From the IMG/VR virus record IMGVR_UViG_3300037471_001331: DNA of 64,000 nt; one strand, 5' to 3'. Each line of letters begins with the position of its first letter. Position 1 is the stretch's first letter. Shown piece by piece: positions 1 to 64,000 of the stretch. The position numbers and the translations under genes are program-made. This DNA comes from an uncultured virus (IMG/VR IMGVR_UViG_3300037471_001331). Taxonomy: Duplodnaviria; Heunggongvirae; Uroviricota; Caudoviricetes. The notes under the pieces were generated by a model that searched no databases, was not told where the DNA came from, and was given only the letters and a program-made list of their open reading frames with translations.

Positions 1-617
1 ACCATGTGCGTCAGCAGCGCGTAGCTCGCGATGTTGAACGGCACGCCGAGGAAGAAGTCGGCCGACCGCTGGTAGAGCTGGCAGCTGAGCTTGTTGCTCG
101 GGGAGACCTTGAACTGGAACAGGCAGTGGCAGGGCGGCAGCTTCATGCTGTCGACCTCGGCCGGGTTCCAGGCGGTGACGATGTGGCGGCGACCGAAGGG
201 GTTCTTGACCAGGCCCTCGATCAGGCAGGAGATCTGGTCGATTTCATTGATCTTCAGACCCACCCTCGTCGGGCCGACAACGGCGTAATCGGGTTGGCCG
301 GGCCACGCCCGCCACTGCTTGCCGTAGACTGGCCCGAGATCGCCGTTCTCGTCAGCCCACTCGTCCCAGATATGAACGCCGCGCGCTTGCAGGGTGCGGA
401 CGTTGGTCTCGCCGCGTAGGAACCAAAGCAGCTCTTCGACGATCCCCTTCCAGAAGACACGCTTCGTCGTGAGCAGAGGGAAGCCCTCGCTCAGGTCGAA
501 GCGCATCTGGGTGCCGAAAAGCGCCTTGGTTCCTACGCCCGTCCGATCCTCGCAGACCTCGCCATAGTCGAGGATCTCGCGGAGCAGACGGTTGTACGTC
601 AGGTCGTGAAGGCTCAT
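1..617 (-). CDS. thyA: Thymidylate synthase, 3' end outside the window
   Basis: Manual translation from ATG at 617: [57 protein letters not shown]. Not in the ORF track because the stop lies outside the window. Confidence 0.97.
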
Positions 618-787
618 TTGAACCTCCGGCGCGAATTCGCCACCGGGGTGAAGCCAGGTTGGCGCAGCCTGCGTTCGACCTTCTTCAGAAGCATCTTGGT
701 GGCGTGGCCCTCCCGAGCATCCTTCTTTGTCGACGGACGCTTGCAGCGAGGCGGCGGAACCTGGTTCGTGTACGACGCGCCGCTCAA
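614..787 (-). CDS. Small basic hypothetical protein
   Basis: TTG start overlaps the upstream TGA (TTGA); stop overlaps the thyA ATG (ATGA coupling). Confidence 0.5.
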
Positions 788-1170
788 AGGGCCGGCTCCG
801 GCTTGAAGTAATCCGGCTGCGGCGGAACCTTTCGCTTCAGCGGGATCGAGCACAGGAATTTGGTCGTGCCGTCGCGATGGGTCGCCATCGTGTGCGTGCC
901 GGCGCAATACCGGTCGCGCGCGAGGGCGACGCCCGGGTCGTCGTTGTCCCAGCGCTCGGAGCAGCGGGCCGACGCGACGAAGTAGGGGCGAAGGTCTGGA
1001 CGGCCTTCACCGCCCCAGCGCTCGACGTTGGCGACGGCGGCGTCGGGGTTCTGGTCGATTACATTCCAGACGTCCTGGACGTTGAAGCCCAGGTTGTTGG
1101 CAACTTTGAAGGGTGAGCGGACACGCCTGTACTCGGCAATGACTTCCGCTTCCTGATCCGGGGTAAGCAA
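784..1170 (-). CDS. Hypothetical protein, possible N-terminal HTH
   Basis: 128 aa ORF, AAGGAG SD upstream of [26 protein letters not shown]-like segment. Confidence 0.7.
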
Positions 1171-1236
1171 AACGGGGTCTCCTTTCGAAGACCCCGTGTG
1201 GAAGGCTTTGCTTGTGGGTTGCTACCGATCGGGAAT

Positions 1237-1253
1237 CAGTGACTTAGTCACTT
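1237..1253. promoter_or_regulatory. 17-bp palindromic operator-like site, copy 1 (CAGTGACTTAGTCACTT)
   Basis: Matches consensus AAGTGAC-N3-GTCACTT found 14 times in the window. Confidence 0.8.
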
Positions 1254-1260
1254 CATAAGA

Positions 1261-1320
1261 TGTTGGAGCCCGGGGGCGGTGACACCTCTGCTTGGTGGAT
1301 GGAAACCCCGGGCTCCAACA
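1261..1320. repeat. 15-bp perfect inverted repeat with 30-nt loop after sbcC-like gene
   Basis: TGTTGGAGCCCGGGG (1261-1275) / CCCCGGGCTCCAACA (1306-1320). Confidence 0.75.
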
Positions 1321-1342
1321 GGCCGCTTACCGAGCAGCCAGC

Positions 1343-3247
1343 TCAAAGAGCAACCTGATGATCGACGCCCTCGAGGCGCTTGTGGCTGATAATTACGACC
1401 TGCCTCAATTGTTCCCTGCAGGCCATGAGAGCATCGGCGATCGCCTGGGCGTTCGCCTCGTCGGCGTCGCTGTCGAGCTCGTCGCCGATGAACACCGGGA
1501 ACACGCGGGCGACCAGCACCTGGCCGAGGGCGAGGCGCAGGGCGAGGTTGATCATCGTCGCGTGCGCGCCGTTGAACGTCGAGACGTCCTGCCCGTCGGC
1601 GGTGATGTTCATGTCCTCGTCGACGATGATCGTCTCGAGCGGGCGCTCGGCGTTGGTGGTCATCTCACCGATTATCTTGGACGCAACCCGAGAGAGCGAC
1701 GGAGCGAGGAACGCTTTAAGCGTGCGACGAGCCTCCACCAATCCCTTGGCGCCTGCCGTGAACGCATCGGCCCGCTCCTGCTTCTCCGCGATCTCGGCGG
1801 AGAGTTCGTCGAAGCGCTGCTTGTCGGCTTCGTATCGGGCGAGCTCTCGCTCGTAGACGACGGCCGCGGTGTAAGCAGCGTTGAGATCTTCCGGAGAATG
1901 CTTCGGCGCAGGTAGATGGTCGAGCTCATATTGGGCGTTGCCGGCTTCTGCCGCACAGGCCGCGTAGTGGTCAAGCTGACGGCTGTAGACTTCCCACGCC
2001 GTGTGCAGCTGACGCGCCTCGGCCAGCTCGTCAGACTTGTCCTCGAGCTCCGGAAGGCCCTCGAGTTCTTGCCGCATCAGTTGCTTCTCATCAGCGCGGT
2101 CAAGCGCCTTGACGGCTTGAGCGAGCTCGACCGGCGGAATGCGAGTGCCCTTCGGTTTGACCAGCTCGTCGGCCCAGGCGCGGACCCGTTGCAGCTCGTC
2201 CTGCAAGCGCCGCTCGTCGAGGCGAGGCGGCGTCGAGGAATGACCAGGCTGGAACTCGTGCTGACAGTTGGGGCAGTGGACCTCGATGTCACCGATCTCC
2301 TCGAGGGCGTGGTGCTTCGCCCACATGCCCAGCGTGGTGACAATCACTTCTTCAGAAAGACCGAGGCTCGGCTGCGGGCCACGACGCTCTACCTCGGCGT
2401 CATAATCGGCAAGAGCCTGGGCCTGCTCGAGCTGCTTGCGCGTGTAGAGCGGGTCGGGGATCGACGCGATATTCCGCTCGAGCGCTGCGCGGGTTGCGGA
2501 AATCCGCACCCGTTCGACCTCGTGAGCCGCAAGCGCTTCGATGTCGGGGCAGGGCTTCGGTGGCTTCACCGGCTCCGGCGGCACCGCACCGATAATGCGC
2601 TGCAGCTCGGCGCGCGTCGCCACCGCGTTGTTCGCTTCGTCAAGCTCTGCCTTTATGTCGGCTGACGGCCGGTAAAGGTCGGGCTTGACGGGCTCCGTCG
2701 GTGGCACGAGCGCACGGCTCAGCGTCTCGGCCTCGAGACGGGCGTTCTTCGCCTCCTCGCGGCACGCCTTCTCGACGGCCTCCTGGCGGGTCAGGCCCAC
2801 GACGTCGTCGATGAGCTCCTTGCGCTTGGCCGGCGTCAGGCGGGTGAGCCGCTCGCTCTCTTTCTGGTTCGCCGCGCAGACGACGTCGAACACCTCGAGC
2901 TCGAAGCCCAGCAGCTCGACGATCTTCTTGTTCACGGCGTCGGCGCCGACGGCGAGGACCTCGTCGCCGTCCCAGCAGACGAGCTCTTCTTTCTTGCCGC
3001 GCTTCACGGTGTAGCTGACGTCACCGATCGCGAAGCCCAAGGCCATGTCCAGGCTCTTGTAGTCCGACGCCGGCCCACGCCGCGCCTTGGCCCCGAACAG
3101 GCCGTAGCGGATCATCTCGGCAACGAAGCTCTTCCCCGTGCCGTTGCGGCCGGAGATCGCGGTTGCACCCGGTTGAAAGCTTAGCTGGCCGCTCAGCGCG
3201 ACCCCATTGGTAGGGAACGTGACGGCGTAACGAAGGTCGTTGATCAT
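1343..3247 (-). CDS. SbcC/Rad50/gp46-like SMC ATPase (recombination nuclease subunit)
   Basis: Walker A GRNGTGKS, coiled coil with CPNC zinc hook, variant signature FNGAH, Walker B IGDELD, H-loop ISH; start MINDLRY with AGGAGA SD. Confidence 0.9.
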   Translation of the reverse strand: MINDLRYAVTFPTNGVALSGQLSFQPGATAISGRNGTGKSFVAEMIRYGLFGAKARRGPASDYKSLDMALGFAIGDVSYTVKRGKKEELVCWDGDEVLAVGADAVNKKIVELLGFELEVFDVVCAANQKESERLTRLTPAKRKELIDDVVGLTRQEAVEKACREEAKNARLEAETLSRALVPPTEPVKPDLYRPSADIKAELDEANNAVATRAELQRIIGAVPPEPVKPPKPCPDIEALAAHEVERVRISATRAALERNIASIPDPLYTRKQLEQAQALADYDAEVERRGPQPSLGLSEEVIVTTLGMWAKHHALEEIGDIEVHCPNCQHEFQPGHSSTPPRLDERRLQDELQRVRAWADELVKPKGTRIPPVELAQAVKALDRADEKQLMRQELEGLPELEDKSDELAEARQLHTAWEVYSRQLDHYAACAAEAGNAQYELDHLPAPKHSPEDLNAAYTAAVVYERELARYEADKQRFDELSAEIAEKQERADAFTAGAKGLVEARRTLKAFLAPSLSRVASKIIGEMTTNAERPLETIIVDEDMNITADGQDVSTFNGAHATMINLALRLALGQVLVARVFPVFIGDELDSDADEANAQAIADALMACREQLRQVVIISHKRLEGVDHQVAL

Positions 3248-3294
3248 ACGGTCTCCTGATTGCGCCTGAGCCATCACCGCAACCTCAATGCGGC

Positions 3295-3311
3295 AACTGA
3301 CCAGGTGACTT
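3295..3311. promoter_or_regulatory. Degenerate operator-like site, copy 2 (AACTGACCAGGTGACTT)
   Basis: Two mismatches to consensus; abuts the endolysin GTG between divergent genes. Confidence 0.5.
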
Positions 3312-3818
3312 GTGAAGCGAGGCGAACTTTCAGCAGAGCAGAAGAAGGGGCTGAAGGGACCGGCCCTCGCACTTGCTGCTGCCTGCGCGATCGCCGGAAC
3401 TTGGGAAGGTCTCACGCACGATCCCGTCATCCCCGTGAAGGGCGACAAGCCGACGGTTTGCCGCGGCGAGACCGAGGTGAAGATGCGGCATTACACCACC
3501 GCCGAGTGCGACAAGATGTTCGAGATCCGGATGACGTACTTCCGGGACGGCGTTCGGCGGAGGAATCCGCGCATCGTGAACTACCCGCTGACGTGGGGCG
3601 CTCACGCGAGCTTCGCATATAATACCGGTCTCGGCGCTTACAACGGTTCGAGCGTCGCTCGGCTGTTCCAGCAGGGCGCCTACGTCCAGTCGTGCCGGGC
3701 GATGCTCAAGTACAAATTCTCCGGAGGCCATGTCTACCAGGGCCTCCTCAACCGACGCCAAGGCGACAAGGCCCGGCTCGGTGAAGTCGAACTCTGCCTG
3801 GAAGGATTGAAGAAGTGA
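3312..3818 (+). CDS. Endolysin, GH24 lysozyme, probable SAR type
   Basis: Ala-rich weakly hydrophobic N-terminus followed by WEG...D.PTVCRGET, SFAYNTG, GLLNRR. Confidence 0.9.
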   Translation: MKRGELSAEQKKGLKGPALALAAACAIAGTWEGLTHDPVIPVKGDKPTVCRGETEVKMRHYTTAECDKMFEIRMTYFRDGVRRRNPRIVNYPLTWGAHASFAYNTGLGAYNGSSVARLFQQGAYVQSCRAMLKYKFSGGHVYQGLLNRRQGDKARLGEVELCLEGLKK

Positions 3819-4021
3819 AGCTGCTCGATCGGCTGAAGGCCGACCACGTCTACATCATGAAGACGCTGGCCTACATCAAGGCCCGCCTCGGCGAGAAGTC
3901 GACGCTGGGCGGCATTTGCACGGCGATCGCCGGCGGCGCCGTCGTGCCCGCGCCTTACTCCTACCTCATCATCGCGCTCGGCGTCATCGCCGTCTTCTAT
4001 CCGGAGACTCCCAAGAAATGA
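3815..4021 (+). CDS. Putative holin or pinholin
   Basis: 68 aa, two hydrophobic segments, basic C-terminus, GTGA-coupled to the endolysin. Confidence 0.65.
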   Translation: MKLLDRLKADHVYIMKTLAYIKARLGEKSTLGGICTAIAGGAVVPAPYSYLIIALGVIAVFYPETPKK

Positions 4022-4479
4022 TCGAAGAGACCGCACTCGAGGTGGGGCTGAAGCTGCTCAAGAAGTTCTGGCCCTACCTGGTCATCTCGGCCCTTTGCGT
4101 CGCGCTCGCGATCACCCGCGGCCACCTGCTCGACCTTCGCAAGGCCGACGGCGAGTTCCGGCACCAGATCGCCGTCGAGCTCCACCAGAAGAAGGAGGAC
4201 CGTCCGACGTTGCTGACGGCGCTCCACACGACCGTCGAGACGAACAACAACCGGGGCAACGCCCTGGCTCAGATCAGCCGCGAGGCATTGGAAGCCGGCC
4301 AGCGATCGAAGGCCAACGACGCAGCACTCGAGCGCCAGTTGAACGACCTTCGCGCCAAGTACGCCCTGGCCCAGCACCAGATCACCGCGCTGGAGGCCCG
4401 CAAGTCGACCGGCAACCTCGAGGCTGACTGGCAGCTGCTGGTCGAGGACACCAAAGCCGCATGGAAGGACTGGAAGTGA
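4018..4479 (+). CDS. Putative i-spanin (Rz-like)
   Basis: N-terminal TM segment (WPYLVISALCVALAI) then coiled coil; precedes a lipoprotein gene. Confidence 0.75.
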   Translation: MIEETALEVGLKLLKKFWPYLVISALCVALAITRGHLLDLRKADGEFRHQIAVELHQKKEDRPTLLTALHTTVETNNNRGNALAQISREALEAGQRSKANDAALERQLNDLRAKYALAQHQITALEARKSTGNLEADWQLLVEDTKAAWKDWK

Positions 4480-4781
4480 AGCGTACCCTCGCACTCATGG
4501 CGCTGTGCGCCGTCATGGCCTTGCTGACCGCGTGTGGGCGCGAGCCGCTGGTGGTCGAGAAGCCGGTCATCCAATACGTCGAGAAGCGGGTCGAGTGCCC
4601 GTCGGCCGAGGAGCGCGAGAAGCTTCGCCAGGCCCGGCCGAAGCCGCTGCGCGACACGCCCATGCCCGACAGCGTCGTCGAGCGTAACGGCAAGACCGAG
4701 GCCCAGCTCGGCAAGTACGAAGCCACTGGCGGCTATGCCGACCAGGTTGACGCTGCTCTCGACAGGTGCCAGCAGAAATGA
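4476..4781 (+). CDS. Putative o-spanin lipoprotein (Rz1-like)
   Basis: Signal peptide with lipobox LTAC, Pro-containing body, extra Cys residues. Confidence 0.75.
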   Translation: MKRTLALMALCAVMALLTACGREPLVVEKPVIQYVEKRVECPSAEEREKLRQARPKPLRDTPMPDSVVERNGKTEAQLGKYEATGGYADQVDAALDRCQQK

Positions 4782-5437
4782 GCACGGCGAACGAAGCCAT
4801 GGCTCGCGCCGACGCGGCCCACATCAAGATCGAGAAGCACGAGGATCTGTGCGCCGAGCGTTACGCGCACATCCACACGTCGATCAGCGCAGTGGACAAG
4901 AGCGTAGGCGAGCTCAAGAAGATCGTGGCCTGGGGCGGGTCGACCGTGTTCGGTCTGCTCATCCTGGTGCTGGGTTTTCTCGGCGCCCGCGCGATCAACG
5001 GCAACGACCAGCGGGTCGACCAGCTGCAGAACCAGCTCGACCATGTCCAGCACACGCCGGCGGCGTCTCCGACGCGAGGCTCCGACGAGCTTTCGAGCCT
5101 CGCGGCCGTCAACATGCTCGTCAACGCGATGATCACCTACGAGGACGACGAGGACCACTACGGCTCCGAGGACCTCTGGGTTCAGTATCCCAAGGACAAC
5201 AAGGGCGACTGCGAGGACTACGCCATCACCAAGCTCGGCTATCTCGAGGGCCTGGGCTGGGACGTGATCAACGACACGAAGGTCGTCTTTGTGACGGTGG
5301 GCGGTTACGGCCACGCCATGCTCGCGGTCAGGCTTTCGAACGGGCGAGTAGTCTATCTGGACAACGGCCACGCCGAGCCGATGACGCGCCGCCAGCTGGT
5401 CGAGGCGGGATACCGCTTCAGCGATTGGAAGGCCTGA
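4778..5437 (+). CDS. Membrane-anchored BTLCP/LapG-like transglutaminase-fold cysteine proteinase with holin-like N-terminus
   Basis: HEDLCAERY coiled N-terminus, one TM helix, then D.DHYG.EDLW...GDCEDYAITK...HAMLAV...YLDN (Cys-His-Asp triad). Confidence 0.85.
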   Translation: MSTANEAMARADAAHIKIEKHEDLCAERYAHIHTSISAVDKSVGELKKIVAWGGSTVFGLLILVLGFLGARAINGNDQRVDQLQNQLDHVQHTPAASPTRGSDELSSLAAVNMLVNAMITYEDDEDHYGSEDLWVQYPKDNKGDCEDYAITKLGYLEGLGWDVINDTKVVFVTVGGYGHAMLAVRLSNGRVVYLDNGHAEPMTRRQLVEAGYRFSDWKA

Positions 5438-5440
5438 AAA

Positions 5441-5624
5441 GGTTCGCCAATTTTTTCGGGCTCTATGGGGCCGAAATGGGGTTTGGAGGGCAGGTTCGCC
5501 ATCCTAAGTGCTTGACCCCGCTAGTTTATTCAAGTCCCTCCTCCGCTACCACCTCTGAAAATTATCGTGTCTTTCCAGTTGGTTCGGAGATGCGATTTGG
5601 CGAACCAATCCCCCGGTTCGCCAA
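5441..5624. mobile_element. attP: tRNA 3'-end core (5529-5551) with integrase arm-type repeats
   Basis: TTCAAGTCCCTCCTCCGCTACCA (T-loop, acceptor strand, CCA) next to the integrase stop; GGTTCGCCA at 5441, 5493 and 5615, inverted at 5598-5606. Confidence 0.85.
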
Positions 5625-5629
5625 TTTTG

Positions 5630-6682
5630 CTACTTCGCCTGGAACGAAAGAAGGTCCATTGCGGCCTCGGCTAGCCGCTCTTGGTCCGCCGCGGCAGTGT
5701 ACGTCGCGACCTGCTTGTCGTTCGACCAACCGCCCATTGCCTTGAGCTGCTGGTTCGTCGCGCCGTGGTTAGCCAGGCGAGTGGCCGCGGCCTTTCGAAG
5801 GCCGTGAGCTGTGCAGTGCGGGAGGCCCGCGGCGTCGCACCACTTCCGGAACTTGTTGCCGAAGCCATGCCGGCTGAACGGCTTGCCGTACTCGGTGAGC
5901 AGGAACGCATCGACGCCCGTCATCTTGAGTGCGCGGATCGCATCGAGCATCGGCTCGGCGGCGGGGATCAGCAGCATCTTGCCGGTCTTCTTCTGCGTGT
6001 AGCGGACCTTGTCGCCCTCGAGGTGCTGCGGCCCGAACAAATAACCGTCGCCTGGCCGCTGGAAGGTCCAGAGCATGATCTCCATCGCGGCACGCGCCGT
6101 AGTGCCGACCGCGTGGGTCGCGCGGAACTGCTCGACCTCGGCCTCAGTCCAGGTGTGGTAGCCCTTCGTCTTGGCCTTGACCCGCTCGGCGAGCTCGGCC
6201 GGGTTGGTCTGGACCCAGCCCAGCTTCATGGCGAGCGTGAAAAGTTTCACCAGCTGGCCGCGGAGCCGCTTGGCGGCATGAGGCCCGCCCGCCTTGCGGC
6301 CGTCGACGACCTTCGGCAGCGCGCGCTCCATCAGGATCGCCTCGATGTGCTGGAAATTGAAGAGCGACACTGGAATGTCGCGATGCTCCTCACGGAACGG
6401 CTCGATCACCGACCGCAGGTTGGCGCGGCGGACCTCGCTCACCTGGAGCCAGGCGGGGGTCTGGTAATAGCGGCGCACGAGATCTTCGACGCTGCGCGGG
6501 ACGATCCGCTGCGGGTCGTTGCTGACGCCGGCCAGGGCGGCGGCGTAGGAATCCTTGTAATCCGGGTGGCTGGGGTGGGGGAGGGCGACGGTGCGGCCCT
6601 TGCGGCGGAAGCGGTAACGCTCTTTCCCGTGGCGATCGACGTAGCGACTGACGTGCTTATCGAGCCTAACTTTTCGTGCCAT
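5630..6682 (-). CDS. int: Tyrosine integrase
   Basis: Arm-binding N-terminus (DRHGKERYRFRR); catalytic R (QRPGD), K, HGLRK, GGW, Y (ATYT). Confidence 0.95.
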   Translation of the reverse strand: MARKVRLDKHVSRYVDRHGKERYRFRRKGRTVALPHPSHPDYKDSYAAALAGVSNDPQRIVPRSVEDLVRRYYQTPAWLQVSEVRRANLRSVIEPFREEHRDIPVSLFNFQHIEAILMERALPKVVDGRKAGGPHAAKRLRGQLVKLFTLAMKLGWVQTNPAELAERVKAKTKGYHTWTEAEVEQFRATHAVGTTARAAMEIMLWTFQRPGDGYLFGPQHLEGDKVRYTQKKTGKMLLIPAAEPMLDAIRALKMTGVDAFLLTEYGKPFSRHGFGNKFRKWCDAAGLPHCTAHGLRKAAATRLANHGATNQQLKAMGGWSNDKQVATYTAAADQERLAEAAMDLLSFQAK

Positions 6683-6860
6683 ATTTGAGATCCAACGGAT
6701 TGATTTTCCCGGATGGAGGCAGAGACTCGGCTTCCCCGAAAATAATGTCAATGGAGCCGTCGGGCGTGATCCGCGCCCGCGCGACGGGCATGCCAGCCTT
6801 CACCGCGCCCTTGAGAGCGCGAGTCAGGTCGGACACCTTGAAGGACGCGGGCGCGGTCAC
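6666..6860 (-). CDS. Putative excisionase or recombination directionality factor
   Basis: 64 aa FKVSDLTRALKGAVKAG...ITPDGSI protein overlapping the int start, a common arrangement in alphaproteobacterial integrative elements. Confidence 0.55.
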   Translation of the reverse strand: MTAPASFKVSDLTRALKGAVKAGMPVARARITPDGSIDIIFGEAESLPPSGKINPLDLKYGTKS

Positions 6861-6863
6861 GGG

Positions 6864-7103
6864 TTAAACGCCGACCGCGGCGCGGTAGGTCTCGAGGATC
6901 GCGTCCTGCTCCTGGCGCGAATGGGTTTCCATCGCGCGAAGCTTGATCACGAGCTTCATGATTTTGGGGTCGAAGCCGTTGGCCTTCGCCTCGGCGTAGA
7001 CGTCCTTGATGTCGTCGGCGATGCCCTTCTTCTCATCCTCGAGGCGTTCGATGCGCTCGATGAAGAGGCGAAGCTGGTCGGCGGCGACGGTTCCGTCTGA
7101 CAT
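6864..7103 (-). CDS. gapR: GapR-like nucleoid-associated protein (DUF2312/UPF0335)
   Basis: [41 protein letters not shown] matches the family signature; AGGAG SD. Confidence 0.93.
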
Positions 7104-7170
7104 TGGGTACTCCTGCTGTGGAGCGTCCCGTTTGAAGAAGGAAGTCGCATAGCGGAATCTCGAAGGGGGC

Positions 7171-7187
7171 AAGTGACTTGGTCACTC
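7171..7187. promoter_or_regulatory. Operator-like palindrome, copy 3 (AAGTGACTTGGTCACTC)
   Basis: Consensus match upstream of gapR-xis-int. Confidence 0.8.
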
Positions 7188-7306
7188 ACCCCCTCCGGCG
7201 CGTTCCCACGATTTGCTCGGCATGCTGGCCCGCCCGTCCCGGTGAGCATCGTGGGCTTTGTGTCCCAGCACAGCGCTGGCGCTGGGTGGAGTGCCCGGGG
7301 GCGGTA

Positions 7307-8281
7307 TCAGGAAACGATCAGCCTCTCGTCAATGAAGGCCCGGACGTAATCGGGGACATCCTTAAGATGCTCGTCGAGAATGTTCTGCCAGTCGAAGGCG
7401 CCGAGCTTTTGAGCGACACTGGGTTCGTCGTCCTCGAGGGCAGTAAGACGCTTCCCAGTGATCTGGAGGCAATCGAGATCGACGGGGAGCTCCTCGCCCT
7501 CGCTGAGAAGAACTCGGACGCATTTGTCCTTGAGGGAAGCGGGGTCTTGCTCGCGGAGCTGAGCAAGGCTGAACGTCTTGTAGATTTCGCCATTCGGATC
7601 CTCGGCGTGGGTATAGGGCTCGAGCGAGCCGGTGCAGTCGACGTCGATCCCGTCGATCTTGTAGGTGCCCTCGATGTGCCAGTGACCGGTGACGATCCTG
7701 ATACAGTTCGGGAACCGCTCTTTGATCAGCTTGGCAGGCACCATGTAGCTGGTGTCACCGCCGAAGGCCTCGAGGTCGTGGTGAAGGACGACGTGCTCGA
7801 TCTCGACATTCGGTTTGGGAAACCGCTCGTTGAGCGCGTCGGCGACCGGCTTGCCCCACTCCCAGGGGAAGAAGGCGAGGGTCTCGACCTGGCCGACGTA
7901 GTCGACGAGGAACAGGTTATCGAAGCGGCCGGCCAGGATCTTCTTGAAAAGGTCCCAGGCGCCGATCGTCGCCAGCTGCCGGCTGCGGTCGTGATTGCCG
8001 GCCATGATGAAGAACTGGGTCTTCGGCCGGCGCATCGCGGCGAGCTCGTAGGCCTCGGCCGCGTCAACTATAGTAGACAGGGACACCTGCGGGTGATCGA
8101 AGAGATCGCCCATGCAGATGTTGATGTCGCAGTCGACCGCGAGCTCGTCCTTGAACTTTCTCCATTGGCGAGTTTCGCGCTCGCCGCGGCGGTGGAGAGG
8201 CACTCCGTTCTCGAAGCGCTTCCCGAGATGGGGGTCGCCCATGTGCCAGACGCGCTGGTCACAGGAGAGTTCAATCAGCAT
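7307..8281 (-). CDS. SbcD/Mre11/gp47-like metallophosphoesterase nuclease
   Basis: GDPHLG, GDLFD, GNHD, GHWH motifs. Confidence 0.9.
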   Translation of the reverse strand: MLIELSCDQRVWHMGDPHLGKRFENGVPLHRRGERETRQWRKFKDELAVDCDINICMGDLFDHPQVSLSTIVDAAEAYELAAMRRPKTQFFIMAGNHDRSRQLATIGAWDLFKKILAGRFDNLFLVDYVGQVETLAFFPWEWGKPVADALNERFPKPNVEIEHVVLHHDLEAFGGDTSYMVPAKLIKERFPNCIRIVTGHWHIEGTYKIDGIDVDCTGSLEPYTHAEDPNGEIYKTFSLAQLREQDPASLKDKCVRVLLSEGEELPVDLDCLQITGKRLTALEDDEPSVAQKLGAFDWQNILDEHLKDVPDYVRAFIDERLIVS

Positions 8282-8897
8282 AAATCACCTCAAAGCCAAT
8301 GAGGGTGAAGCGAGCCTTGCCGGTCGCGCAGCAGCCGTGACCGAACCCGGTCACGCCGGGGAAGGTGAAGCCGACGCGATCGGCGTTCTCGAGCGCGTCC
8401 TTGAAGTCTTCCGGATCGTCGAATGCGTTGGAGCGCTCGACCGCAGTCCACCGCTCATTGAACATCGCGAATATCTCGAACTCGCCAGGGGCAAGGGCAT
8501 TGATCCCGTTGAAGGTCGCCCACCAGCGATAGCTTTCGAACTTGCCGGCACCGCTCCAGTCGTCGCCCTTGCGCTGGAAGTAGAGCACCGGATCCTCACC
8601 ACCGGTCCCCGGGGCGGGCTTTCCATCCTGCATCAGCAGAAATCGAACGCCGGGGTCGGCCTCGAGGCGATAGCGAAGCCGGAGGCCCTTGGCCTTGCTC
8701 AGGTCACCGCACGCCCTCGTGACGTAGTGGACGCTGTTCGGCGCCACCGGAAAGTCGAACGAGCCGTCGGGCTCGACCTTGGTCCCGTAATCGTCACCGT
8801 CCGTGATCGCGGTCCAGCCTGACGGCATGCGATCGCGAAAGTGGCGGTAAGTGAGCGCCGCGACGATCAAGAGCGCGACAGCGGCCAGATAGATCAC
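8271..8897 (-). CDS. Hypothetical protein with N-terminal membrane anchor
   Basis: GTG start coupled to the upstream stop; MIYLAAVALLIVAAL then a beta-rich domain. Confidence 0.7.
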   Translation of the reverse strand: MIYLAAVALLIVAALTYRHFRDRMPSGWTAITDGDDYGTKVEPDGSFDFPVAPNSVHYVTRACGDLSKAKGLRLRYRLEADPGVRFLLMQDGKPAPGTGGEDPVLYFQRKGDDWSGAGKFESYRWWATFNGINALAPGEFEIFAMFNERWTAVERSNAFDDPEDFKDALENADRVGFTFPGVTGFGHGCCATGKARFTLIGFEVIYAD

Positions 8898-9487
8898 GCG
8901 GGCGTCACCTCGTAGAAGACGCCGTCCCGTGCGCTGAACAGGCGCTTCAGCTGGATGACGCAGTCGTAGAGGGCGTTGTGCGCGTCGCCCGGGTGGGTGA
9001 GCCAGGACATGTCGGGCTCGTCGGGCTTGCCGAAGAGACCGGCTTGGAACGAGCGGAGGTCGCGCGCCTGGTGGAAGGCGAACGGCATCGGCAGGTTGTA
9101 CTGCGCCATGTACGACTGGATGAACCACCAGTCGAAGCTGCCGCGGCTCCAGAAGCGGAGCCGGCCGGCGTCGATGATGTAGCGATGGAACGCCTCGACC
9201 ACCGGCTGCGGCTCTTCGCTCTTGGCCACGATGCCCTGGAGGATCCCCGGCTTCTGCTGCCCCCACCACTGGCGAGTGCTTTCGTCCCAATAGCGATTGG
9301 CCGGCATCGCAAGGCTGCGATTGAAGGTCGGGCCGATGTCGCCCGTCTCGTAGTTGAACTGGATCGCTGCCAGCTGGATCATCGCGTTGTGGTAGGGGTC
9401 CGTGCCCGTCGTCTCGATGTCGACCATGACGTCGGTCATGGGCGCGTCGGAGAGGCGGGCCGGGAACAGCAGGTCGGTGAGCTTCAT
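8894..9487 (-). CDS. DEDDh 3'-5' exonuclease
   Basis: VMVDIETTG, SFDW, HNALYDC motifs. Confidence 0.88.
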   Translation of the reverse strand: MKLTDLLFPARLSDAPMTDVMVDIETTGTDPYHNAMIQLAAIQFNYETGDIGPTFNRSLAMPANRYWDESTRQWWGQQKPGILQGIVAKSEEPQPVVEAFHRYIIDAGRLRFWSRGSFDWWFIQSYMAQYNLPMPFAFHQARDLRSFQAGLFGKPDEPDMSWLTHPGDAHNALYDCVIQLKRLFSARDGVFYEVTPA

Positions 9488-9885
9488 CAGCGCACGACCT
9501 CGGCCGAGCCATTTTGAACGAACTGGCGAGCTTCAAACAAGGAAACCCCGCTCCCGACTGTGAGCTCTTCGCCGGCCGGGTGGTGCCCGAAATCCTTGAG
9601 CAGCCGGATCTTGAAGCTGCGCTCGACCGCACCGTTCTGCTCCATGCAGGCGACACCGAGGGCCGTGATCTTGCGGACCAGATCGAGGATCTTCGGTGTG
9701 GCTTCGACGCCCCAGGTGCGCGACGCGACCGTCTTCGCCTCACGGAGGTAATCGTCGATGTAGAGCAGATATTCGGTCGGCGTGTGATAGCCGTCGGTCT
9801 CGCTGGTGAGGGCGAGCGTGTCTTGATATTCGCGTTCGCCGCCGATCACGGCGAACACCTCATCCAGGGTCAGGATGGTTTCCAT
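9487..9885 (-). CDS. Hypothetical protein, possible MazG-like helical fold
   Basis: EREYQD...VRKITALGVACMEQNG pattern. Confidence 0.55.
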   Translation of the reverse strand: METILTLDEVFAVIGGEREYQDTLALTSETDGYHTPTEYLLYIDDYLREAKTVASRTWGVEATPKILDLVRKITALGVACMEQNGAVERSFKIRLLKDFGHHPAGEELTVGSGVSLFEARQFVQNGSAEVVR

Positions 9886-10286
9886 TCAGGTAGCTCCTCA
9901 AATTTGATGGACTTGGCTCCCGCGTTCACGGCGAGAGCGAACAACTCCTCGGTCATCAGGAACCATTGCCCGCGCCCGTAGGAGAAGATGTAGAAGTCGT
10001 AGCGACCACCGATCGCGGCCATCCTCAGCGCCTTCGCGCGCTGCGCCGGCCGGATGTCGGCGAACGGAAAGCTCGTCGCCGACTGGCAGGACTTGACCTC
10101 CGCGTAGAAGGTCTCACGGCACTTGGTGACGAGGTAGTCGCTGGGTTTCGGGAAGTCCCCGACCGCACGCCCGCCGTTCAAACCGCGGAGCATCTTCTGG
10201 TCGGGGAAACGGTAGAGATCGTCGGCCTTGATCAGCTTCTCGAAAGCCTCCTCGGCCGCGGTGCCGTCATTCTTCCTCGGGGCCAT
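9870..10286 (-). CDS. PD-(D/E)XK nuclease, probable Holliday junction resolvase
   Basis: AEEAF...PSDYLV...YAEVKS motif. Confidence 0.8.
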   Translation of the reverse strand: MAPRKNDGTAAEEAFEKLIKADDLYRFPDQKMLRGLNGGRAVGDFPKPSDYLVTKCRETFYAEVKSCQSATSFPFADIRPAQRAKALRMAAIGGRYDFYIFSYGRGQWFLMTEELFALAVNAGAKSIKFEELPEWKPS

Positions 10287-10491
10287 TGTCGTTCGCGGCG
10301 TGGATGAACAGGACGGTCCAGGCGAGGCCGAGAACGATGAAGAGGCCGCGGCCGACAGGGCCGAACTCGGTCGGGTCGATCGTCAGGAATGCGAACGCAG
10401 GGATCACATAACAGACGGCCACGCCGACGAGGTAGATGACGAGCCCGGCGAAGGCGTAGGCCCAGGGCGGAAAGATATCGTCGTCGCGCAT
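10267..10491 (-). CDS. Small membrane protein
   Basis: Two hydrophobic helices, GAGG SD. Confidence 0.6.
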   Translation of the reverse strand: MRDDDIFPPWAYAFAGLVIYLVGVAVCYVIPAFAFLTIDPTEFGPVGRGLFIVLGLAWTVLFIHAANDNGPEEE

Positions 10492-10551
10492 GTGGTTCCT
10501 CGTGACTGTTGAGGAACCGCTGTAAGACGCGGGAGTCAGCGACGCCCGGGA

Positions 10552-10755
10552 TTAGGGAGAAGTGACTGGGTCACCTATCACTTCGGGCACCTCGGGGTCG
10601 TCCTTGCGGACGCCGGTGCCGAGCAGCACCCAGTGATCACCGGTCCAGAGGGCCGGCTCCCAGTCTTCGACGGCGTCGAGCTTAACCCAGTAGTAGCCTG
10701 GTTCTCGCGTCACAGAGAAAGGTTTACCGGAGATTTTCACCCGCCAGTCCGTCAC
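10552..10755 (-). CDS. Hypothetical protein
   Basis: GTGA-coupled to the polymerase; EPGYYWVK pattern. Confidence 0.6.
   Translation of the reverse strand: MTDWRVKISGKPFSVTREPGYYWVKLDAVEDWEPALWTGDHWVLLGTGVRKDDPEVPEVIGDPVTSP
10560..10576. promoter_or_regulatory. Operator-like palindrome, copy 4 (AAGTGACTGGGTCACCT)
   Basis: Consensus match at a gene 3' end. Confidence 0.7.
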
Positions 10756-13433
10756 GCGGCCACCTTAGCATCGGCCACGAACTCGATCACCCTCCGGACG
10801 ATGTCGTCGGGGAGCGGCTTGCCCTCGAGCTCGCAGTCGATCAGGCCCTCGATCGGCTCGGCTTCATCGAGCTCGATCTGGCTGAAGGCCGGGTTCTTGC
10901 TGTCGTAGGGCTTGAACGTGCGCCCGACGCTCACCGTGCAGTGCAGCGGCAGGCTCGTGACGATGTCCGGATGGTTGGTCTTGACCGCGCGCAGGACCGG
11001 GATGAATTCCGGCGCCAGGTCGCGGTGAACCGACCAGACCGTCTCGTCGTGGATCGGCATCATGAACCGCCCGCGACCACCCGGCCGCTGGCTCTCGGCG
11101 ACGTAGTTGGCCCAGCCCCTCCGCTCGATCTCGGCGCGCATGTTGATCACCGAGCGCTTGGCGAGCGTTGAGCAGGTCCCCTGGATCTTCGCGTTCACGG
11201 CCTGGTTCTTGGCGCGGCTCTGGATGCGGCGAATGGCGAGCTCGGCGTAGGCGAGCATGCCGGGGCTGGCGGAGATGTCGGCGAACTTGCGCGTCATGCA
11301 GGTCGCCCACGAGGGCGTCGCCTCGAGCCGTACCCGACGGTGATGGTCGGGCAGCTCGACGAAGCCGAATTCGACGGCCTCGTTCTGTGTCCCGACACGC
11401 CACTGCTCGGCGAGCGGGAAGCGCGAGCGATAGCGATCGACCGCCTGCCACATCTCGTCCGTCGACCAGCCAAGGTTCATGCCCACCGTCGAAAGCGAGC
11501 CCGAGTACCAGTAGTTGAAGTTGGCACCCTTGCCGACTGGCGTGCCGCGGGTCAGCTTGTAGAAGGACTTCGGGTCCATCTCCTGGCCGGTGAAGATGTG
11601 GACGAGCCGGCGGTTGTTCGGGTTCCGGCCGAACTTGAATTCGCGATACTCTTCCTCGGTCAGGCCGGGAAGCGTCTTGACGCCCAGGCAGTCAGCCGCG
11701 GCGCCGGTATGAAGGTCTCCGTAAGGAATCTGGCCGAAGACCTCACGGAAGCCATGGTCGCCCGACATGTCTCCGATGAGCACCAGCTCCACTGAGCTCC
11801 AATCCGCGGAGATGACGACATGATCCACCTCGTCGGGCAGGTAGAAGCCTCGGACATATTTGCTCTCCGAATATTTGCTGAGCGCCATGACGTTGGGGAA
11901 CGAGCAGGCCATGCGCCGCGTCGCCAGTTCCGAGCTGATGTTCGGATAGACGTGGTGCGTCTCGGGATCCATCAGCTGGCTGTAGGGCGTCAGGTAGAGC
12001 TTCATGGTCTGCTCGACGTCCGCCAGCCGCTGATAGGCCTTCAACACCGCCTGGGCACGCTCGTCGCCGGCCTTCTCGGCCTTGATCAGCATCTTGCCGC
12101 GCGCTTCCTTGTCCGACGTGATCTCGCCTTCGCTGTAGACCAGCGGCAGGCCCATCAAGTCGTGCAGGATCACTCGCATGCCCTGGTAGTAGACCGGGTT
12201 CAGCAGGTTCTTCGGAAGCGCGACACCGCACTCGTCGGCCCAGGCGTTGCCGACCGGGTTCGAGCACTGGGTGCATTGCTCGAAATCGTTGGCACTATCC
12301 GGGGATAGCGCCCAGTTTATGATGCGCTCGCGGATGCGCTTCCAGTTCGCACCGCCGGGCCCGACGTACCACTTGGCCTGCTTGTCCATGAGCTTCTCGT
12401 TCGGCTCGTCGGGGAACGGCAGGTAGCTGGCGATCAGCGGCTTAAACTCGCGCAGGATCTGCGCCATGTTCGCCCGCTCGGCGTCGCGCTTGGCGGTCAC
12501 CTCTTCCGAGTTGAGGCGAAGCCCGTCGCGCCAGCAGTCGGCGAAGACGCGGACCATCGGGTTCTCTTGCGTGAGGAAGGTCTGCAGCAGCCGCGGGTTG
12601 GTCTGGAGCAGGCTGTCCTTCAGCTGGTGGAAGACGCGCACCGCCCAATAGGCGTCGTCGGCGCCGTAACTGACGACCTGGTCGCCGGTGAGCTGGCCCA
12701 TGTGGGTTGCGCCGGCTGCTTTCAGCACCTCGTCGTAGGTGACCATCTGGTAGCCGAACAGGCTCTTGACCAGCTTCTTGAGGCTGTAGCCGAAGGCGAT
12801 CTCGCTGACGAAGCCGTTGTACGAATGGGCGGCGGTCGAGGTCTTGCCGGTGAACAGACCCAGGAGCTCGGCCTGCTCGCTCGTCAGGCTCCGGCCGCGG
12901 GTCTCCGGGTCGTAGTTGGCGAAGGCCTGCTCGATCCGCTTGCGAAACTTGGCGATGTGCGTGAGCGGCTGGGCGAAGAAGAGCTGCGGGTCATATTCGT
13001 CGGGACCGTGGTGGCTGACGGCCATCTGCATCGTGCAGATCACCGACTTCAGGACGACGCCCAGGCACTGCTCGAACATCACATATTCGAACGCCGCGTT
13101 GTGGGCGATCGTCAGGCAATTCTCCGGCACCTGGCTGAGCAGGATGTCGGCCTTGCGTCGCGGGAGCCGGTTCTCGACGTCGGCGTGGGCGAGGTTGACG
13201 TACCAGGCGGTGTCGCTCCCGTCCTTGTAGAACGAGAAGCCGGTCATGGTCGTGCGGCGGTGATCGAACACCCACCGCTTCTTGTTGCGGTAGGACTGGA
13301 TGCCGGCGTGCGCCGTCTCCTCGTCCGTCGTCTCGCAGTCGAGGCCGAGGATTTCGGCCGACGCGATCTCGGCAACGGCGCGCTGGAAGTCCTCGTCCGA
13401 GGACCGCGCGTCGAGCAGCATCGAGCGGATCAT
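10752..13433 (-). CDS. DNA polymerase family A with 3'-5' exonuclease domain
   Basis: Exo I LDCET, Exo II HNAAFE, Exo III YGADDA; motif A SADWSSVELV, motif B KGANFNYWY, motif C IHDE. Confidence 0.93.
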   Translation of the reverse strand: MIRSMLLDARSSDEDFQRAVAEIASAEILGLDCETTDEETAHAGIQSYRNKKRWVFDHRRTTMTGFSFYKDGSDTAWYVNLAHADVENRLPRRKADILLSQVPENCLTIAHNAAFEYVMFEQCLGVVLKSVICTMQMAVSHHGPDEYDPQLFFAQPLTHIAKFRKRIEQAFANYDPETRGRSLTSEQAELLGLFTGKTSTAAHSYNGFVSEIAFGYSLKKLVKSLFGYQMVTYDEVLKAAGATHMGQLTGDQVVSYGADDAYWAVRVFHQLKDSLLQTNPRLLQTFLTQENPMVRVFADCWRDGLRLNSEEVTAKRDAERANMAQILREFKPLIASYLPFPDEPNEKLMDKQAKWYVGPGGANWKRIRERIINWALSPDSANDFEQCTQCSNPVGNAWADECGVALPKNLLNPVYYQGMRVILHDLMGLPLVYSEGEITSDKEARGKMLIKAEKAGDERAQAVLKAYQRLADVEQTMKLYLTPYSQLMDPETHHVYPNISSELATRRMACSFPNVMALSKYSESKYVRGFYLPDEVDHVVISADWSSVELVLIGDMSGDHGFREVFGQIPYGDLHTGAAADCLGVKTLPGLTEEEYREFKFGRNPNNRRLVHIFTGQEMDPKSFYKLTRGTPVGKGANFNYWYSGSLSTVGMNLGWSTDEMWQAVDRYRSRFPLAEQWRVGTQNEAVEFGFVELPDHHRRVRLEATPSWATCMTRKFADISASPGMLAYAELAIRRIQSRAKNQAVNAKIQGTCSTLAKRSVINMRAEIERRGWANYVAESQRPGGRGRFMMPIHDETVWSVHRDLAPEFIPVLRAVKTNHPDIVTSLPLHCTVSVGRTFKPYDSKNPAFSQIELDEAEPIEGLIDCELEGKPLPDDIVRRVIEFVADAKVAA

Positions 13434-13660
13434 CGTGCGTGTTCCTCGGCGTTGTAGGCGGCGAGATATTTCTCGTAGAGCTCTTCGATCGTCTGCTGGA
13501 CGTTCTCGATCTCTTCGACGGGCTCGAGGCGGTTGGAGACCACCACGTTCGCGACCATCGTGCAGATCATGTTGATCAGCGGGAAGGTGATGTCCCCGAG
13601 CGTGGCGCCGCCTTCCGCTTTCTCGCGGACGGCTTGTTCAATGATTTCAGCGTAGGTCAG
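13430..13660 (-). CDS. Hypothetical 76-aa protein with CTG start
   Basis: Open frame LTYAEIIEQAVREK...EEHAR fills the gap; GGAGG SD; CTGA and ATGA coupling with both neighbours. Confidence 0.65.
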   Translation of the reverse strand: MTYAEIIEQAVREKAEGGATLGDITFPLINMICTMVANVVVSNRLEPVEEIENVQQTIEELYEKYLAAYNAEEHAR

Positions 13661-14439
13661 AGGAAGAACCTCCGGAAAAGGGAGTCAGCGGCCTCGCGAT
13701 TGAGGACGCCTTTCTTGATGCCGGCGTCGAGCTCGGCTTCGGGGACAGGCAGGAACCGGGTGACGGCAAGCGCACGACGCGCCTCCTTGCGATTCTCAGA
13801 GTTGAGCAAAAGATTGCGTGGCCGCGTCGGCAGCGGCAGCTGCGGGATGATCCCCGCGTCATCTTCTTCGATCGCGCGAAGCAGCTTCTTGCGATCGGGC
13901 GGCGTCAGGGCGTTCCAGCTCTTGGGGCCGAAGCCCGGGACGCCCTTGATGTTGTCGGAGGGGTCTCCGACGAGCGCCTTGTATAGAGGGATGTGGTGCG
14001 GCTCGCAATTGGGCACGGCCTGCATGCGGATGCCGTCGATCGTCACATTGGAGTACGACATCAGCTGCCAGTAATCGAGGTCGTTGGTGTGGACCGTGAC
14101 CTTGATCGGATCCTTCCGGCTGGCAAAGCGGTGGACCAGCGAGCCGATCACGTCGTCCGCTTCCCAGCCGTCGCACTCGACCTGGAAGGCGTTGGAATGA
14201 GCCAGCGCCTCGCGGAACACACCGATCTGCGCGAAGCGATCCTCGCCCATCGGCGTGCGGTTGGCCTTGTAGTCAGGGTAGAGGACCTGTCGGCGGAGAT
14301 TATGGTTGCGTCCGTCCCAGCACCACAGGTGCATGCCCGTGTTGCTGATCTCGTAGCGTCGGCGCAGGCCGATCCGCTCATGCCCGACCTTGTCCAGGTC
14401 GCGGAGCATGACGTTGTTACCGTCGTAGAGGTGGATCAT
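13657..14439 (-). CDS. 5'-3' exonuclease / flap endonuclease
   Basis: YDGNN, YKANR, EADD, DLD, GDPSDNIKGVPGFGPK (H3TH). Confidence 0.93.
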   Translation of the reverse strand: MIHLYDGNNVMLRDLDKVGHERIGLRRRYEISNTGMHLWCWDGRNHNLRRQVLYPDYKANRTPMGEDRFAQIGVFREALAHSNAFQVECDGWEADDVIGSLVHRFASRKDPIKVTVHTNDLDYWQLMSYSNVTIDGIRMQAVPNCEPHHIPLYKALVGDPSDNIKGVPGFGPKSWNALTPPDRKKLLRAIEEDDAGIIPQLPLPTRPRNLLLNSENRKEARRALAVTRFLPVPEAELDAGIKKGVLNREAADSLFRRFFL

Positions 14440-14774
14440 TCCGGTGCGATCTCTCGCTTGAGACGCTCAACGGCGTCGAAGAATGCTGCGTCTTCCCGGA
14501 GCAGCTTGCGAGCGCTCGGAAGACCCTTGGCGAGGGAAGTGTGATCGGCCTGGCCGAGAAGGTCGGTCGCGATCGAATTGATGCTCCAGCCGGCCACGTC
14601 GGCCAGCGCGATTGCAAGCGCCCAGCGGGCGCGAGTGATGTTGCCGTTTCGCCTTTTCGGGTTCGTCACCGTCCCCTCGGGGATGTCGAACCAATTCTCC
14701 GCGAAAGAAACGAGGCGGGCGCCGAGCGCCCGCCTCGCGTTGGCGGTCATGGGGGAGGGGGACGAGACCGCCAA
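14436..14774 (-). CDS. DnaA C-terminal (domain IV)-like HTH protein
   Basis: RRNGNITRARWALAI...WSINSIA..LLGQADHTSL resembles DnaA domain IV (R..I..ARQIAMY...SL..IG..FGGRDHTTV). Confidence 0.7.
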   Translation of the reverse strand: MAVSSPSPMTANARRALGARLVSFAENWFDIPEGTVTNPKRRNGNITRARWALAIALADVAGWSINSIATDLLGQADHTSLAKGLPSARKLLREDAAFFDAVERLKREIAPE

Positions 14775-14780
14775 CAGACC

Positions 14781-15473
14781 TTAGCCCTCGATCAGCTCGA
14801 AGTTCAGGACGCCCCATTCGTACGAGCCCTTGGTCTTCTGCTCGTGGACGAGCTTGACCTTGACCGTCGAATTGAGCAGCGCCGGGTTCTGCGCCCGGAG
14901 CTTCTTCATGAACGCCTGGAACGGCTTGAAGCCGGTCACGGCCGGCGTGTAGCCGACGCGGGTGCCCGCTTCGATCTTGACGCTCGAGCCCTTCTTCGGA
15001 TCCTCGATGTCCTCGAGGAGCGTGACCGGGATCTCGGCCGACTGGTAGACGCCGCTCGGCTTCGCGCCGATGCGGGTCAGGCGATCGACTTCCGCCTGGA
15101 AGTTCTTCGCATCCGACGTGCTGACGCCATCGTAGCTCTTGATGAACTGGATGGTGCCGCCGACTTCGACACGGAACGAATAGATCGGCGTGACCTCGCT
15201 GAGGTCGATCTCGACGATCGCTTCCTCGATGAGGCCCTGCATGGTGTCGCCGATCTTGAAGCCGGTCGGCTTCACGCGGAAATACTCGTCGACGTCCATG
15301 CCGCCGCCGTCGATGAAGCTGTCCATCGTCGGCTTGGCAAGGGTCACGTTCGAGTTCGCGGCAGGGGCCGGAACAAGATTGGGGGCGTTGCCCGGGAGCG
15401 GCACCAGGGTGCCGGCGCGGGCTTCGGCCTCGGCCATGACATTATCGAGAGCAGATGCTGGATTGGTAGCCAT
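14781..15473 (-). CDS. Hypothetical replication protein, possible ssDNA-binding protein
   Basis: Strong codon bias and AGGAAA SD; beta-rich; lies between helicase and nucleases. Function inferred from context only. Confidence 0.55.
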   Translation of the reverse strand: MATNPASALDNVMAEAEARAGTLVPLPGNAPNLVPAPAANSNVTLAKPTMDSFIDGGGMDVDEYFRVKPTGFKIGDTMQGLIEEAIVEIDLSEVTPIYSFRVEVGGTIQFIKSYDGVSTSDAKNFQAEVDRLTRIGAKPSGVYQSAEIPVTLLEDIEDPKKGSSVKIEAGTRVGYTPAVTGFKPFQAFMKKLRAQNPALLNSTVKVKLVHEQKTKGSYEWGVLNFELIEG

Positions 15474-15557
15474 AATCGTTTCTGTTTCCTTCTATGGGCA
15501 CAATTGCCCGTCGATCTCTTTGAGACCGAAACGTGAGATTTTCTAAGGTTTACAGAG

Positions 15558-15574
15558 AAGTGACTGAGTCACTT
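15558..15574. promoter_or_regulatory. Operator-like palindrome, copy 5 (AAGTGACTGAGTCACTT)
   Basis: Perfect consensus immediately after the helicase stop. Confidence 0.85.
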
Positions 15575-15575
15575 G

Positions 15576-17210
15576 TTACCAAAAGGCGAGAACCTTGCGG
15601 GTCTCGTCTACGCGATTAGCGAGCTGTGACTTGCTCGCGAGGATGTCGAGCTTCCGGAAGTCTACCGAAGCTCTGTAAACCAGCGAGCTCACCCGCAACG
15701 TCGTGGTGCGAGTGCCTCGGCTGGCACGGCGGTAAGCCTGGAGGAAATTGACGTCCTTATAGTCCCAGGAGACGCCGATGACGTGATCGGCTCGCTCCCA
15801 ATTATAGCCCACGGCCACGGTTGGGCCGGAGCCGACGATGGCGTCCAGACGTCCGTTGCGGAAGTCCAGATCGATCGCGTTCCGCTCATTGAGCAAAACG
15901 GAATTGTTGATGAGCCCGACCTTCAGGCCCACCTCTTCAAGACGCTGAACGCAGCGCTCCTGTTCCGGAACCGCCGCGGAGAAGACGAGGATCGGCCGGC
16001 CCTCGCAGGCGTATTCCATCAGACGCCGGTCCTTCTCGGTCATCTCGCCAACGCAGATGCCCATGGTCTCGGGGTGCGCCATGATCTGGCACGCCCTGAT
16101 CGTCGCAACGCCCGCCAGCGAGCCGTCGAGCACGTCGCCGTTCTGGAGCTCGAGCATCGCCTGCTCGTGGAAGACGTCGTAGGCCTTGCGCTGGTCGGGC
16201 AGCATCTCGAGCGTAGTCTGCTCGATCGGCGTGAAGTAGACCGGCTCCTTGCCGTAGACGCTCTCGAAGTCGCGGCGCACGGTGTGCCGCTCGAGGATCG
16301 CCTTCAGCTTCGCCTCGTTCTTCCAGCTCTCGACCTTGCCGTAGTCGTTGATCCAGGCGGCGTGCTCGTCGACGAAGCCGGAATAGCCACCGTAGTAGCG
16401 TGGCTCGATCGCGTGGACGAGCGGGAAGGCGCTGTCGAGGCGACCGTCGACCAACGTGCCGGTCATTGCGAACAGGCCCTGGCAGTGGTTGGCGACGTGG
16501 TAGAAGCTGATCGTCTGCTCCGAGCTCGGCGTTCCGTAACCCATGTGGAACTCGTCGATGCCGAAGCCGCCGATCGTCGGGATCGTGCGGAGCAACCGCT
16601 CGTAGTGGTTCCGCAGGAACGCGAAGGTGCAGATGAAGACCTTCGCCTCCTTGTTGGCGGCGATCAGGTCCTTCGCCACCTCCGGCTCGAGGATCTTCTC
16701 CTTGAGCGGCTTCCCGTCGGGGCCCTTGTGGGTCCGGACAAGCGTGCCCTCCGGCCGGTTCGCCGCCCACGGCACCTTCTTGCCGAGCGGGCGGTAGCCG
16801 AGCTCGTTGTCGTACTCGATCAGCGTCTGGTCACGCAGCTCGTAGCTGTTGGTCAGCTTCGGCGTGCCGTCGAGCGTCCACACCCTGTAGGCGTGGATCT
16901 TCTTGAAGCGCTCGAACGTCGGGCCCGTCCAGTCCTTGGTGAGCGCCGCATGGTCGCTCTCCATGATGACGACGTCGTCCTCGGTGAAGTCGGTGAAGCG
17001 AAGCAGCTCCTCGCGGTTCTTCTTCATCAGCGACTTCGGCATCGCCCACACCGTCCGCCAGCCCTTGCGCGTCCACCAGTAGTAGAAGAGCACGCAGGCC
17101 GTCGGCGTCTTGCCGGTGCCGGGGTCGTTCAGGTTCCCGGACTTGGGGTTGGCGATGGCAAAGGCGAGGTCTTCGAACTGGTCGGGGCGAAGGGTCGGCT
17201 TCTCGCTCAT
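15576..17210 (-). CDS. SF2 (SNF2-like) DNA helicase
   Basis: DPGTGKT, DEFH, TGT, VGYN, QAYRRASR motifs. Confidence 0.9.
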   Translation of the reverse strand: MSEKPTLRPDQFEDLAFAIANPKSGNLNDPGTGKTPTACVLFYYWWTRKGWRTVWAMPKSLMKKNREELLRFTDFTEDDVVIMESDHAALTKDWTGPTFERFKKIHAYRVWTLDGTPKLTNSYELRDQTLIEYDNELGYRPLGKKVPWAANRPEGTLVRTHKGPDGKPLKEKILEPEVAKDLIAANKEAKVFICTFAFLRNHYERLLRTIPTIGGFGIDEFHMGYGTPSSEQTISFYHVANHCQGLFAMTGTLVDGRLDSAFPLVHAIEPRYYGGYSGFVDEHAAWINDYGKVESWKNEAKLKAILERHTVRRDFESVYGKEPVYFTPIEQTTLEMLPDQRKAYDVFHEQAMLELQNGDVLDGSLAGVATIRACQIMAHPETMGICVGEMTEKDRRLMEYACEGRPILVFSAAVPEQERCVQRLEEVGLKVGLINNSVLLNERNAIDLDFRNGRLDAIVGSGPTVAVGYNWERADHVIGVSWDYKDVNFLQAYRRASRGTRTTTLRVSSLVYRASVDFRKLDILASKSQLANRVDETRKVLAFW

Positions 17211-17368
17211 CGCTTGAACACCCACCATGGCCAGGTCAGGCCCCAGGTGATCGCGGTGACCAGGATTGAGGCGATGCTCATCGGATCGGGCACATGGTGC
17301 TTGATGTCACCGGCGTTCAGGGTCACGAGCACCGAGCCGGTGATGATGTAGAGGTCCACGAAGATCAT
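17207..17368 (-). CDS. Small membrane protein
   Basis: ATGA-coupled, hydrophobic. Confidence 0.5.
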   Translation of the reverse strand: MIFVDLYIITGSVLVTLNAGDIKHHVPDPMSIASILVTAITWGLTWPWWVFKR

Positions 17369-17859
17369 GCCGGCACCAGGACGCCTTGCTCGCGCGAGTA
17401 GTCCATGTATTTGGCGATCTTCTCGCGCTTCGCTTTGCACGGCTGCTGCGGCAGCAGCTCGCACCGCTCGACCAACTCGTCATGGACCGTCAGGAGATCG
17501 GTGAACTCCTGATCGATACGTTCAGCGTTGTCGAGCTCCTGGCCGGGCTGAACTTCGTCCATCCCGAAACGGAGAGCCTTACACACGCGCTGTGTGACCT
17601 CGGCGCATTCCTCGGCGAGCTGGATCAACAGGTACTGCTGCTCGGTGAGCCCCATCGCCGCAATCAGGATCTTGGCGCGGTGCTGGCGCTGAACCTCCTT
17701 CGCGTCCTCATAACGCATGCCCTCGCTGTGCGAGAGCAACTCCCCAGGCCAATTGACCTCGGGTTCCGCCTTGTTCGCATCGATGACGAACCAGACTTCG
17801 TCGACCTTATCGAGAATGATGTTGGTGGCGTAATCGAAGGCTCGAAGGATCTTATCCAT
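17365..17859 (-). CDS. MazG-like NTP pyrophosphohydrolase domain protein
   Basis: LAEECAEV..RVCKALRFG...EFTD motif. Confidence 0.7.
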   Translation of the reverse strand: MDKILRAFDYATNIILDKVDEVWFVIDANKAEPEVNWPGELLSHSEGMRYEDAKEVQRQHRAKILIAAMGLTEQQYLLIQLAEECAEVTQRVCKALRFGMDEVQPGQELDNAERIDQEFTDLLTVHDELVERCELLPQQPCKAKREKIAKYMDYSREQGVLVPA

Positions 17860-18226
17860 CAACACGCTCCTCGAGCATGCGCTCGGAAAAGATGTGGATG
17901 AGGCCGGGCTCGTCGCGGTGAGCGACGGCGTAGCCAACCGCACCAGTGCCGCTGCGGTAGAAGCCGCAGACGAAGCCCGGGAAGCGATAGGCCGGGTTGT
18001 CGCCGGAGCGCTGGACGGCGGCGCCCATCGCGAACTTCAACGGGATGGGACCGCGGAGTTCCTCGAGCTCTCGAGCCATCGCCAGGAGCATGTTCGCTCC
18101 GGGCGTGGTGATAAGGTTCTGGATCCAGCCTTCGCCGTAGCGAAAGGCCTCGGCGTCGCTCGTACTGTCCTGCTGGACGATACGGTACTTGCCGTCAGCG
18201 ACGGTCACATCAAGCAGTGGTTGCAT
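17852..18226 (-). CDS. Protein with C-terminal DfrB (R67 DHFR)-like SH3-fold domain
   Basis: FAMGAAV...FPGFVCGFY...GYAV...PGLIHIF...LEE aligns by eye to R67 FGMGDRV...WQGQIVGWY...GYAV...PGSVQIY...LER. Confidence 0.65.
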   Translation of the reverse strand: MQPLLDVTVADGKYRIVQQDSTSDAEAFRYGEGWIQNLITTPGANMLLAMARELEELRGPIPLKFAMGAAVQRSGDNPAYRFPGFVCGFYRSGTGAVGYAVAHRDEPGLIHIFSERMLEERVDG

Positions 18227-18449
18227 ATCGAAGTCTCCAAAGCCCCCACAGCGACACGCCCAGGTAGAAGGCGTTGATCATCAGTGTCGGCAGGTTGAAT
18301 TGAGCGAAGAGCGACGACAGCATGAGCAGCGCCGCGACGACGTTGATAAGCAGGTAGGCCGGGCCGTCTGAGACGACCCGGCCGGTGACGAGCAGCCAGT
18401 AGTTGAGCATGCCCAGGAGCACGCCCAGGACGCCGACCGCGACGAGCAT
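18210..18449 (-). CDS. Small three-TM membrane protein (CBU_0592-like)
   Basis: Y.LIN..AA.L...SL..QFN....IN..Y...S..G pattern. Confidence 0.6.
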   Translation of the reverse strand: MLVAVGVLGVLLGMLNYWLLVTGRVVSDGPAYLLINVVAALLMLSSLFAQFNLPTLMINAFYLGVSLWGLWRLRYATTA

Positions 18450-18543
18450 CAGAGCGACGGGAAGCAGTACGCCATGACGGCGAGGACGATCAGCGCGAGG
18501 ATCGCGGTGTGGCGGGCGCCGCTAAGCTCTTGCCACCGCTCTC

Positions 18544-18960
18544 TCACCGGTTGTCCCCGGAACCGCCAAGCACCCCGCGCTCCTTACGGTCGCGCAGCTT
18601 GTCGATGTTCTCGGCGGCGATCTCGCTCAGGTTGGTGCCGAGCTCGCGAGCCTTGGCGGCGAGATACCAGAGCTGGTCGCCGACTTCCTTCCGGAGCAGA
18701 GCGCGGCGCTCAGGGGTGAGCTCGACGGTCTCACCGGTTGGAACAAGAACGGGCCGCTCGTTTAGGCGATCGTAGTCGACCTGGCGGTAGATCGGCTGGC
18801 CGAACTTGTCGTCCCGAATGGCCTTGCCGACGTGCTCGGCGAATTCGCCGGCCTCGCCGGCACCTTTCAGCGCGACATAGGACAGGCCGAGAGGTCCGCC
18901 CTGGCCGGGGTAGATCGCCATGCCGAGGGCGGCTTCTTCATATTCGGCGAAGCTATGCAT
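18544..18960 (-). CDS. MazG-like nucleoside triphosphate pyrophosphohydrolase
   Basis: GEAGEFAE...KEVGDQLWY...ENIDKL...GSGDNR. Confidence 0.9.
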   Translation of the reverse strand: MHSFAEYEEAALGMAIYPGQGGPLGLSYVALKGAGEAGEFAEHVGKAIRDDKFGQPIYRQVDYDRLNERPVLVPTGETVELTPERRALLRKEVGDQLWYLAAKARELGTNLSEIAAENIDKLRDRKERGVLGGSGDNR

Positions 18961-19526
18961 CCTGCGGCAGCTCCTGCACGAGGATGTCGGCATGAGCATG
19001 CGCGGCGAACGTCTGCTCGCTGTGCGGCGCTACGGTCGCAATCTCGCGATACTCAGCATCCGGCAGGGGGTTCAAATCAGCGTCGTAGGGATACTCGCTG
19101 ACTCGAGCGGCGTGGGCGGCGGTTTTGACGGTTACGGTGGTGGTCATGCGGTGTAATCGACCTCTTGGATGAAGATCGGCTCGAAGCTGATCTGGTGGCG
19201 TTGAAGGATGATGCGGGCGAGCGCGATCGAGCCGGCCTTGTTGATCCAGACGGCGTCGTTGCCTTGCTTGAGCTTAAGCTCGCCGCCGTCCTCGATGACG
19301 ACGTCAACATCGCCGTTGTCCTCGGGCTTGATGGTGATGCTGGTCTTGATCTCGACTGTTGCGGACATCAGTTCACTTTCTTCGGGTCGACGAGCAGAGC
19401 CTGCTTCGTCCGGAAGACGTTCGTTGCGAACCACCGCATCCGCGAGCGGATGTCGTCGTGCTTCTGCTCGAGGCGCCCGTACTCGACGGCGTCGCTGATC
19501 AGTTGATCGAGGAGTTCCTCCTTCAC
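18953..19526 (-). CDS. Three small hypothetical genes (18953-19147, 19144-19368, 19368-19526)
   Basis: Consecutive, translationally coupled ORFs with phage codon bias. Confidence 0.55.
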
Positions 19527-20077
19527 GGGCGGAGCTCCTGGTAGCGCTCGAGGAATTCGTGCTTGGCGCGGCTCCAGTGCCACTCGGAGAAGTCGAGCTT
19601 CTCGGCGAGGTGGCTGACGTCGCCGACCCAATCGAGGATCTCCCAGTTGCTGGTGTCCCAGGGCAGGAGGACCTGCTTCTCGAGCTTGAGCATGACGTCG
19701 TCGACCCAGCGGATTTCCCGCGGCAGCGGGTAGGGTGTGCCGAACTTGCGAGCCATGGAGCCCTCGATGCGCGCCTCGATCTCCTTGAAGCCGGGGATCT
19801 TCTCGACCTTGAACGGCCGCGGGATGTCGTTGGTCACGGACTCCGCGGTGTCGTGGAGCAGCGCGGCATATTCGAACCCCGGCGGCGCGATGTAGCTCGC
19901 CAGGACGCAGTGCTGCGCGACCGAATAGAAGTGCTTCACGCCGCCGGCGAAGCGGCAGACGAGGCTCAGGTGGTGAGCGATGACTTCGATCGGGACGTCC
20001 GCCGCGTCCGGGTTGTCGTAATCGAACATGACGCCCTGGTAGAGGCGGATGCCGTCCGACAGCTTGATGTTCTGCAT
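19523..20077 (-). CDS. HD-domain 5'-deoxynucleotidase (YfdR-like)
   Basis: IAHHLS..CRFAG, YSVAQH, LLHD..E motifs. Confidence 0.88.
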   Translation of the reverse strand: MQNIKLSDGIRLYQGVMFDYDNPDAADVPIEVIAHHLSLVCRFAGGVKHFYSVAQHCVLASYIAPPGFEYAALLHDTAESVTNDIPRPFKVEKIPGFKEIEARIEGSMARKFGTPYPLPREIRWVDDVMLKLEKQVLLPWDTSNWEILDWVGDVSHLAEKLDFSEWHWSRAKHEFLERYQELRP

Positions 20078-20087
20078 GTGGGCTCCT

Positions 20088-20126
20088 GAAACGAAAGGAG
20101 CCCACCAACTAATGCTGGCGGGCTCC
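20088..20126 (-). terminator. Rho-independent terminator after nrdJ
   Basis: Minus strand GGAGCCCGCCA-N8-TGGTGGGCTCC followed by TTTCGTTT. Confidence 0.6.
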
Positions 20127-20146
20127 TCCGTCTCAAGTGCCGGGCC

Positions 20147-20163
20147 GAGTGACTAGGTCACTT
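20147..20163. promoter_or_regulatory. Operator-like palindrome, copy 6 (GAGTGACTAGGTCACTT)
   Basis: Overlaps the nrdJ stop codon. Confidence 0.8.
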
Positions 20164-22491
20164 GTTGAAGTCGACCGGGCAGGCCCCGCCCGCGCAGTCG
20201 ATGTGGACCTTGTCCACGTCTTCCTCAAGCGCCTGCTTGACCGCCCGCATCCGGGCCTCGAACTCGGCCTTGTTGATCGGCTCTTCCGGCAGATATTCGT
20301 AGGCGGCGTTGTCGGCCTGGGGCATCACCGAGCAGGCCCTGATCGTCGACTGGTTCTCCCTCAGAGTTTTTTCAAAAATCTCGTAGGAGGTCACCTCGGG
20401 CTTGTATTTCAGCGTGTAGCTGATCTGCCCGCCGTGCCTCTCCTCTCCTGGCCGCGGAACGCCGGCATCCAGATAATCGGCGACAGAGCCTCCCTCGAGC
20501 CAGAAAAATTCGCCGAACCGGAGCCACTGATACTGTTCCTCCGGAGTGGCGTCACCAGCAAGGACAAGGGAATCCCCCATACCAAGGCCAGCAATAGCCG
20601 GCTCCGTAGGAAATCCGACAATAGCGTGCCCACGATATGTCTGTAGGTTTCGGCGCACGGGGTATCCCTGCGCTTCGTACTGGTCAACAAGAGGGTCGTC
20701 CTCCCTGAATTGAACCCAGCGAAGGTAGTGAGCCATCGCCGGTAGGTGCCAGCCCTCGGACAGGCCGAACAGCTTCGACGTCGTGCCGGCGGGCTTGATC
20801 GTGGTGACCGTGTGCGGCCGGTTGACGCCGAGGCGGTCGCTATATTCGAACGCCGAGCGCATCGCAGCGCGGCTCATGACGCCCTGGAATTCCCAGAACG
20901 CCGCGGCGCGGATGCCGGCCGAGGCGACCGTCAGCGCATCGGCGATGACGGCCTTGTACGGAACGTCGTGCGTGTAGGTCGCAGCGAAGTTCGCGTAGCT
21001 GGGGAAGTCCGGGTTGACGAGGTCGCGGAAGCCGACGCCGAAGAATTTCCAGGCAAACTCGTGGACCCCGGTCTGGCCGACCCCGATGCGGTTGGTCCGC
21101 TTCGTCTCCGGCCCGTAGAGGTTGTCCATCGTGTTGACCCGGATCAGGGCGCGGGCGGCGTACATCACCGCACTGATCGCCTCGTCCAGCGTCTCGGCGT
21201 GGAACGGGACGCAGTCCGCGATCACGCAATAGCCACCGTAGAGGGCGAGCGGGATCTCCCCGCACGGATTGACGATCGTCCAATGCTTCTTGGCCGAGGC
21301 TTTGCGGGCGAGGCCGTGCAGGTAGATCTGCGTGTCGCTCGCGACTTTGTAGCGCTTCGAGCCGACGAACTTGCCCTCGAGCGGGGGCTCGCCCTTCTGG
21401 GTCAATTGATCCACATTCAAGAGACCTGGCTCGCCGGTGCCGTCGCCGTAGGAGCATTCGGCGATCGCCTGGTGAACCTCGCGGGCGTGCCGCGTCAGCG
21501 GCTCGTTATAGCCGGGCTGGTCAGGGGTCAGCGCGAGACGGCGCCAATAGTCCCGGTCGACGCCCACGCTATTGTTCGACGACCACAGGAACGAGAACGG
21601 AGCGCCGTGCTTCGTCCGATACTTTATGACTTGGGTCATGGTCTTGTCGAGGAACTCGACCGGCCGCTTGATGCGGATGAAGTCGAGCACCGACTTGTCG
21701 CGCCAGCTCTTGACCGCGATGCGGGCGGCTCGGCGAGCTCCGCCGACGAGCACGGGCTCGGCAAGATAGTGGTCGACGTACATCGCCTGGAACCACCGCG
21801 GCAGGCCGGCGCCCTTCAGGGTCGCGATCTTGTGGATCGCGTTCATCAACGGGACCGGGCCCGACGAGGGGCGGTTCTGCATGCCGCCGATCGGGGCGCC
21901 CTTGGGGCGGACGTCGGTGAAGTCGAGGACGAGCAGGTCGTCGCGATAGGCCTTGGCGAAGGTCATCGTCTCGAACTTCTCGATCGCCTGGGCCCAGCCT
22001 TCGCGGCTGTCCGGAACCTTGAACCAGTGTACGTTCTCGCCGAGGCCGTATTTGTGCTTGGCGTCCCGCGCGCTCTCGTGCGCCGAGAAGTCGAAATCCT
22101 TGTGGCCCTCGTCGAGGACGCAGCGGACGTTCGGCATGTTGTCGTAGTCGACGAGCATCATGTCGTCGTCGTAGCTGCGGCCGACGCCGGAGCCGTTCAG
22201 CAGCAGATAGAAAAGGAGGAAGGACGCAGCGGCGGTCGAGCAGTTCGAGAAGACTTCCAGGTTCCGTTGGGGCTGGTTCTCGTCACCGTGCTGCAGGTGA
22301 CGGCCAGACATGAGGATCGTGGCGGCGCGAAGGTGACGGCGGAAGCCGTCATAGTCGTCGCAGCCCTTGTCCAGGAGGGTGTTCCCGAGAGCCACTCGAT
22401 CGGCGACGTCCCCCCAGGTTTCTCCAGGTCGAAGAATGGTACGGTCGGCGACAGCCTTGCCCATACCCGGGTGGAATTCGCGGGTGATCAT
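20158..22491 (-). CDS. nrdJ: Ribonucleotide reductase, class II (B12-dependent)
   Basis: FSNCS, NPCGEI, TTIKPAGT, C-terminal CAGGAC; no beta-subunit gene seen in the window. Confidence 0.88.
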   Translation of the reverse strand: MITREFHPGMGKAVADRTILRPGETWGDVADRVALGNTLLDKGCDDYDGFRRHLRAATILMSGRHLQHGDENQPQRNLEVFSNCSTAAASFLLFYLLLNGSGVGRSYDDDMMLVDYDNMPNVRCVLDEGHKDFDFSAHESARDAKHKYGLGENVHWFKVPDSREGWAQAIEKFETMTFAKAYRDDLLVLDFTDVRPKGAPIGGMQNRPSSGPVPLMNAIHKIATLKGAGLPRWFQAMYVDHYLAEPVLVGGARRAARIAVKSWRDKSVLDFIRIKRPVEFLDKTMTQVIKYRTKHGAPFSFLWSSNNSVGVDRDYWRRLALTPDQPGYNEPLTRHAREVHQAIAECSYGDGTGEPGLLNVDQLTQKGEPPLEGKFVGSKRYKVASDTQIYLHGLARKASAKKHWTIVNPCGEIPLALYGGYCVIADCVPFHAETLDEAISAVMYAARALIRVNTMDNLYGPETKRTNRIGVGQTGVHEFAWKFFGVGFRDLVNPDFPSYANFAATYTHDVPYKAVIADALTVASAGIRAAAFWEFQGVMSRAAMRSAFEYSDRLGVNRPHTVTTIKPAGTTSKLFGLSEGWHLPAMAHYLRWVQFREDDPLVDQYEAQGYPVRRNLQTYRGHAIVGFPTEPAIAGLGMGDSLVLAGDATPEEQYQWLRFGEFFWLEGGSVADYLDAGVPRPGEERHGGQISYTLKYKPEVTSYEIFEKTLRENQSTIRACSVMPQADNAAYEYLPEEPINKAEFEARMRAVKQALEEDVDKVHIDCAGGACPVDFNK

Positions 22492-22565
22492 CTGAGGTGG
22501 TTCTCCGTTTGAGGGAACCACCGGCATTAAGCGGGGGCCGGGACGTCTGTCCCAGCCCCCGGAGC

Positions 22566-22582
22566 AAGTGACTAGGTCGCTT
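22566..22582. promoter_or_regulatory. Operator-like palindrome, copy 7 (AAGTGACTAGGTCGCTT)
   Basis: One mismatch; overlaps a stop codon upstream of nrdJ. Confidence 0.75.
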
Positions 22583-23234
22583 CTAGGTGGTGGACACTGT
22601 CGAGGCGCTTGCGGATCGCCGCGCTAATGTCCTGCTTGTCGATCAGTCGATCGCGGTTGATTTCTACCGCGTCGGCTGGCGTCACATTACACCCCCATCG
22701 CGCTGTGTCGGCGTCGATGAACAGGCCGGGGTGATCGCCGCCTTGGTGGAAGTGACGCCAATGGTCACCCTCCGGGCGAATGCCGCAAGTGGCGTCCTCG
22801 GCGTAGGCCATTCGGTCAGTCCTTCGGAAGCAGGATCGAGCGGTCGATCCCATAGCGGATCAGCGCCTCTTCCTCGGCTTCGTCCGAGAGCTGGCATTGG
22901 CGTGCAAACTCGGCCTCCTCGTCGTCATCGACCCCATAGCGCGCCAGCTTCTCGTCTTTATTCATCAGTCGCCAGTCGTGCGGCTCGTCGAAGAGCGACG
23001 GCTTTGGCAGGTTTGCCGTCGTGTAACCGTCCTTGTCGCGGATCATCAGGATGCCTTCGCCTTCTTCTCGTAATGCTTGTTCAGCGCCTCGTTGATCCGG
23101 CTCACGAGCTTGACGTTCGTGGTTTCGGACCGGAGCTCCTCGAGCTCCATAACAGCACCGGCCCGAACGAGGTTTCGTTCGGACCGGCGGAGGCGCGTTG
23201 CGGCAGTGAAAAATCGGGTCAGTTGCTCAAACAT
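22572..23234 (-). CDS. Three small hypothetical genes (22572-22811, 22816-23046, 23046-23234)
   Basis: Tightly packed ORFs with SD-like sequences. Confidence 0.55.
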
Positions 23235-23740
23235 TTTGCAACCATCAGCCATTCCTCTCTCGTGAGCAAGGCTCTCAGCATCATCCGGCGAAAGTCATCG
23301 CCGCGGGTCGCTGCGATGCGCTCGAGCTGGCTCAGCTTGTAGTCGTGGGTGTAGCCGACGTTGGAGTTCTCGGCTCGTTGCGTCGCCGCCACCTGGGCGG
23401 CTTGGGTGAGTCCGGTGTCGCGCGCAATCTCGAGAGGGTGCGCGCCCGGGGCATCGCGAAGCTCGGAAACGATCTTCGCCATGCCGATGCGAAACTGCCG
23501 GCTGGCATCCGTGAGGATCTCGCGCGACGTTTCCTTGGCTGGATTATACTCGATGCCCTCCTGAGCAGCGAGACGGCGTGTCGCCTTGCGGGCGTAATCT
23601 TCTTCGATGCCTTCCAAGTCGGCGATGTGCGCGACGGAGAGACGTTCCTTCATGAACTGCACGATCCGCTGATCGCGCTCGCTCAGAAGCTGTTTACGTT
23701 GTTCTCCCCGGCTAACTTCCGACCCCGCTCCACACATCAC
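23219..23740 (-). CDS. Putative HTH DNA-binding regulator
   Basis: LSVAHIADLEGIEEDYARK and HPLEIARDTGLTQ HTH-like segments; start uncertain. Confidence 0.55.
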   Translation of the reverse strand: MMCGAGSEVSRGEQRKQLLSERDQRIVQFMKERLSVAHIADLEGIEEDYARKATRRLAAQEGIEYNPAKETSREILTDASRQFRIGMAKIVSELRDAPGAHPLEIARDTGLTQAAQVAATQRAENSNVGYTHDYKLSQLERIAATRGDDFRRMMLRALLTREEWLMVAKCLSN

Positions 23741-24068
23741 GAAGGAAGACCTCCCTATAGAATTGCTGAACCAACTGTGAGGGTGTCCCCTCCATCGTTG
23801 CCCTGAGCTGGTTGAGCAGCTGGACCTTCTTGCGGTCCTGCCTGATCTCAGCCGGCGTGAACAATTCAGCCCACGCGCGAACCAGTTCGTTGAGCACTTC
23901 GTGCAGCATCACGTCCTTCGCTTCCATATGGAGTCCCCCGAGCGGGGATTTGCTCTCATAGGAGCGCGTCATTCGCAACGCCAAATTATTTTTGTATCCA
24001 GGTCCGGTTCGATCGTTCATGACCTCCCTAACCCGAAAAGACCGAGCTTGTGTCAGCGACCCGGACAT
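23712..24068 (-). CDS. Hypothetical protein (start may be internal, MEAKD)
   Basis: ORF in a lower-GC regulatory-looking island. Confidence 0.5.
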   Translation of the reverse strand: MSGSLTQARSFRVREVMNDRTGPGYKNNLALRMTRSYESKSPLGGLHMEAKDVMLHEVLNELVRAWAELFTPAEIRQDRKKVQLLNQLRATMEGTPSQLVQQFYREVFLRDVWSGVGS

Positions 24069-24083
24069 GTGACCAGGTCACTT
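24067..24083. promoter_or_regulatory. Operator-like palindrome, copy 8 (ATGTGACCAGGTCACTT)
   Basis: One mismatch to consensus. Confidence 0.8.
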
Positions 24084-24217
24084 GCTGCATCATCTCACGG
24101 CCGCGGTCCTCCTCAGCCGCCGCGTGATCATTAACTTTTGGTCAGGTGTTGAGCGCCCCATTGACGGCGGGCGGACTCCACGGCAAGATACTTTTCCTTG
24201 CAGATTGCGGTTAAACA

Positions 24218-24610
24218 TCAAGTATTTACCGCAATTTGCGGTTTGCCGGCCGGCAGAACGATCGGCTCGCCCCGCAGGTAGGCGATCGCCGCGTCGGCGA
24301 TCTCCGGCGTCATTCGGTAGTAGACCGCGCGGCCGGCTTTCCGAACGGTGACGACCTGGCGCTTCAGCATCATGTTGAGCTTGCGCCGAGCGGTGTCCTC
24401 GCTGACTTGGCCGGCGAGGCGGTGCTCGACGTAAGCGGCCGTCACCTCCTGCTCGCTGCTGCAATAGGCCTCGAGGACCACCAGTCCGCAGGGGTAGTCG
24501 CCGAGCAATTGCGTGAGGAATATTCTTCCTGAGATCCAATGCTTGACCAGCGAGGCGTTCATTGCCCGATCCTGGTCGGCTGGGTGGGGGCCCCAGATTT
24601 TCTTCCACAT
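24218..24610 (-). CDS. Winged-HTH transcriptional regulator
   Basis: SEDTARRKLNMMLKRQVVTVRKAGRAVYYRM, an ArsR/MarR-like recognition helix plus wing. Confidence 0.7.
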   Translation of the reverse strand: MWKKIWGPHPADQDRAMNASLVKHWISGRIFLTQLLGDYPCGLVVLEAYCSSEQEVTAAYVEHRLAGQVSEDTARRKLNMMLKRQVVTVRKAGRAVYYRMTPEIADAAIAYLRGEPIVLPAGKPQIAVNT

Positions 24611-24657
24611 CTGCGAATCTCACAATAGGCATGCGCGAAGCATTGATAGGATTTTTC

Positions 24658-25449
24658 CTACAATGCAACACTTTTGTTCTTCCTTTGTTCACCCTCCTGA
24701 ACAAAGCCGCTGAGATCGGCCTTGCCCTTGGTGCCCTTCACTTTCAGGCCGACGACCACCCCCTGCGGGTCGCTCGGCCGGTAATCATGTTCATCACCGT
24801 CAATGACGGGACGATCAAGATGCGTGTCGGGTACCTTACCGAAGAAGACCGAGGCGATATTCATCCCGCGAGCCATCTCCAGGGCAACGAGGGCGCCGTT
24901 TATTTCGCTCTCGCTGAACGTAAGGTGATAGTTGGCGGGTGGTGTCCTACCCGGAATCTTCGTGTAATCATAGAAGCTTAGGTCGGGAAACAGGTCGATG
25001 ATATTGTCGGCTACCCGACCGATCTTGGCCGCAACTTCCGGGAAGAGAATGAACTTCTTCTTTTCCCACACGATGTCGCTGGTGCCGTTCAGTCGACAAG
25101 CGGGCTTCATCCCTCGACGAACGGCGGACTTGGTGTGCGCCAGGATCTCGAGCGCGAGGATGTTCATGAACAGGTTGCGGTCGGCGAAGAACAGGTTCGT
25201 CTTCTTGACCCGGGCGGTCGTCTTGCGCTCGAGGCGCGAGGGATCGCCGGCGAAGTGCAGGCAGGCCGCGGAGCATCCGGGCGAACGCTTCGGGCATACC
25301 TCGTGGCCCGACATGTTGCCGGGGGCGAGGTGGAGCACTGCGGTCAGCACTCCGATCTTCTGGTTCTTCTTGACCTTGGGGTTGGCGTCGGGCGGAGACA
25401 AAAGGGCATTGATCCCCGCCTTGCGGCGGAGAGCGGACAGTGACGTCAA
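24658..25449 (-). CDS. GP88-like protein (Cys-cluster phage protein)
   Basis: CPKRSPGCSAACL, RLNGTSD, FYDYTK, YHLTFS, DGDEHDYR, VGLKVKG. Confidence 0.8.
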   Translation of the reverse strand: MTSLSALRRKAGINALLSPPDANPKVKKNQKIGVLTAVLHLAPGNMSGHEVCPKRSPGCSAACLHFAGDPSRLERKTTARVKKTNLFFADRNLFMNILALEILAHTKSAVRRGMKPACRLNGTSDIVWEKKKFILFPEVAAKIGRVADNIIDLFPDLSFYDYTKIPGRTPPANYHLTFSESEINGALVALEMARGMNIASVFFGKVPDTHLDRPVIDGDEHDYRPSDPQGVVVGLKVKGTKGKADLSGFVQEGEQRKNKSVAL

Positions 25450-25458
25450 GAGATTTCC

Positions 25459-26607
25459 TTATTCGACGATGAAGCGCAGGAACTTGGCGCCTTGGGGGAC
25501 GCCGGTTTCGTCAAGGTTTTCGATCTCGAGCTCGGCGCGGCCCGGAAGGGGCTCGTCCGTGCTCAGGGCTTCGGGAAGCTCGACGCCGAACAGGCGTTCG
25601 TCTTCGAGCTCAAGGATCAGGCGGTGATCGCCGGCCAGCTCACGGGTCTGGTACTCGGCGACGAGCGGTTCGGATTTCTTTCCCATCCGGCCGGCATGAA
25701 CAGACGTTCACGCGGCCGGTAGGAAACATCAGGCAACCGCGTTCAACCGCGCGCCCTCGTTGACCTCCTCGAGGCGGTAGGTGGTGTCGTCGCCAGGCAT
25801 TCGGTCGTCCTTGCCGGTCCAGATGCCGACGACGCCGACGATCTGGTCGTCGTTCGCCTTGTCCAGACCGCCCGCGAGGATCTCGGCGAGACACTCGAGC
25901 GTCGGCTTCTGCTGCCACCAGCAGACCAGGTTGTGGTCGGGCTGATCGTAGTTGTTGTCGACGCTGAAGAGGCACCAGATTTTCATGCTTCCTCCGCACA
26001 TTCGCAGACGGCCTCGCCGCCGTAGAGGATGTCACCACATTCGCTGCATTCGACGTCGCTCGTGCCGTCGACGGCGAAGCCGCAGGTCTCAACGATCTGG
26101 ACCTCCGGCCGTTCGGCCTTGTTGGTATCGTTCCAGCCGTTGATGAAGAGCTCGGTCGGATCACAGGCTTCGACCAGGCGCTCCGCCTCGCGGCGCGCGG
26201 CCTGGGCGGTTGGCGCCTCGACGGTGACATTGATGAACGCTTTCACGTCAACGCGAAATTCAGGCATTAGTGTGCCCTTCTCCAGGACATTTGACGAAGA
26301 AGCCGGCGCATCTCGCGACCGGAGATTTTGTCATGGCCCGGGCCGATCCGCTGGCGAGTGCGCCAGTTCCAGCGTTGGATCCAACCCGGGGTTTCGCCGC
26401 GGCGGGTCATTCGTAGATGTCCTCCCGCGTGGTGTGGACGATCACGACGCCACGGACGAAGTCCTGGCTCACGTCCCATTCGAACTGGATGTCGTCCTGG
26501 ACGTGGAGATCGTACTGGTCGCGCAGAGCCTGCTCGACCTCGTCGATATCGAGGATACGGCGCGTTCGCGTCGTGATCTCACGGACAATCTTTGTTTCAG
26601 CCATCAA
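25459..26607 (-). CDS. Cluster of small hypothetical genes (25459-25686, 25729-25986, 25983-26267, 26407-26607)
   Basis: Consecutive minus-strand ORFs with phage codon bias. Confidence 0.6.
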
Positions 26608-26694
26608 AGTGCCTTTCGCGAAGATAGGCGGCGAAGAAGGTGCCGGATCTGCTGGGCCGAGAGGCTCTCCCAGCCGGGCAGTTCGCGGACGCGA

Positions 26695-27783
26695 TTAAAG
26701 GGTGCGCTCCGCGCCATGGAACTTGGTCACGACGGGGAAGCGGGGAATGCCGTCAGGCGTCAGCGCAAAGAAGCGGACGGTGACGACTTTGTGGGTTTCG
26801 TGGAGGAGCTCAGCAGCGCGCTCGCGCGTGCCGCGGATGCCGGCTCCGAAAAGGCGACCATCAGGAAGACGGCACTGGACAGCCTTCGCAACGCCCGCCC
26901 AGTTCCCCTGGCCTTCCTGGATTTCGACGACTTCGAACTCGGCATCCTGAAATTCCTTCCGCTTCAGGAGAAGCTTTGAGCGCTTCTGCTCATAGGTGCC
27001 GGGCAGGCGGACCATCTGGCCCTCGTATCCCTGCTCGAGCCACAGGCCGTAGAGGTAATCGACCAAATCGGGCTGGTGGACCCGTTCGGTGGGGACGAGG
27101 ACAACAGCCCCCTCAATGCCGTGGTCGCGAACGGCGCAGCCGAGCATCTCGAGCCGGGTCTTCGTGCAGCGGGCATTGTTCGAGGGGACATCATAGACGT
27201 GGTACTGCATCCGGGCCTCGGCGAGCTCGAGCTCGTCGGCCGTCGGTTTCTGCTTGCGGACGATCGACGCGATCGTGTTGAAATCGTCCTTCAGCTCATG
27301 GTTGTAGAGCTCGCCGTCGAGCACGAGGCCGGGGTAGGCCTCGAACAGCGGCATGAGCTGGGCGTGGATGTGCGGGACGGCCGTGATCTCCTTGCCCTGG
27401 CGGGAGAAGAGACCGCTCTCGCTGGCGATGCAGCGAATCCCGTCGAGCTTCGGCTGCACGACAACCTCGCTCCAGCTCGGATCCCAGCCCTCGTATTTCT
27501 GGGCCAGCATCGGCTTGAAGAAGTGCGCGCCGTTGACCGTAGCCTCGATCGAGCGGTGATACTCGCGCGTCAGCTTGTGCTCGTACGCGGCCTTGATCTC
27601 GAAATCGGCCTGGGCCTGGTCGGTGGGCTGGCTCGCGGCGCGAGCCTGGGTCCAGCCGGAACGGACCAGGGTGCCGCCGTCGATACCGGCGACGGCGCGA
27701 TAGCGAGAGCCGTCCTGCTCGATGTACCAGATCCGGCGCTTGCCGGCGCTGTCGAGCTTGTAGATGGGATCGTGGGTAATCAT
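26695..27783 (-). CDS. ATP-dependent DNA ligase
   Basis: QPKLDGIRC (motif I), LDGELY, YHVYD, YEGQMVR, LLKRK, PRFP. Confidence 0.95.
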   Translation of the reverse strand: MITHDPIYKLDSAGKRRIWYIEQDGSRYRAVAGIDGGTLVRSGWTQARAASQPTDQAQADFEIKAAYEHKLTREYHRSIEATVNGAHFFKPMLAQKYEGWDPSWSEVVVQPKLDGIRCIASESGLFSRQGKEITAVPHIHAQLMPLFEAYPGLVLDGELYNHELKDDFNTIASIVRKQKPTADELELAEARMQYHVYDVPSNNARCTKTRLEMLGCAVRDHGIEGAVVLVPTERVHQPDLVDYLYGLWLEQGYEGQMVRLPGTYEQKRSKLLLKRKEFQDAEFEVVEIQEGQGNWAGVAKAVQCRLPDGRLFGAGIRGTRERAAELLHETHKVVTVRFFALTPDGIPRFPVVTKFHGAERTL

Positions 27784-28589
27784 GCGTCATTCGCCCTGTG
27801 AACGCTGTCCGACAGCTGGCGGAGCTGCATCGCTGCAACGTCCGCGCCCATGCCGGCGCCGGGGTTGGTTGGCGGGATGTGGCCGAGGCGCAGCGCTTCA
27901 GCGGCGCCGGCCAGGAAGCGGGCGAAACCGCCCGCCTGCTTGCCGACCTTGAACCGCAAGACGACCTCGCTGCCCTCGCGAGACACCTTAGCCATCCTTC
28001 ATCTCCTGGATGAGGAAAGCACGGGCGCGAGTGATCGCCGCCTCGATCTCGTCGAGGCCGTCGTCGTCCTCGTAGGTGCCGTCCTCGAGGCCGCTGGCCA
28101 GGTCGGTGGCGTACTTGTCAGCGCCTTCGATCAGCCAGGTGAGGTCGTCGACGCTCAGCGTCTGGCACTGAGGGACTTCCTCAATGACACCGCTGATGCC
28201 GACGCTGGGGTGCGCCGAGCGAACCTGGATCACAGGCTCGCCCGGGTAAGCATCGCACTCGTCGGTGAGGGGCGTGCAGACGCCCTCGACGAGGCATTTG
28301 ACGAGGATGAGGTTCATGCGACGAGCCTCATTTCGAATTCGGTTTCCCGGACTGTAGTCCGGAGCTCGAGCTTCTCGCTGTCGCTCTCGAACCACAGCCG
28401 GGCGCCGCACGGCAACGGATCGTGCGGACGGTAAATGAACTTGCCCACGACCTCTCCGTCGTGGACGAGCTCAACCTCGTGGGCCCGCTTGGAGCCCTTG
28501 TAATTGCGGGTGATGATCGCCGGCTCGTCGGTGCCGTTCTTGCGGTTGGCCGCAATCACGCACTGGGCGACGTGCAGGATCTGTTTCAC
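27780..28589 (-). CDS. Three hypothetical genes (27780-27995, 27988-28317, 28314-28589)
   Basis: Coupled ORFs; the last has the HV....I..N...PLPCGARLW pattern of a common phage protein. Confidence 0.6.
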
Positions 28590-29677
28590 GACCTCGGGCC
28601 GAGGAAGGCGTCGAGGAACAGGGCGATCAGGCCCTTCGGCTTCTCGGCCTCCTCTTCGGCCTGCTCGAGCTCGTAGTCGAAGCCCAGATTCTCGACGAGG
28701 TCGAGGGGGTGCTCCTGGCTGTTGCCGGTCCAGCTGCCGTACGGCGTATAAATCTGCTGCTCGCCGCGGCTGGGCAGGACCACGCCGGTGTACGGGTATT
28801 CCTCGTTTTCGTCGTCCTCGAAGGCGACGATCTCGACGACGCGGCCGTCGCGGGTCCGGTAATAGTTGCCGACCTCGAGCTCGTCGTCGAGCTCGCCGGC
28901 AGGCCCCGGGTCGTAGCTGTAATTGCTGACGTAGCTCGGGAAGAAGTCCTTCGCCTTGTCGCCCGGCACCTGGCCGACGACCCGATACTCGCAAACGCGC
29001 GCCTTCGAGCAATTGTAGTCGCGCGGGATGGCGACGAAGTCCTTGGGATGAACCTTGACGACCATCACGCGATCGGAGCCGCCGCCGGTGGCGGTGCCGT
29101 AGTGCGGCAGATACTTGGTGCCGCAGACGTGGAGGCCGTAGCTGCAAGTCCGGTCCGGGTCCTCGTCGACCTCGTTCCGCGAGACGGAAACGGTCTGGCC
29201 GATCGAGTTGTCGAACGTCTTGGTGTAGATGTCCCGATAGTCGTCGGTGACGATCTTGTAGGCGATCACATCACCTTCCGGAGTGATCGGCAGACCCGAC
29301 TGGACGCACCAGTCGTAAAGGCCTTCGACCGCTCGCCGGCTCGGGTTCTCCTTCACCTTCTCAAGGAAGTTGATGAGCGGCTGAGCAAGCTCCTTGTCAC
29401 CCGCTTCCATGAACTGGAGGATGCGGATGGTCAGCGAATTGTGGAGCGGCTTGCCGTCGTAGAACAGGGTCCGGTCGACGATCTGGACCTTGCCCTGCAT
29501 GAACGACGCGATCGCGCTCGGCAGGTCCATCAGCTGCTTGACCTGGTTGTCGTTGCCGGCCTTGAGGGCCGAGACGACCTGGGCGAACGCCGGGTGTGAC
29601 GCCGGCATGACTTTGGGGACGAAGTCGTCCCCGAGGACGGTGACCGAAGAACTGGTCAGGTTGTAAGTCAGAGACAT
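28586..29677 (-). CDS. rIIB: RIIB-like protein
   Basis: LPITPEG...AYK, VDEDPDRTCSYGLHV, VKVHPKDFVAIPRDYN.SKARVCEY; directly downstream of rIIA. Confidence 0.88.
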   Translation of the reverse strand: MSLTYNLTSSSVTVLGDDFVPKVMPASHPAFAQVVSALKAGNDNQVKQLMDLPSAIASFMQGKVQIVDRTLFYDGKPLHNSLTIRILQFMEAGDKELAQPLINFLEKVKENPSRRAVEGLYDWCVQSGLPITPEGDVIAYKIVTDDYRDIYTKTFDNSIGQTVSVSRNEVDEDPDRTCSYGLHVCGTKYLPHYGTATGGGSDRVMVVKVHPKDFVAIPRDYNCSKARVCEYRVVGQVPGDKAKDFFPSYVSNYSYDPGPAGELDDELEVGNYYRTRDGRVVEIVAFEDDENEEYPYTGVVLPSRGEQQIYTPYGSWTGNSQEHPLDLVENLGFDYELEQAEEEAEKPKGLIALFLDAFLGPRS

Positions 29678-31818
29678 TACAGGTTCTCCAGGAACAGCTC
29701 GAGGCGTTGATCCTCGAGCGCGGTGTGTTGGCCGAGGGCGTTGAAAAGGATCCGCGCCCGCCATTGCTTGGTCTTGAATTTCTCCACGAGCTCGTCGGGC
29801 TTGACGCCGCGCGGGAGCTTGGGAGTGACGTAGATCGCGAGCTTCATCTGCTCGTCGTCCAGCGTTTCGACGTAGTACTTGTAGAGCTTGAAGATCTGCC
29901 CGAACGGCTTCCTGGACGTGAAGTCGATGTCAGGGTTGCGGCGGAAGAATTGGTAGAAGTCCGACAAGTCAGCGTCGTGGAACAGGGCGAGGCGCTGCGC
30001 GAGCTCGGGATATTTGGCGAGCGCGGCCTTCTTGCGCTGCTCGATCTCGTGCTCGGCCCGCGTCCAGCCCTTCAGCTTTTTGGCGTCGCCGACGTTGGCG
30101 AAATGGAGCTCATCCCAGTCGATCAGGCCGGCCTTGACAGCCTGCTGAACGAACAGCGGATATTTGAAATTCTCCATGACGACGAGGATGCCGGTCTCGG
30201 GTTGGAGCTCGTACGGGACCTCCTCGACGCCGCGGAGACCGTAGACGCCGGGGTTGAGGTTGCGCTCCTCGCTGCCGTGCTTCCACGCCCAGGTGTGCCC
30301 GTCGTAGGTGAACATCCGGACCTTGGGGCGGACCTTGCCGGTATCGAGCTTGATGCGCTCGACGATCGGCTCGGGAAGCTCGGAGGTCAGCACAACCCGC
30401 GATGGGTCGGGATCGCCGAACGCCTTGATGATATCGGCCGGCGCGATGGTCTGGTCCTCGTCGGGGCGGATGACGATCGAGTTGCTCTCGACGCCGTCGA
30501 GGAACAGCTTGATCCGCTGCGACGTCCGCGAGCTCGGCTTCTGCGGCAAATCGTCGATGATGAAGAACTGGTAGTGGGCCGGCTCGAGCCCGAACTTGTC
30601 CGGATATTCGAACCGCGCGGCGCCGATCGCCTTGATACCGTCCTTGGCACGGCGGCTGGCCCGGGCGTCGCGGCCGTCGACCGTCCAGTAGGAGTAGCCC
30701 CAGCACGGATAGGTCTTGTTGTCGTACGACTGGCGAGTGCCGAGTTCGGGAAATTCGAGCCTCGTCTTGAGCGGCTGGCCGCGCCACTTGGCGTGCTCGG
30801 CAAGGAAGCTGGCCCGGGCGTCGCGGTAGCTGCCACCCACTTCACGGTGAAGGGCAACGCGCGCTTCCCAGCCGCTGTCGTAATCGTCGAACATGGTCGA
30901 GAAGGACGCGGCGACTTCGTCGATCACCGCCTCGCAGGCGACGCGGATCGCTTCGACCGTCTTGTCGTCGTAGGACAGCGCTTCCCGGCTGAGCGCGACC
31001 GAACAGGTGCCGATCGGCACCCGCAGGTCGAGGCCGTATTTCAGCAGCGCGCGGGCCGGGCTCTCGGACGGGAACTTGTAGGTGAGGTTGTCGACGTTCA
31101 CCGGATACATGACGCCGCCCATGATAATCTGGAGCGGGCCGGAGCTCGGTCGCATGCCCCAGACCTTGCCGCGGCTGACGTAGGCCGGCGGGATGAAGCT
31201 GCCCTCGGTTGCGTTCTTGATGTCGGGCAGCGGCTCGAAATATTTGAGGCTCTCGAACGCAGCCTGCTCGAACGTCGAGAAGTCGTCGGGTTTGACCGGG
31301 AAGCTGACCTCGACGCCATTGGGCTCGTTCGTGGTTCGCTGGCCGAGCAGCCCGATCGCCGGGATACCCTCCTCGTCCTTGAAGATCGAGTAGATGCTCT
31401 CGATCCCATCGAAGACGCTGCGGACGGTATATTGGTCGACGTAGGCGAACGGGCTCTTGGAGCCGATGCCGAAGCCGCCGATCGCGACGTTCGAGCCGTC
31501 CTTGGTCGAGCCGTCGGCGTAGCACATGAACTCGTTCATCATGAACGAGTGGTTCATGCCGAGGCCCTGGTCGCGGACCTTGAAAGTCGGCTCGAGGATG
31601 GTCGGGAGCCAGACTTCGACCGGCACCTCGCCCTTGCCGGCCATGACGTGGCTGTCGAAGGCGTTGGCGACGAGCTCGCGGCAGATCGCACGGGGCTTGT
31701 TGGCGTAGGTCTGGTCGGCGAAGAAGTTGAAGATCTTGGGCGACGTCTTGATTGTCGCGCGGGCAACCTGCTGGATGCCCACGGACTCGACGTCGCGTTG
31801 TTCTTTCTCAAGAAGCAT
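29677..31818 (-). CDS. rIIA: RIIA-like protein (GHKL/HSP90-type ATPase domain)
   Basis: RELVANAFDSH, DQGLGM, GGFGIGSKSPFAY, SREALSY. Confidence 0.9.
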   Translation of the reverse strand: MLLEKEQRDVESVGIQQVARATIKTSPKIFNFFADQTYANKPRAICRELVANAFDSHVMAGKGEVPVEVWLPTILEPTFKVRDQGLGMNHSFMMNEFMCYADGSTKDGSNVAIGGFGIGSKSPFAYVDQYTVRSVFDGIESIYSIFKDEEGIPAIGLLGQRTTNEPNGVEVSFPVKPDDFSTFEQAAFESLKYFEPLPDIKNATEGSFIPPAYVSRGKVWGMRPSSGPLQIIMGGVMYPVNVDNLTYKFPSESPARALLKYGLDLRVPIGTCSVALSREALSYDDKTVEAIRVACEAVIDEVAASFSTMFDDYDSGWEARVALHREVGGSYRDARASFLAEHAKWRGQPLKTRLEFPELGTRQSYDNKTYPCWGYSYWTVDGRDARASRRAKDGIKAIGAARFEYPDKFGLEPAHYQFFIIDDLPQKPSSRTSQRIKLFLDGVESNSIVIRPDEDQTIAPADIIKAFGDPDPSRVVLTSELPEPIVERIKLDTGKVRPKVRMFTYDGHTWAWKHGSEERNLNPGVYGLRGVEEVPYELQPETGILVVMENFKYPLFVQQAVKAGLIDWDELHFANVGDAKKLKGWTRAEHEIEQRKKAALAKYPELAQRLALFHDADLSDFYQFFRRNPDIDFTSRKPFGQIFKLYKYYVETLDDEQMKLAIYVTPKLPRGVKPDELVEKFKTKQWRARILFNALGQHTALEDQRLELFLENL

Positions 31819-31866
31819 GCGTGTTCACTCCCCTAATTCGGGGTTCAGAGTCTCAGGCTGTGGGAG

Positions 31867-31883
31867 AAGTGACTTAGTCAGTT
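31867..31883. promoter_or_regulatory. Operator-like palindrome, copy 9 (AAGTGACTTAGTCAGTT)
   Basis: One mismatch; upstream of rIIA. Confidence 0.75.
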
Positions 31884-34800
31884 GCCAGGGCGGGCCAGTG
31901 CCTGGCCTGATGCCAGTCCAGCGGCTCGCCCGTCAGGCGCCGATTGTCTTCGTCGAATTCGCGGTCGAGGATCTCGCTCGAGAAGACGACGTCGGGGTTG
32001 CCAAGCAGGGCCATGAACTTGGCCCTCTGCACGGCGGGAGGGGTGTACGACATAGCGGTTGCCATGGCTAAGCGCTCGCTGGCTCGGGTGAAGGGGCGGC
32101 GGCGTTCACCACCGCGGTGTCCGCAATCCGAGCACAGCGCATCAGCTCTTCGCGAGCGTCCATCCGCGCCTTCGGGGTTTCGGCATTGGTGTAGATCTCG
32201 AGCAGGAGCGGCACGGCCGTTGCCCACTTCATCTCGAGGACGACTTCCTCAGTCATCTTCAGGGAACTCCCCGACGATCTCGAAGGGTGGGAGCGTGGTG
32301 TCGAAGTAGGCGAGCACGGCCTCGTAGCTGCCGAGCTCCTTCACCGTCTCGAGGTCGATCGCCTTTGTCTGCTCGCCGACGAACTCACGGCTCTCGCCGG
32401 TCCTTGCGTCGTAGATGGTCGTGTAGGCGTCCCATTCGGAGCCGGCGCCACATTCATATTCGTAACTGAGATCATGTTCCCGGCAGAAGGCCTCGATCTC
32501 CTCGAGGTTGCCGTAGTTGACCTCGCTGTTGCCGAAGAAATTGTGCTTCAGCAGGTCTTCGCGAGTGACCTCGCTCCCCTGACCCCAGTCGGGACCGAGG
32601 CGTTTCTCATTGATGAGCTCGAGGAGCTCGTCGGCGTGCTCGGCCGGCAGCTTGCCGCCGAGGCGAATTGAGGCGTTGATACATTCGGCCATTAGTAGAT
32701 TGCCTCCGTGATCTCGGCGTCGCCGCCGAACTCTTCCTGGGCTTGGGCGTAGATATCGCCGAGCTGGACCTCGGTTCGCTCGCCTGTCCAGGCGATCGCA
32801 ACCGCCCAGCCGGTGAGATAGCAGGCCTTTTCGGCGCCGATCTCTTGAACGACGCAGACCGAGTTTTCGGCCAGGTGCTCGGCGATGCCATCGAGGATCG
32901 AGACGGGCTCATCCTCGTCGTCTTCGCAAGGCCAACGCCGAGGGACGGCGCCGAACTCGTCTTCGGAGTAGAAGCCGACTTTGCCATCTTTCTCGATGAG
33001 GTGGGCCTCGAATTGTCCGAGGAAGTCGCGGAAGGCGGCTTCGTCCTTCACGCGGAAATAGTTGGAGCGGCAGGTGCCGTACCAGTTAGCCATAAACGAG
33101 CTCCCCAAAGAGGCAGCATTGAAGGAAGACGTCCGCCGTGGTGGCGTCGTCGTTCTCGGCGATCATGTCGGAGAAATGCCGGCCATATTCGCGGGCCATG
33201 ATCTCGAGCCCGTCGCGAATTTGCCGAGGGCCGAGATGGAAGAAGTCGGACTCGTCGTCGGGCTTGACCTTCACCAGGAAGTCAGCCTCGGCGAAGACGT
33301 TGCGCTTGGAATTGCCCCACCAGACGACGCCGTCCTCGGGCAATTCCTCGGGCTTGGGGTGGATGAGCACTGCGCGCTCGATCCAATAGTTGCTGCCGCC
33401 CTCGAACGCGCCGATGATCATGTCCTGGACGCGCTGGGGGTCGATGGTGGTGTTTACCTGATACATCACGGAAACTCCGCGTGGTTCTCGAGACTGTCGA
33501 GATCGAGGAGATCGATCGTCTCGAAGTCATTGGGGTTGGTGGATTTCGCCACTTCGAACACGTTGGCGATGTTGTCGGGCTGGAGCTGGATCTCTCGGGC
33601 TTGCTCCGCCGCAGCGCGCGGGCTGTCGACGTCAAAGATGTCGATCTCCCAACGAACGCGATAGTTAGGCATCGGATTTCTCCCCGGTGCCGTTGCACTC
33701 GGTGCAGAGCTTCGAGACCTTCGCCTCGAAATCGTAGACGGTCCGATCGCCGTCGCACTCGGAACAGACCTCAACGTGGTTGTGGAGGAAAACGGTCGGC
33801 GCCTCGACGACCTCGCGGACAAAGTCGGGGTCGATCACGGTCATCGTCGAGCTGAGGTAGGCCTCGCTGCCCCCGATGATCACGCCGGTCGCGTCGTGGT
33901 CGAAGGTGTCGGTGTCGAAGTCGAGCGCGTAGAGGTCGACGCGATAGTCGGAGCTCGAGCCCTGGAGGACGCCGCCGCTGATGTTGGCGACGATCTGGGG
34001 CTTGACGACGGGCGCGGCGCGGATCTGGTCGAACAACCAGCCCTCGCCATACCCGCCGTCGCGCAGCTGCTGGAGCAGCGCGTCGCGGCTGATGAGGTCG
34101 GTCATTGGATTGTCATTCCTTCCTCGAGGATCCCCTCGACGATCGGTTCGGCGTAACGTGGCTCGACGGCGCAGGCACCGCCCATCCACTGCCAGGGTTC
34201 GGTCGGGACGTTCTCGTCCCACCATTCTTGAGCTGCGGGAGTGAGCGGCGCGAACGTCATGATCGAGCCGTGGTTCACGAGGTGAAAATCAGCTTGCATT
34301 GATGTCCTCGATCACCGCCTCGCGGGCGGCATTGAAGGTTCTGGGGAACACGCCAATGTCGCGTTCCGGCATCCGAGGCGGGAACAGGAGGAACCCATCG
34401 GCCTTGTGCCAGATGCACGGCGTGCGATCGGAGCCCTCGACTGGGAGGAGTTCGTAGCCGCGGAAGTAGATTGAGTGCTCCGAGCGGAGCGGGACCGGCG
34501 GATCGACCATGTCGGCGGCGTCGGTCAGCTCCCGGGCGGCGCGGCGAGCCTCGGCCGGCGTAACCCGACCGAAACCCTTCTTGCCGCCGTTCGGGCCCTT
34601 GAGCTCGACCAGCACCTCGGCCGGCAGGTCTTCCGACCAGCCTTTGAGGTGAATGTCGGCGTACCAGCTTCTGTTAACCACAGATCGCTCCTGCGTTGAA
34701 ATCCTGCGCGAGGAGTTCCGAGCCGCCGATCGAGAAGTCGCCGTAGTAGACGCCCTCGTGCTTGATCATGTCTTCGTGCGTCCCGAGCCACACGTCCTCG

Positions 34801-37658
34801 ATCCGATCGGGGTCGACGTAGGAGCTCGTGGTCGGGTGCTTCGCGACGAAGTCGAGCATTCGCTGGTGCTCGGACGGGAAGAAGCGCTCGACGAGCGAGC
34901 GGCGGATGCCGACCCGGACCGTCGCCATGTAGGTGACGTGAACGTAGTTCAGCGGGCCGATCACGGGGCCTTCAAGGCCCCAGTCGTCCATTTGCTCGTC
35001 GGGGTCCTTGCGGCCGTGGAAGAGGTGAAGGTAGACGCCCTCACTCATCACCGGTCTCCTCGACGTCGATCAGCTCGTAGCTGTTCTCGTCGTCGATCGT
35101 GTCGTGATGCCGGCCGGAGTAATATTGGCCGGGGTCGTCGTAGAGTTTCTCGCGGGCCTCTTCCTCCGTCTCGGCTTCCACGTCGTAGAAGGACCGTTCG
35201 GTGGAGACGGCAAAGCAAAAGCGTTTCATCCAAACTTCCTTTGTTGGCGATGATAGTTGCGGGCGATCTCGTGATGGCCCGTTGCAAAGACGTTCAGCAG
35301 GTGAACGCCGCGGCTGAAGTTGGCGCCGATGCCGATGATCTTCGACCAGCTGTCGAACTGCTCGAGGGCCTTGGCGCCGAGCGCGCCGAGCGCCTCGACC
35401 TGGGTCTCGAGCAGGTTCGGCTGGAACTCGTCGTCGGCCGGCGGTTCGGCGGGCGGGAGCGGGGGCTGAGGCGATGAGAAGAGGGGTTGGATAGGCTCGA
35501 CGCCGCCCCCGCCGCCGGTTGGCGGCTCGGGCAACCCCTCGCCACCCTCGACGATCTGATCCTGCAGCGTGTCGATGTGCTGGTAGAGCTCCTGGACGAA
35601 TGCCATGAGCCCCGCCTTTTCGGTGGGAATGTCGATTTTCTCGAAGGCGCGGTTCACCGCCTTTGCGTCAGCCTGGGTGGCTCGCAACTGCTTGTGACCG
35701 CGCTCGTCGAGCGCGGTGTAGAAGATCATGAGCCGCAGGCTCGCTTGTACTCGGCGTCGTAGGAGACGCTGTTGTGATATTCCTCGTCGCCCACCTCATC
35801 GACGAGGTAGCTGACGACTTCCTCGGCATCCTCGGTGTGATGGATGGTGCCGTGGCCGAGGAACCGACTCTCTTCTTCGAAGGTGACGTGTTCCACCTGA
35901 ATGTTCGGGATGAACTCGTCGGCCTTCTTCATGGCGTCGACGTGGTCCTCGGCCTCGATCGAGACCTTGGTCCGGACGACGTGGTAGATGTGGACGTGGT
36001 ATTGCATCACGCCTCCTCGAGCTCGGGCTCATGCGACATCGTAGCGCTCCGCAGCCCAGGCCAATGCGGCTGCATGGGCTTGTTGGAATTTCGGGAAATC
36101 CGAACCCTGCTGGTCCTTGAAGTTGATGTTGCCGAGCAGCTGCTCGACGAGGTCGAGCATATGCATGATCGGGCTGCGGCCGTCGGGTGTGTCGGGCGCG
36201 ACCTCGGTCAGGCTGTCGAGGACGTAAGGGTCGTCGAAGACGTCCGCGATGCGGCAATCGAGATCGTCGTCCGCTTTCAGCTGCTTGGCTGCGGCGCGCT
36301 TGGCGCCGGCCCGGTCCTTGGCCTCGACCGTGAACCAGGTGTCGGGGGTAAAGTCACCTTCGCGGTGACATTCGATGAACCATTTCTTCATCAGGAGATC
36401 TCCAGTCGGCGCGGGAGCTCGGGGATGTCCCCGCAGCTGCCGTCGCCGCTTCGTGTGGTTTCCCACCAATCCGGCATGGGCGGTGTGACCCAGGCCATGT
36501 ATTTTTCCTGCACCTCACCGCAGCCGATGCAGGTGCGTGAGCAAGCGTGCCGGCCGTAGCTCCAGCCCTTGTGATATGGACCGAAAAGGAAGGTGAGAAC
36601 GCGACGGATCATTGCGTGACCTTCGCTTTCGCGAACCGGAGGCGATCGCCGAGCGTGCCTTCCGGATCGATCATGAGGAGCGTCTCGACGCGGGCCAGGA
36701 TCCGGCCGGCGCGCGACGCCGAGGTGGTGCAGGTGCTGACGTCGTAGTGCGGAACGCCGAGCTCGTCGGCGAGGGCGATGATGCGGTCGAGGATCATATG
36801 ATCAGCCCGATCTCGGCGCGGACCTCGCCGTTGACGATCTTCTCGATCAACGGTTCGGTCAGGTGGCACTCGAGCTTGCCGAGCTTGGCGAGAGCGACGG
36901 CCGGGTCGAGCGCCAGCATGAAGGTGTTGACGCCGAGCAGCGGCCAGTAGCCGGCCTCGTCCCAGGCCTCGTCGCCGGGGAATTCAGGCTCGTGGCTGGC
37001 AAAGAGGCTATCGCCGTCGGTGCGCCCGAAGTGATCGAGGAACGCCTCGGGCATGTAGCTGTCGCCCCAGTCCTGCTGGAGCTCGAGCATGGTGTCGAAC
37101 TCGGCCTGCTGGTGACTCCCGTAGATGACGGGGCCGGTCCAGATATTGTCCTCGAAGTCAGTGACGTCGCACTGCCAGAACTGTTTAGGCATCGGGCCAA
37201 ACCTCCTGCGGATTGGTGAAGAGCTCGACCTCGAAGGGTCCGGACCAGTCGCGGATCCACTTCGGTGCGGTGCCCTCATGGCGAAGATCGTCACGAAGCT
37301 GGTGCTGCGAGTTGAACGTCGCCTCGTCGGGGAACATGGCGAGGAACTCGGCGCGCGAGACCTCCCAGGTCGTGTCCCCCTCGGGGTCAACAGACATGGC
37401 GTAGTCACGCATCCAAGCCTGCGGGTTGAAGTTGAGAGTCACGGTCGGGCCGTCCAGCACTTGCTCGACGGCGTCGAGGTCGTCGTCGCCGGCGAAATAG
37501 GGCTCGCCGCCCTCGCAATCGTCGAGCTCCCAGTTGAGATTTGGGTCGCGCGCGTATTCGAGGGCGTAGCAGACGGCACCCGTGGGGCTCTCGGCCTCGA
37601 CGGTGATGTAGGCCGTGACTGTCACGTCGCGCGTGATCGGGACGCGGAATTTAGGCAT
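31874..37658 (-). CDS. Array of about 18 small early hypothetical genes (31874-32065, 32068-32256, 32249-32692, 32692-33093, 33086-33469, 33466-33672, 33665-34105, 34102-34299, 34289-34681, 34674-35051, 35041-35229, 35226-35729, 35726-36010, 36029-36391, 36391-36612, 36609-36797, 36794-37192, 37185-37658)
   Basis: Near-continuous start/stop overlaps, acidic small proteins, consistent GC3 bias. Confidence 0.75.
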
Positions 37659-37944
37659 CGATCTGCGCCTTGAGATGCGGGATCTGCTTGTCGTTGAGGG
37701 CGTAGCCGGGCCGGGGCTCGGCGAACGTCAGGCCAAGGACCTGCAGGTCTTCGATCTTCTCGATCGAGAAGAGCTTCCAGCCATGCTCGCGGCTGGTCTC
37801 GCCGGCCGGTTGGAAGCCGCGGAACACGGGCTTGCCACGGGCGGTGAGGCCGCAGGCGTGCGGCTCGACGAACCGGTTGAGGCCGTCGTAGCTGAAGGCG
37901 ATACAGTTCTTGGCCGCGATCGCGGCGGCGATCTGGTCAAGCAC
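37651..37944 (-). CDS. Stand-alone WYL-domain protein
   Basis: AI.....I.F.Y....R.VEPH..G.......R.FQ......GWKLFSIEKI...PRPGY. Confidence 0.8.
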   Translation of the reverse strand: MLDQIAAAIAAKNCIAFSYDGLNRFVEPHACGLTARGKPVFRGFQPAGETSREHGWKLFSIEKIEDLQVLGLTFAEPRPGYALNDKQIPHLKAQIDA

Positions 37945-38182
37945 TGAACGCCTCCCACGACCAGTAGAAGGGCCAGAGAAGACCGGCCGCGATCCCACTA
38001 AGCGCGGGCGGCGGTGTGTCTCTCGCGAGGTCACAGACAGAAGAAGCCGAGGTGGTGTGCGCGCAATCGGCGTAGATCTTGTCGTATGCCGGCTGGGCGT
38101 GCGCCGCGGCGTGGCCGAAGGTGACGATGCCGACGACGACGTAGAGGAAGAGGCCGATGGCCGCGATGCGGTAGCTGTTCAT
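37937..38182 (-). CDS. Small membrane protein
   Basis: Two hydrophobic segments, WPFYW C-terminus. Confidence 0.6.
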   Translation of the reverse strand: MNSYRIAAIGLFLYVVVGIVTFGHAAAHAQPAYDKIYADCAHTTSASSVCDLARDTPPPALSGIAAGLLWPFYWSWEAFSA

Positions 38183-38384
38183 GTCAATGCTTCCTGATCG
38201 TTGCCCCGGGGACCAGCGTGAACAGGCATCCCCAGGCGTTGACAGCGAGGCCGTTGTTGAGAGCGGCCTGGTAGACCTCGGCGTGGTTCGTCGAGGAGAT
38301 GATCGGCTGGTCAAGCCAGCAGAGGACGTAGGTCATGGTGGTGACCTCCGTTAAATTGGGTGTTTGCTGAAGGGGTTGTGGGAG

Positions 38385-38401
38385 AAGTGACTAGGTCACT
38401 T
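38385..38401. promoter_or_regulatory. Operator-like palindrome, copy 10 (AAGTGACTAGGTCACTT)
   Basis: Perfect consensus overlapping a stop codon. Confidence 0.85.
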
Positions 38402-38749
38402 GATCCAGATGCGGGCGTTGAAGCCGACCACTCCCGCCTGGAGGCCGACGCTGAACTGGGCGTAGCGCAGGGCCGAGCGCGGGTTCCGGTCGTAGATCTT
38501 TTCGAAGACGACGGCGTGGAGGGCGCCGATCGCGAGCTTGCCGGCGATGAGCTTGAAGGCGCTCGGGTGCTTGCCGAAGATCGGGTTGCCTTCCTCGCAG
38601 CGGTGCTGCTGCAGGCAGGTGATCGTCTCGGCGGCGTCGATCGCGGAGAGCGCCCAATAGGCGTGCTCCCAGTCGTGAGCGGGGTCGGCGAGGGCGGGGG
38701 TAGCGAGGGTGAGCGCCAGGGTGGCGCAAATTGCGCGGGTGATCTTCAT
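38396..38749 (-). CDS. Exported or membrane protein with D..T...E.NP motif
   Basis: Signal peptide (ATPALA), DAAET...EEGNPIFG...K pattern. Confidence 0.65.
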   Translation of the reverse strand: MKITRAICATLALTLATPALADPAHDWEHAYWALSAIDAAETITCLQQHRCEEGNPIFGKHPSAFKLIAGKLAIGALHAVVFEKIYDRNPRSALRYAQFSVGLQAGVVGFNARIWIK

Positions 38750-38761
38750 GTCGGGTGTTCC

Positions 38762-40810
38762 TTAGTCGGCGGAGGCGAAGATGATGTCGAAGCCCTGGAA
38801 GACCAGGTCACTGACGATTTGGGCGGCAAGTTTCGGGTCGCTCACCACGCCGTAGTTGCCGACGGCGGGGTGGTCTTCCCAAGTCGTTTCCCAATAATCG
38901 AGCGGGCGGGTGCTTTGGTTGGCGTCGGAGATCGGAGTGAAAATGAATTCGTTTGCGGCCGAGGTGACCACGAAGCCGATCCATCTCATCGGGATAGCCT
39001 TTCGGCGGTTGCGCGGGCGCGTAGTGCGGCGGCGCAGAGGGCGAGGGCGGCGGTTGCAGCATCGTCACATGACCCGATGATGCCGCGCTCGTCATCGATG
39101 TAGCAGCCCCACCGGCCGCCAACTCGAACGAAAATGAAGCGGCTAGCGCCCTCCGGCACCAGCGTCATTGCTGCGTCGAGAGAGGCGGTGAAGTGGGGAG
39201 CCGGTGGATTACGGTAGCTCGCCGTCTCTAGGTGATGGTATGTCCGCCCCTCGACGACAGCATGGATTTGCTTGCTCAGCTCGCGATCCGGCCCCGTCGC
39301 CTTCTCGCACCGCTCAGCCAATTCGAGCATCAGTCGGTTAAGCTGCGACGGAGAAGTCATCGTGAATTCCCTTCTTCTTGGCCTTGATCACGGCCTCGAT
39401 CAGCGCGTCGTTGCGGCTGTGGATCATGACGACGTTGCCCCGACGCTTGTCGGCGGACAGGTCGAGGTAGGTGCGGTGGCCCGTCATCAGATGAGGCCCG
39501 TTTCGTGGAGATACTGGCGGATGTTGTTGAGGACGTGGTCGAGCGGCACGCCCTCCACGTCGTTCATGCCGATGATCGCCTCGTAGCGAACACCGGCGCG
39601 GGCACACTCGGTGTAGCCCTCCTCGTAGTCACCGACCCGCTCGTCTTCGGGGAGTTGGCCAAGCTCGCGCGCAAACCGGCCGAGCCAGCAGAAGTGCGTG
39701 GCTTCGGGCCAGTAGGGGTTCGACGCCGGCGCCTCGGCCATGGCATATTTCATGTGGCAGTCGGGGTGCTGCTCGAAGAACTCGAAGGTCTTGAGCGCGG
39801 CGGTGCGGACGTCGGTCATTGGGCGATCGCCTTGTCGAGAAGGGCGAGGATCTCCGGGTGTTCGTGTTCGTCGTTGAAGTCGGACACGAACCGTCCGCCG
39901 AGGAGGTCCTGGAGCTTCGTGATTGCCGCCTTGGCGAGCGGGTGATTCTCAACGCGCGCGGTGTCGTCGAGGCCCTTTGTATTCCTCGGGATGGTCCCGC
40001 CGAGTTGCTCGTAAACGGCGCGGTCGATCGCGCCGAGCGTGCAGAAGCAATAGGCGTCGGTGTCGAACGGGCTGACTGCGCGGCCGGTGTTGTCGGTCGC
40101 GTACTCGTCCTGCGTCCAATGTTCGGGGTCGGCGATCAGTTCGCGGGCGCGAACGAGGATGGGAGTGGGGTCACGCATGGATCGGATCTCCAAAGGCTAG
40201 ACCGATCAGGAAGTCGGCTTCCTGCTCGGCCTCGTTGGGAACGCGGGCGTCGGCCATTGCACCGAGGGTGATGTGGCAGGCCTCGGCGAGGTTGAAGCGG
40301 GCTTGTTTCTGGAAGGTGCGCTTGGCGCGGCGGAGTTCGGCGGCGAGGTAGGGATTAATCATCGTATTTCGCTTTGAGCTCGGCGAGCTTGGCTCGCTCA
40401 GCGGCCTCGATGCGCTCGGCGCGCGCGGCTTTTCGCCGTTCGCGGTCTTGGCGGTTCTTCAGGCGCCGCTCGGCTTCATCGAGCTTACGCTGTTCGACCA
40501 TTGCGGCGATCTTGGCGTCGACCTCAGACGGGTGACAGCGGAGCAGCTCTTTCGGAATTTGAAACGAGCCGCGGTCGGTGCAGCCGAAGGAGTAAACCGA
40601 GCCCGTAAAGAGGACGTGATCGTTGTTCTCGTAGATGGACTCAACGTCGGTGTTGAGATCCATCTCGACGTAGCCGTTGAAGGTACCGGGCAGGCCGACC
40701 TTCAGCAGTTTGCGGCCGATTTCCTTGGCCACGGTTTCGGCTTCAGCCAGCAGGTTTTGTGCCTCTGAGTGAAGCTCGAGGTATCGTCGAATTGTGTCGA
40801 GGGGGCTCAT
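38762..40810 (-). CDS. Small early genes (38762-38989, 38986-39360, 39487-39819, 39816-40178, 40171-40362, 40355-40810)
   Basis: Coupled ORFs; 38986-39360 has the FTASLDAAMTLVPEG pattern; 39487 and 39816 look paralogous. Confidence 0.7.
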
Positions 40811-41316
40811 GACAAGTGTCCTAGGCTTCGCATTGAAACTGGAGGCTGCGATCCGCCCACGATGATGTGGTCGTGGATGGTGATACGCAGGTGTTTCGTG
40901 GCCTCGATCAGGTTGCGGGTGATGTGAATGTCCTGGGCGGACGGGGTCGGGTCGCCGCTCGGGTGGTTGTGGGCGAGGATCAGTGCGGCGGCGCCGAGGT
41001 CGAGTGCGCGGTGGATGAGATTGCGGACGTGGACCGGGCACTCGTCGATGGTCCCGCGGCTGTGGACTTCGTCCGCGATCAGGTGGTTCTTGCTGTCGAG
41101 GAAGAGGACGCGGACCTCTTCTTGTTGGAGCGCGACGAGCTTGGCCTTGAGATAGTCGAGCAACGCGGCCCAGTTGTTGAGGACTGGGCGGTCGTCGAAC
41201 TTTCGCTTCAGCAGCATCGCAAGCATGGTGCTGTGATGCTTGATATCGGCGTCGAGACGACGATCGCGGACGCGAGCGAGCTCGAGGGGCGGGGCGTAGG
41301 GGCTGGGCTCAGGCAC
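40807..41316 (-). CDS. radC: RadC-like JAB/MPN domain protein
   Basis: EEVRVLFLD, GTID, AHNHPSGDPTPSAQD, DHIIVG. Confidence 0.93.
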   Translation of the reverse strand: MPEPSPYAPPLELARVRDRRLDADIKHHSTMLAMLLKRKFDDRPVLNNWAALLDYLKAKLVALQQEEVRVLFLDSKNHLIADEVHSRGTIDECPVHVRNLIHRALDLGAAALILAHNHPSGDPTPSAQDIHITRNLIEATKHLRITIHDHIIVGGSQPPVSMRSLGHLS

Positions 41317-43627
41317 CGATCGCCTCCCTGACCCGGCGTCGGGCTTGCTCTTCGCCGACGTTGATCCCGAGCTCGCGGCCGGCGTCGAATGCACGGGCGA
41401 TCAGGGGGAGAACCTGTTTCGCGGCGTCGACCTGGCTCCGATCGACGAGGATCAGCGCGTTGCCGTCGACGTCGTAGATCCAGGCGTTGCCGTTGCCGAG
41501 GCTGTCGGCGATGAGCGAGAACTCGTCGTGGACGGCGAGGATATCCTGGTTCACGGCAGCACTGCCGTGTTGAGGCCGTACTGCCGGGCGAACACGCGGG
41601 CGTCGCTGATGAACGCATCCAGGCTCTCGTCATCGCGGGCGCAGGCGTCGTGGATCTCCTGGAGGGCCTGGAGGAACCGCAGATCCTCTTCGTCCGGGTT
41701 GCCGAGGGCATCGACGATGCTTGCCGCGTAGGCCAGCTTGCCTTCCATGGTGATGTCATATTTGTCGTCGGGGATCAGCTGACCGACGGCGCAGCGGCAG
41801 GGAGCGGTCGCGTAGCAGACCTCGGGTGGATAATCCGCGAGCGGACGGGCGGCTTTGGCATCGGGGTCGAACCGGTAGCAACAACTCCCGTCGCGGACGG
41901 CGAAGCGGCCCTGCTTGATGATGCCGGTGACGGCGCGGTCGAAGGCGTCTTGGCGATTGAAGGTCATTTGACGGGTATTCCTTTCCGTTCGATCTGGCGG
42001 CGTTGCTGCCTGGACAGCTTCTGGCCGTTGGTGGGGTCGATGCCCTTGTCGTAGGATTCGACGCGGGCGATCTCGCGGCGGTTGCGCTCGCGATTAGCCT
42101 TGGCGATGCGCTCGCGGCGCTCTTTGGCGCGTTCTTCGTCGGTCTCGAGCTCACGAAGCGCGCTGGTCGGGGCGTAGCCCGAGGCAAGCGTGCCGGCGAT
42201 TGCGAGGGCGGCGATCAGGTCGCGTCTCACGCGGCCCTCCCAACGAGACCGATCTCGTAGTTGCGCTCGCCGTTGTGGGTGCCGCGGTAGCGCAGCGTGG
42301 CGATGCGGAATTTGCCGCGGGTGACCCGGCCGGTTTCGAACGAGAGCTCGAACGAGCGCTTGGCTCGGGACAGGGCGAGGTCGATGGCATCGTTCTCGGC
42401 GCGGGTGCCGGTGAAGATGCCGTTGGCGACCAGGTGGATATGGCCGTCGTCGATGTCCTCGTAGGCGACCTTGAGGCCGGCGATGGTCTGGTAGGTGTTG
42501 GGAGCGATCTGCTCCTTGAGAAGAACTGCGGTCATTTGATGGGCACTCCGGTCAGGAAGTCGAAGTCGGTCTGGTTGCGCCACCGCATGACTTTGTGGCG
42601 GGTGACGCCGAGCAGGGCGGCGACCTCGCGGTCGATCATGGGCGAGGCTTTGAGCCACATCTGTGCGTAGAGCGGCACGGCCTCGCGGTAGGTGGGCGGC
42701 GTGGCTTTGAGCATGAGCCAGGCGTCGTCCTCAGTGATGGACTCGGCGTTCTGGCGGGCGAGATCATGCTGCTCGCTGGTGGCGTTGCGGACGGCGTATT
42801 TGAGGTAGCCCTTCTGAACTGTGTTCAGGTTCGCGGCGACGATCACCCAGCGGAGGGGAATCCCAGGCGTGATGGCGACCACGACGAGGTCGTGGAGGTT
42901 GGTGCGCTTGGGTTTCCCCTCGAGGATGCCGGCGTCGTTGTTCAATGGGCCAGCGCCAGGTTGATGATGCGGCGCTCGATCTTGAGAACCATCGCCTTCC
43001 CGCGACCGAGGCGGCGGACGATCTCTTCGGTCGTCAGCGTCGGATAGCGGGCGGCTTCGAGCACGTCGTACATCTTGTTGGCGTGGACGGCGAAGCCTTC
43101 GGCGTCGCCAATACGACCGCAACGCAGGGCCTGGTTGGCCTGCCAGTGTGCGAGGTTCGCGGCCTGATCGATAGTCAGGGCCGGGATCAGTGTCGTGTTC
43201 ATGGCAAAGTTCTCCCGTGGCGCGGAATCGCGCTTTTGAGGGTTGATGTTTGGGTGCCCGTCCGGGCCGGTGATCGATTTGTTGGACTAACTTGCGCCGT
43301 CGATCATCAGCGCGTTGAGGAAGTGACTAGGTCACATGCAAAGTGCGACCAGGTTGAAAATCACGCCGGCGATCAGCCCCACAGTCAGGGAAAAGGCGGC
43401 GATCTCGAATTTTGCGCGGCCGATCATTTGGCGCGGCCGATCTTCGAAGCCGCACCCCAGACCAGGGTGAGGCCGATGAAGATGAGGGTGAAGAAGGTGA
43501 GCCAGACGGCGTTGATCGCGCCGGGGTCGGCACCGTGGGGTGGTTGGAAGTAGGCACTCCCGAAGACGCCGGTGGCGATGGACAAGCAGCCGGTGAGGCC
43601 GCAGGTGATGTTGACGACGAGGCGCAT
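41309..43627 (-). CDS. Small early genes (41309-41554, 41551-41967, 41964-42230, 42227-42535, 42532-42945 with C-terminal HTH, 42942-43202, 43424-43627)
   Basis: Coupled ORFs; DREVAALLGVTRHKVMRWR HTH in 42532-42945. Confidence 0.7.
43321..43337. promoter_or_regulatory. Operator-like palindrome, copy 11 (AAGTGACTAGGTCACAT)
   Basis: One mismatch to consensus. Confidence 0.8.
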
Positions 43628-43666
43628 GACGAGTGCTCCTTTCGTTGATGATTTTCCGATTTCGCG

Positions 43667-43916
43667 CTTATGAGAAATTTTTTGAAGTGACTTGGTCACT
43701 TCTAGTCCTAGGACCCCTATATATATAATTTTTTCTTCTTCTTCTTAAGACGAATGAATTAATAATAGAGAGGGGTAGGGACAGTTATTTGACCAATACT
43801 TGGGGTTTTCGGAGGGGTTGTCGCCCTCCCCAACGCAGCAAATTCCACCAACAAGTGGTAAAATCCGCTAACCCGGCCCACAAGTGACCAGGTCACTTCA
43901 AAAAATTTCTCATAAG
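43667..43916. repeat. 35-bp inverted repeat (operator copies 12 and 13) flanking an AT-rich core; putative origin or control region
   Basis: CTTATGAGAAATTTTTTGAAGTGACTTGGTCACTT (43667-43701) versus its reverse complement at 43882-43916, one mismatch; core contains CCCCTATATATATAATTTTTTCTTCTT. Confidence 0.85.
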
Positions 43917-44303
43917 GCCAAACTCGGCTTTACAGCCCGACCGTCGCCAGATCCTCGGCCACGCTGATGCCGTGGACGTGATCCTCATGGACTGCCCAGG
44001 CGACGTAGCTTGCGGCGAGCCCGATCTGGGCGACGATCAGCGCGACGCCGATCGCGTCCTTGCGGCGCCGGCGATCGCGGGCGCGCTTCACGCGAACCTC
44101 GGGCTGAGCGTTCCGGCAATCCGGTTCATCGGAACCTGGACTTGGCGCTTCTCGAGCTTGGCCTGAAAGCGGCGCTCGACGATAACGCGGTCATTGCGGA
44201 CAATGCGGGTCATGGTGACAAACTCCTTTTGTGGCGCGGACGAACGGAAACAGCCCCGACGCGCGCCGCGCCGAGGCTGTTGGTGAATTCTGCTAACCTT
44301 TGG

Positions 44304-44792
44304 TCAGAGCGCGATAGCGCCCAGCTCCAACTCGGCGGCGGCTTTCCAGTCGCCTAGGTCGCGCTTCGCCTGAATTCGGGCGCGGCGCTGTTCGCGCTCC
44401 AGCCGCTGCAAGTCTCCGGCAATGCGGCGCGGGTCAAATTCGCTTAACGGCTTGTCCTGAACCGGCCTAATCACCACGACCGGCGGTTCGGGCGGCGGCG
44501 GGACAGCCGCAACCCGATCCTCTTCCAGCCGCAGCGCTTTGTCCAAGCGGCGAATTTGCCACAAAGTGTCGCGCTGCGCCTTGCGCTTGGCCTCTTCCGG
44601 CGTCGGCTCGCGGGCAATTCGCTTAATCTCCCGATATTCGAGCTGGCACGGGCGCAAGCGCTTGTTTTCCTTTCGCGCCCGGCGGTTAGGCTCGCCTAGC
44701 TCCTGCTGTTCGCGCGGGGTTATCCACGGGTTCCCCATGCGCTCGAATTGCGCGGGGTTGCTGTCAAAGCCTTGGACATGGGCGCGGGACAT
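44304..44792 (-). CDS. Hypothetical basic protein
   Basis: 162 aa ORF with GGAG SD. Confidence 0.65.
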   Translation of the reverse strand: MSRAHVQGFDSNPAQFERMGNPWITPREQQELGEPNRRARKENKRLRPCQLEYREIKRIAREPTPEEAKRKAQRDTLWQIRRLDKALRLEEDRVAAVPPPPEPPVVVIRPVQDKPLSEFDPRRIAGDLQRLEREQRRARIQAKRDLGDWKAAAELELGAIAL

Positions 44793-44850
44793 AAGCGGAC
44801 ACTCCGTTGTCGGTTATTAGGGCGGCGAAGGGGAGACGCCGCCCGAATAA

Positions 44851-44884
44851 CCGGCGGAATTGGGGAATTCCCCAATTCCGCCGG
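44851..44884. repeat. Perfect 34-bp palindrome
   Basis: CCGGCGGAATTGGGGAA|TTCCCCAATTCCGCCGG; core TGGGGAATTCCCCA recurs at 45594-45607. Confidence 0.9.
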
Positions 44885-44891
44885 AAGTCAG

Positions 44892-45563
44892 TTAGCCGTT
44901 CGTGCCGGTGCGGAGCGTCTCGGCCGCCGCAAGGCGATCATAAACGCCCTTCACCGCGTCGAGCATCGCGGCGAGCGCCTTGTCGGCGTCGTCGTCCGCC
45001 AGAAGCGAAACGTCGGCATCGGCAATTTCCAGCGCAAGCGCTTCGATACGCTCCGCCAGTGTCGGCTCGCCGTCCGCTTCCATGCCCTCTTTCGGCTCGC
45101 CTTCGTCGCCGCCAAGCGCCTTCGCCGCGTCGCGCGCCGCTGCCGCCTTCACGGCTTGCAGATGCTTCTTCAGCGGGAAGAGCTTGAAGGCTCCACGCTT
45201 GTTAAGGACAAAGTCAGTGACAGCTTCGCTGTCCACGCTCATGTTGTCGAAGACGTAAAAGATTGCTTCGAGCGTGGAGCGTGCGCCCTCGCCACCGCGT
45301 GCGCTGCGGAGCGAGGAGACGGAGACGCCGCAAGCGGCCTTCTCGCTTTCCTTCGGCTCGCTCGGCTTGCCGTTCGCGCCCTTGGGCTCGAATTCGTCAT
45401 AGACCGAAACCGCCAAGGTCAGCGGCGACAGCGCCTCAGTGATGAGCGCGGCAAGCGAGACGCGAGCGAAGCTGTCGCCTTTGCCTTCCGCGTTCCGCAT
45501 GGCGTTGCCGAAAGCACGCTTGTCGGCAGCAAAGGTCTCAGCGTTGAACGTAACTTCAGTCAT
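44892..45563 (-). CDS. Hypothetical Ala/Glu-rich early protein
   Basis: Start MTEVTF with GAAGGA SD. Confidence 0.7.
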   Translation of the reverse strand: MTEVTFNAETFAADKRAFGNAMRNAEGKGDSFARVSLAALITEALSPLTLAVSVYDEFEPKGANGKPSEPKESEKAACGVSVSSLRSARGGEGARSTLEAIFYVFDNMSVDSEAVTDFVLNKRGAFKLFPLKKHLQAVKAAAARDAAKALGGDEGEPKEGMEADGEPTLAERIEALALEIADADVSLLADDDADKALAAMLDAVKGVYDRLAAAETLRTGTNG

Positions 45564-45942
45564 GGGTTTATTCCTTCCGTTGCTTTGATGAACTGGGGAA
45601 TTCCCCAGATGGAGCGCCGTAACGCGGGCAAGCGCCCTCATCCCCGCCGGCTGGCGAGGACAAAGAGGGGCTGTTCGCCCAGAGAGGACGTTTCGTCGTT
45701 CCATGGTCACAAGGTAGGGCAGCCACCCAGGTAGAATAGTAAAACTTAAGTAGAACAGCTAACACAGTGATGTTGAGCAAAAATGGCAGTTTTCCGGGAA
45801 GGGTAGCACGCTTTTTGTGCTGGAAGGCTCCCTCATGAGACAGATCATCCCGAAAATGCGCCGGGGTAATTTTCCGAAAAACGCTAATCCACAGGCACAA
45901 AAAGGGCGCCAGAACCGTGTCCTGACGCCCGATTTTGTTCAA

Positions 45943-46203
45943 TTACCTGCACATTTGCGCGAGATTTGGTCCTAAACCACGCCCAAGAGCCTCAATTTCG
46001 CTCAGTTTTACTACAAATTCGCGCCGGGAGAGCTCAATCGCGCCAATTCCGAGCGCCCAGGGCCGTTTCTTAGGGTCGAGCATGATCGGCCAGTCGACCT
46101 CGACCTTCAGCCGGAAACAGGCCTCCTCCAGCTCCTCGGGAGTGTCCGCGATCAGCTGGCACATGGTGTAGGGGCCAACGTAGAGGCTCATTCGGGCCTC
46201 CAT
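45943..46203 (-). CDS. Hypothetical protein (DUF4031-like MC.L.ADT.EEL pattern)
   Basis: 86 aa ORF downstream of the primase. Confidence 0.5.
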   Translation of the reverse strand: MEARMSLYVGPYTMCQLIADTPEELEEACFRLKVEVDWPIMLDPKKRPWALGIGAIELSRREFVVKLSEIEALGRGLGPNLAQMCR

Positions 46204-46222
46204 TCGTCGACCTCGACACCCT

Positions 46223-48670
46223 TCAAGCCGTACGGGAACATGGATCCACCACCTTCAGCCCGGCGACCTTGTCCCGGGTAACTCGCATTTCGTCGCGGTA
46301 TTCGGTGACCGCCAGGCCGAGGCCCTCGAGCATCACCTTGAAGCGCTCGTAAGTGACACCCATGCCGCGCGAGACCTCCTTCATGTAGAAGATGTACTGG
46401 TCAAAGACCGCGCGGCAGTCGGCCTCGCTCGCCTCGTCCGGACGGACCCTCTCGCAGCTCTGCAGGAACGCGGCGACGGAGTTGTTTGACCGAAGGATCA
46501 GGTTCTCGAGCCGGCGATGCGACGCCGGCAGCGTGAACTCGCGCTGCGCCAGAAGCCGCTTCAGGCCCTCGACCACCCAGGCCGCGATCGCCTCGCGCTC
46601 CTCGGCGATGACGACGTCGGAGAAGTTGAGGATCCGCTCGGACTCGGGGACCTTGCGCTTGAACTCGAAAATGAGCCAGCGGCGGGTGAAGCCGTCGGTG
46701 TCGTCGCGCGTCCGCGGCAAGTGGTTCGAGGCGAACCAGTGCGCCGCGATTGGCGAGAAGCTGAACCCGTCCTTGCCCTTATACTCGGTGTGCTGCGGCT
46801 CGCCGCAGACCACGCCCTTGAAGCGATCGCCGGCGATCATCGCCTGTTCGGGAAGCTCGCCGCAGACGTTCAAGACCTTCCCGATCATCGCGGTCAGGTC
46901 GAACCGCTCGCCCCACTTGTGCGGCGGCACCGCACAGACCGCGTTCGTCGGCATCATCGCGTGCAGGATTTCGAGCAGCTGTGACTTGCCGGTGCCACCC
47001 TTGCCGTAGAGCAGGAAGGCGCGCTGATACCTCGGCGCGATGCCGAACATCGTCGCCGCCATGGCCTCCTGCAGCGCGTTGACCTTCTCGTCATAGTCGA
47101 GATCGTCGCCCCAGGCCTGTTCGAGCATGCCGAGGAAGCGGTGGCACTCGTGCTGCCGCGCGGGGATGTAGTTGAACGGCATGGTGAACGTCTTGCCGAA
47201 GGTCGGCGAGTGCTCGTGCAAAGCCCCATTCATGTCGAGGAAGCCGTTGGCGAAGTTCACGCCGAGCTCCGGGTTCTCCTCGAGCTTCCCGTCGGTCAGG
47301 ATGGCGATGGTCTTGACGATCGCGACATAATCGTTGTGGCGCTTGGCGAGCTTGTTGCCCTTCACCCGCTCGGCGACATGCTTGTAGATCACCGCGTCGT
47401 CGAGCTGCTCGTGGCACGAGCCGTTCCACTGCCAGAAGGAGCCCTGGTAGTGACACAGCTGCCCGCCGCGGCCGATCTCCTCGATCACCTGGCGGGCGAT
47501 CGCCTCGTGATCGTCGGCGGTCTCCTCGTCGCCCCCGCCGGCACGCTCGGCCGCGAACATCTTCTTGATCATCGGGCGCGACAGCTTGGCGCCGTCGCCC
47601 AGCGCCCGCAGGATCTCGGGAATGAGGGCGTCATATTCGAACTCGTCGAACTGTTCGTCCCGGGCGACCTTGGAGACCAGCTCGCGGACCTTCTGCAGCG
47701 CCCAGCGGTCGTCGCCGACCTTCATGTTGACCTGCTCGATCAACCACTCGCGGGCGCGGACCAGGTCCCAGCGCTCGGCCTGGTTCTTCTCGGCGATCGC
47801 GGCGATCGTCGGATGCGCGAGCTGCTCCTCGGTGAGCCCCGCATCCCACCCCTCGGGCAGGGTCCGACCGCCCTCGATATCACGAAGGAGGAATTCCAAG
47901 AGCTTGGCGATGCCCTTCTGCGGGTCCATGTCGTCGCCCGCGACCCGGGCGGTGAAGTTCTGCACCCAGTGCTGCATGTGCTGCATGCCCTCGAGCAGCG
48001 AGGGGCGAAAATTCTTGTCCATGCCGAAGACGCATCGGGCGAGGTAGCCCGCGTGGCGGACCAGCTGGATGTCGCGCTCGCCGGCCGGGACCACGTCCAA
48101 TGGCTTCGAGCGGCCCTCGTGCGAGAGCGAGACGCCCTTGATGCCGAGTGCGTCGCGCAGCTTCTGCTCGATGTCCACGCCCAGCGACGGGATCTTGTCC
48201 ATCACGTCCCACAGATCGCAGGTCGCGGTGTAGGCTTCGCCCGTGTCGGGGTGGATCGAGGGCGGAAGGACCAGCTGGTTGCCGAGGCCGAGGAACTCGC
48301 AGATCATCCCGTCGTCGGACCTGATCTTGAAGTTCTTCTGGCCCTGCCACTTGAAGACCAGCGCGCAGCCCTTCTTGCCGACGCGGCGCCATGGGGTCTG
48401 CGGCAGGCAGTCCTCGATGATCTTCACCAGCTCTTCGTCGGTGGTGTCGATATCGATCGCGCAAAGGCCGGAGGCGGGGCCGAAGGGCAGGCCGATGTTG
48501 GACCGCGGGTATTCGGTCAACCAGTGGTCACGCACCGCGGCGGACGGCATGTTGGTGCCATACTGGGTCCACTCCGAAAGGATCGGAGCCTTCGACTTGA
48601 TCTTGAGTGGCATGGCGGGGATGCCCGCCTCCCAGTAGAGAGGCGCGAAGTCGCGGAAAATGCTGGACAT
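46223..48670 (-). CDS. Primase-polymerase (Prim-Pol) fused to D5/P4-type SF3 helicase
   Basis: N-terminal NIGL...AIDID...VLPPSIHP; C-terminal FANG.LD, GKGGTGKS, ASNHLP, GFTRRW. Confidence 0.93.
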   Translation of the reverse strand: MSSIFRDFAPLYWEAGIPAMPLKIKSKAPILSEWTQYGTNMPSAAVRDHWLTEYPRSNIGLPFGPASGLCAIDIDTTDEELVKIIEDCLPQTPWRRVGKKGCALVFKWQGQKNFKIRSDDGMICEFLGLGNQLVLPPSIHPDTGEAYTATCDLWDVMDKIPSLGVDIEQKLRDALGIKGVSLSHEGRSKPLDVVPAGERDIQLVRHAGYLARCVFGMDKNFRPSLLEGMQHMQHWVQNFTARVAGDDMDPQKGIAKLLEFLLRDIEGGRTLPEGWDAGLTEEQLAHPTIAAIAEKNQAERWDLVRAREWLIEQVNMKVGDDRWALQKVRELVSKVARDEQFDEFEYDALIPEILRALGDGAKLSRPMIKKMFAAERAGGGDEETADDHEAIARQVIEEIGRGGQLCHYQGSFWQWNGSCHEQLDDAVIYKHVAERVKGNKLAKRHNDYVAIVKTIAILTDGKLEENPELGVNFANGFLDMNGALHEHSPTFGKTFTMPFNYIPARQHECHRFLGMLEQAWGDDLDYDEKVNALQEAMAATMFGIAPRYQRAFLLYGKGGTGKSQLLEILHAMMPTNAVCAVPPHKWGERFDLTAMIGKVLNVCGELPEQAMIAGDRFKGVVCGEPQHTEYKGKDGFSFSPIAAHWFASNHLPRTRDDTDGFTRRWLIFEFKRKVPESERILNFSDVVIAEEREAIAAWVVEGLKRLLAQREFTLPASHRRLENLILRSNNSVAAFLQSCERVRPDEASEADCRAVFDQYIFYMKEVSRGMGVTYERFKVMLEGLGLAVTEYRDEMRVTRDKVAGLKVVDPCSRTA

Positions 48671-48822
48671 TACTTATCCTTGATCAGGGTGGTGACGGTC
48701 CCGCTGTGCGAGACGTAAAAGCGGTAGGTTTCGAGCCAGACGGTGGTCCCGTCGCTGAGCCAGACGGGGAACCAGGCGAAGGCCGTGTGCCAGCCTTCGA
48801 AGGGGTTGGTGCGCCACCTCAA
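48670..48822 (-). CDS. Small hypothetical protein
   Basis: WHTAFAWFPV...VWLE pattern; TTGA and TAATG coupling. Confidence 0.6.
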   Translation of the reverse strand: MRWRTNPFEGWHTAFAWFPVWLSDGTTVWLETYRFYVSHSGTVTTLIKDK

Positions 48823-49343
48823 CGATAGGGCTCCAATCGGGTCATCATCTCGGCCCGGCGCTCCTCGGGAACGAGGTCGTCGAGGATGCCCATGACGGTG
48901 TCCATGAATTCGACCACCTTGCGCGCGGCGGTGAAGCGCTCGCGGATCGTGACCAGCTTCTCGAGAAGCATCGCCCGGGTCTTGTAGATCGAGAGCTTGG
49001 TGGCGGTGTCGAGCTGCTTCTTCTCGCCGGCCATGTCCTTGTCGAGGTTCCGCAGCTCCTTCAGCAGCTCCTTGGTCTCGTTCTCGACCTCGCTGACCTC
49101 GTCCTCGCCGAGCTCGCGCTTCTTGCTCGGACGGCCGACCTTGCCCTTGGCCGGCTTCTCGATGAACTTCTCGACGGTCTCGACGATCGTCTTGGGCTGG
49201 AACAGCTGCTCGAGCAGTTTCACCGTGTCGTTGTCGTAAGGGCACTCCGCCTTGCGGAGGTAACCCGGCTCTGCATCGCACGATGCCTTGAGCGCCGAGA
49301 GCCCCTGAAGGACACCGAGGCGCAGCGTGGGATAGTTGCTCAT
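48819..49343 (-). CDS. Hypothetical helical protein, candidate terminase small subunit
   Basis: KVGRPSK then helical C-terminus; divergent from terL; function inferred from adjacency only. Confidence 0.45.
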   Translation of the reverse strand: MSNYPTLRLGVLQGLSALKASCDAEPGYLRKAECPYDNDTVKLLEQLFQPKTIVETVEKFIEKPAKGKVGRPSKKRELGEDEVSEVENETKELLKELRNLDKDMAGEKKQLDTATKLSIYKTRAMLLEKLVTIRERFTAARKVVEFMDTVMGILDDLVPEERRAEMMTRLEPYR

Positions 49344-49391
49344 CCCGACCCTAAGACTCCCGGGCCGGAAAAATTGCACGGCGATTTTTTG

Positions 49392-49408
49392 AAGTGACTC
49401 AGTCACCT
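49392..49408. promoter_or_regulatory. Operator-like palindrome, copy 14 (AAGTGACTCAGTCACCT)
   Basis: Sits at the early/late divergence; preceded by ATTTTTTG as in the origin-like repeats. Confidence 0.8.
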
Positions 49409-49462
49409 CTAACCCACAACCCGCCCTGTTCCCGCCGCTAAACCACAGCCACAGGCTCGGCG

Positions 49463-51187
49463 ATGTTCGAGGAGCTCTACCAGTCGGTGAAGCAGCGCTA
49501 CGGCGCGGGCTCTTCAACCCAGTCGATGAGCGAATGGGTTCACAACAACACGACGATCAAGCGCAACACGCCGTTCGAGCCGTACCATTTCCAGCGCGCG
49601 ATCCTTGACGACATGCATCCCGACCTCAGCTGCATCAAATGCTCGCAGGTCGGCCTCACCGAGGTGCAGCTCCGCAAATACCTCGGCATGCTGACGCGCA
49701 ACGACAGCATCAGCGGCATCTTCACGCTGCCCAACGAGGACATGTTCAAGCGCGTCTACAAGACCCGCATCAAGCCGCTGCTCGACCGCGACGAGGTCTT
49801 CAACCCGCCGGCCGACGTCAAGCCGATCCGCTCGACCGGCCTGATCCAGATCAAGGACAGTTTCGGCTACATCACCGGGTGCGGCGAGGACGACGCGACC
49901 AGCATCCCCGCCGACTTCCTGATGCACGACGAGCTCGACCTCAGCCCCGAGGACATGATCGGCCTCTACCAGTCGCGTCTGCAGAATTCAGACATGCGGA
50001 TCACGCAGAAATTTTCGACGCCGACCTTCCTCAACTACGGGATCGACAAGAGCTACAAGCTGACGGACCAGCGCGAGTACGAGGTCCGCTGCGAGGCCTG
50101 CAACCACTGGCAGATCCCGCGCTTCACGCCCAAGCACGTCCACTGCCCCGAGTTCGAGGCTCTCGACCTTAAGGAATTCACCGACCTCACCGCCGAGATC
50201 ATCGCCACGATGGATCTCTCCGAGACCTGGGTGAAATGCGAGCGGTGCGAGCGGCGCCTAGACCTCATCGACCCGTCACTGCGCGAGTGGGTGGCCCGCT
50301 ACCCCAGTCGCAGCGCTTTCCGGGGCTATTACGTCCGCCCGTTCTCCGCCGGCCGGCTCGACCCGGCCTACGTCTTCGGCCAGCTCGCCAAATATCTCCA
50401 GCAGGGCTTCCTTCGCGGCTTCTACAACACCGTGCTCGGCGAGCCCTTCAACTCTGCCGACGCCCAGGTCCAGCGCGAGGACGTTGAGGCGTGCATGAAG
50501 GGCGGGGACATCCCCGACATTGGCGCCGACGTGCCGGTGTTCCTCGGCATCGACGTCGGCTTCCAGTGCTACATCACCCTCTCGATCGAGACCGAGGATG
50601 GCCTTCCCGAGTGGATCCTCTTCGAGCAGGTGCCCTACGCCCGGCTCGAGCAGCGGGTGTCGGAGCTCCGCAAGGTCTACAACCTCGCCCAGGGCGCGAT
50701 CGACCGCTTCCCGTTCGAGCCGACGGCTGCGGCGCTCCGTGACCACACCCAGGGCCTGGTCATGCCGATCCAGTGGCGGGGCACCGCAGCGCTTGCGCCG
50801 CACAAGGACGAGCTCGGGGTGCTGACCCATTATTCGGCCAACCAGGTGCAGATCTTCGATCGCATCCTCGCCGCAATCTCTCAGCGGAAGATGGTGATCC
50901 GCGGTTACACACATTTGAAGGAGACGCTGATCACGCATCTCTGCGACATGGTGCGCGATGAGAACCCCGACGCCAATGCTGAGGCCACCTGGAAAAAGAC
51001 GACCGGCAACGATCACTTCTTCCACAGCATGGCGTTCAACCTTCTGAGCCGGAGGATCTGCGAACACATGTACCAGACCCAGAGCGGGGTGATCGCCACT
51101 TCCTCGCTGATTTCAGGGATCGCGGCGCCTGCGCCGAGCAACCTGCTGCGTAGCGCGGCCAAGCTGTCGAGGCTCGGCGCGCGGTGA
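49463..51187 (+). CDS. terL: Terminase large subunit (lambda GpA-like)
   Basis: KCSQVGLTE Walker A, HDELD Walker B, STPT, CEAC/CERC zinc motifs, GIDVG, DHFFH. Confidence 0.92.
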   Translation: MFEELYQSVKQRYGAGSSTQSMSEWVHNNTTIKRNTPFEPYHFQRAILDDMHPDLSCIKCSQVGLTEVQLRKYLGMLTRNDSISGIFTLPNEDMFKRVYKTRIKPLLDRDEVFNPPADVKPIRSTGLIQIKDSFGYITGCGEDDATSIPADFLMHDELDLSPEDMIGLYQSRLQNSDMRITQKFSTPTFLNYGIDKSYKLTDQREYEVRCEACNHWQIPRFTPKHVHCPEFEALDLKEFTDLTAEIIATMDLSETWVKCERCERRLDLIDPSLREWVARYPSRSAFRGYYVRPFSAGRLDPAYVFGQLAKYLQQGFLRGFYNTVLGEPFNSADAQVQREDVEACMKGGDIPDIGADVPVFLGIDVGFQCYITLSIETEDGLPEWILFEQVPYARLEQRVSELRKVYNLAQGAIDRFPFEPTAAALRDHTQGLVMPIQWRGTAALAPHKDELGVLTHYSANQVQIFDRILAAISQRKMVIRGYTHLKETLITHLCDMVRDENPDANAEATWKKTTGNDHFFHSMAFNLLSRRICEHMYQTQSGVIATSSLISGIAAPAPSNLLRSAAKLSRLGAR

Positions 51188-52683
51188 ACAATCCTGTCAA
51201 GCTGATCCTGCCGAAGGGCAAGCTCAAGGGCGGTCGCAGCCTTACGCCGACGTACAACCCGTCGCAGAAGCTGCTCAAGCTCCCGACCTATCGCGAGCAT
51301 CTCGACGACCTCTACACGAACCGTCAAAGCACGGATTCGCGCGACCTTCTCAACACCCTGGTCAACCAGGACCCGGACGTGTCCGCGGCGGTCCATGCTT
51401 ATCTGTCGATCGCCGGCAGCGCGGACCTGGTGATCTACGCCTACGACGCCAACAACCAGCTCGACCCGCAGGGTATCGACCTTGCCAACCAGATCCTCGA
51501 GCAGATGACGGTCGTCTCCGACTATTCGATCGGCTATTCGAACAAGCCACTGCTCGAGACCCTGTGCAGCGACATGCGCTACTACCTGCTGCTGCGCGGG
51601 ATGATCGCTGGCGAGCTCGTCTTCGACAAACAGATGGTGCCAAGCGAGATGCGCCTGGTCGAGCCGTCCTCGATCAACTGGAACGAGACCCAGCCGGGCG
51701 TCTACGCTCCGTTCCAGCGGCCCAAGTCGGGTGGTGGCACGATCGACCTCAACATCCCGTCCTTCTTCATCACCCGGTTCCACCAGAACCCGACGGACGT
51801 CTCGACCTATTCGCCGTTCGTCGCCGCGATCAACACGATCGCCGCCCGCACCGAGGTCATCAACGAGCTCTATCGGATCATGCGCGTGGTCGGCTATCCG
51901 CGCCTCGATATCTCGGTGCTCGAGGAGGTGCTGTCGCAGAACGCACCGGCCACCATCCGTCAGAACCCGCAGAAGATCCGCGAATTCGTCGAGGGCGAGG
52001 TGGCCAAGGTCTCGGCCCAGATCGCGACCGTCCGGTCGGACCAGGCGCTCGTCCACTCGAGCGCGGTCACGGCCAAGGTCATCAACGACAAGAACCCCGG
52101 CGCCGGCCTCCAGATCCAGGGCGTCATCGACGTCCTCGACGCGCAGAACCAGGCCGCGCTCAAGGTCATGCCGGCCGTCATCGGCAAGGGCAATGGCGGG
52201 CAGGTCGCGAGCACCGAAGCACGCTTGTTCGCGCTCGCCTGCGACAGCCTCAACCGCCCGGTCGGCGAGCATTTCAGCAAGTCACTGACGCTCGCCGCGC
52301 GCCTCGCTGGCTACCAGGGTCGGATCGTCGTCAAGTTCAACCCGGTCGAGCTCCGCCCGGTGCTCGAGCTCGAGCCGCAGAAGGTGATGAAGTCCGCGCG
52401 CCTCAAGCAGGACCTCAGCGCCGGCCTCATCACCGATCTCGAATATCACATGGAGATGTACGGCCGTCCGCCGCCCGACGGCACGCCCGAGCTCTCCGGC
52501 ACCAACTTTCTCGCACAAAACGCAGGAGCTGCTTCAGTCGATGCCTCGGGAGTCACGCCGAACTCGGATCCGCTCGGCCGGTCGCTCGCTCCCGAAGGCG
52601 GGAAATCGGCGAAGTCCAAGGGAGCTTCCGCAGGAAACGGAGGAGCCAAGTCGAAGCTCACCTTCGAGCTCGACCTCGGTTGA
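51184..52683 (+). CDS. Portal protein
   Basis: 499 aa, GTGA-coupled to terL, DPDVSAAV N-terminal pattern; canonical position. Confidence 0.8.
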   Translation: MNNPVKLILPKGKLKGGRSLTPTYNPSQKLLKLPTYREHLDDLYTNRQSTDSRDLLNTLVNQDPDVSAAVHAYLSIAGSADLVIYAYDANNQLDPQGIDLANQILEQMTVVSDYSIGYSNKPLLETLCSDMRYYLLLRGMIAGELVFDKQMVPSEMRLVEPSSINWNETQPGVYAPFQRPKSGGGTIDLNIPSFFITRFHQNPTDVSTYSPFVAAINTIAARTEVINELYRIMRVVGYPRLDISVLEEVLSQNAPATIRQNPQKIREFVEGEVAKVSAQIATVRSDQALVHSSAVTAKVINDKNPGAGLQIQGVIDVLDAQNQAALKVMPAVIGKGNGGQVASTEARLFALACDSLNRPVGEHFSKSLTLAARLAGYQGRIVVKFNPVELRPVLELEPQKVMKSARLKQDLSAGLITDLEYHMEMYGRPPPDGTPELSGTNFLAQNAGAASVDASGVTPNSDPLGRSLAPEGGKSAKSKGASAGNGGAKSKLTFELDLG

Positions 52684-52751
52684 TGAGCAACCACTTCGGT
52701 TGAAGCGTGATTTCCTAGCCCCTGGCGTGAGGCGTTGCGAAACGCCGGGGC

Positions 52752-53084
52752 ATGAGCGTCCTCCAGCCTGTCGTTGACGACAACGGCAACCTGATCCTTC
52801 ACGGCCGGCAAGGCATCGTCCTCACGCTCGAGTTCTATAACTCGGACGGGACGCTCCGCGACATGACCGGCAAGACCGTCACGTTCGAGTGCGGCACGAC
52901 GCTCAACATCAACCTGGCTGTCGTCGGCGGCGCCCCGTGGCAGATGACGCTCACTCTGACCAACGCGAACGTGAAGACGATCGCGGCGCTCGCCGACCGG
53001 CAATTCGTGGTCATCGATAACAGCACGACCCAGCCGACGCCGGTCTGGGCCGGCACCGTCTACATCGTGGGCTGGACCGAATGA
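52752..53084 (+). CDS. Virion-associated beta-rich protein
   Basis: 110 aa, coupled to the fibre gene. Confidence 0.65.
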   Translation: MSVLQPVVDDNGNLILHGRQGIVLTLEFYNSDGTLRDMTGKTVTFECGTTLNINLAVVGGAPWQMTLTLTNANVKTIAALADRQFVVIDNSTTQPTPVWAGTVYIVGWTE

Positions 53085-55513
53085 AGGTCGAAATCCAGCC
53101 GGTCGTGGCGAAGGTCGAGATCCATCCCGACCAGCCGATCGTGCGCGTCATGGGCACGACGGGCCAGACGGGGCTTACCGGCATTCGCTGGGTTTACTCG
53201 ACGTGGGCCGCGCTCTCGGCAGTGACCGGCCCCGTTGCGGGATACACGGCCGAGGTGCCGACAAGCGACGCCGGCACGCACACCGATCCGGTCGTCGGCG
53301 GCACGGTCAGCAACAGCGGTATCTACAGCTGGTCGGTGACCCCGGCCGGCTGGAAGCGCGTGGCCGACACTGATGCTATTTCGGCCAAGCCCTACGCGGA
53401 CGCCGCCGCAGCCAGCGCCTCAGCGGCAGCTGCGGCCTCGTACAACATCGAATGCGGGGTCCATATCAGTGACTCCAGCGGCATCCAGAACGGCGTCTAC
53501 CTCGCCGGCGTCAACATGCGCGCGACGACCCTCGGTCGGCTTTACGCGCAAATTGTGCAGGGAGGCGGAACGGGAACGCTGTCACTGCTGATCGATGGCC
53601 ATTTGGCCTATGGGCCGGTCAACTTCGGCCCCGAAGGGTTCCTCGACAACGCCCTGGTCGTCAGCGTTCCGGAGGGCGCTCGCGCCGAGATCCAGCTGAG
53701 CGGTCTCAACGACACGATGACCGAGATCATCGTAAGCGTGCGTGCCGCAGCCGTGATGGCGGCGGGCGGAAACACCGCTGCTGCGCTGACCTTCAACAAC
53801 AGCGGCGCGGGTGCTGCGTCGGGAGCCGTGTTCAATGGCAGCGCCGCGATCACCATCTCCTCCAACACGATCGGCGCCCAGCCGTCCAACCTCAATCTCA
53901 CGGCCTACGCCGGTGCGAACTGGACGGGCGGTGTCCAGATCCCGGCGCTTATCGGTGTCAACAACGTCGCGCTGAAAACGGTCGGCAGCGCCGCGGGCAA
54001 CATCCTCGACAAAGCGGCCGGCGACAGTCTCTATGTGCCAGGAACGCTCGACACCGACCCCCTGATGGCGGCGAACAGCAACACGCGCGTCCCCTCGCAA
54101 GCTGCCGTTCGGACATATGTCAGCAACGCTCTCACCAGCGTCTACCGGATCAAGGGCAGCACGGACTGTTCGACCAACCCCAATTATCCGGCGGCAACGG
54201 CGGGCGACGCTTATGTCGTGACCGTCGCAGGCAAGATCGGCGGCGCCTCGGGTGACCCGGTCGACGTGGGCGACGTTTATTTCGCCGTTGTCGACAACGC
54301 CGGAGGCACGAAAGCGGCGGTTGGCGCGAGCTGGGATATCCTCGAGCATAACCTCGCCGGCGCGCTTCTCTCGGCGAACAACCTCTCCGACATCACGAAC
54401 CCGACAACGGCTCGCGCCAATCTCGGCCTGGTGATCGGCACCGACGTCCAGGCGTATGACGCGGACTTGGCCGCGATCGCCGCGCTGACGACGAGTGGCT
54501 TCGGCCGCGGGTTCCTGGTGCTCGCCGACGCCGCTGCCGCTCGAGCTTACATCGGCGCGGGCGGAAACGACCGCAACGTCCAGTTCAACAACGCCGGGAC
54601 CCCTGACGGCGCAGCCGCGGTCGACATCGACGTGGACGGCAACCTTCGTCTCGACAGCACGACGCCTTCGGTGAGCCCTGGCGTCGACCAGCTGGCCTTG
54701 ATGGCGGACCGATTGGCAGGTGGCGGAGGCACGGGGCGTCTCCGCACGCGCGGCGAGGACGGCATCTACCGTTCGATGCAAACGCACTTCGGTTTCAACA
54801 GCATCGTCTGGTCGCAAGCGGTCGGTGCGAGCGCCAGCCTGCCGACGGTGAACGGCCTGACCGGCTGGACGTCGGTCGGCACCGTCACCAATCGCGCCTT
54901 CGGGACCACCAGCCGTGCTACTCGACTGCGCCGCGTGGGCTACGTTAGCGCGGCGGGGGCGGGAAACGCGGCCGGCCTCTACAATGGTGTCTCCGCCAAC
55001 AACGCTTTCACGACCGGCGGCGCTGACGGTGCCGGTCACCTTGTGGCGTTTCGGTTCGTGCCAAGCGACGCGGCAGCGGTCGCCACCGCACACATGTTCG
55101 TCGGCATGATCAACACAACCGCGGCACCGGGGGCGACGACCAACCCGAACACGCTGACCAATTGCTTCGGCGTCGCGCAGTGCAACGGCAGTGCGAACCT
55201 GCAGATCGTCTACGGGGGATCCGCCGCCCAGGCGCCGATCGATCTTGGAGCAAACTTCCCGGCCGGCGGGCTCTCGACGGATGCTTATCTGGTCATTTTC
55301 TATGCCCGCCCCGACGACGCGACCAAGGTCGCCTACTACGTCAAGCGGCTGAACACCGGCGACGTGGCGTCCGGTGTCCTCACGGGCGTGGCGGGCACGG
55401 CGCTGCCCGCCAACACCACTCTGCTCGGCGCGCGCTGCTATCGGGCGAACAACGCCACCGCCCTCGCGGTCGGCATCGATTTCGCCTCTTTCTACGCGGA
55501 GGCGGATCTCTGA
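53081..55513 (+). CDS. Fibre or appendage protein
   Basis: 810 aa Ala/Gly/Thr-rich; fibre motifs NNLSDITNPTTARANLGL and VQAYDADLAAIAAL...DAAAARAYIG. Confidence 0.8.
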   Translation: MKVEIQPVVAKVEIHPDQPIVRVMGTTGQTGLTGIRWVYSTWAALSAVTGPVAGYTAEVPTSDAGTHTDPVVGGTVSNSGIYSWSVTPAGWKRVADTDAISAKPYADAAAASASAAAAASYNIECGVHISDSSGIQNGVYLAGVNMRATTLGRLYAQIVQGGGTGTLSLLIDGHLAYGPVNFGPEGFLDNALVVSVPEGARAEIQLSGLNDTMTEIIVSVRAAAVMAAGGNTAAALTFNNSGAGAASGAVFNGSAAITISSNTIGAQPSNLNLTAYAGANWTGGVQIPALIGVNNVALKTVGSAAGNILDKAAGDSLYVPGTLDTDPLMAANSNTRVPSQAAVRTYVSNALTSVYRIKGSTDCSTNPNYPAATAGDAYVVTVAGKIGGASGDPVDVGDVYFAVVDNAGGTKAAVGASWDILEHNLAGALLSANNLSDITNPTTARANLGLVIGTDVQAYDADLAAIAALTTSGFGRGFLVLADAAAARAYIGAGGNDRNVQFNNAGTPDGAAAVDIDVDGNLRLDSTTPSVSPGVDQLALMADRLAGGGGTGRLRTRGEDGIYRSMQTHFGFNSIVWSQAVGASASLPTVNGLTGWTSVGTVTNRAFGTTSRATRLRRVGYVSAAGAGNAAGLYNGVSANNAFTTGGADGAGHLVAFRFVPSDAAAVATAHMFVGMINTTAAPGATTNPNTLTNCFGVAQCNGSANLQIVYGGSAAQAPIDLGANFPAGGLSTDAYLVIFYARPDDATKVAYYVKRLNTGDVASGVLTGVAGTALPANTTLLGARCYRANNATALAVGIDFASFYAEADL

Positions 55514-57582
55514 TGAGCGTTGTCGGCATCACCAACAAGCCGCGTTATGATTACCACCCCGCTTCCGAATTCGCGGGCGGCAAGACCGGCGCGTTGTGGG
55601 ATTTCTCCGGCGGCAAATGGCGCCGGATGGTTTTTCAGGACGCGGCAGCGACCATCCCCGTCACGACTGGTGACGGCTCGCAGACCGTCGGCTGCATCAA
55701 GAATGCGCTCGGTGACCCCAGCTGGGACCTGATCCAGGCCAATGCCGGAAACAAGCCGACGTTCAAGATCATCGACGGAGTGCCGCGCATCGTCTGCGGG
55801 CTCGGCACGGGCATGTACTCGCGCACGGTGCAATCGCTCGTCATCCCGGCGTTCATTTGCTGCGGGATGCGCCACAACGTTACCGGTGGCACCAACGGAC
55901 GAGTGATCCTGGGTCTCTACAGGAACGACAACAACTATTTCTATCTTTCCGACTCCACGCTTGCCGAGCTCGCGGCTGACACGACCGGCGTCTCGCCGCC
56001 GCGCACCGTCAGCCGCAAGACCGCGGTGACGTGCCAATACTCCTGCCCCCCGCTGAGCATGGACGCCGTCAGCGGCCTCATCGATTCGGCCGGTGTGATC
56101 AGCGTCCGCCAGACGGATGAGACTGTCCACGGCACCGATCAGGCAACCGCATGGGTCGCCGGAGATACGGTCCCGACCATGACGGTGGTGCTGAACGCCG
56201 CCGGTCAGAACGGTATCACGAGGCAACCGGGTGGCTACAACGCTGATGCGACGACGGATTTCTTCGGCGGCATGATGCTGATGGGCGCCGAGCCCCAGAA
56301 CCGCGAGGGTTGTCATCATTATTTCCGTCGTGTCCACGACCCCGTTGAGAAGCCGCGATCGACCGACAAGATCTATGCTTGGAACAGCGATTCGACGGGT
56401 GACAACCAGTTCGGCGCGACCGTGTTCATCGAGCCGCCTTTCAAGATCGCCACCGATTATTTCGTGCCCAATCACCCCGAAGCTTCGGTGTTCTATTTCG
56501 AGTGGGACCGGCAGTATGACAAGCTGACTGGCATCCAGCGGCTCTCGACCGGCACGACCGACGCGCGCATCTATGTCTATAACTTCGCGGTCAGCGGATC
56601 GCAGCCCGACTATTTCCTGGGCGAACGCTGGGCACGCTCGATCGGCGCGCTCCCGCACATCGACGCCTTTTTCGTCAACCACGGCCAGAACCTTGCAGTC
56701 AACGCCGTTACTGACCCGGCCGGCTATCTCCGCCGCGGCGATTGGTTCTGCCTCTCTGAGAAGCTCCGCAAGGCTTTCCCGACGACGCCGCAGCTCTACG
56801 TCCGCACCTACGAAGTCAACATCGCCGGCAGCACCTCGATCCTGCCGGTGGTCACGGCGCTCGATGCGGTCGTCGCAACCTACGGCGACGGGACCGGCAA
56901 GACCGACGTCAGGGCTAAGTTCGATGCGGACGGGAACCCCTCGACCTATTTCCAGACAGATCACGTCCACCTTACGGCGCCGGGTGTCCAGGCGTTCGTC
57001 GACCGCGCTGGGCCCGACATCATGGCGTTCCTCGCGGCGCCTGGCTCGGTCGCACCTCCGCTGATCAATCAGCCGAAGGTGGCGGCGAGCATCGGTCCCA
57101 ATCCGCTGTTCGCCACTTGGACGGACCCATCGCATCCGGATAGCTGGACGCCTGTCGGTGTCACCTGCGCGCACTCGTTCGAGCAGGTCGATACCGAGAA
57201 GGGTGACGCCGCTTCGCTTAAGGTCGTCGGCAACGGCTACGTCGAGGCAAGCTTCAACCTGGTGCCTTACCGCGGCTTGACGCTCGCGCTTTACACGCGG
57301 GTCTACATCCCTGGCGCGACGGCTGACCTGGTCTCGGGTCAGATCCAGTTCCTCGACGACAGTCCGACCAGTGGCCTCACGCACGGCAACAGCTGGGTCA
57401 AGGCCTTCAACGCCAAGCCGGTCGACGGCTGGGTCAGCTATACGCTCTGCACCAAGCAGATCCCCGCCGATGCGAATACCGGAAAAATCAGGCTCTATGC
57501 CGGAGCCGCGGCGGGCAAGATTGCCTTCTTCGGCCGCTGCGTCGTGAGCACCGGCTCGTCCCCGCGGGATCTCCAGCAATGA
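55513..57582 (+). CDS. Virion receptor-binding protein with SGNH esterase domain and carbohydrate-binding-like C-terminus
   Basis: TGATG coupling to the fibre; SGNH blocks NSDSTG, NFAVSGS, NHGQN, DHVH. Confidence 0.75.
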   Translation: MSVVGITNKPRYDYHPASEFAGGKTGALWDFSGGKWRRMVFQDAAATIPVTTGDGSQTVGCIKNALGDPSWDLIQANAGNKPTFKIIDGVPRIVCGLGTGMYSRTVQSLVIPAFICCGMRHNVTGGTNGRVILGLYRNDNNYFYLSDSTLAELAADTTGVSPPRTVSRKTAVTCQYSCPPLSMDAVSGLIDSAGVISVRQTDETVHGTDQATAWVAGDTVPTMTVVLNAAGQNGITRQPGGYNADATTDFFGGMMLMGAEPQNREGCHHYFRRVHDPVEKPRSTDKIYAWNSDSTGDNQFGATVFIEPPFKIATDYFVPNHPEASVFYFEWDRQYDKLTGIQRLSTGTTDARIYVYNFAVSGSQPDYFLGERWARSIGALPHIDAFFVNHGQNLAVNAVTDPAGYLRRGDWFCLSEKLRKAFPTTPQLYVRTYEVNIAGSTSILPVVTALDAVVATYGDGTGKTDVRAKFDADGNPSTYFQTDHVHLTAPGVQAFVDRAGPDIMAFLAAPGSVAPPLINQPKVAASIGPNPLFATWTDPSHPDSWTPVGVTCAHSFEQVDTEKGDAASLKVVGNGYVEASFNLVPYRGLTLALYTRVYIPGATADLVSGQIQFLDDSPTSGLTHGNSWVKAFNAKPVDGWVSYTLCTKQIPADANTGKIRLYAGAAAGKIAFFGRCVVSTGSSPRDLQQ

Positions 57583-58173
57583 TCAGCGGCAGATGGGTTG
57601 GAGATTGTCAGCCCATAGTCGCCGACCCTGCCGTGTGAGATGGACGCCGTCCCACGTCATAGGGACGGTCGGGGGCTTGATATAGCGCGGCTCCTTGGAG
57701 AGCGCGGCATCCATGAGGGCAATTCGTTTCTGGGAATAGGCGGGGTTCTTCGTCTCCTCGACTGGCCATAAGCCGACGACGTAGGAGCCTGTCGGTCGGA
57801 TGCTCCGGTATTCCTTCGCCCACGTCTGAAGATTAAAGGGGTGCGCGGTCGCGGCGTTGTTCGTGCCGAGCGCAAAGATGACAATCTTCGGCTTTGTGGT
57901 CCGAACCAACCAAGGGGCCAGTTTCAGCCAATGCTCCACGCGGGTTCCGGCGATGCCGGCATTGAGCACCTGGAGGCCACATAGCTCCGAAATGTTCTCC
58001 GCCTGTGTGATGCTGTCGCCGATGAGAAGCACCTGACCCTTCGGAAACCGCGGGGCGTCCCTGACGATCTGGTCGCGTCGCTCAGCCAGCGTCGGTCTGT
58101 CTTCGTGCCAGACCACGCAACCAACGACGACTAAGACAGCCAAGCCGAGTGTGATCTGACCGCCGCGCTTCAT
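57583..58173 (-). CDS. Membrane-anchored SGNH/GDSL esterase (moron-like)
   Basis: N-terminal TM; IGDSIT, NAGIAG, GTNN, DGVH; antisense to the head operon, lower GC. Confidence 0.88.
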   Translation of the reverse strand: MKRGGQITLGLAVLVVVGCVVWHEDRPTLAERRDQIVRDAPRFPKGQVLLIGDSITQAENISELCGLQVLNAGIAGTRVEHWLKLAPWLVRTTKPKIVIFALGTNNAATAHPFNLQTWAKEYRSIRPTGSYVVGLWPVEETKNPAYSQKRIALMDAALSKEPRYIKPPTVPMTWDGVHLTRQGRRLWADNLQPICR

Positions 58174-58292
58174 CGGGGCACCTAACGAGAGTTGCTGCCG
58201 CGAGTAAAGCGGGGCGCGCCGCGTCGCGGTGAACAGCGGTTGACGGCTCTTTGCTCGAAGGAGCCGTGACCACCCGCGTAGGCGCTCAGGGC

Positions 58293-59435
58293 ATGAAGCG
58301 CCTCGAGCTCACCCCGCAACTCCTGCAGTTGATCAAGGATCGCGTCGGCGAAGACGTGAACCTCGACGGCATCGCCGTCTTCGAGGCCATCTCGCTCAAC
58401 AACAAACCACTCCCCGGCAAGAAGGGCACGATCTGGGAAGGAGCCGTTGCGACCCCGCTGACGCTCAAGCAGATCAAGGACAAGATCGACGGCGGGTTCA
58501 CGATCCCGCTCCAGCTCAACCACGACATGGTCAACCTGCCGACCGGGCGGGTGTTCGACGCGGGCCTGAACTATGCCGACGACGGCAGCTTCGAGCTCCG
58601 TACGCTTTTCTACCTTGACGCCTCGGAAGCCGAGCTCGCCAGCAAGATCGACCAGGGCATCATCGACGAGGTCTCGATCTCGTTCCTGCCGACTTCGTAC
58701 CTCTGCTCCGAGTGCGGCTGGGATTATCTCGGCGAGGGCGCGAACTTCGAGAACTTCTTCACCCGCACCTGCGCGAACGATCACACGGTCGGCGAGGACG
58801 GGGTCCATGTGAACATGGTCGGGCTCGCCGATCTCATTGAGCTCAGCCTGGTTGCCCGCGGTGCAGCCGCAAATCCTAAAATTGTTGGCCGCTCGGCTTC
58901 AAAGCTCGCGCCTGCATCCGCGCAGCGTCTCGCTGCTCGGGGTTTCGAAATCGACGGCCTGGTTTGTCAGGCATCAAGAGGAGAAGACCTAGTGAACACG
59001 GAGAAGCTGACCGCGGATCTGATCGAGGCGAAGACCAAGGTCGGCGTCCTCGAAGCCGCAGCCGAAGGCCACCAGGCGGCGCTGACCGCCGCACACACGG
59101 CCCGCGACGAAGCGATCGCCGCGCGTGACACGGCCCAGGCCGAAGTGACGCGCCTGACGAGCGAGCTCGAGACCGCCAAGAGCGACAGCAAGGCCGACGA
59201 GGCCGAGGCCGCGACGGCGTGGCTCACCGCGTCGCTGACCAAGCTGCTCGCCGCGGCTGGCAAGGCGACCGAGAATCTTCCGACGACCGTGGCCGATCTG
59301 ACGGCTGCGATCGATGCCGAGACCAAGGGTCTCACGGCAATCATCCCCGCTGGTGGCGCCTCGGAAGGCGGCGCCGGCGAAACCGAGGTGAAACCGGCCG
59401 CAAGCCTGTCCGCCTACAAATCCCCGCGTCGATAA
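58293..59435 (+). CDS. Prohead protease / scaffold protein
   Basis: LNHD...GR, EVSIS, ELSLV protease-type motifs; Ala-rich coiled C-terminus; precedes decoration and capsid genes. Confidence 0.8.
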   Translation: MKRLELTPQLLQLIKDRVGEDVNLDGIAVFEAISLNNKPLPGKKGTIWEGAVATPLTLKQIKDKIDGGFTIPLQLNHDMVNLPTGRVFDAGLNYADDGSFELRTLFYLDASEAELASKIDQGIIDEVSISFLPTSYLCSECGWDYLGEGANFENFFTRTCANDHTVGEDGVHVNMVGLADLIELSLVARGAAANPKIVGRSASKLAPASAQRLAARGFEIDGLVCQASRGEDLVNTEKLTADLIEAKTKVGVLEAAAEGHQAALTAAHTARDEAIAARDTAQAEVTRLTSELETAKSDSKADEAEAATAWLTASLTKLLAAAGKATENLPTTVADLTAAIDAETKGLTAIIPAGGASEGGAGETEVKPAASLSAYKSPRR

Positions 59436-59449
59436 GGAGAACCTGAGAA

Positions 59450-59854
59450 ATGTTCGATCCCCGCGCTGTCGTCTCCTACGGGTTCCCGTTCGACGACTTC
59501 ATCTTCACCTACAACATCAGCGGTGCAGTCACCCAGGACAACCTGGGCGCGGCGCTGACGCTCGACACCACCGCCGCGAGCACGATGAAGCTCGCCGCTG
59601 ACGGTGACGAGATCCACGGCCGTCTCCAGACGTACGAGGACCGTTCGCAGCAGGGCGCCGGCAAGACCGGCGCGGTGCAGCGGAAGTTCAAGGAGAAGCT
59701 CCCCGCCGCTGTCGGTCACGGCATCGCAGTCGGTGACTCGGTCTGCGGCGGAGCCATCGCTGGCAACGCCCGCAAGGCGGTCGCTGGCACCGACCCCATC
59801 ACCAACCTCGTCGTCGAAGTCGGCACCGACTTTGTCGTCGTCGAGTCTCTGTAA
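59450..59854 (+). CDS. Head decoration / cement protein
   Basis: 134 aa Gly/Ala/Val-rich, between scaffold and MCP, AAGGAG SD. Confidence 0.7.
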   Translation: MFDPRAVVSYGFPFDDFIFTYNISGAVTQDNLGAALTLDTTAASTMKLAADGDEIHGRLQTYEDRSQQGAGKTGAVQRKFKEKLPAAVGHGIAVGDSVCGGAIAGNARKAVAGTDPITNLVVEVGTDFVVVESL

Positions 59855-59872
59855 CGGAAAGGCCCCAGACCG

Positions 59873-61081
59873 ATGAATCCCCTTTTGCTTGAGATCGCCC
59901 GCAATCGTCGGCCTGTCGACGTTGTTCTCGCGGGCTTTTTGGACGACAATCCGGCCGCGAGCACCGCTGCGGGCCAGAAGCTCGTCGCGGCTGCGAAGAA
60001 CGCCGGCCTGACGGTCCGCGACTATTGCCGCCTCGCCATCGACCCCGAGCAGGGCGCCTACAAGGGTGCGGGCCTCAACGGCTACGAGTGCGCTCTTGCG
60101 TACCTCGGCCTGCCGGCGCGCGACGACATCGACCAGGGCGTTCTGCTCCAGGCGGCGTCGGAGACGTTCCAGTTCAAGCCCGGCACTCGCGCCTTCTTCC
60201 CGGAGGTGATCGAGGACATGGTCCAGTGGAATTACCGCCAGGACCAGATCGAGAGTGTCGTTCCGATGCTCGCGAACAGCCGCGGCACGAGCTCGGTGGA
60301 GCTGATCACCCGCGTGATCGACGACAAGGAAGCTGACTACCAGCAGACTGGCGTCATCGCCGAGGGCGCGCGGATCCCGATCCGCACGCTGAAGACCGAC
60401 AGCAAGTCGGTGACGTTCCACAAGTTCGGCGGTGGCTATGAGTTCACCTACGAATTCGAGCGTCGCGTCAGCCTCGACGTCGTGACTCCGTACGCGAACC
60501 GCGTCGCGCGCGAGGCGCAGATCGGCCAGGTCGCGATCGTCACCGACCTGCTCGTCAACGGCGACGGCGTGAACCCCGCCGCTCCGGTCGTGAACGCTTC
60601 CGACCTCGGCGCTGCGATCGTCGACAACGCGGCCGTCTCGGCCGGCCGGCTGGACTGGGAAATCTTCCTGAAGTGGCTCATCAGCCGCGCTCAGGCGGGC
60701 ACCCCGGTCGACACCGTGATCGGTAACTGGGACATGGCGTTCGAGTGGGAGCGCATGTTCGCGAAGCCGACGACCGCCCAAGGTCCGACGCTCGTCGACA
60801 TCCTCGCCAAGGCCGGCGTCCAGACCGCGATCGAGAACCCGCGCTTCTCGTCCAACGTGAAGTTTGCAGTCAGCTCGGCCGCTCCGGCCGCGAAGCTGAT
60901 CGGCATCATCAAGGGCGAGACCGTCGAGGAGCTCAAGGAGAACGGTTCGGACATCGAGGAGTCCATCCGCTCGCTCGAGAACCAGAAGGTTCGCTTCGTG
61001 AAGACGGTCAACCACGGCTACCGCCTGGTCTTCGCCGACACGCGCAGCATCCTCAACCTCGACGCGGTCCCGGCTGGCTAA
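59873..61081 (+). CDS. Major capsid protein (HK97 fold)
   Basis: 402 aa; IAEGARIP, KFGGGYEFTYE, NGDG; followed by a strong terminator. Confidence 0.88.
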   Translation: MNPLLLEIARNRRPVDVVLAGFLDDNPAASTAAGQKLVAAAKNAGLTVRDYCRLAIDPEQGAYKGAGLNGYECALAYLGLPARDDIDQGVLLQAASETFQFKPGTRAFFPEVIEDMVQWNYRQDQIESVVPMLANSRGTSSVELITRVIDDKEADYQQTGVIAEGARIPIRTLKTDSKSVTFHKFGGGYEFTYEFERRVSLDVVTPYANRVAREAQIGQVAIVTDLLVNGDGVNPAAPVVNASDLGAAIVDNAAVSAGRLDWEIFLKWLISRAQAGTPVDTVIGNWDMAFEWERMFAKPTTAQGPTLVDILAKAGVQTAIENPRFSSNVKFAVSSAAPAAKLIGIIKGETVEELKENGSDIEESIRSLENQKVRFVKTVNHGYRLVFADTRSILNLDAVPAG

Positions 61082-61104
61082 GTCAGCCTGACCTGACCAA
61101 AGAG

Positions 61105-61138
61105 AGCCCCGGGCCGAAAGGTCCGGGGCTTTTCTTTT
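61105..61138 (+). terminator. Rho-independent terminator after MCP
   Basis: AGCCCCGGGCC-GAAA-GGTCCGGGGCT then TTTCTTTT. Confidence 0.9.
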
Positions 61139-61194
61139 GCCTAATCCACAGCTCGACCTAGTGCCCTGGCCGATGCCGAGCTTAGGCGACGAGC

Positions 61195-61467
61195 ATGAAG
61201 ATACTCGTCGAAACCACGGGCTCGTTCATGCTGATGGACCGCCTGACCCGCACCCTCATCCCGCACGATCAGCCGGCCGAGGTCGAACTCAACCCCTTCA
61301 TCCAGGAGCGCATCGACGCGGGCCAACTCCGCGTCCTCGAGGGCGACCTGCCGAAGCCGGAGGCCGAGGCTGAGGAGACCCAGCCCGCGACCGAAGCGGA
61401 ACCCGAGTCCAAGACGGAGACCGTCGCCGAGGAGGCCCCCAAGCCGCGTCGGCAGCGCAATAAGTAA
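61195..61467 (+). CDS. Hypothetical head-associated protein
   Basis: 90 aa with acidic low-complexity tail. Confidence 0.7.
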   Translation: MKILVETTGSFMLMDRLTRTLIPHDQPAEVELNPFIQERIDAGQLRVLEGDLPKPEAEAEETQPATEAEPESKTETVAEEAPKPRRQRNK

Positions 61468-62168
61468 TGCGCTCAGGCCTGCCGCTCACCCAGCCGGTTC
61501 TATTCTCGGACGGTTTCCCGGACGGTGACATCACCTGGGAGCTGCTCGACGGAACGGGCACAACCGTAGCGAGCGGCGCGGTCACGCCGGCCGTGGACAG
61601 CGTGTCCGCGATCATTGCCTTGACGGGCGCCCAGAACACCATCGAAGCTGGTGCAGTGTCGAGCCCTCGCGAGCTCCAGTGGAGCTACACGGTGGGCGCT
61701 GTGCTCCACAACGGGCGTCACCGCTACCGGCTCGAGATCTTCCTTCCGTTCGGCGTGTCCGAGCAGGGCGTCCGCCGCAAGCTCGGGCTTGAGGACGAAG
61801 AGCTCGACGACGACAGTATCGACCTGGCAACCGCCTACCAAGCTTTCCAGGAGCTTGTCGGAGCCGCCGAGCTCGCCGCGGCAACCGGCTACACGGCGCA
61901 GCTCGCTTGCGACGCGATCGAGGCGCTCGCCGCGCTTCCGATCCTTCCGCCCCTGCAGGTCAGCCTGGCCTCGAAGGAGAGCTCGGGCACCAATCAGTAC
62001 CAGCGGGGCAAGGTCGACTGGGATCAGCTTCGCGCTCAGCTCGAGCTCTACGTCCAGAACGGTGCCCTCGCCGTGGACCCCACTTACGACCCGTCGGCCA
62101 ACTACGGCTTGATCTTCGTGACGGCCGTTCGCAACGACCCGATTGTAGGAAACGACCAAACCGGTTAA
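61467..62168 (+). CDS. Putative head-tail adaptor
   Basis: TAATG coupling; VRRKLGLEDEELDD pattern; post-capsid position. Confidence 0.6.
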   Translation: MRSGLPLTQPVLFSDGFPDGDITWELLDGTGTTVASGAVTPAVDSVSAIIALTGAQNTIEAGAVSSPRELQWSYTVGAVLHNGRHRYRLEIFLPFGVSEQGVRRKLGLEDEELDDDSIDLATAYQAFQELVGAAELAAATGYTAQLACDAIEALAALPILPPLQVSLASKESSGTNQYQRGKVDWDQLRAQLELYVQNGALAVDPTYDPSANYGLIFVTAVRNDPIVGNDQTG

Positions 62169-62179
62169 TAGCCGGGGTC

Positions 62180-62554
62180 ATGATGTTCGCGCTATTGGCA
62201 GCGGCCTCCCTCGTTGCAGAGGCCGAGCAAGTTCTGGCCAGCCAGACGCCCAATCCCTCAGCTGTGCAGTTCAGCGACGTTCGCGAAGGCGACGGCGTCG
62301 TCTGCGGCCGGATCAACCGCCCCAACCGGGCCGGCGGATACGACGGCTTCCGGCCGTTCGCTTACTACTCCAGGGACCGCTGGATGTGGGGCACGAGCGA
62401 CGGGGTTGTCGTCGAGAACGGCGTCCTCGTCGATGTCGGTTATCTGATGGCGACGGAGCGAAACCTCGACGAGCTAAACACGGCACTGGCAGACGGCGCC
62501 GCCCAGCTCAGGGGTTGCTCAGGTCCCAGTCCGGAGCAGCTCAATTCCAATTGA
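62180..62554 (+). CDS. Exported protein of the CG..N..N..GGY.GF family (moron-like)
   Basis: Signal-like N-terminus, NPSAVQF, VCGRINRPNRAGGYDGFRPF. Confidence 0.65.
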   Translation: MMFALLAAASLVAEAEQVLASQTPNPSAVQFSDVREGDGVVCGRINRPNRAGGYDGFRPFAYYSRDRWMWGTSDGVVVENGVLVDVGYLMATERNLDELNTALADGAAQLRGCSGPSPEQLNSN

Positions 62555-62962
62555 GCGATAATTCCGAAGGGCCGTCTTGGCCATCGGCAGCACCTCGCAA
62601 TGGACCGAGACCAGCTCGTTGGTCTGTGTCCCGTCGCCGGGATCGAGCAGCGGGATCTTCTTCTTCTCTCCGAAGGCATCGAAGATGACGTCGATCATGT
62701 CGGCTTCGTCGAGCAGGTTCGCGTCGTCGACAGTCGAGATGGTCAGGCCGAAGCGGATGGTCCACTGGCCCAAGTTCTCGTCGAAGGAGAAGCCGTTGAC
62801 GCCGATCAGCGGCACCCGCGGCATGGTCTCTTCGTCGAAGCGATCCTCCCACGACCAGTAGGCGAGGTCCGGAAACTTGCCGGTGGTGGACTGAATTTCA
62901 TTGATCAGGTCGTTCACCGCGCGGAGAACCGACTTATAGACCGTGCTGTAGAGCTTCGCCAT
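62519..62962 (-). CDS. Hypothetical protein, possible tail-completion protein on the opposite strand
   Basis: 147 aa acidic ORF with phage codon bias inside the neck region. Confidence 0.6.
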   Translation of the reverse strand: MAKLYSTVYKSVLRAVNDLINEIQSTTGKFPDLAYWSWEDRFDEETMPRVPLIGVNGFSFDENLGQWTIRFGLTISTVDDANLLDEADMIDVIFDAFGEKKKIPLLDPGDGTQTNELVSVHCEVLPMAKTALRNYRSIGIELLRTGT

Positions 62963-62991
62963 TTGAGAGGCGGTGACCCCGCGGAGTCCCC

Positions 62992-63891
62992 ATGTCCACG
63001 TTAAGAATTCGGTTCAGGTTCAACCAGCAAACCGGCAAGGCGTCGGTCGAACCGGGGGGCAAGCACTTCGGCAACTTCTCGCGCGTGCTCGTGCAGCAGG
63101 TGGCGGTCCAGTACGGGAACAGCACGCTCGGGCTGATCAGGGACCATATTGAAAGCCAGATCCAGACGGACGTCCAGCGCGAGCTCGACCACATGGCCCG
63201 GCTCCTCATGACCCATGTCGTCGGCATTGCCGGACGCAACTCCGGGCCGACGGGCGCGCTCGGAACGGTGGCCCCCGAGTCCGAGGAGATGCGCGAGCTC
63301 GGCCTCCAGGTGAAGAGCGTCTCGCTGAGGGGTTTGGTCCGCGAGGGCTGGACGCCGCGCAGCCCCTACTATCTGAAGTGGCGGGCTCGCCACGGCGGAA
63401 GCACCGATTGGTTTCGGCTGCACTCCCCGAGCCGCCTCGACGCACTTCGATCAGGAAGCACCTGGACCGCGGCGTTCGGGGGCATCACCGTCAGCGTGCT
63501 CAAGCACACCGACCTCGAGAAAGGCGAACAGTCGTTCGGCCTCCTGAACATGCCCTACGGCAGCGCGGGGACGAGGATCGGCATCGCCACGATCCGCGTC
63601 GCCGCCATGAGCCGCATCACGCCCGAGATGCTGCCGGCGCTCGCCGGGGGTTCGCTCGGCAGTTTCGGCTCGAACCCGCAGCACGCCGGGCTTCTCTCGA
63701 TGCTCGGCGACCCGATCGCCTGGCGCCTCGGCGGCGATCCTGTCCGCGTGCCGTTCCGGCCGACCATCCAGCCGTTCCTCGGCTTCTTCCTGACAAGGGC
63801 GCTTCCGAACGCCGTGGCGAAGCGGATCGAGCAGGGTTTTGCACAGACGCGCTGGAAGTGGGAGCAGGGCTCGGTCGGTCGTACGCGCTAA
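62992..63891 (+). CDS. Hypothetical virion morphogenesis (neck-type) protein
   Basis: 299 aa; WTPRSPYYLKWR and PFRPTI patterns; GGAG SD. Confidence 0.6.
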   Translation: MSTLRIRFRFNQQTGKASVEPGGKHFGNFSRVLVQQVAVQYGNSTLGLIRDHIESQIQTDVQRELDHMARLLMTHVVGIAGRNSGPTGALGTVAPESEEMRELGLQVKSVSLRGLVREGWTPRSPYYLKWRARHGGSTDWFRLHSPSRLDALRSGSTWTAAFGGITVSVLKHTDLEKGEQSFGLLNMPYGSAGTRIGIATIRVAAMSRITPEMLPALAGGSLGSFGSNPQHAGLLSMLGDPIAWRLGGDPVRVPFRPTIQPFLGFFLTRALPNAVAKRIEQGFAQTRWKWEQGSVGRTR

Positions 63892-63941
63892 TCCACAAGA
63901 CGACATTCACCGGCAACCGCGGTCCACCGTAAGGCGCGGTT

Positions 63942-64000
63942 ATGTCAAAGCAAAGCCACCGCAGTTTCACGCTCCGCGTCGAGACCCCGTTCTACCTCGA
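63942..64000 (+). CDS. Start of the next structural gene (partial)
   Basis: MSKQSHRSFTLRVETPFYL, open to the window edge. Confidence 0.4.
   Translation, partial: MSKQSHRSFTLRVETPFYL

Follow-up and report, generated by a model that had tools for sequence, protein, structure and literature searches.

A BTLCP cysteine protease domain fused to a membrane module in a phage lysis operon

Here, we describe a phage protein of 219 amino acids in which a small membrane module (N-module) is fused to a cysteine protease domain of the BTLCP family. Its gene is the last of five overlapping genes, and it follows those for an endolysin, a candidate holin and a candidate pair of spanins. The DNA analysed is a stretch of 64,000 nucleotides from an uncultured virus of the Caudoviricetes (IMG/VR IMGVR_UViG_3300037471_001331), which we call the window and to which all positions refer. 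We favor a reading, with a probability of roughly 0.55, in which the product is a bitopic inner-membrane protein whose periplasmic protease is made together with the lysis proteins, cuts envelope proteins and aids lysis or release. Phage lysis of Gram-negative bacteria is taught as three steps, carried out by holin, endolysin and spanin. A conserved protease encoded among the lysis genes would mean a further step, in which protein is cut, and would point to an envelope target that is important for integrity. The fusion also links two uncharacterised families, the HExxCAERY membrane module and a clade of phage BTLCPs, and it indicates a predicted site for the protease, namely the periplasmic face of the inner membrane.

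Architecture of the fusion protein

The fusion gene occupies positions 4778 to 5437 on the plus strand, with an ATG start at 4778 and the stop codon at 5435-5437; an in-frame GTG at 4766 is an alternative start. Reading frame, profile search, an AF2 model and Foldseek were used to delimit its parts, and the whole protein is modelled with a pLDDT of 90.8. Residues 1-92 (4778-5053, plus strand) form the N-module, predicted to comprise a cytoplasmic helix with a conserved motif, a transmembrane (TM) helix and a short periplasmic helix. In the AF2 model a single helix runs across residues 2-92 (block mean pLDDT 86-95). The TM helix is assigned to residues 49-73 (4922-4996, plus strand), the one strongly hydrophobic segment of the protein, with the top 19-residue Kyte-Doolittle mean (2.1) starting at residue 49. 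The linker, residues 93-101 (5054-5080, plus strand), is the fusion joint as judged from AF2/DSSP and from the alignment with the orthologue P0002. It is neither helix nor strand according to DSSP, and the 10-residue block 91-100 has a mean pLDDT of 60. Two of its residues, P94 and R100, align with a conserved proline and arginine ahead of the domain in secreted relatives. The remainder (5081-5434, plus strand) is the BTLCP (Peptidase_C93) catalytic domain, delimited by PF06035, alignment, AF2 and Foldseek and modelled with block means of 88-98, the last 9 residues having 78. The triad is encoded on the plus strand by codons 5210-5212 (Cys145), 5312-5314 (His179) and 5360-5362 (Asp195). A sequence-only reading of this DNA had already proposed the single TM helix, a helical N-terminus with the motif HEDLCAERY and a set of BTLCP signature strings. 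All of them are borne out, the strings being present in the translation as H21EDLCAERY29, D126HYGSEDLW134, G143DCEDYAITK152, H179AML182 and Y193LDN196.

The assembly across the joint deserves a remark. One contig, whose sequencing run is possibly the source of the window, spans 4400-5700 without differences. A run of a different study and year provides four identical pieces over parts of both modules; none of them bridges 4975-5171, so that independent contig support for the fusion joint is lacking there. The nearest record is the same phage at 100% identity and is not independent.

The same reading had labelled the C-terminal part LapG/BTLCP, and this label holds for the family and not for LapG orthology. 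The Pfam profile search matched PF06035 (Peptidase_C93) over residues 99-201 with an E-value of 3.7e-19; its score of 69.5 bits compares with a cut-off of 27. The alignment covers positions 33-132 of the 162 of the profile; as it begins at position 33, the protein has no counterpart to the first part of the profile. In an alignment of 22 sequences C145, H179 and D195 are invariant columns, and they make up the Cys-His-Asp triad of BTLCPs as defined for HvyA in PMC4241560. The modelled domain has the transglutaminase/papain-type fold of LapG: in a Foldseek search of the PDB, ranks 1-6 (all E <= 0.001) are LapG chains, namely 4u65_E (3.2e-7), 4fgo, 4fgp and 4fgq. These LapG matches have E-values of 3e-7 to 1.5e-5, a probability of 1.00 and TM-scores by target of 0.49-0.56. 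D144 is invariant and E146 nearly so among the 22 sequences; both align with the GDCED of LapG, in which the acidic residues flanking the catalytic cysteine presumably bind Ca2+. The LapG equivalog NF045674, on the other hand, reaches 31.1 bits against a cut-off of 320, with a match limited to residues 99-160, which rules out a LapG orthologue. The domain is predicted to be an active protease. Self-cleavage of the linker was also considered and dropped: LapG cuts at di-alanine, and the window linker contains Ala-Ala, but the linker of P0002 has none.

The protein possesses the TM helix at 49-73 and neither a cleavable nor any other signal. A hydrophobic N-terminus is found in 39 of 39 close relatives, 5 of which have a lipobox-like motif. 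The net charges of the TM flanks, +1 versus 0, make the positive-inside rule uninformative, and since they do not decide the orientation, the N-in/C-out topology is itself a prediction. With this topology the protease would lie at the inner membrane, facing the periplasm. The one TM helix, together with the exported relatives, thus predicts a periplasmic protease domain, in line with what had been proposed before.

Both modules occur separately in phage lysis clusters

The protein is a recent fusion of two modules that are each present independently in phage lysis clusters, a point that the sequence-only reading had missed. We scanned 1.84 billion representative proteins, and among the 150 best hits listed a single one matches both halves, which is the fusion protein itself; 20 cover residues ~2-104 only and 129 the C-terminal part only. 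P0002 is the sole orthologue that was found, with 78% identity, both modules kept and a variable linker: 23 of the 25 TM helix residues are identical, compared with 5 of 9 in the linker, where P0002 has a 7-residue insertion. These two proteins are the only ones with an enzyme domain on the N-module. A tblastn search with the whole protein against 50,697 phage records gave a single weak match, in Vibrio phage Va2, and no relative could be confirmed in metagenome contigs, whether these were scanned with the window protein or with P0002.

A sister phage, L003, has the layout of the window, that is SbcC, lysis genes, integrase and SbcD. Its protein at the i-spanin position is 41% identical to the one in the window over 156 amino acids, and its o-spanin counterpart 62%. 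The lysis operon of L003 closes with a gene for an N-module of 96 amino acids, from which the protease domain is absent, and DNA homology between the two phages ends near window position 5049. As the sister phage does without it, the protease is not essential to this type of operon. The endolysin and holin of the window are homologous not to those of L003 but to those of phage loci with stand-alone BTLCP genes, of the type of L050-L053. Residues from about 94 to 219 correspond to the mature portion of secreted BTLCPs; judged from sequence, the N-module has taken the place of the signal peptide of a secreted BTLCP.

The stand-alone homologues of the N-module have 93-141 amino acids. Across the family, members have 60-140 amino acids, and little follows their TM helix or short coiled coil. 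An alignment of stand-alone homologues reveals the invariant motif H21-E22-x-x-C25-A26-x-R28-Y29. Residues 1-92 match phrog_37133 and phrog_38642, both described in PHROG as of unknown function, and the family is spread over phages with a G+C content of 31 to 65%. A PHROG endolysin or holin lies at most four genes away from the N-module gene in 10 of 17 viral clusters. In L003, and likewise in the unrelated locus L004, the N-module gene comes after the o-spanin. The N-module gp21 of Shewanella phage vB_Sb_QDWS is encoded directly upstream of an annotated endolysin and overlaps its start.

Because of its position and architecture alone, "holin-like", the term used for the N-terminal part in the sequence-only reading, is a fair description. 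It does not extend to a family assignment, as the fusion protein matched no described holin family in Pfam, PHROG or NCBIfam at the thresholds used. Kinship with XhlA (PF10779) was rejected because every match stays under the gathering score of 34.7 bits. The best reaches 26.1 bits (P0109), and such sub-threshold matches occur in 6 of 12 stand-alone N-module homologues, in 1 of 15 viral representatives and not in the N-terminal part of the window protein. Similarly, an NCBIfam family for GTA head formation was matched under its cut-off (E 6e-5 at best), which we take as helical-repeat likeness. For the N-terminal part, the ESM Atlas returned unnamed clusters only, mostly viral and with scores < 0.9, and tblastn against the 50,697 phage records gave nothing at E <= 0.01.

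In a tree of 91 rows the protease domain falls into a clade of 21 rows (SH-aLRT 93) together with L050-L053. A phrog_7 endolysin is encoded in the same small cluster in all 4 clade loci with known context, so that the clade-level link to lysis rests on these 4 loci, the other 16 clade members being without available context. In L050 and L051 the stand-alone BTLCP gene sits between the endolysin/holin genes and spanin-like genes and not at the cluster end. Lysis adjacency is not general among viral BTLCPs: it was seen in 10 of 54 clusters, and in 6 of the 50 outside the clade of the window. Viral BTLCPs outside this clade are mostly short, are without a signal peptide and adjoin tail or terminase genes. 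In a scan of genome contigs, the matches listed are distant chromosomal BTLCPs (31-44% identity), and at the six chromosomal loci inspected no lysis cluster was found. Three alphaproteobacterial genomes hold 2-5 BTLCP paralogues each. A sample of 401 genomes of alphaproteobacteria contained no match to the close clade at E <= 1e-18, a threshold set to exclude chromosomal paralogues, and hence no prophage or host examples stand behind the clade claim. Taken together, the recurrence of the N-module in lysis clusters and the endolysins adjoining the nearest stand-alone BTLCPs support the lysis-linked role that had been suggested earlier.

The lysis operon and its surroundings

The operon begins with a GH24-type phage lysozyme as endolysin (3312-3818, plus strand; PF00959 E 2.9e-20, phrog_7 E 3.3e-24), which is 35% identical to the endolysin of L052. 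Its Ala/Gly-rich N-terminal segment looks like a signal-anchor-release (SAR) domain. The next gene (3815-4021, plus strand) encodes a candidate holin of 68 amino acids, called on its size, hydrophobic segments (one at about residues 42-60), position and homology to small open reading frames. It is 34% and 36% identical to those adjoining the endolysins of L050 and L053, respectively, and it has no Pfam, PHROG or NCBIfam family match. It is followed by an i-spanin candidate of 153 amino acids (4018-4479, plus strand) with an N-terminal TM helix (hydropathy peak at residue 17) and a helical periplasmic part; no spanin family in Pfam or PHROG matches it. The o-spanin candidate (4461-4781, plus strand) is a lipoprotein of 106 amino acids with the lipobox LLTAC and a weak match to phrog_456, "Rz-like spanin" (E 6.7e-4). 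The two genes have the layout of a two-component spanin, in which the gene of a TM protein (4018-4479) overlaps that of a lipobox protein (4461-4781).

All five genes overlap. Endolysin and holin share GTGA, holin and i-spanin share ATGA, the two spanin genes share 19 nt, and the ATG of the fusion gene overlaps the TGA of the o-spanin gene in a further ATGA. No promoter-like site was found in 3100-5800. The proposal that the gene is the fifth member of an endolysin-holin-spanin-spanin operon, ATGA-coupled to the o-spanin, is therefore well founded.

Downstream lies an intergenic region (5438-5629) in which GGTTCGCCAA(TTTT) is repeated and a hairpin (5597-5624) precedes a T-run. The terminator call is weak, since 3 terminator-like sites were counted and 2.1 are expected in shuffled sequence. 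As a guess, the region might be attP or an integrase-binding site. It separates the operon from a convergent tyrosine integrase gene (5630-6751, minus strand; PF00589 E 6.1e-17). The phage is temperate, comes from soil and measures about 88 kb; its host is probably an alphaproteobacterium. It also carries a GapR-like gene (PF10073, E 2.8e-34) and homologues of rIIA and rIIB.

Possible roles and relation to known systems

In the reading that we favor, the fusion gene would be translated from the overlapping operon together with the endolysin, the holin and the two spanins, presumably late in infection. The product would insert N-in/C-out and hold the protease at the periplasmic face of the inner membrane at this stage. 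There it may cut one or more envelope proteins, and this cleavage might help envelope breakdown or virion release. Among river single-virus genomes, BTLCP reportedly topped the list of "auxiliary metabolic genes" and showed signs of having moved between viral clusters (PMC11283719). For the clade described here the gene context argues for a lysis gene rather than an auxiliary metabolic gene. A literature search, from which the supplements of PMC11283719 were excluded (these may list neighbourhoods), found no paper that links BTLCPs to lysis cassettes.

A more specific version of the favored reading is speculative, and we consider it doubtful. According to it the phage BTLCP clade is a dedicated lysis protease that severs protein tethers between outer membrane and wall, or envelope struts, in hosts without Lpp-type anchoring. 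In the window it would be welded to a holin-like protein, which would couple protease delivery to permeabilisation.

It is unlikely that the enzyme remodels the cell surface in the manner of LapG or HvyA, cutting the retention part of an adhesin or a component of capsule export, so that shedding aids escape from a biofilm or alters superinfection, which was the main idea of the sequence-only reading. The solved relatives are all LapG chains, and the GapR-like gene suits a host among the alphaproteobacteria, in which BTLCPs of this kind are frequent. In addition, the periplasmic BTLCP HvyA of Caulobacter blocks capsulation and thereby changes phage sensitivity, for which the triad is needed (PMC4241560). 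However, the NF045674 score (31 bits versus 320) and the missing N-terminal part of the profile (match from position 33 of 162) speak against this role. Among the window genes scanned, adhesin, LapD and capsule genes are absent nearby, and the chromosomal BTLCPs among the matches listed share just 27-45% identity over part of the domain and lie outside lysis clusters. Moreover, a surface remodeller has no need to sit inside endolysin/holin/spanin clusters, as the relatives in L050 and L051 do.

Quite improbable, too, is a second cell-wall hydrolase that complements the muramidase by cutting peptidoglycan stems or cross-links, or links between proteins and peptidoglycan, much like the pseudomurein endoisopeptidases of phages that infect methanogens. 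Such an activity would fit the constant company of a glycosidase-type phrog_7 endolysin at the clade loci with context. There are also weak fold matches to PeiP (8z4f_A, E 0.11) and to the psiM2 pseudomurein endoisopeptidase (Q77WJ4, E 0.03). In SAR endolysins, anchoring in the membrane restrains the hydrolase until the holin is triggered, and the membrane tether of the window protein would act likewise. With E-values of 0.03-0.11, however, these fold matches fall well short of those to LapG (3e-7), and a cell-wall-binding domain is absent. Most relatives have ordinary signal peptides, and a free hydrolase that is exported before the holin fires would be expected to lyse the cell early.

We regard it as very unlikely that the protein is a lysis-timing device. 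Its N-module would then be of holin or antiholin type, and its periplasmic domain would either target the lysis machinery itself (holin, spanin or endolysin anchor) or function as a sensor. N-modules are indeed encoded where a holin is usually found, immediately before the endolysin, and the predicted topology, with the N-terminus inside, a single TM helix and then a domain in the periplasm, is accommodated in 219 amino acids. The conserved cytoplasmic His/Glu/Cys motif could be a metal or redox switch, and rIIA/rIIB homologues are present in the phage. Yet the operon has a separate holin candidate (3815-4021), and N-modules co-occur with unrelated annotated holins (phrog_3427), which argues against binding to one specific holin. 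Furthermore, proteins related to the protease domain are enzymes secreted in free form and not sensors, and the similarity to XhlA stays below threshold. Least probable of all is a moron that plays no part in lysis and is expressed in the lysogen to change the surface of the host: the gene is the last one before the intergenic repeats and the integrase, a place where morons also sit, its protease is absent from L003, and the frequency and transfer signs of viral BTLCPs in river single-virus genomes (PMC11283719) would agree, but it overlaps the o-spanin gene by ATGA, no promoter-like site was found, the addition is a protease domain alone, placed in-frame onto a conserved lysis-cluster gene, and the stand-alone relatives in L050 and L051 are not at cluster ends.

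Among characterised proteins LapG of Pseudomonas fluorescens and Legionella pneumophila (MEROPS C93) shares the fold, the Cys-His-Asp triad and the GDCEDY motif with the fusion protein, as well as the periplasmic location, which is predicted here. Identity in the structural alignment is about 22-23%. Unlike LapG, the window protein is phage-encoded, membrane-anchored and part of a lysis operon, and it has no LapD/LapA context. HvyA of Caulobacter crescentus is a BTLCP with a Sec signal, a required triad, an alphaproteobacterial setting and a bearing on phage-host relations. It differs in having 272 residues and in being chromosomal, cell-cycle-regulated and part of a capsule locus (PMC4241560); the likeness is one of description.

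The stand-alone secreted phage BTLCPs (L050-L053; P0003-P0040) have domains 38-57% identical to that of the window, and literature searches found no printed description of them. They share with it the C-terminal MTRxEL...GYxFxDW, the P...R segment ahead of the domain and a neighbourhood of GH24 endolysin and related small holin. Where the window protein has the N-module, they have a cleavable signal peptide or a lipobox.

The T4 holin T, a class III holin, has its N-terminus in the cytoplasm, a single TM helix and a large periplasmic domain; in the lysis cluster of Bacillus PBSX, XhlA likewise combines a cytoplasmic N-terminus with a single TM helix. The likeness of the fusion protein to both is one of layout and of location in a lysis cluster, but its periplasmic part is an enzyme. 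Precedents for an extra enzyme in a lysis cluster are mycobacteriophage LysB, an esterase that cuts an outer-layer tether, and PeiW/PeiP of methanogen phages. The latter are pseudomurein endoisopeptidases, PeiP being a cysteine peptidase of transglutaminase fold that cuts wall peptides. The fold of LysB differs from that of the window domain, and the similarity in fold to the Pei enzymes is weak (E 0.03-0.11). If the BTLCP clade does cut envelope tethers, it would be the protein-cutting counterpart of LysB.

Architecture of the lysis operon and its last gene

Five overlapping plus-strand genes form a short island in the window (63% G+C), flanked by minus-strand replication genes. The endolysin gene (3312-3818, +; PF00959 / phrog_7) shares a GTGA overlap with a candidate holin (3815-4021, +), which is joined through ATGA to an i-spanin candidate (4018-4479, +). 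The latter overlaps by 19 nt the o-spanin candidate (4461-4781, +), which carries a lipobox and is matched weakly by phrog_456. The holin and i-spanin candidates have no match in the family profile searches, and are named for their architecture, their position and their homology to the corresponding proteins of related loci. The operon ends with the target gene (4778-5437, +), whose ATG overlaps the o-spanin stop in an ATGA, exactly the coupling of a fifth operon member that the sequence-only reading had described; an alternative in-frame GTG start lies at 4766. All motif strings named in that reading are present in the 219-aa translation, and its single TM helix corresponds to the one strongly hydrophobic segment (residues 49-73). 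Its proposal of a BTLCP protease was borne out by PF06035 (Peptidase_C93), which matches residues 99-201 (E 3.7e-19, 69.5 bits against a cut-off of 27). Cysteine occurs only twice in the protein, as Cys25 of the N-terminal motif and as Cys145, and neither the HExxCAxRY nor the GDCEDY motif recurs in any of the window's six frames.

With the target as query, a scan without profiles across 1.84 billion representative proteins gave 1783 matches at E <= 0.001 and a single one at E <= 1e-30, the target protein itself. Among the best 150 of these 1783 matches only the target covers both halves, while 20 cover residues about 2-104 alone and 129 the C-terminal part alone. The N-terminal matches are stand-alone proteins, 93-141 aa long apart from one of 161 aa; in an alignment to the first 98 residues of the target, His21, Glu22, Cys25, Ala26, Arg28 and Gly54 do not vary and Tyr29 barely does. 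The C-terminal matches are proteins of about 146-208 aa in which the triad Cys145, His179 and Asp195 is invariant; a hydrophobic N-terminus is found in all 39 relatives examined and a lipobox-like motif in five. Judged from these sequences, the target is a fusion of two independent modules, a small membrane protein (the N-module, residues 1-92) and the protease domain. Since Pro94 and Arg100 of the linker fall on a P...R(AKFP) segment that is conserved ahead of the domain in secreted relatives, the fusion joint lies close to the end of their signal peptide, and the N-module has taken the place of that signal peptide.

In a word-indexed search of 5.8 billion proteins, a single orthologue carried both modules (P0002; 230 aa, 78% identical, three contigs). 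Identical residues amount to 23/25 in the TM helix, 17/19 in the periplasmic helix and 98/118 in the BTLCP domain; the linker has 5/9 and carries a 7-residue insertion in P0002. This conservation pattern is that of a functional protein whose two domains are joined by a free linker.

Relatives of the N-module and the phage that carries it

A pattern scan of IMG/VR for the N-module returned at least 600 stretches, and at least 46 loci were confirmed by tblastn, of which 42 have a complete ORF and four do not (L007, L014, L027, L032). Among the matches listed there are at least 17 clusters at >=70% identity; the proteins are mostly 60-80 aa long, their motif close to the N-terminus and their TM helix C-terminal, and their contigs span 31-65% G+C. 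Neighbouring ORFs were compared with PHROGs at E <= 1e-6 (62 of 87 scanned, the 25 outermost omitted). An annotated endolysin or holin lies no more than four genes away in 10 of the 17 representatives among the matches listed (L003, L004, L008, L010, L011, L021, L024, L025, L026, L043), and no such gene was found within that distance in the other seven (L005, L033, L034, L039, L042, L044, L047). In several of the seven the N-module comes after tail-fibre genes and ahead of unannotated small membrane proteins. The order o-spanin, then N-module is shared by the window, the sister phage contig L003 and the unrelated L004. The homologue in the cultured Shewanella phage vB_Sb_QDWS (L209 2983-3833) is gp21, annotated 'hypothetical protein', which overlaps the start of the annotated endolysin gp20 and could be an experimental handle on the family. 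One relative of 125 aa (P0068) has the HEDICALRY helix three times in tandem ahead of its TM helix.

The N-module falls under no Pfam, NCBIfam or named PHROG family, and its PHROG matches, phrog_37133 and phrog_38642, are both of unknown function. XhlA (PF10779) matches below its cut-off in 6 of 12 stand-alone homologues and in 1 of 15 viral representatives, with none for the N-terminal part of the window's protein. The earlier term 'holin-like' therefore fits the place and shape of the module but not a family assignment. A 65-aa protein with a coiled coil and a C-terminal TM helix, encoded just before the holin, endolysin and BTLCP genes of another phage (L053 4036-4233), has the same layout in a different sequence, with a sub-threshold XhlA match (E 0.0027).

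A PHROG scan of 50 window ORFs describes a large tailed phage with DNA polymerase, primase, helicase, ligase, ribonucleotide reductase, thymidylate synthase, terminase, portal and major head protein. The phage bears homologues of rIIA and rIIB (28589-31818, -; phrog_612 E 5.6e-101, phrog_609 E 1.1e-71) and also a tyrosine integrase gene (5630-6751; PF00589) that is convergent with the lysis island. No tRNA genes were found in the window, and metagenome runs from soil and rhizosphere contain the stretch. SbcC and SbcD genes are normally neighbours. Here the SbcC-like (1346-3277, -) and SbcD-like (7310-8281, -) genes, both from the PHROG scan, form a pair (1346-8281) split by the lysis operon, the integrase, a small ORF and the gene of a GapR-like DNA-binding protein (6867-7172, -; PF10073, E 2.8e-34), and the pair is interrupted identically in L003. 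The GapR-like gene has 71% nucleotide identity over 131 bases to a Rhizobium phage RL38J1 gene annotated 'UPF0335 protein'; we take it as a pointer to the host, and it hints at an alphaproteobacterium. At 5438-5629, GGTTCGCCAATTTT is present twice (5441 and 5615), and there are three occurrences of AGGTTCGCCA or a close variant; an inverted copy gives a 10-bp hairpin at 5597-5624, with a T-run behind it. These elements could act as a terminator, or as attP or integrase-binding sites.

The protease clade and the origin of the fusion

A pattern scan for the protease domain found 263 viral stretches that encode a relative. The best 80 loci were taken, one being the window's own phage and 76 of the 79 others having a complete ORF; L087, L117 and L120 were dropped. 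The 76 form 54 clusters at >=85% identity, and 182 neighbouring ORFs (within three genes, >=85 aa) were compared with PHROGs at 1e-6 for the first 30 clusters and 1e-8 for the remaining 24. Lysis-annotated neighbours occur in 10 of the 54 clusters from these best 80 of 263 (L050, L051, L052, L053, L058, L070, L084, L099, L111, L112). The other 44 clusters, mostly of 120-130 aa and without a signal peptide, mostly adjoin tail-fibre, terminase or nucleotide-metabolism genes, so lysis linkage is not general to viral BTLCPs. The signal-less proteins (L056, L061-L066, L072-L078, L086, L090-L108 and others; phage contigs of 34-57% G+C) mostly have tail-fibre genes on one side and terminase or methyltransferase genes on the other. 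They would reside in the cytoplasm or be associated with the virion, and therefore their function probably differs from that of the window's clade.

A quick maximum-likelihood tree of 91 rows places the window protein with P0002 and the database protein P0003 in a 21-row clade (SH-aLRT 93) that also holds L050-L053 and 14 further representatives without context. All four members with known context, a small sample from the best 80 of 263, have a phrog_7 endolysin in the same small cluster. In L050 and L051 the protease gene has the endolysin/holin on one side and a spanin-like gene with a TM segment on the other; in L053 it directly follows the endolysin, with a lipoprotein/TM-protein pair opposite. 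Unlike viral BTLCPs at large, this clade appears to be tied to endolysin clusters, as far as so small a sample can indicate. No member was found at E <= 1e-18 in 401 sampled genomes of the alphaproteobacterial class.

The sister phage contig L003 (81 kb) has the same gene order, SbcC, lysis, integrase, SbcD, with 41% identity in the i-spanin and 62% in the o-spanin, and its operon ends with a 96-aa N-module without a protease. The DNA alignment is collinear across the spanins and the N-module to about window 5049, near which L003 has a stop codon and similarity ends. The fusion is recent. The endolysin and holin of the window are unrelated to those of L003, which carries a PF11860 muramidase; the endolysin is related to those of L050, L051, L052 and L053, each of which has a stand-alone BTLCP, and the holin to the small holins of L050 and L053. 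By these two sets of kinships the operon is a mosaic, with spanins and N-module from an L003-like backbone and endolysin, holin and protease domain of the L050-L053 type. The swap between the sister phages (window 3312-4021, GH24 lysozyme, versus L003 3239-4206, PF11860 muramidase) is a clear mosaic exchange within one lysis operon whose spanins and N-module remain homologous.

Proposed function and comparison with LapG

The target protein would be produced late, along with the lysis proteins, and inserted with its charged N-terminus of 48 residues on the cytoplasmic side and the protease on the periplasmic side. This topology is suggested by the lack of a signal before the long charged N-terminus, by the mostly tail-anchored design of free N-modules and by the export of all relatives of the domain; flank charges of +1 versus 0 leave the orientation of the TM helix undecided. 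A 19-residue helix and the 9-residue linker would serve as periplasmic tether, and the protease domain may cleave an envelope protein. Given the intact BTLCP domain, the preceding TM helix, the in-frame fusion, the operon overlap and the exported endolysin-side relatives, we favor a periplasmic, membrane-tethered protease acting as a lysis accessory, with a probability of roughly 0.55. Rival explanations differ from this one mainly in substrate or in the timing of expression. Surface remodelling of the LapG/HvyA type has a small but real chance of being the actual role, and a wall peptidase seems unlikely. A timing device acting on the lysis machinery is improbable, and we give little credit to a moron.

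The BTLCP enzyme family is already known. PMC4241560 gives an account of HvyA, PMC11283719 handles viral BTLCP as an auxiliary metabolic gene, and PMC13603594 mentions LapG only as a host protein. Among the papers returned by full-text literature searches, none puts a BTLCP in a phage lysis cluster. What is new is the phage lysis-cluster clade of BTLCP and its fusion to a holin-like module.

The AlphaFold2 model (53-sequence alignment, mean pLDDT 90.8) has one continuous helix at residues 2-92, a low-confidence linker at 93-101 (mean pLDDT 60 for block 91-100) and a compact alpha/beta domain at 102-219. The matches among viral structures in BFVD are phage proteins with no name or a generic one, including a 'Transglutaminase' of Caulobacter phage CcrPW (E 1e-5), with the psiM2 pseudomurein endoisopeptidase at E 0.03. 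In the PDB, Foldseek placed LapG chains first (4u65_E, E 3.2e-7; 4fgo, 4fgp and 4fgq, E 5.5e-6 to 1.5e-5), in line with the protease fold proposed from the sequence, and other transglutaminase-fold cysteine peptidases such as PeiP (E 0.11) follow far behind. By sequence, the target falls far short of the LapG equivalog model, with 31 bits against 320.
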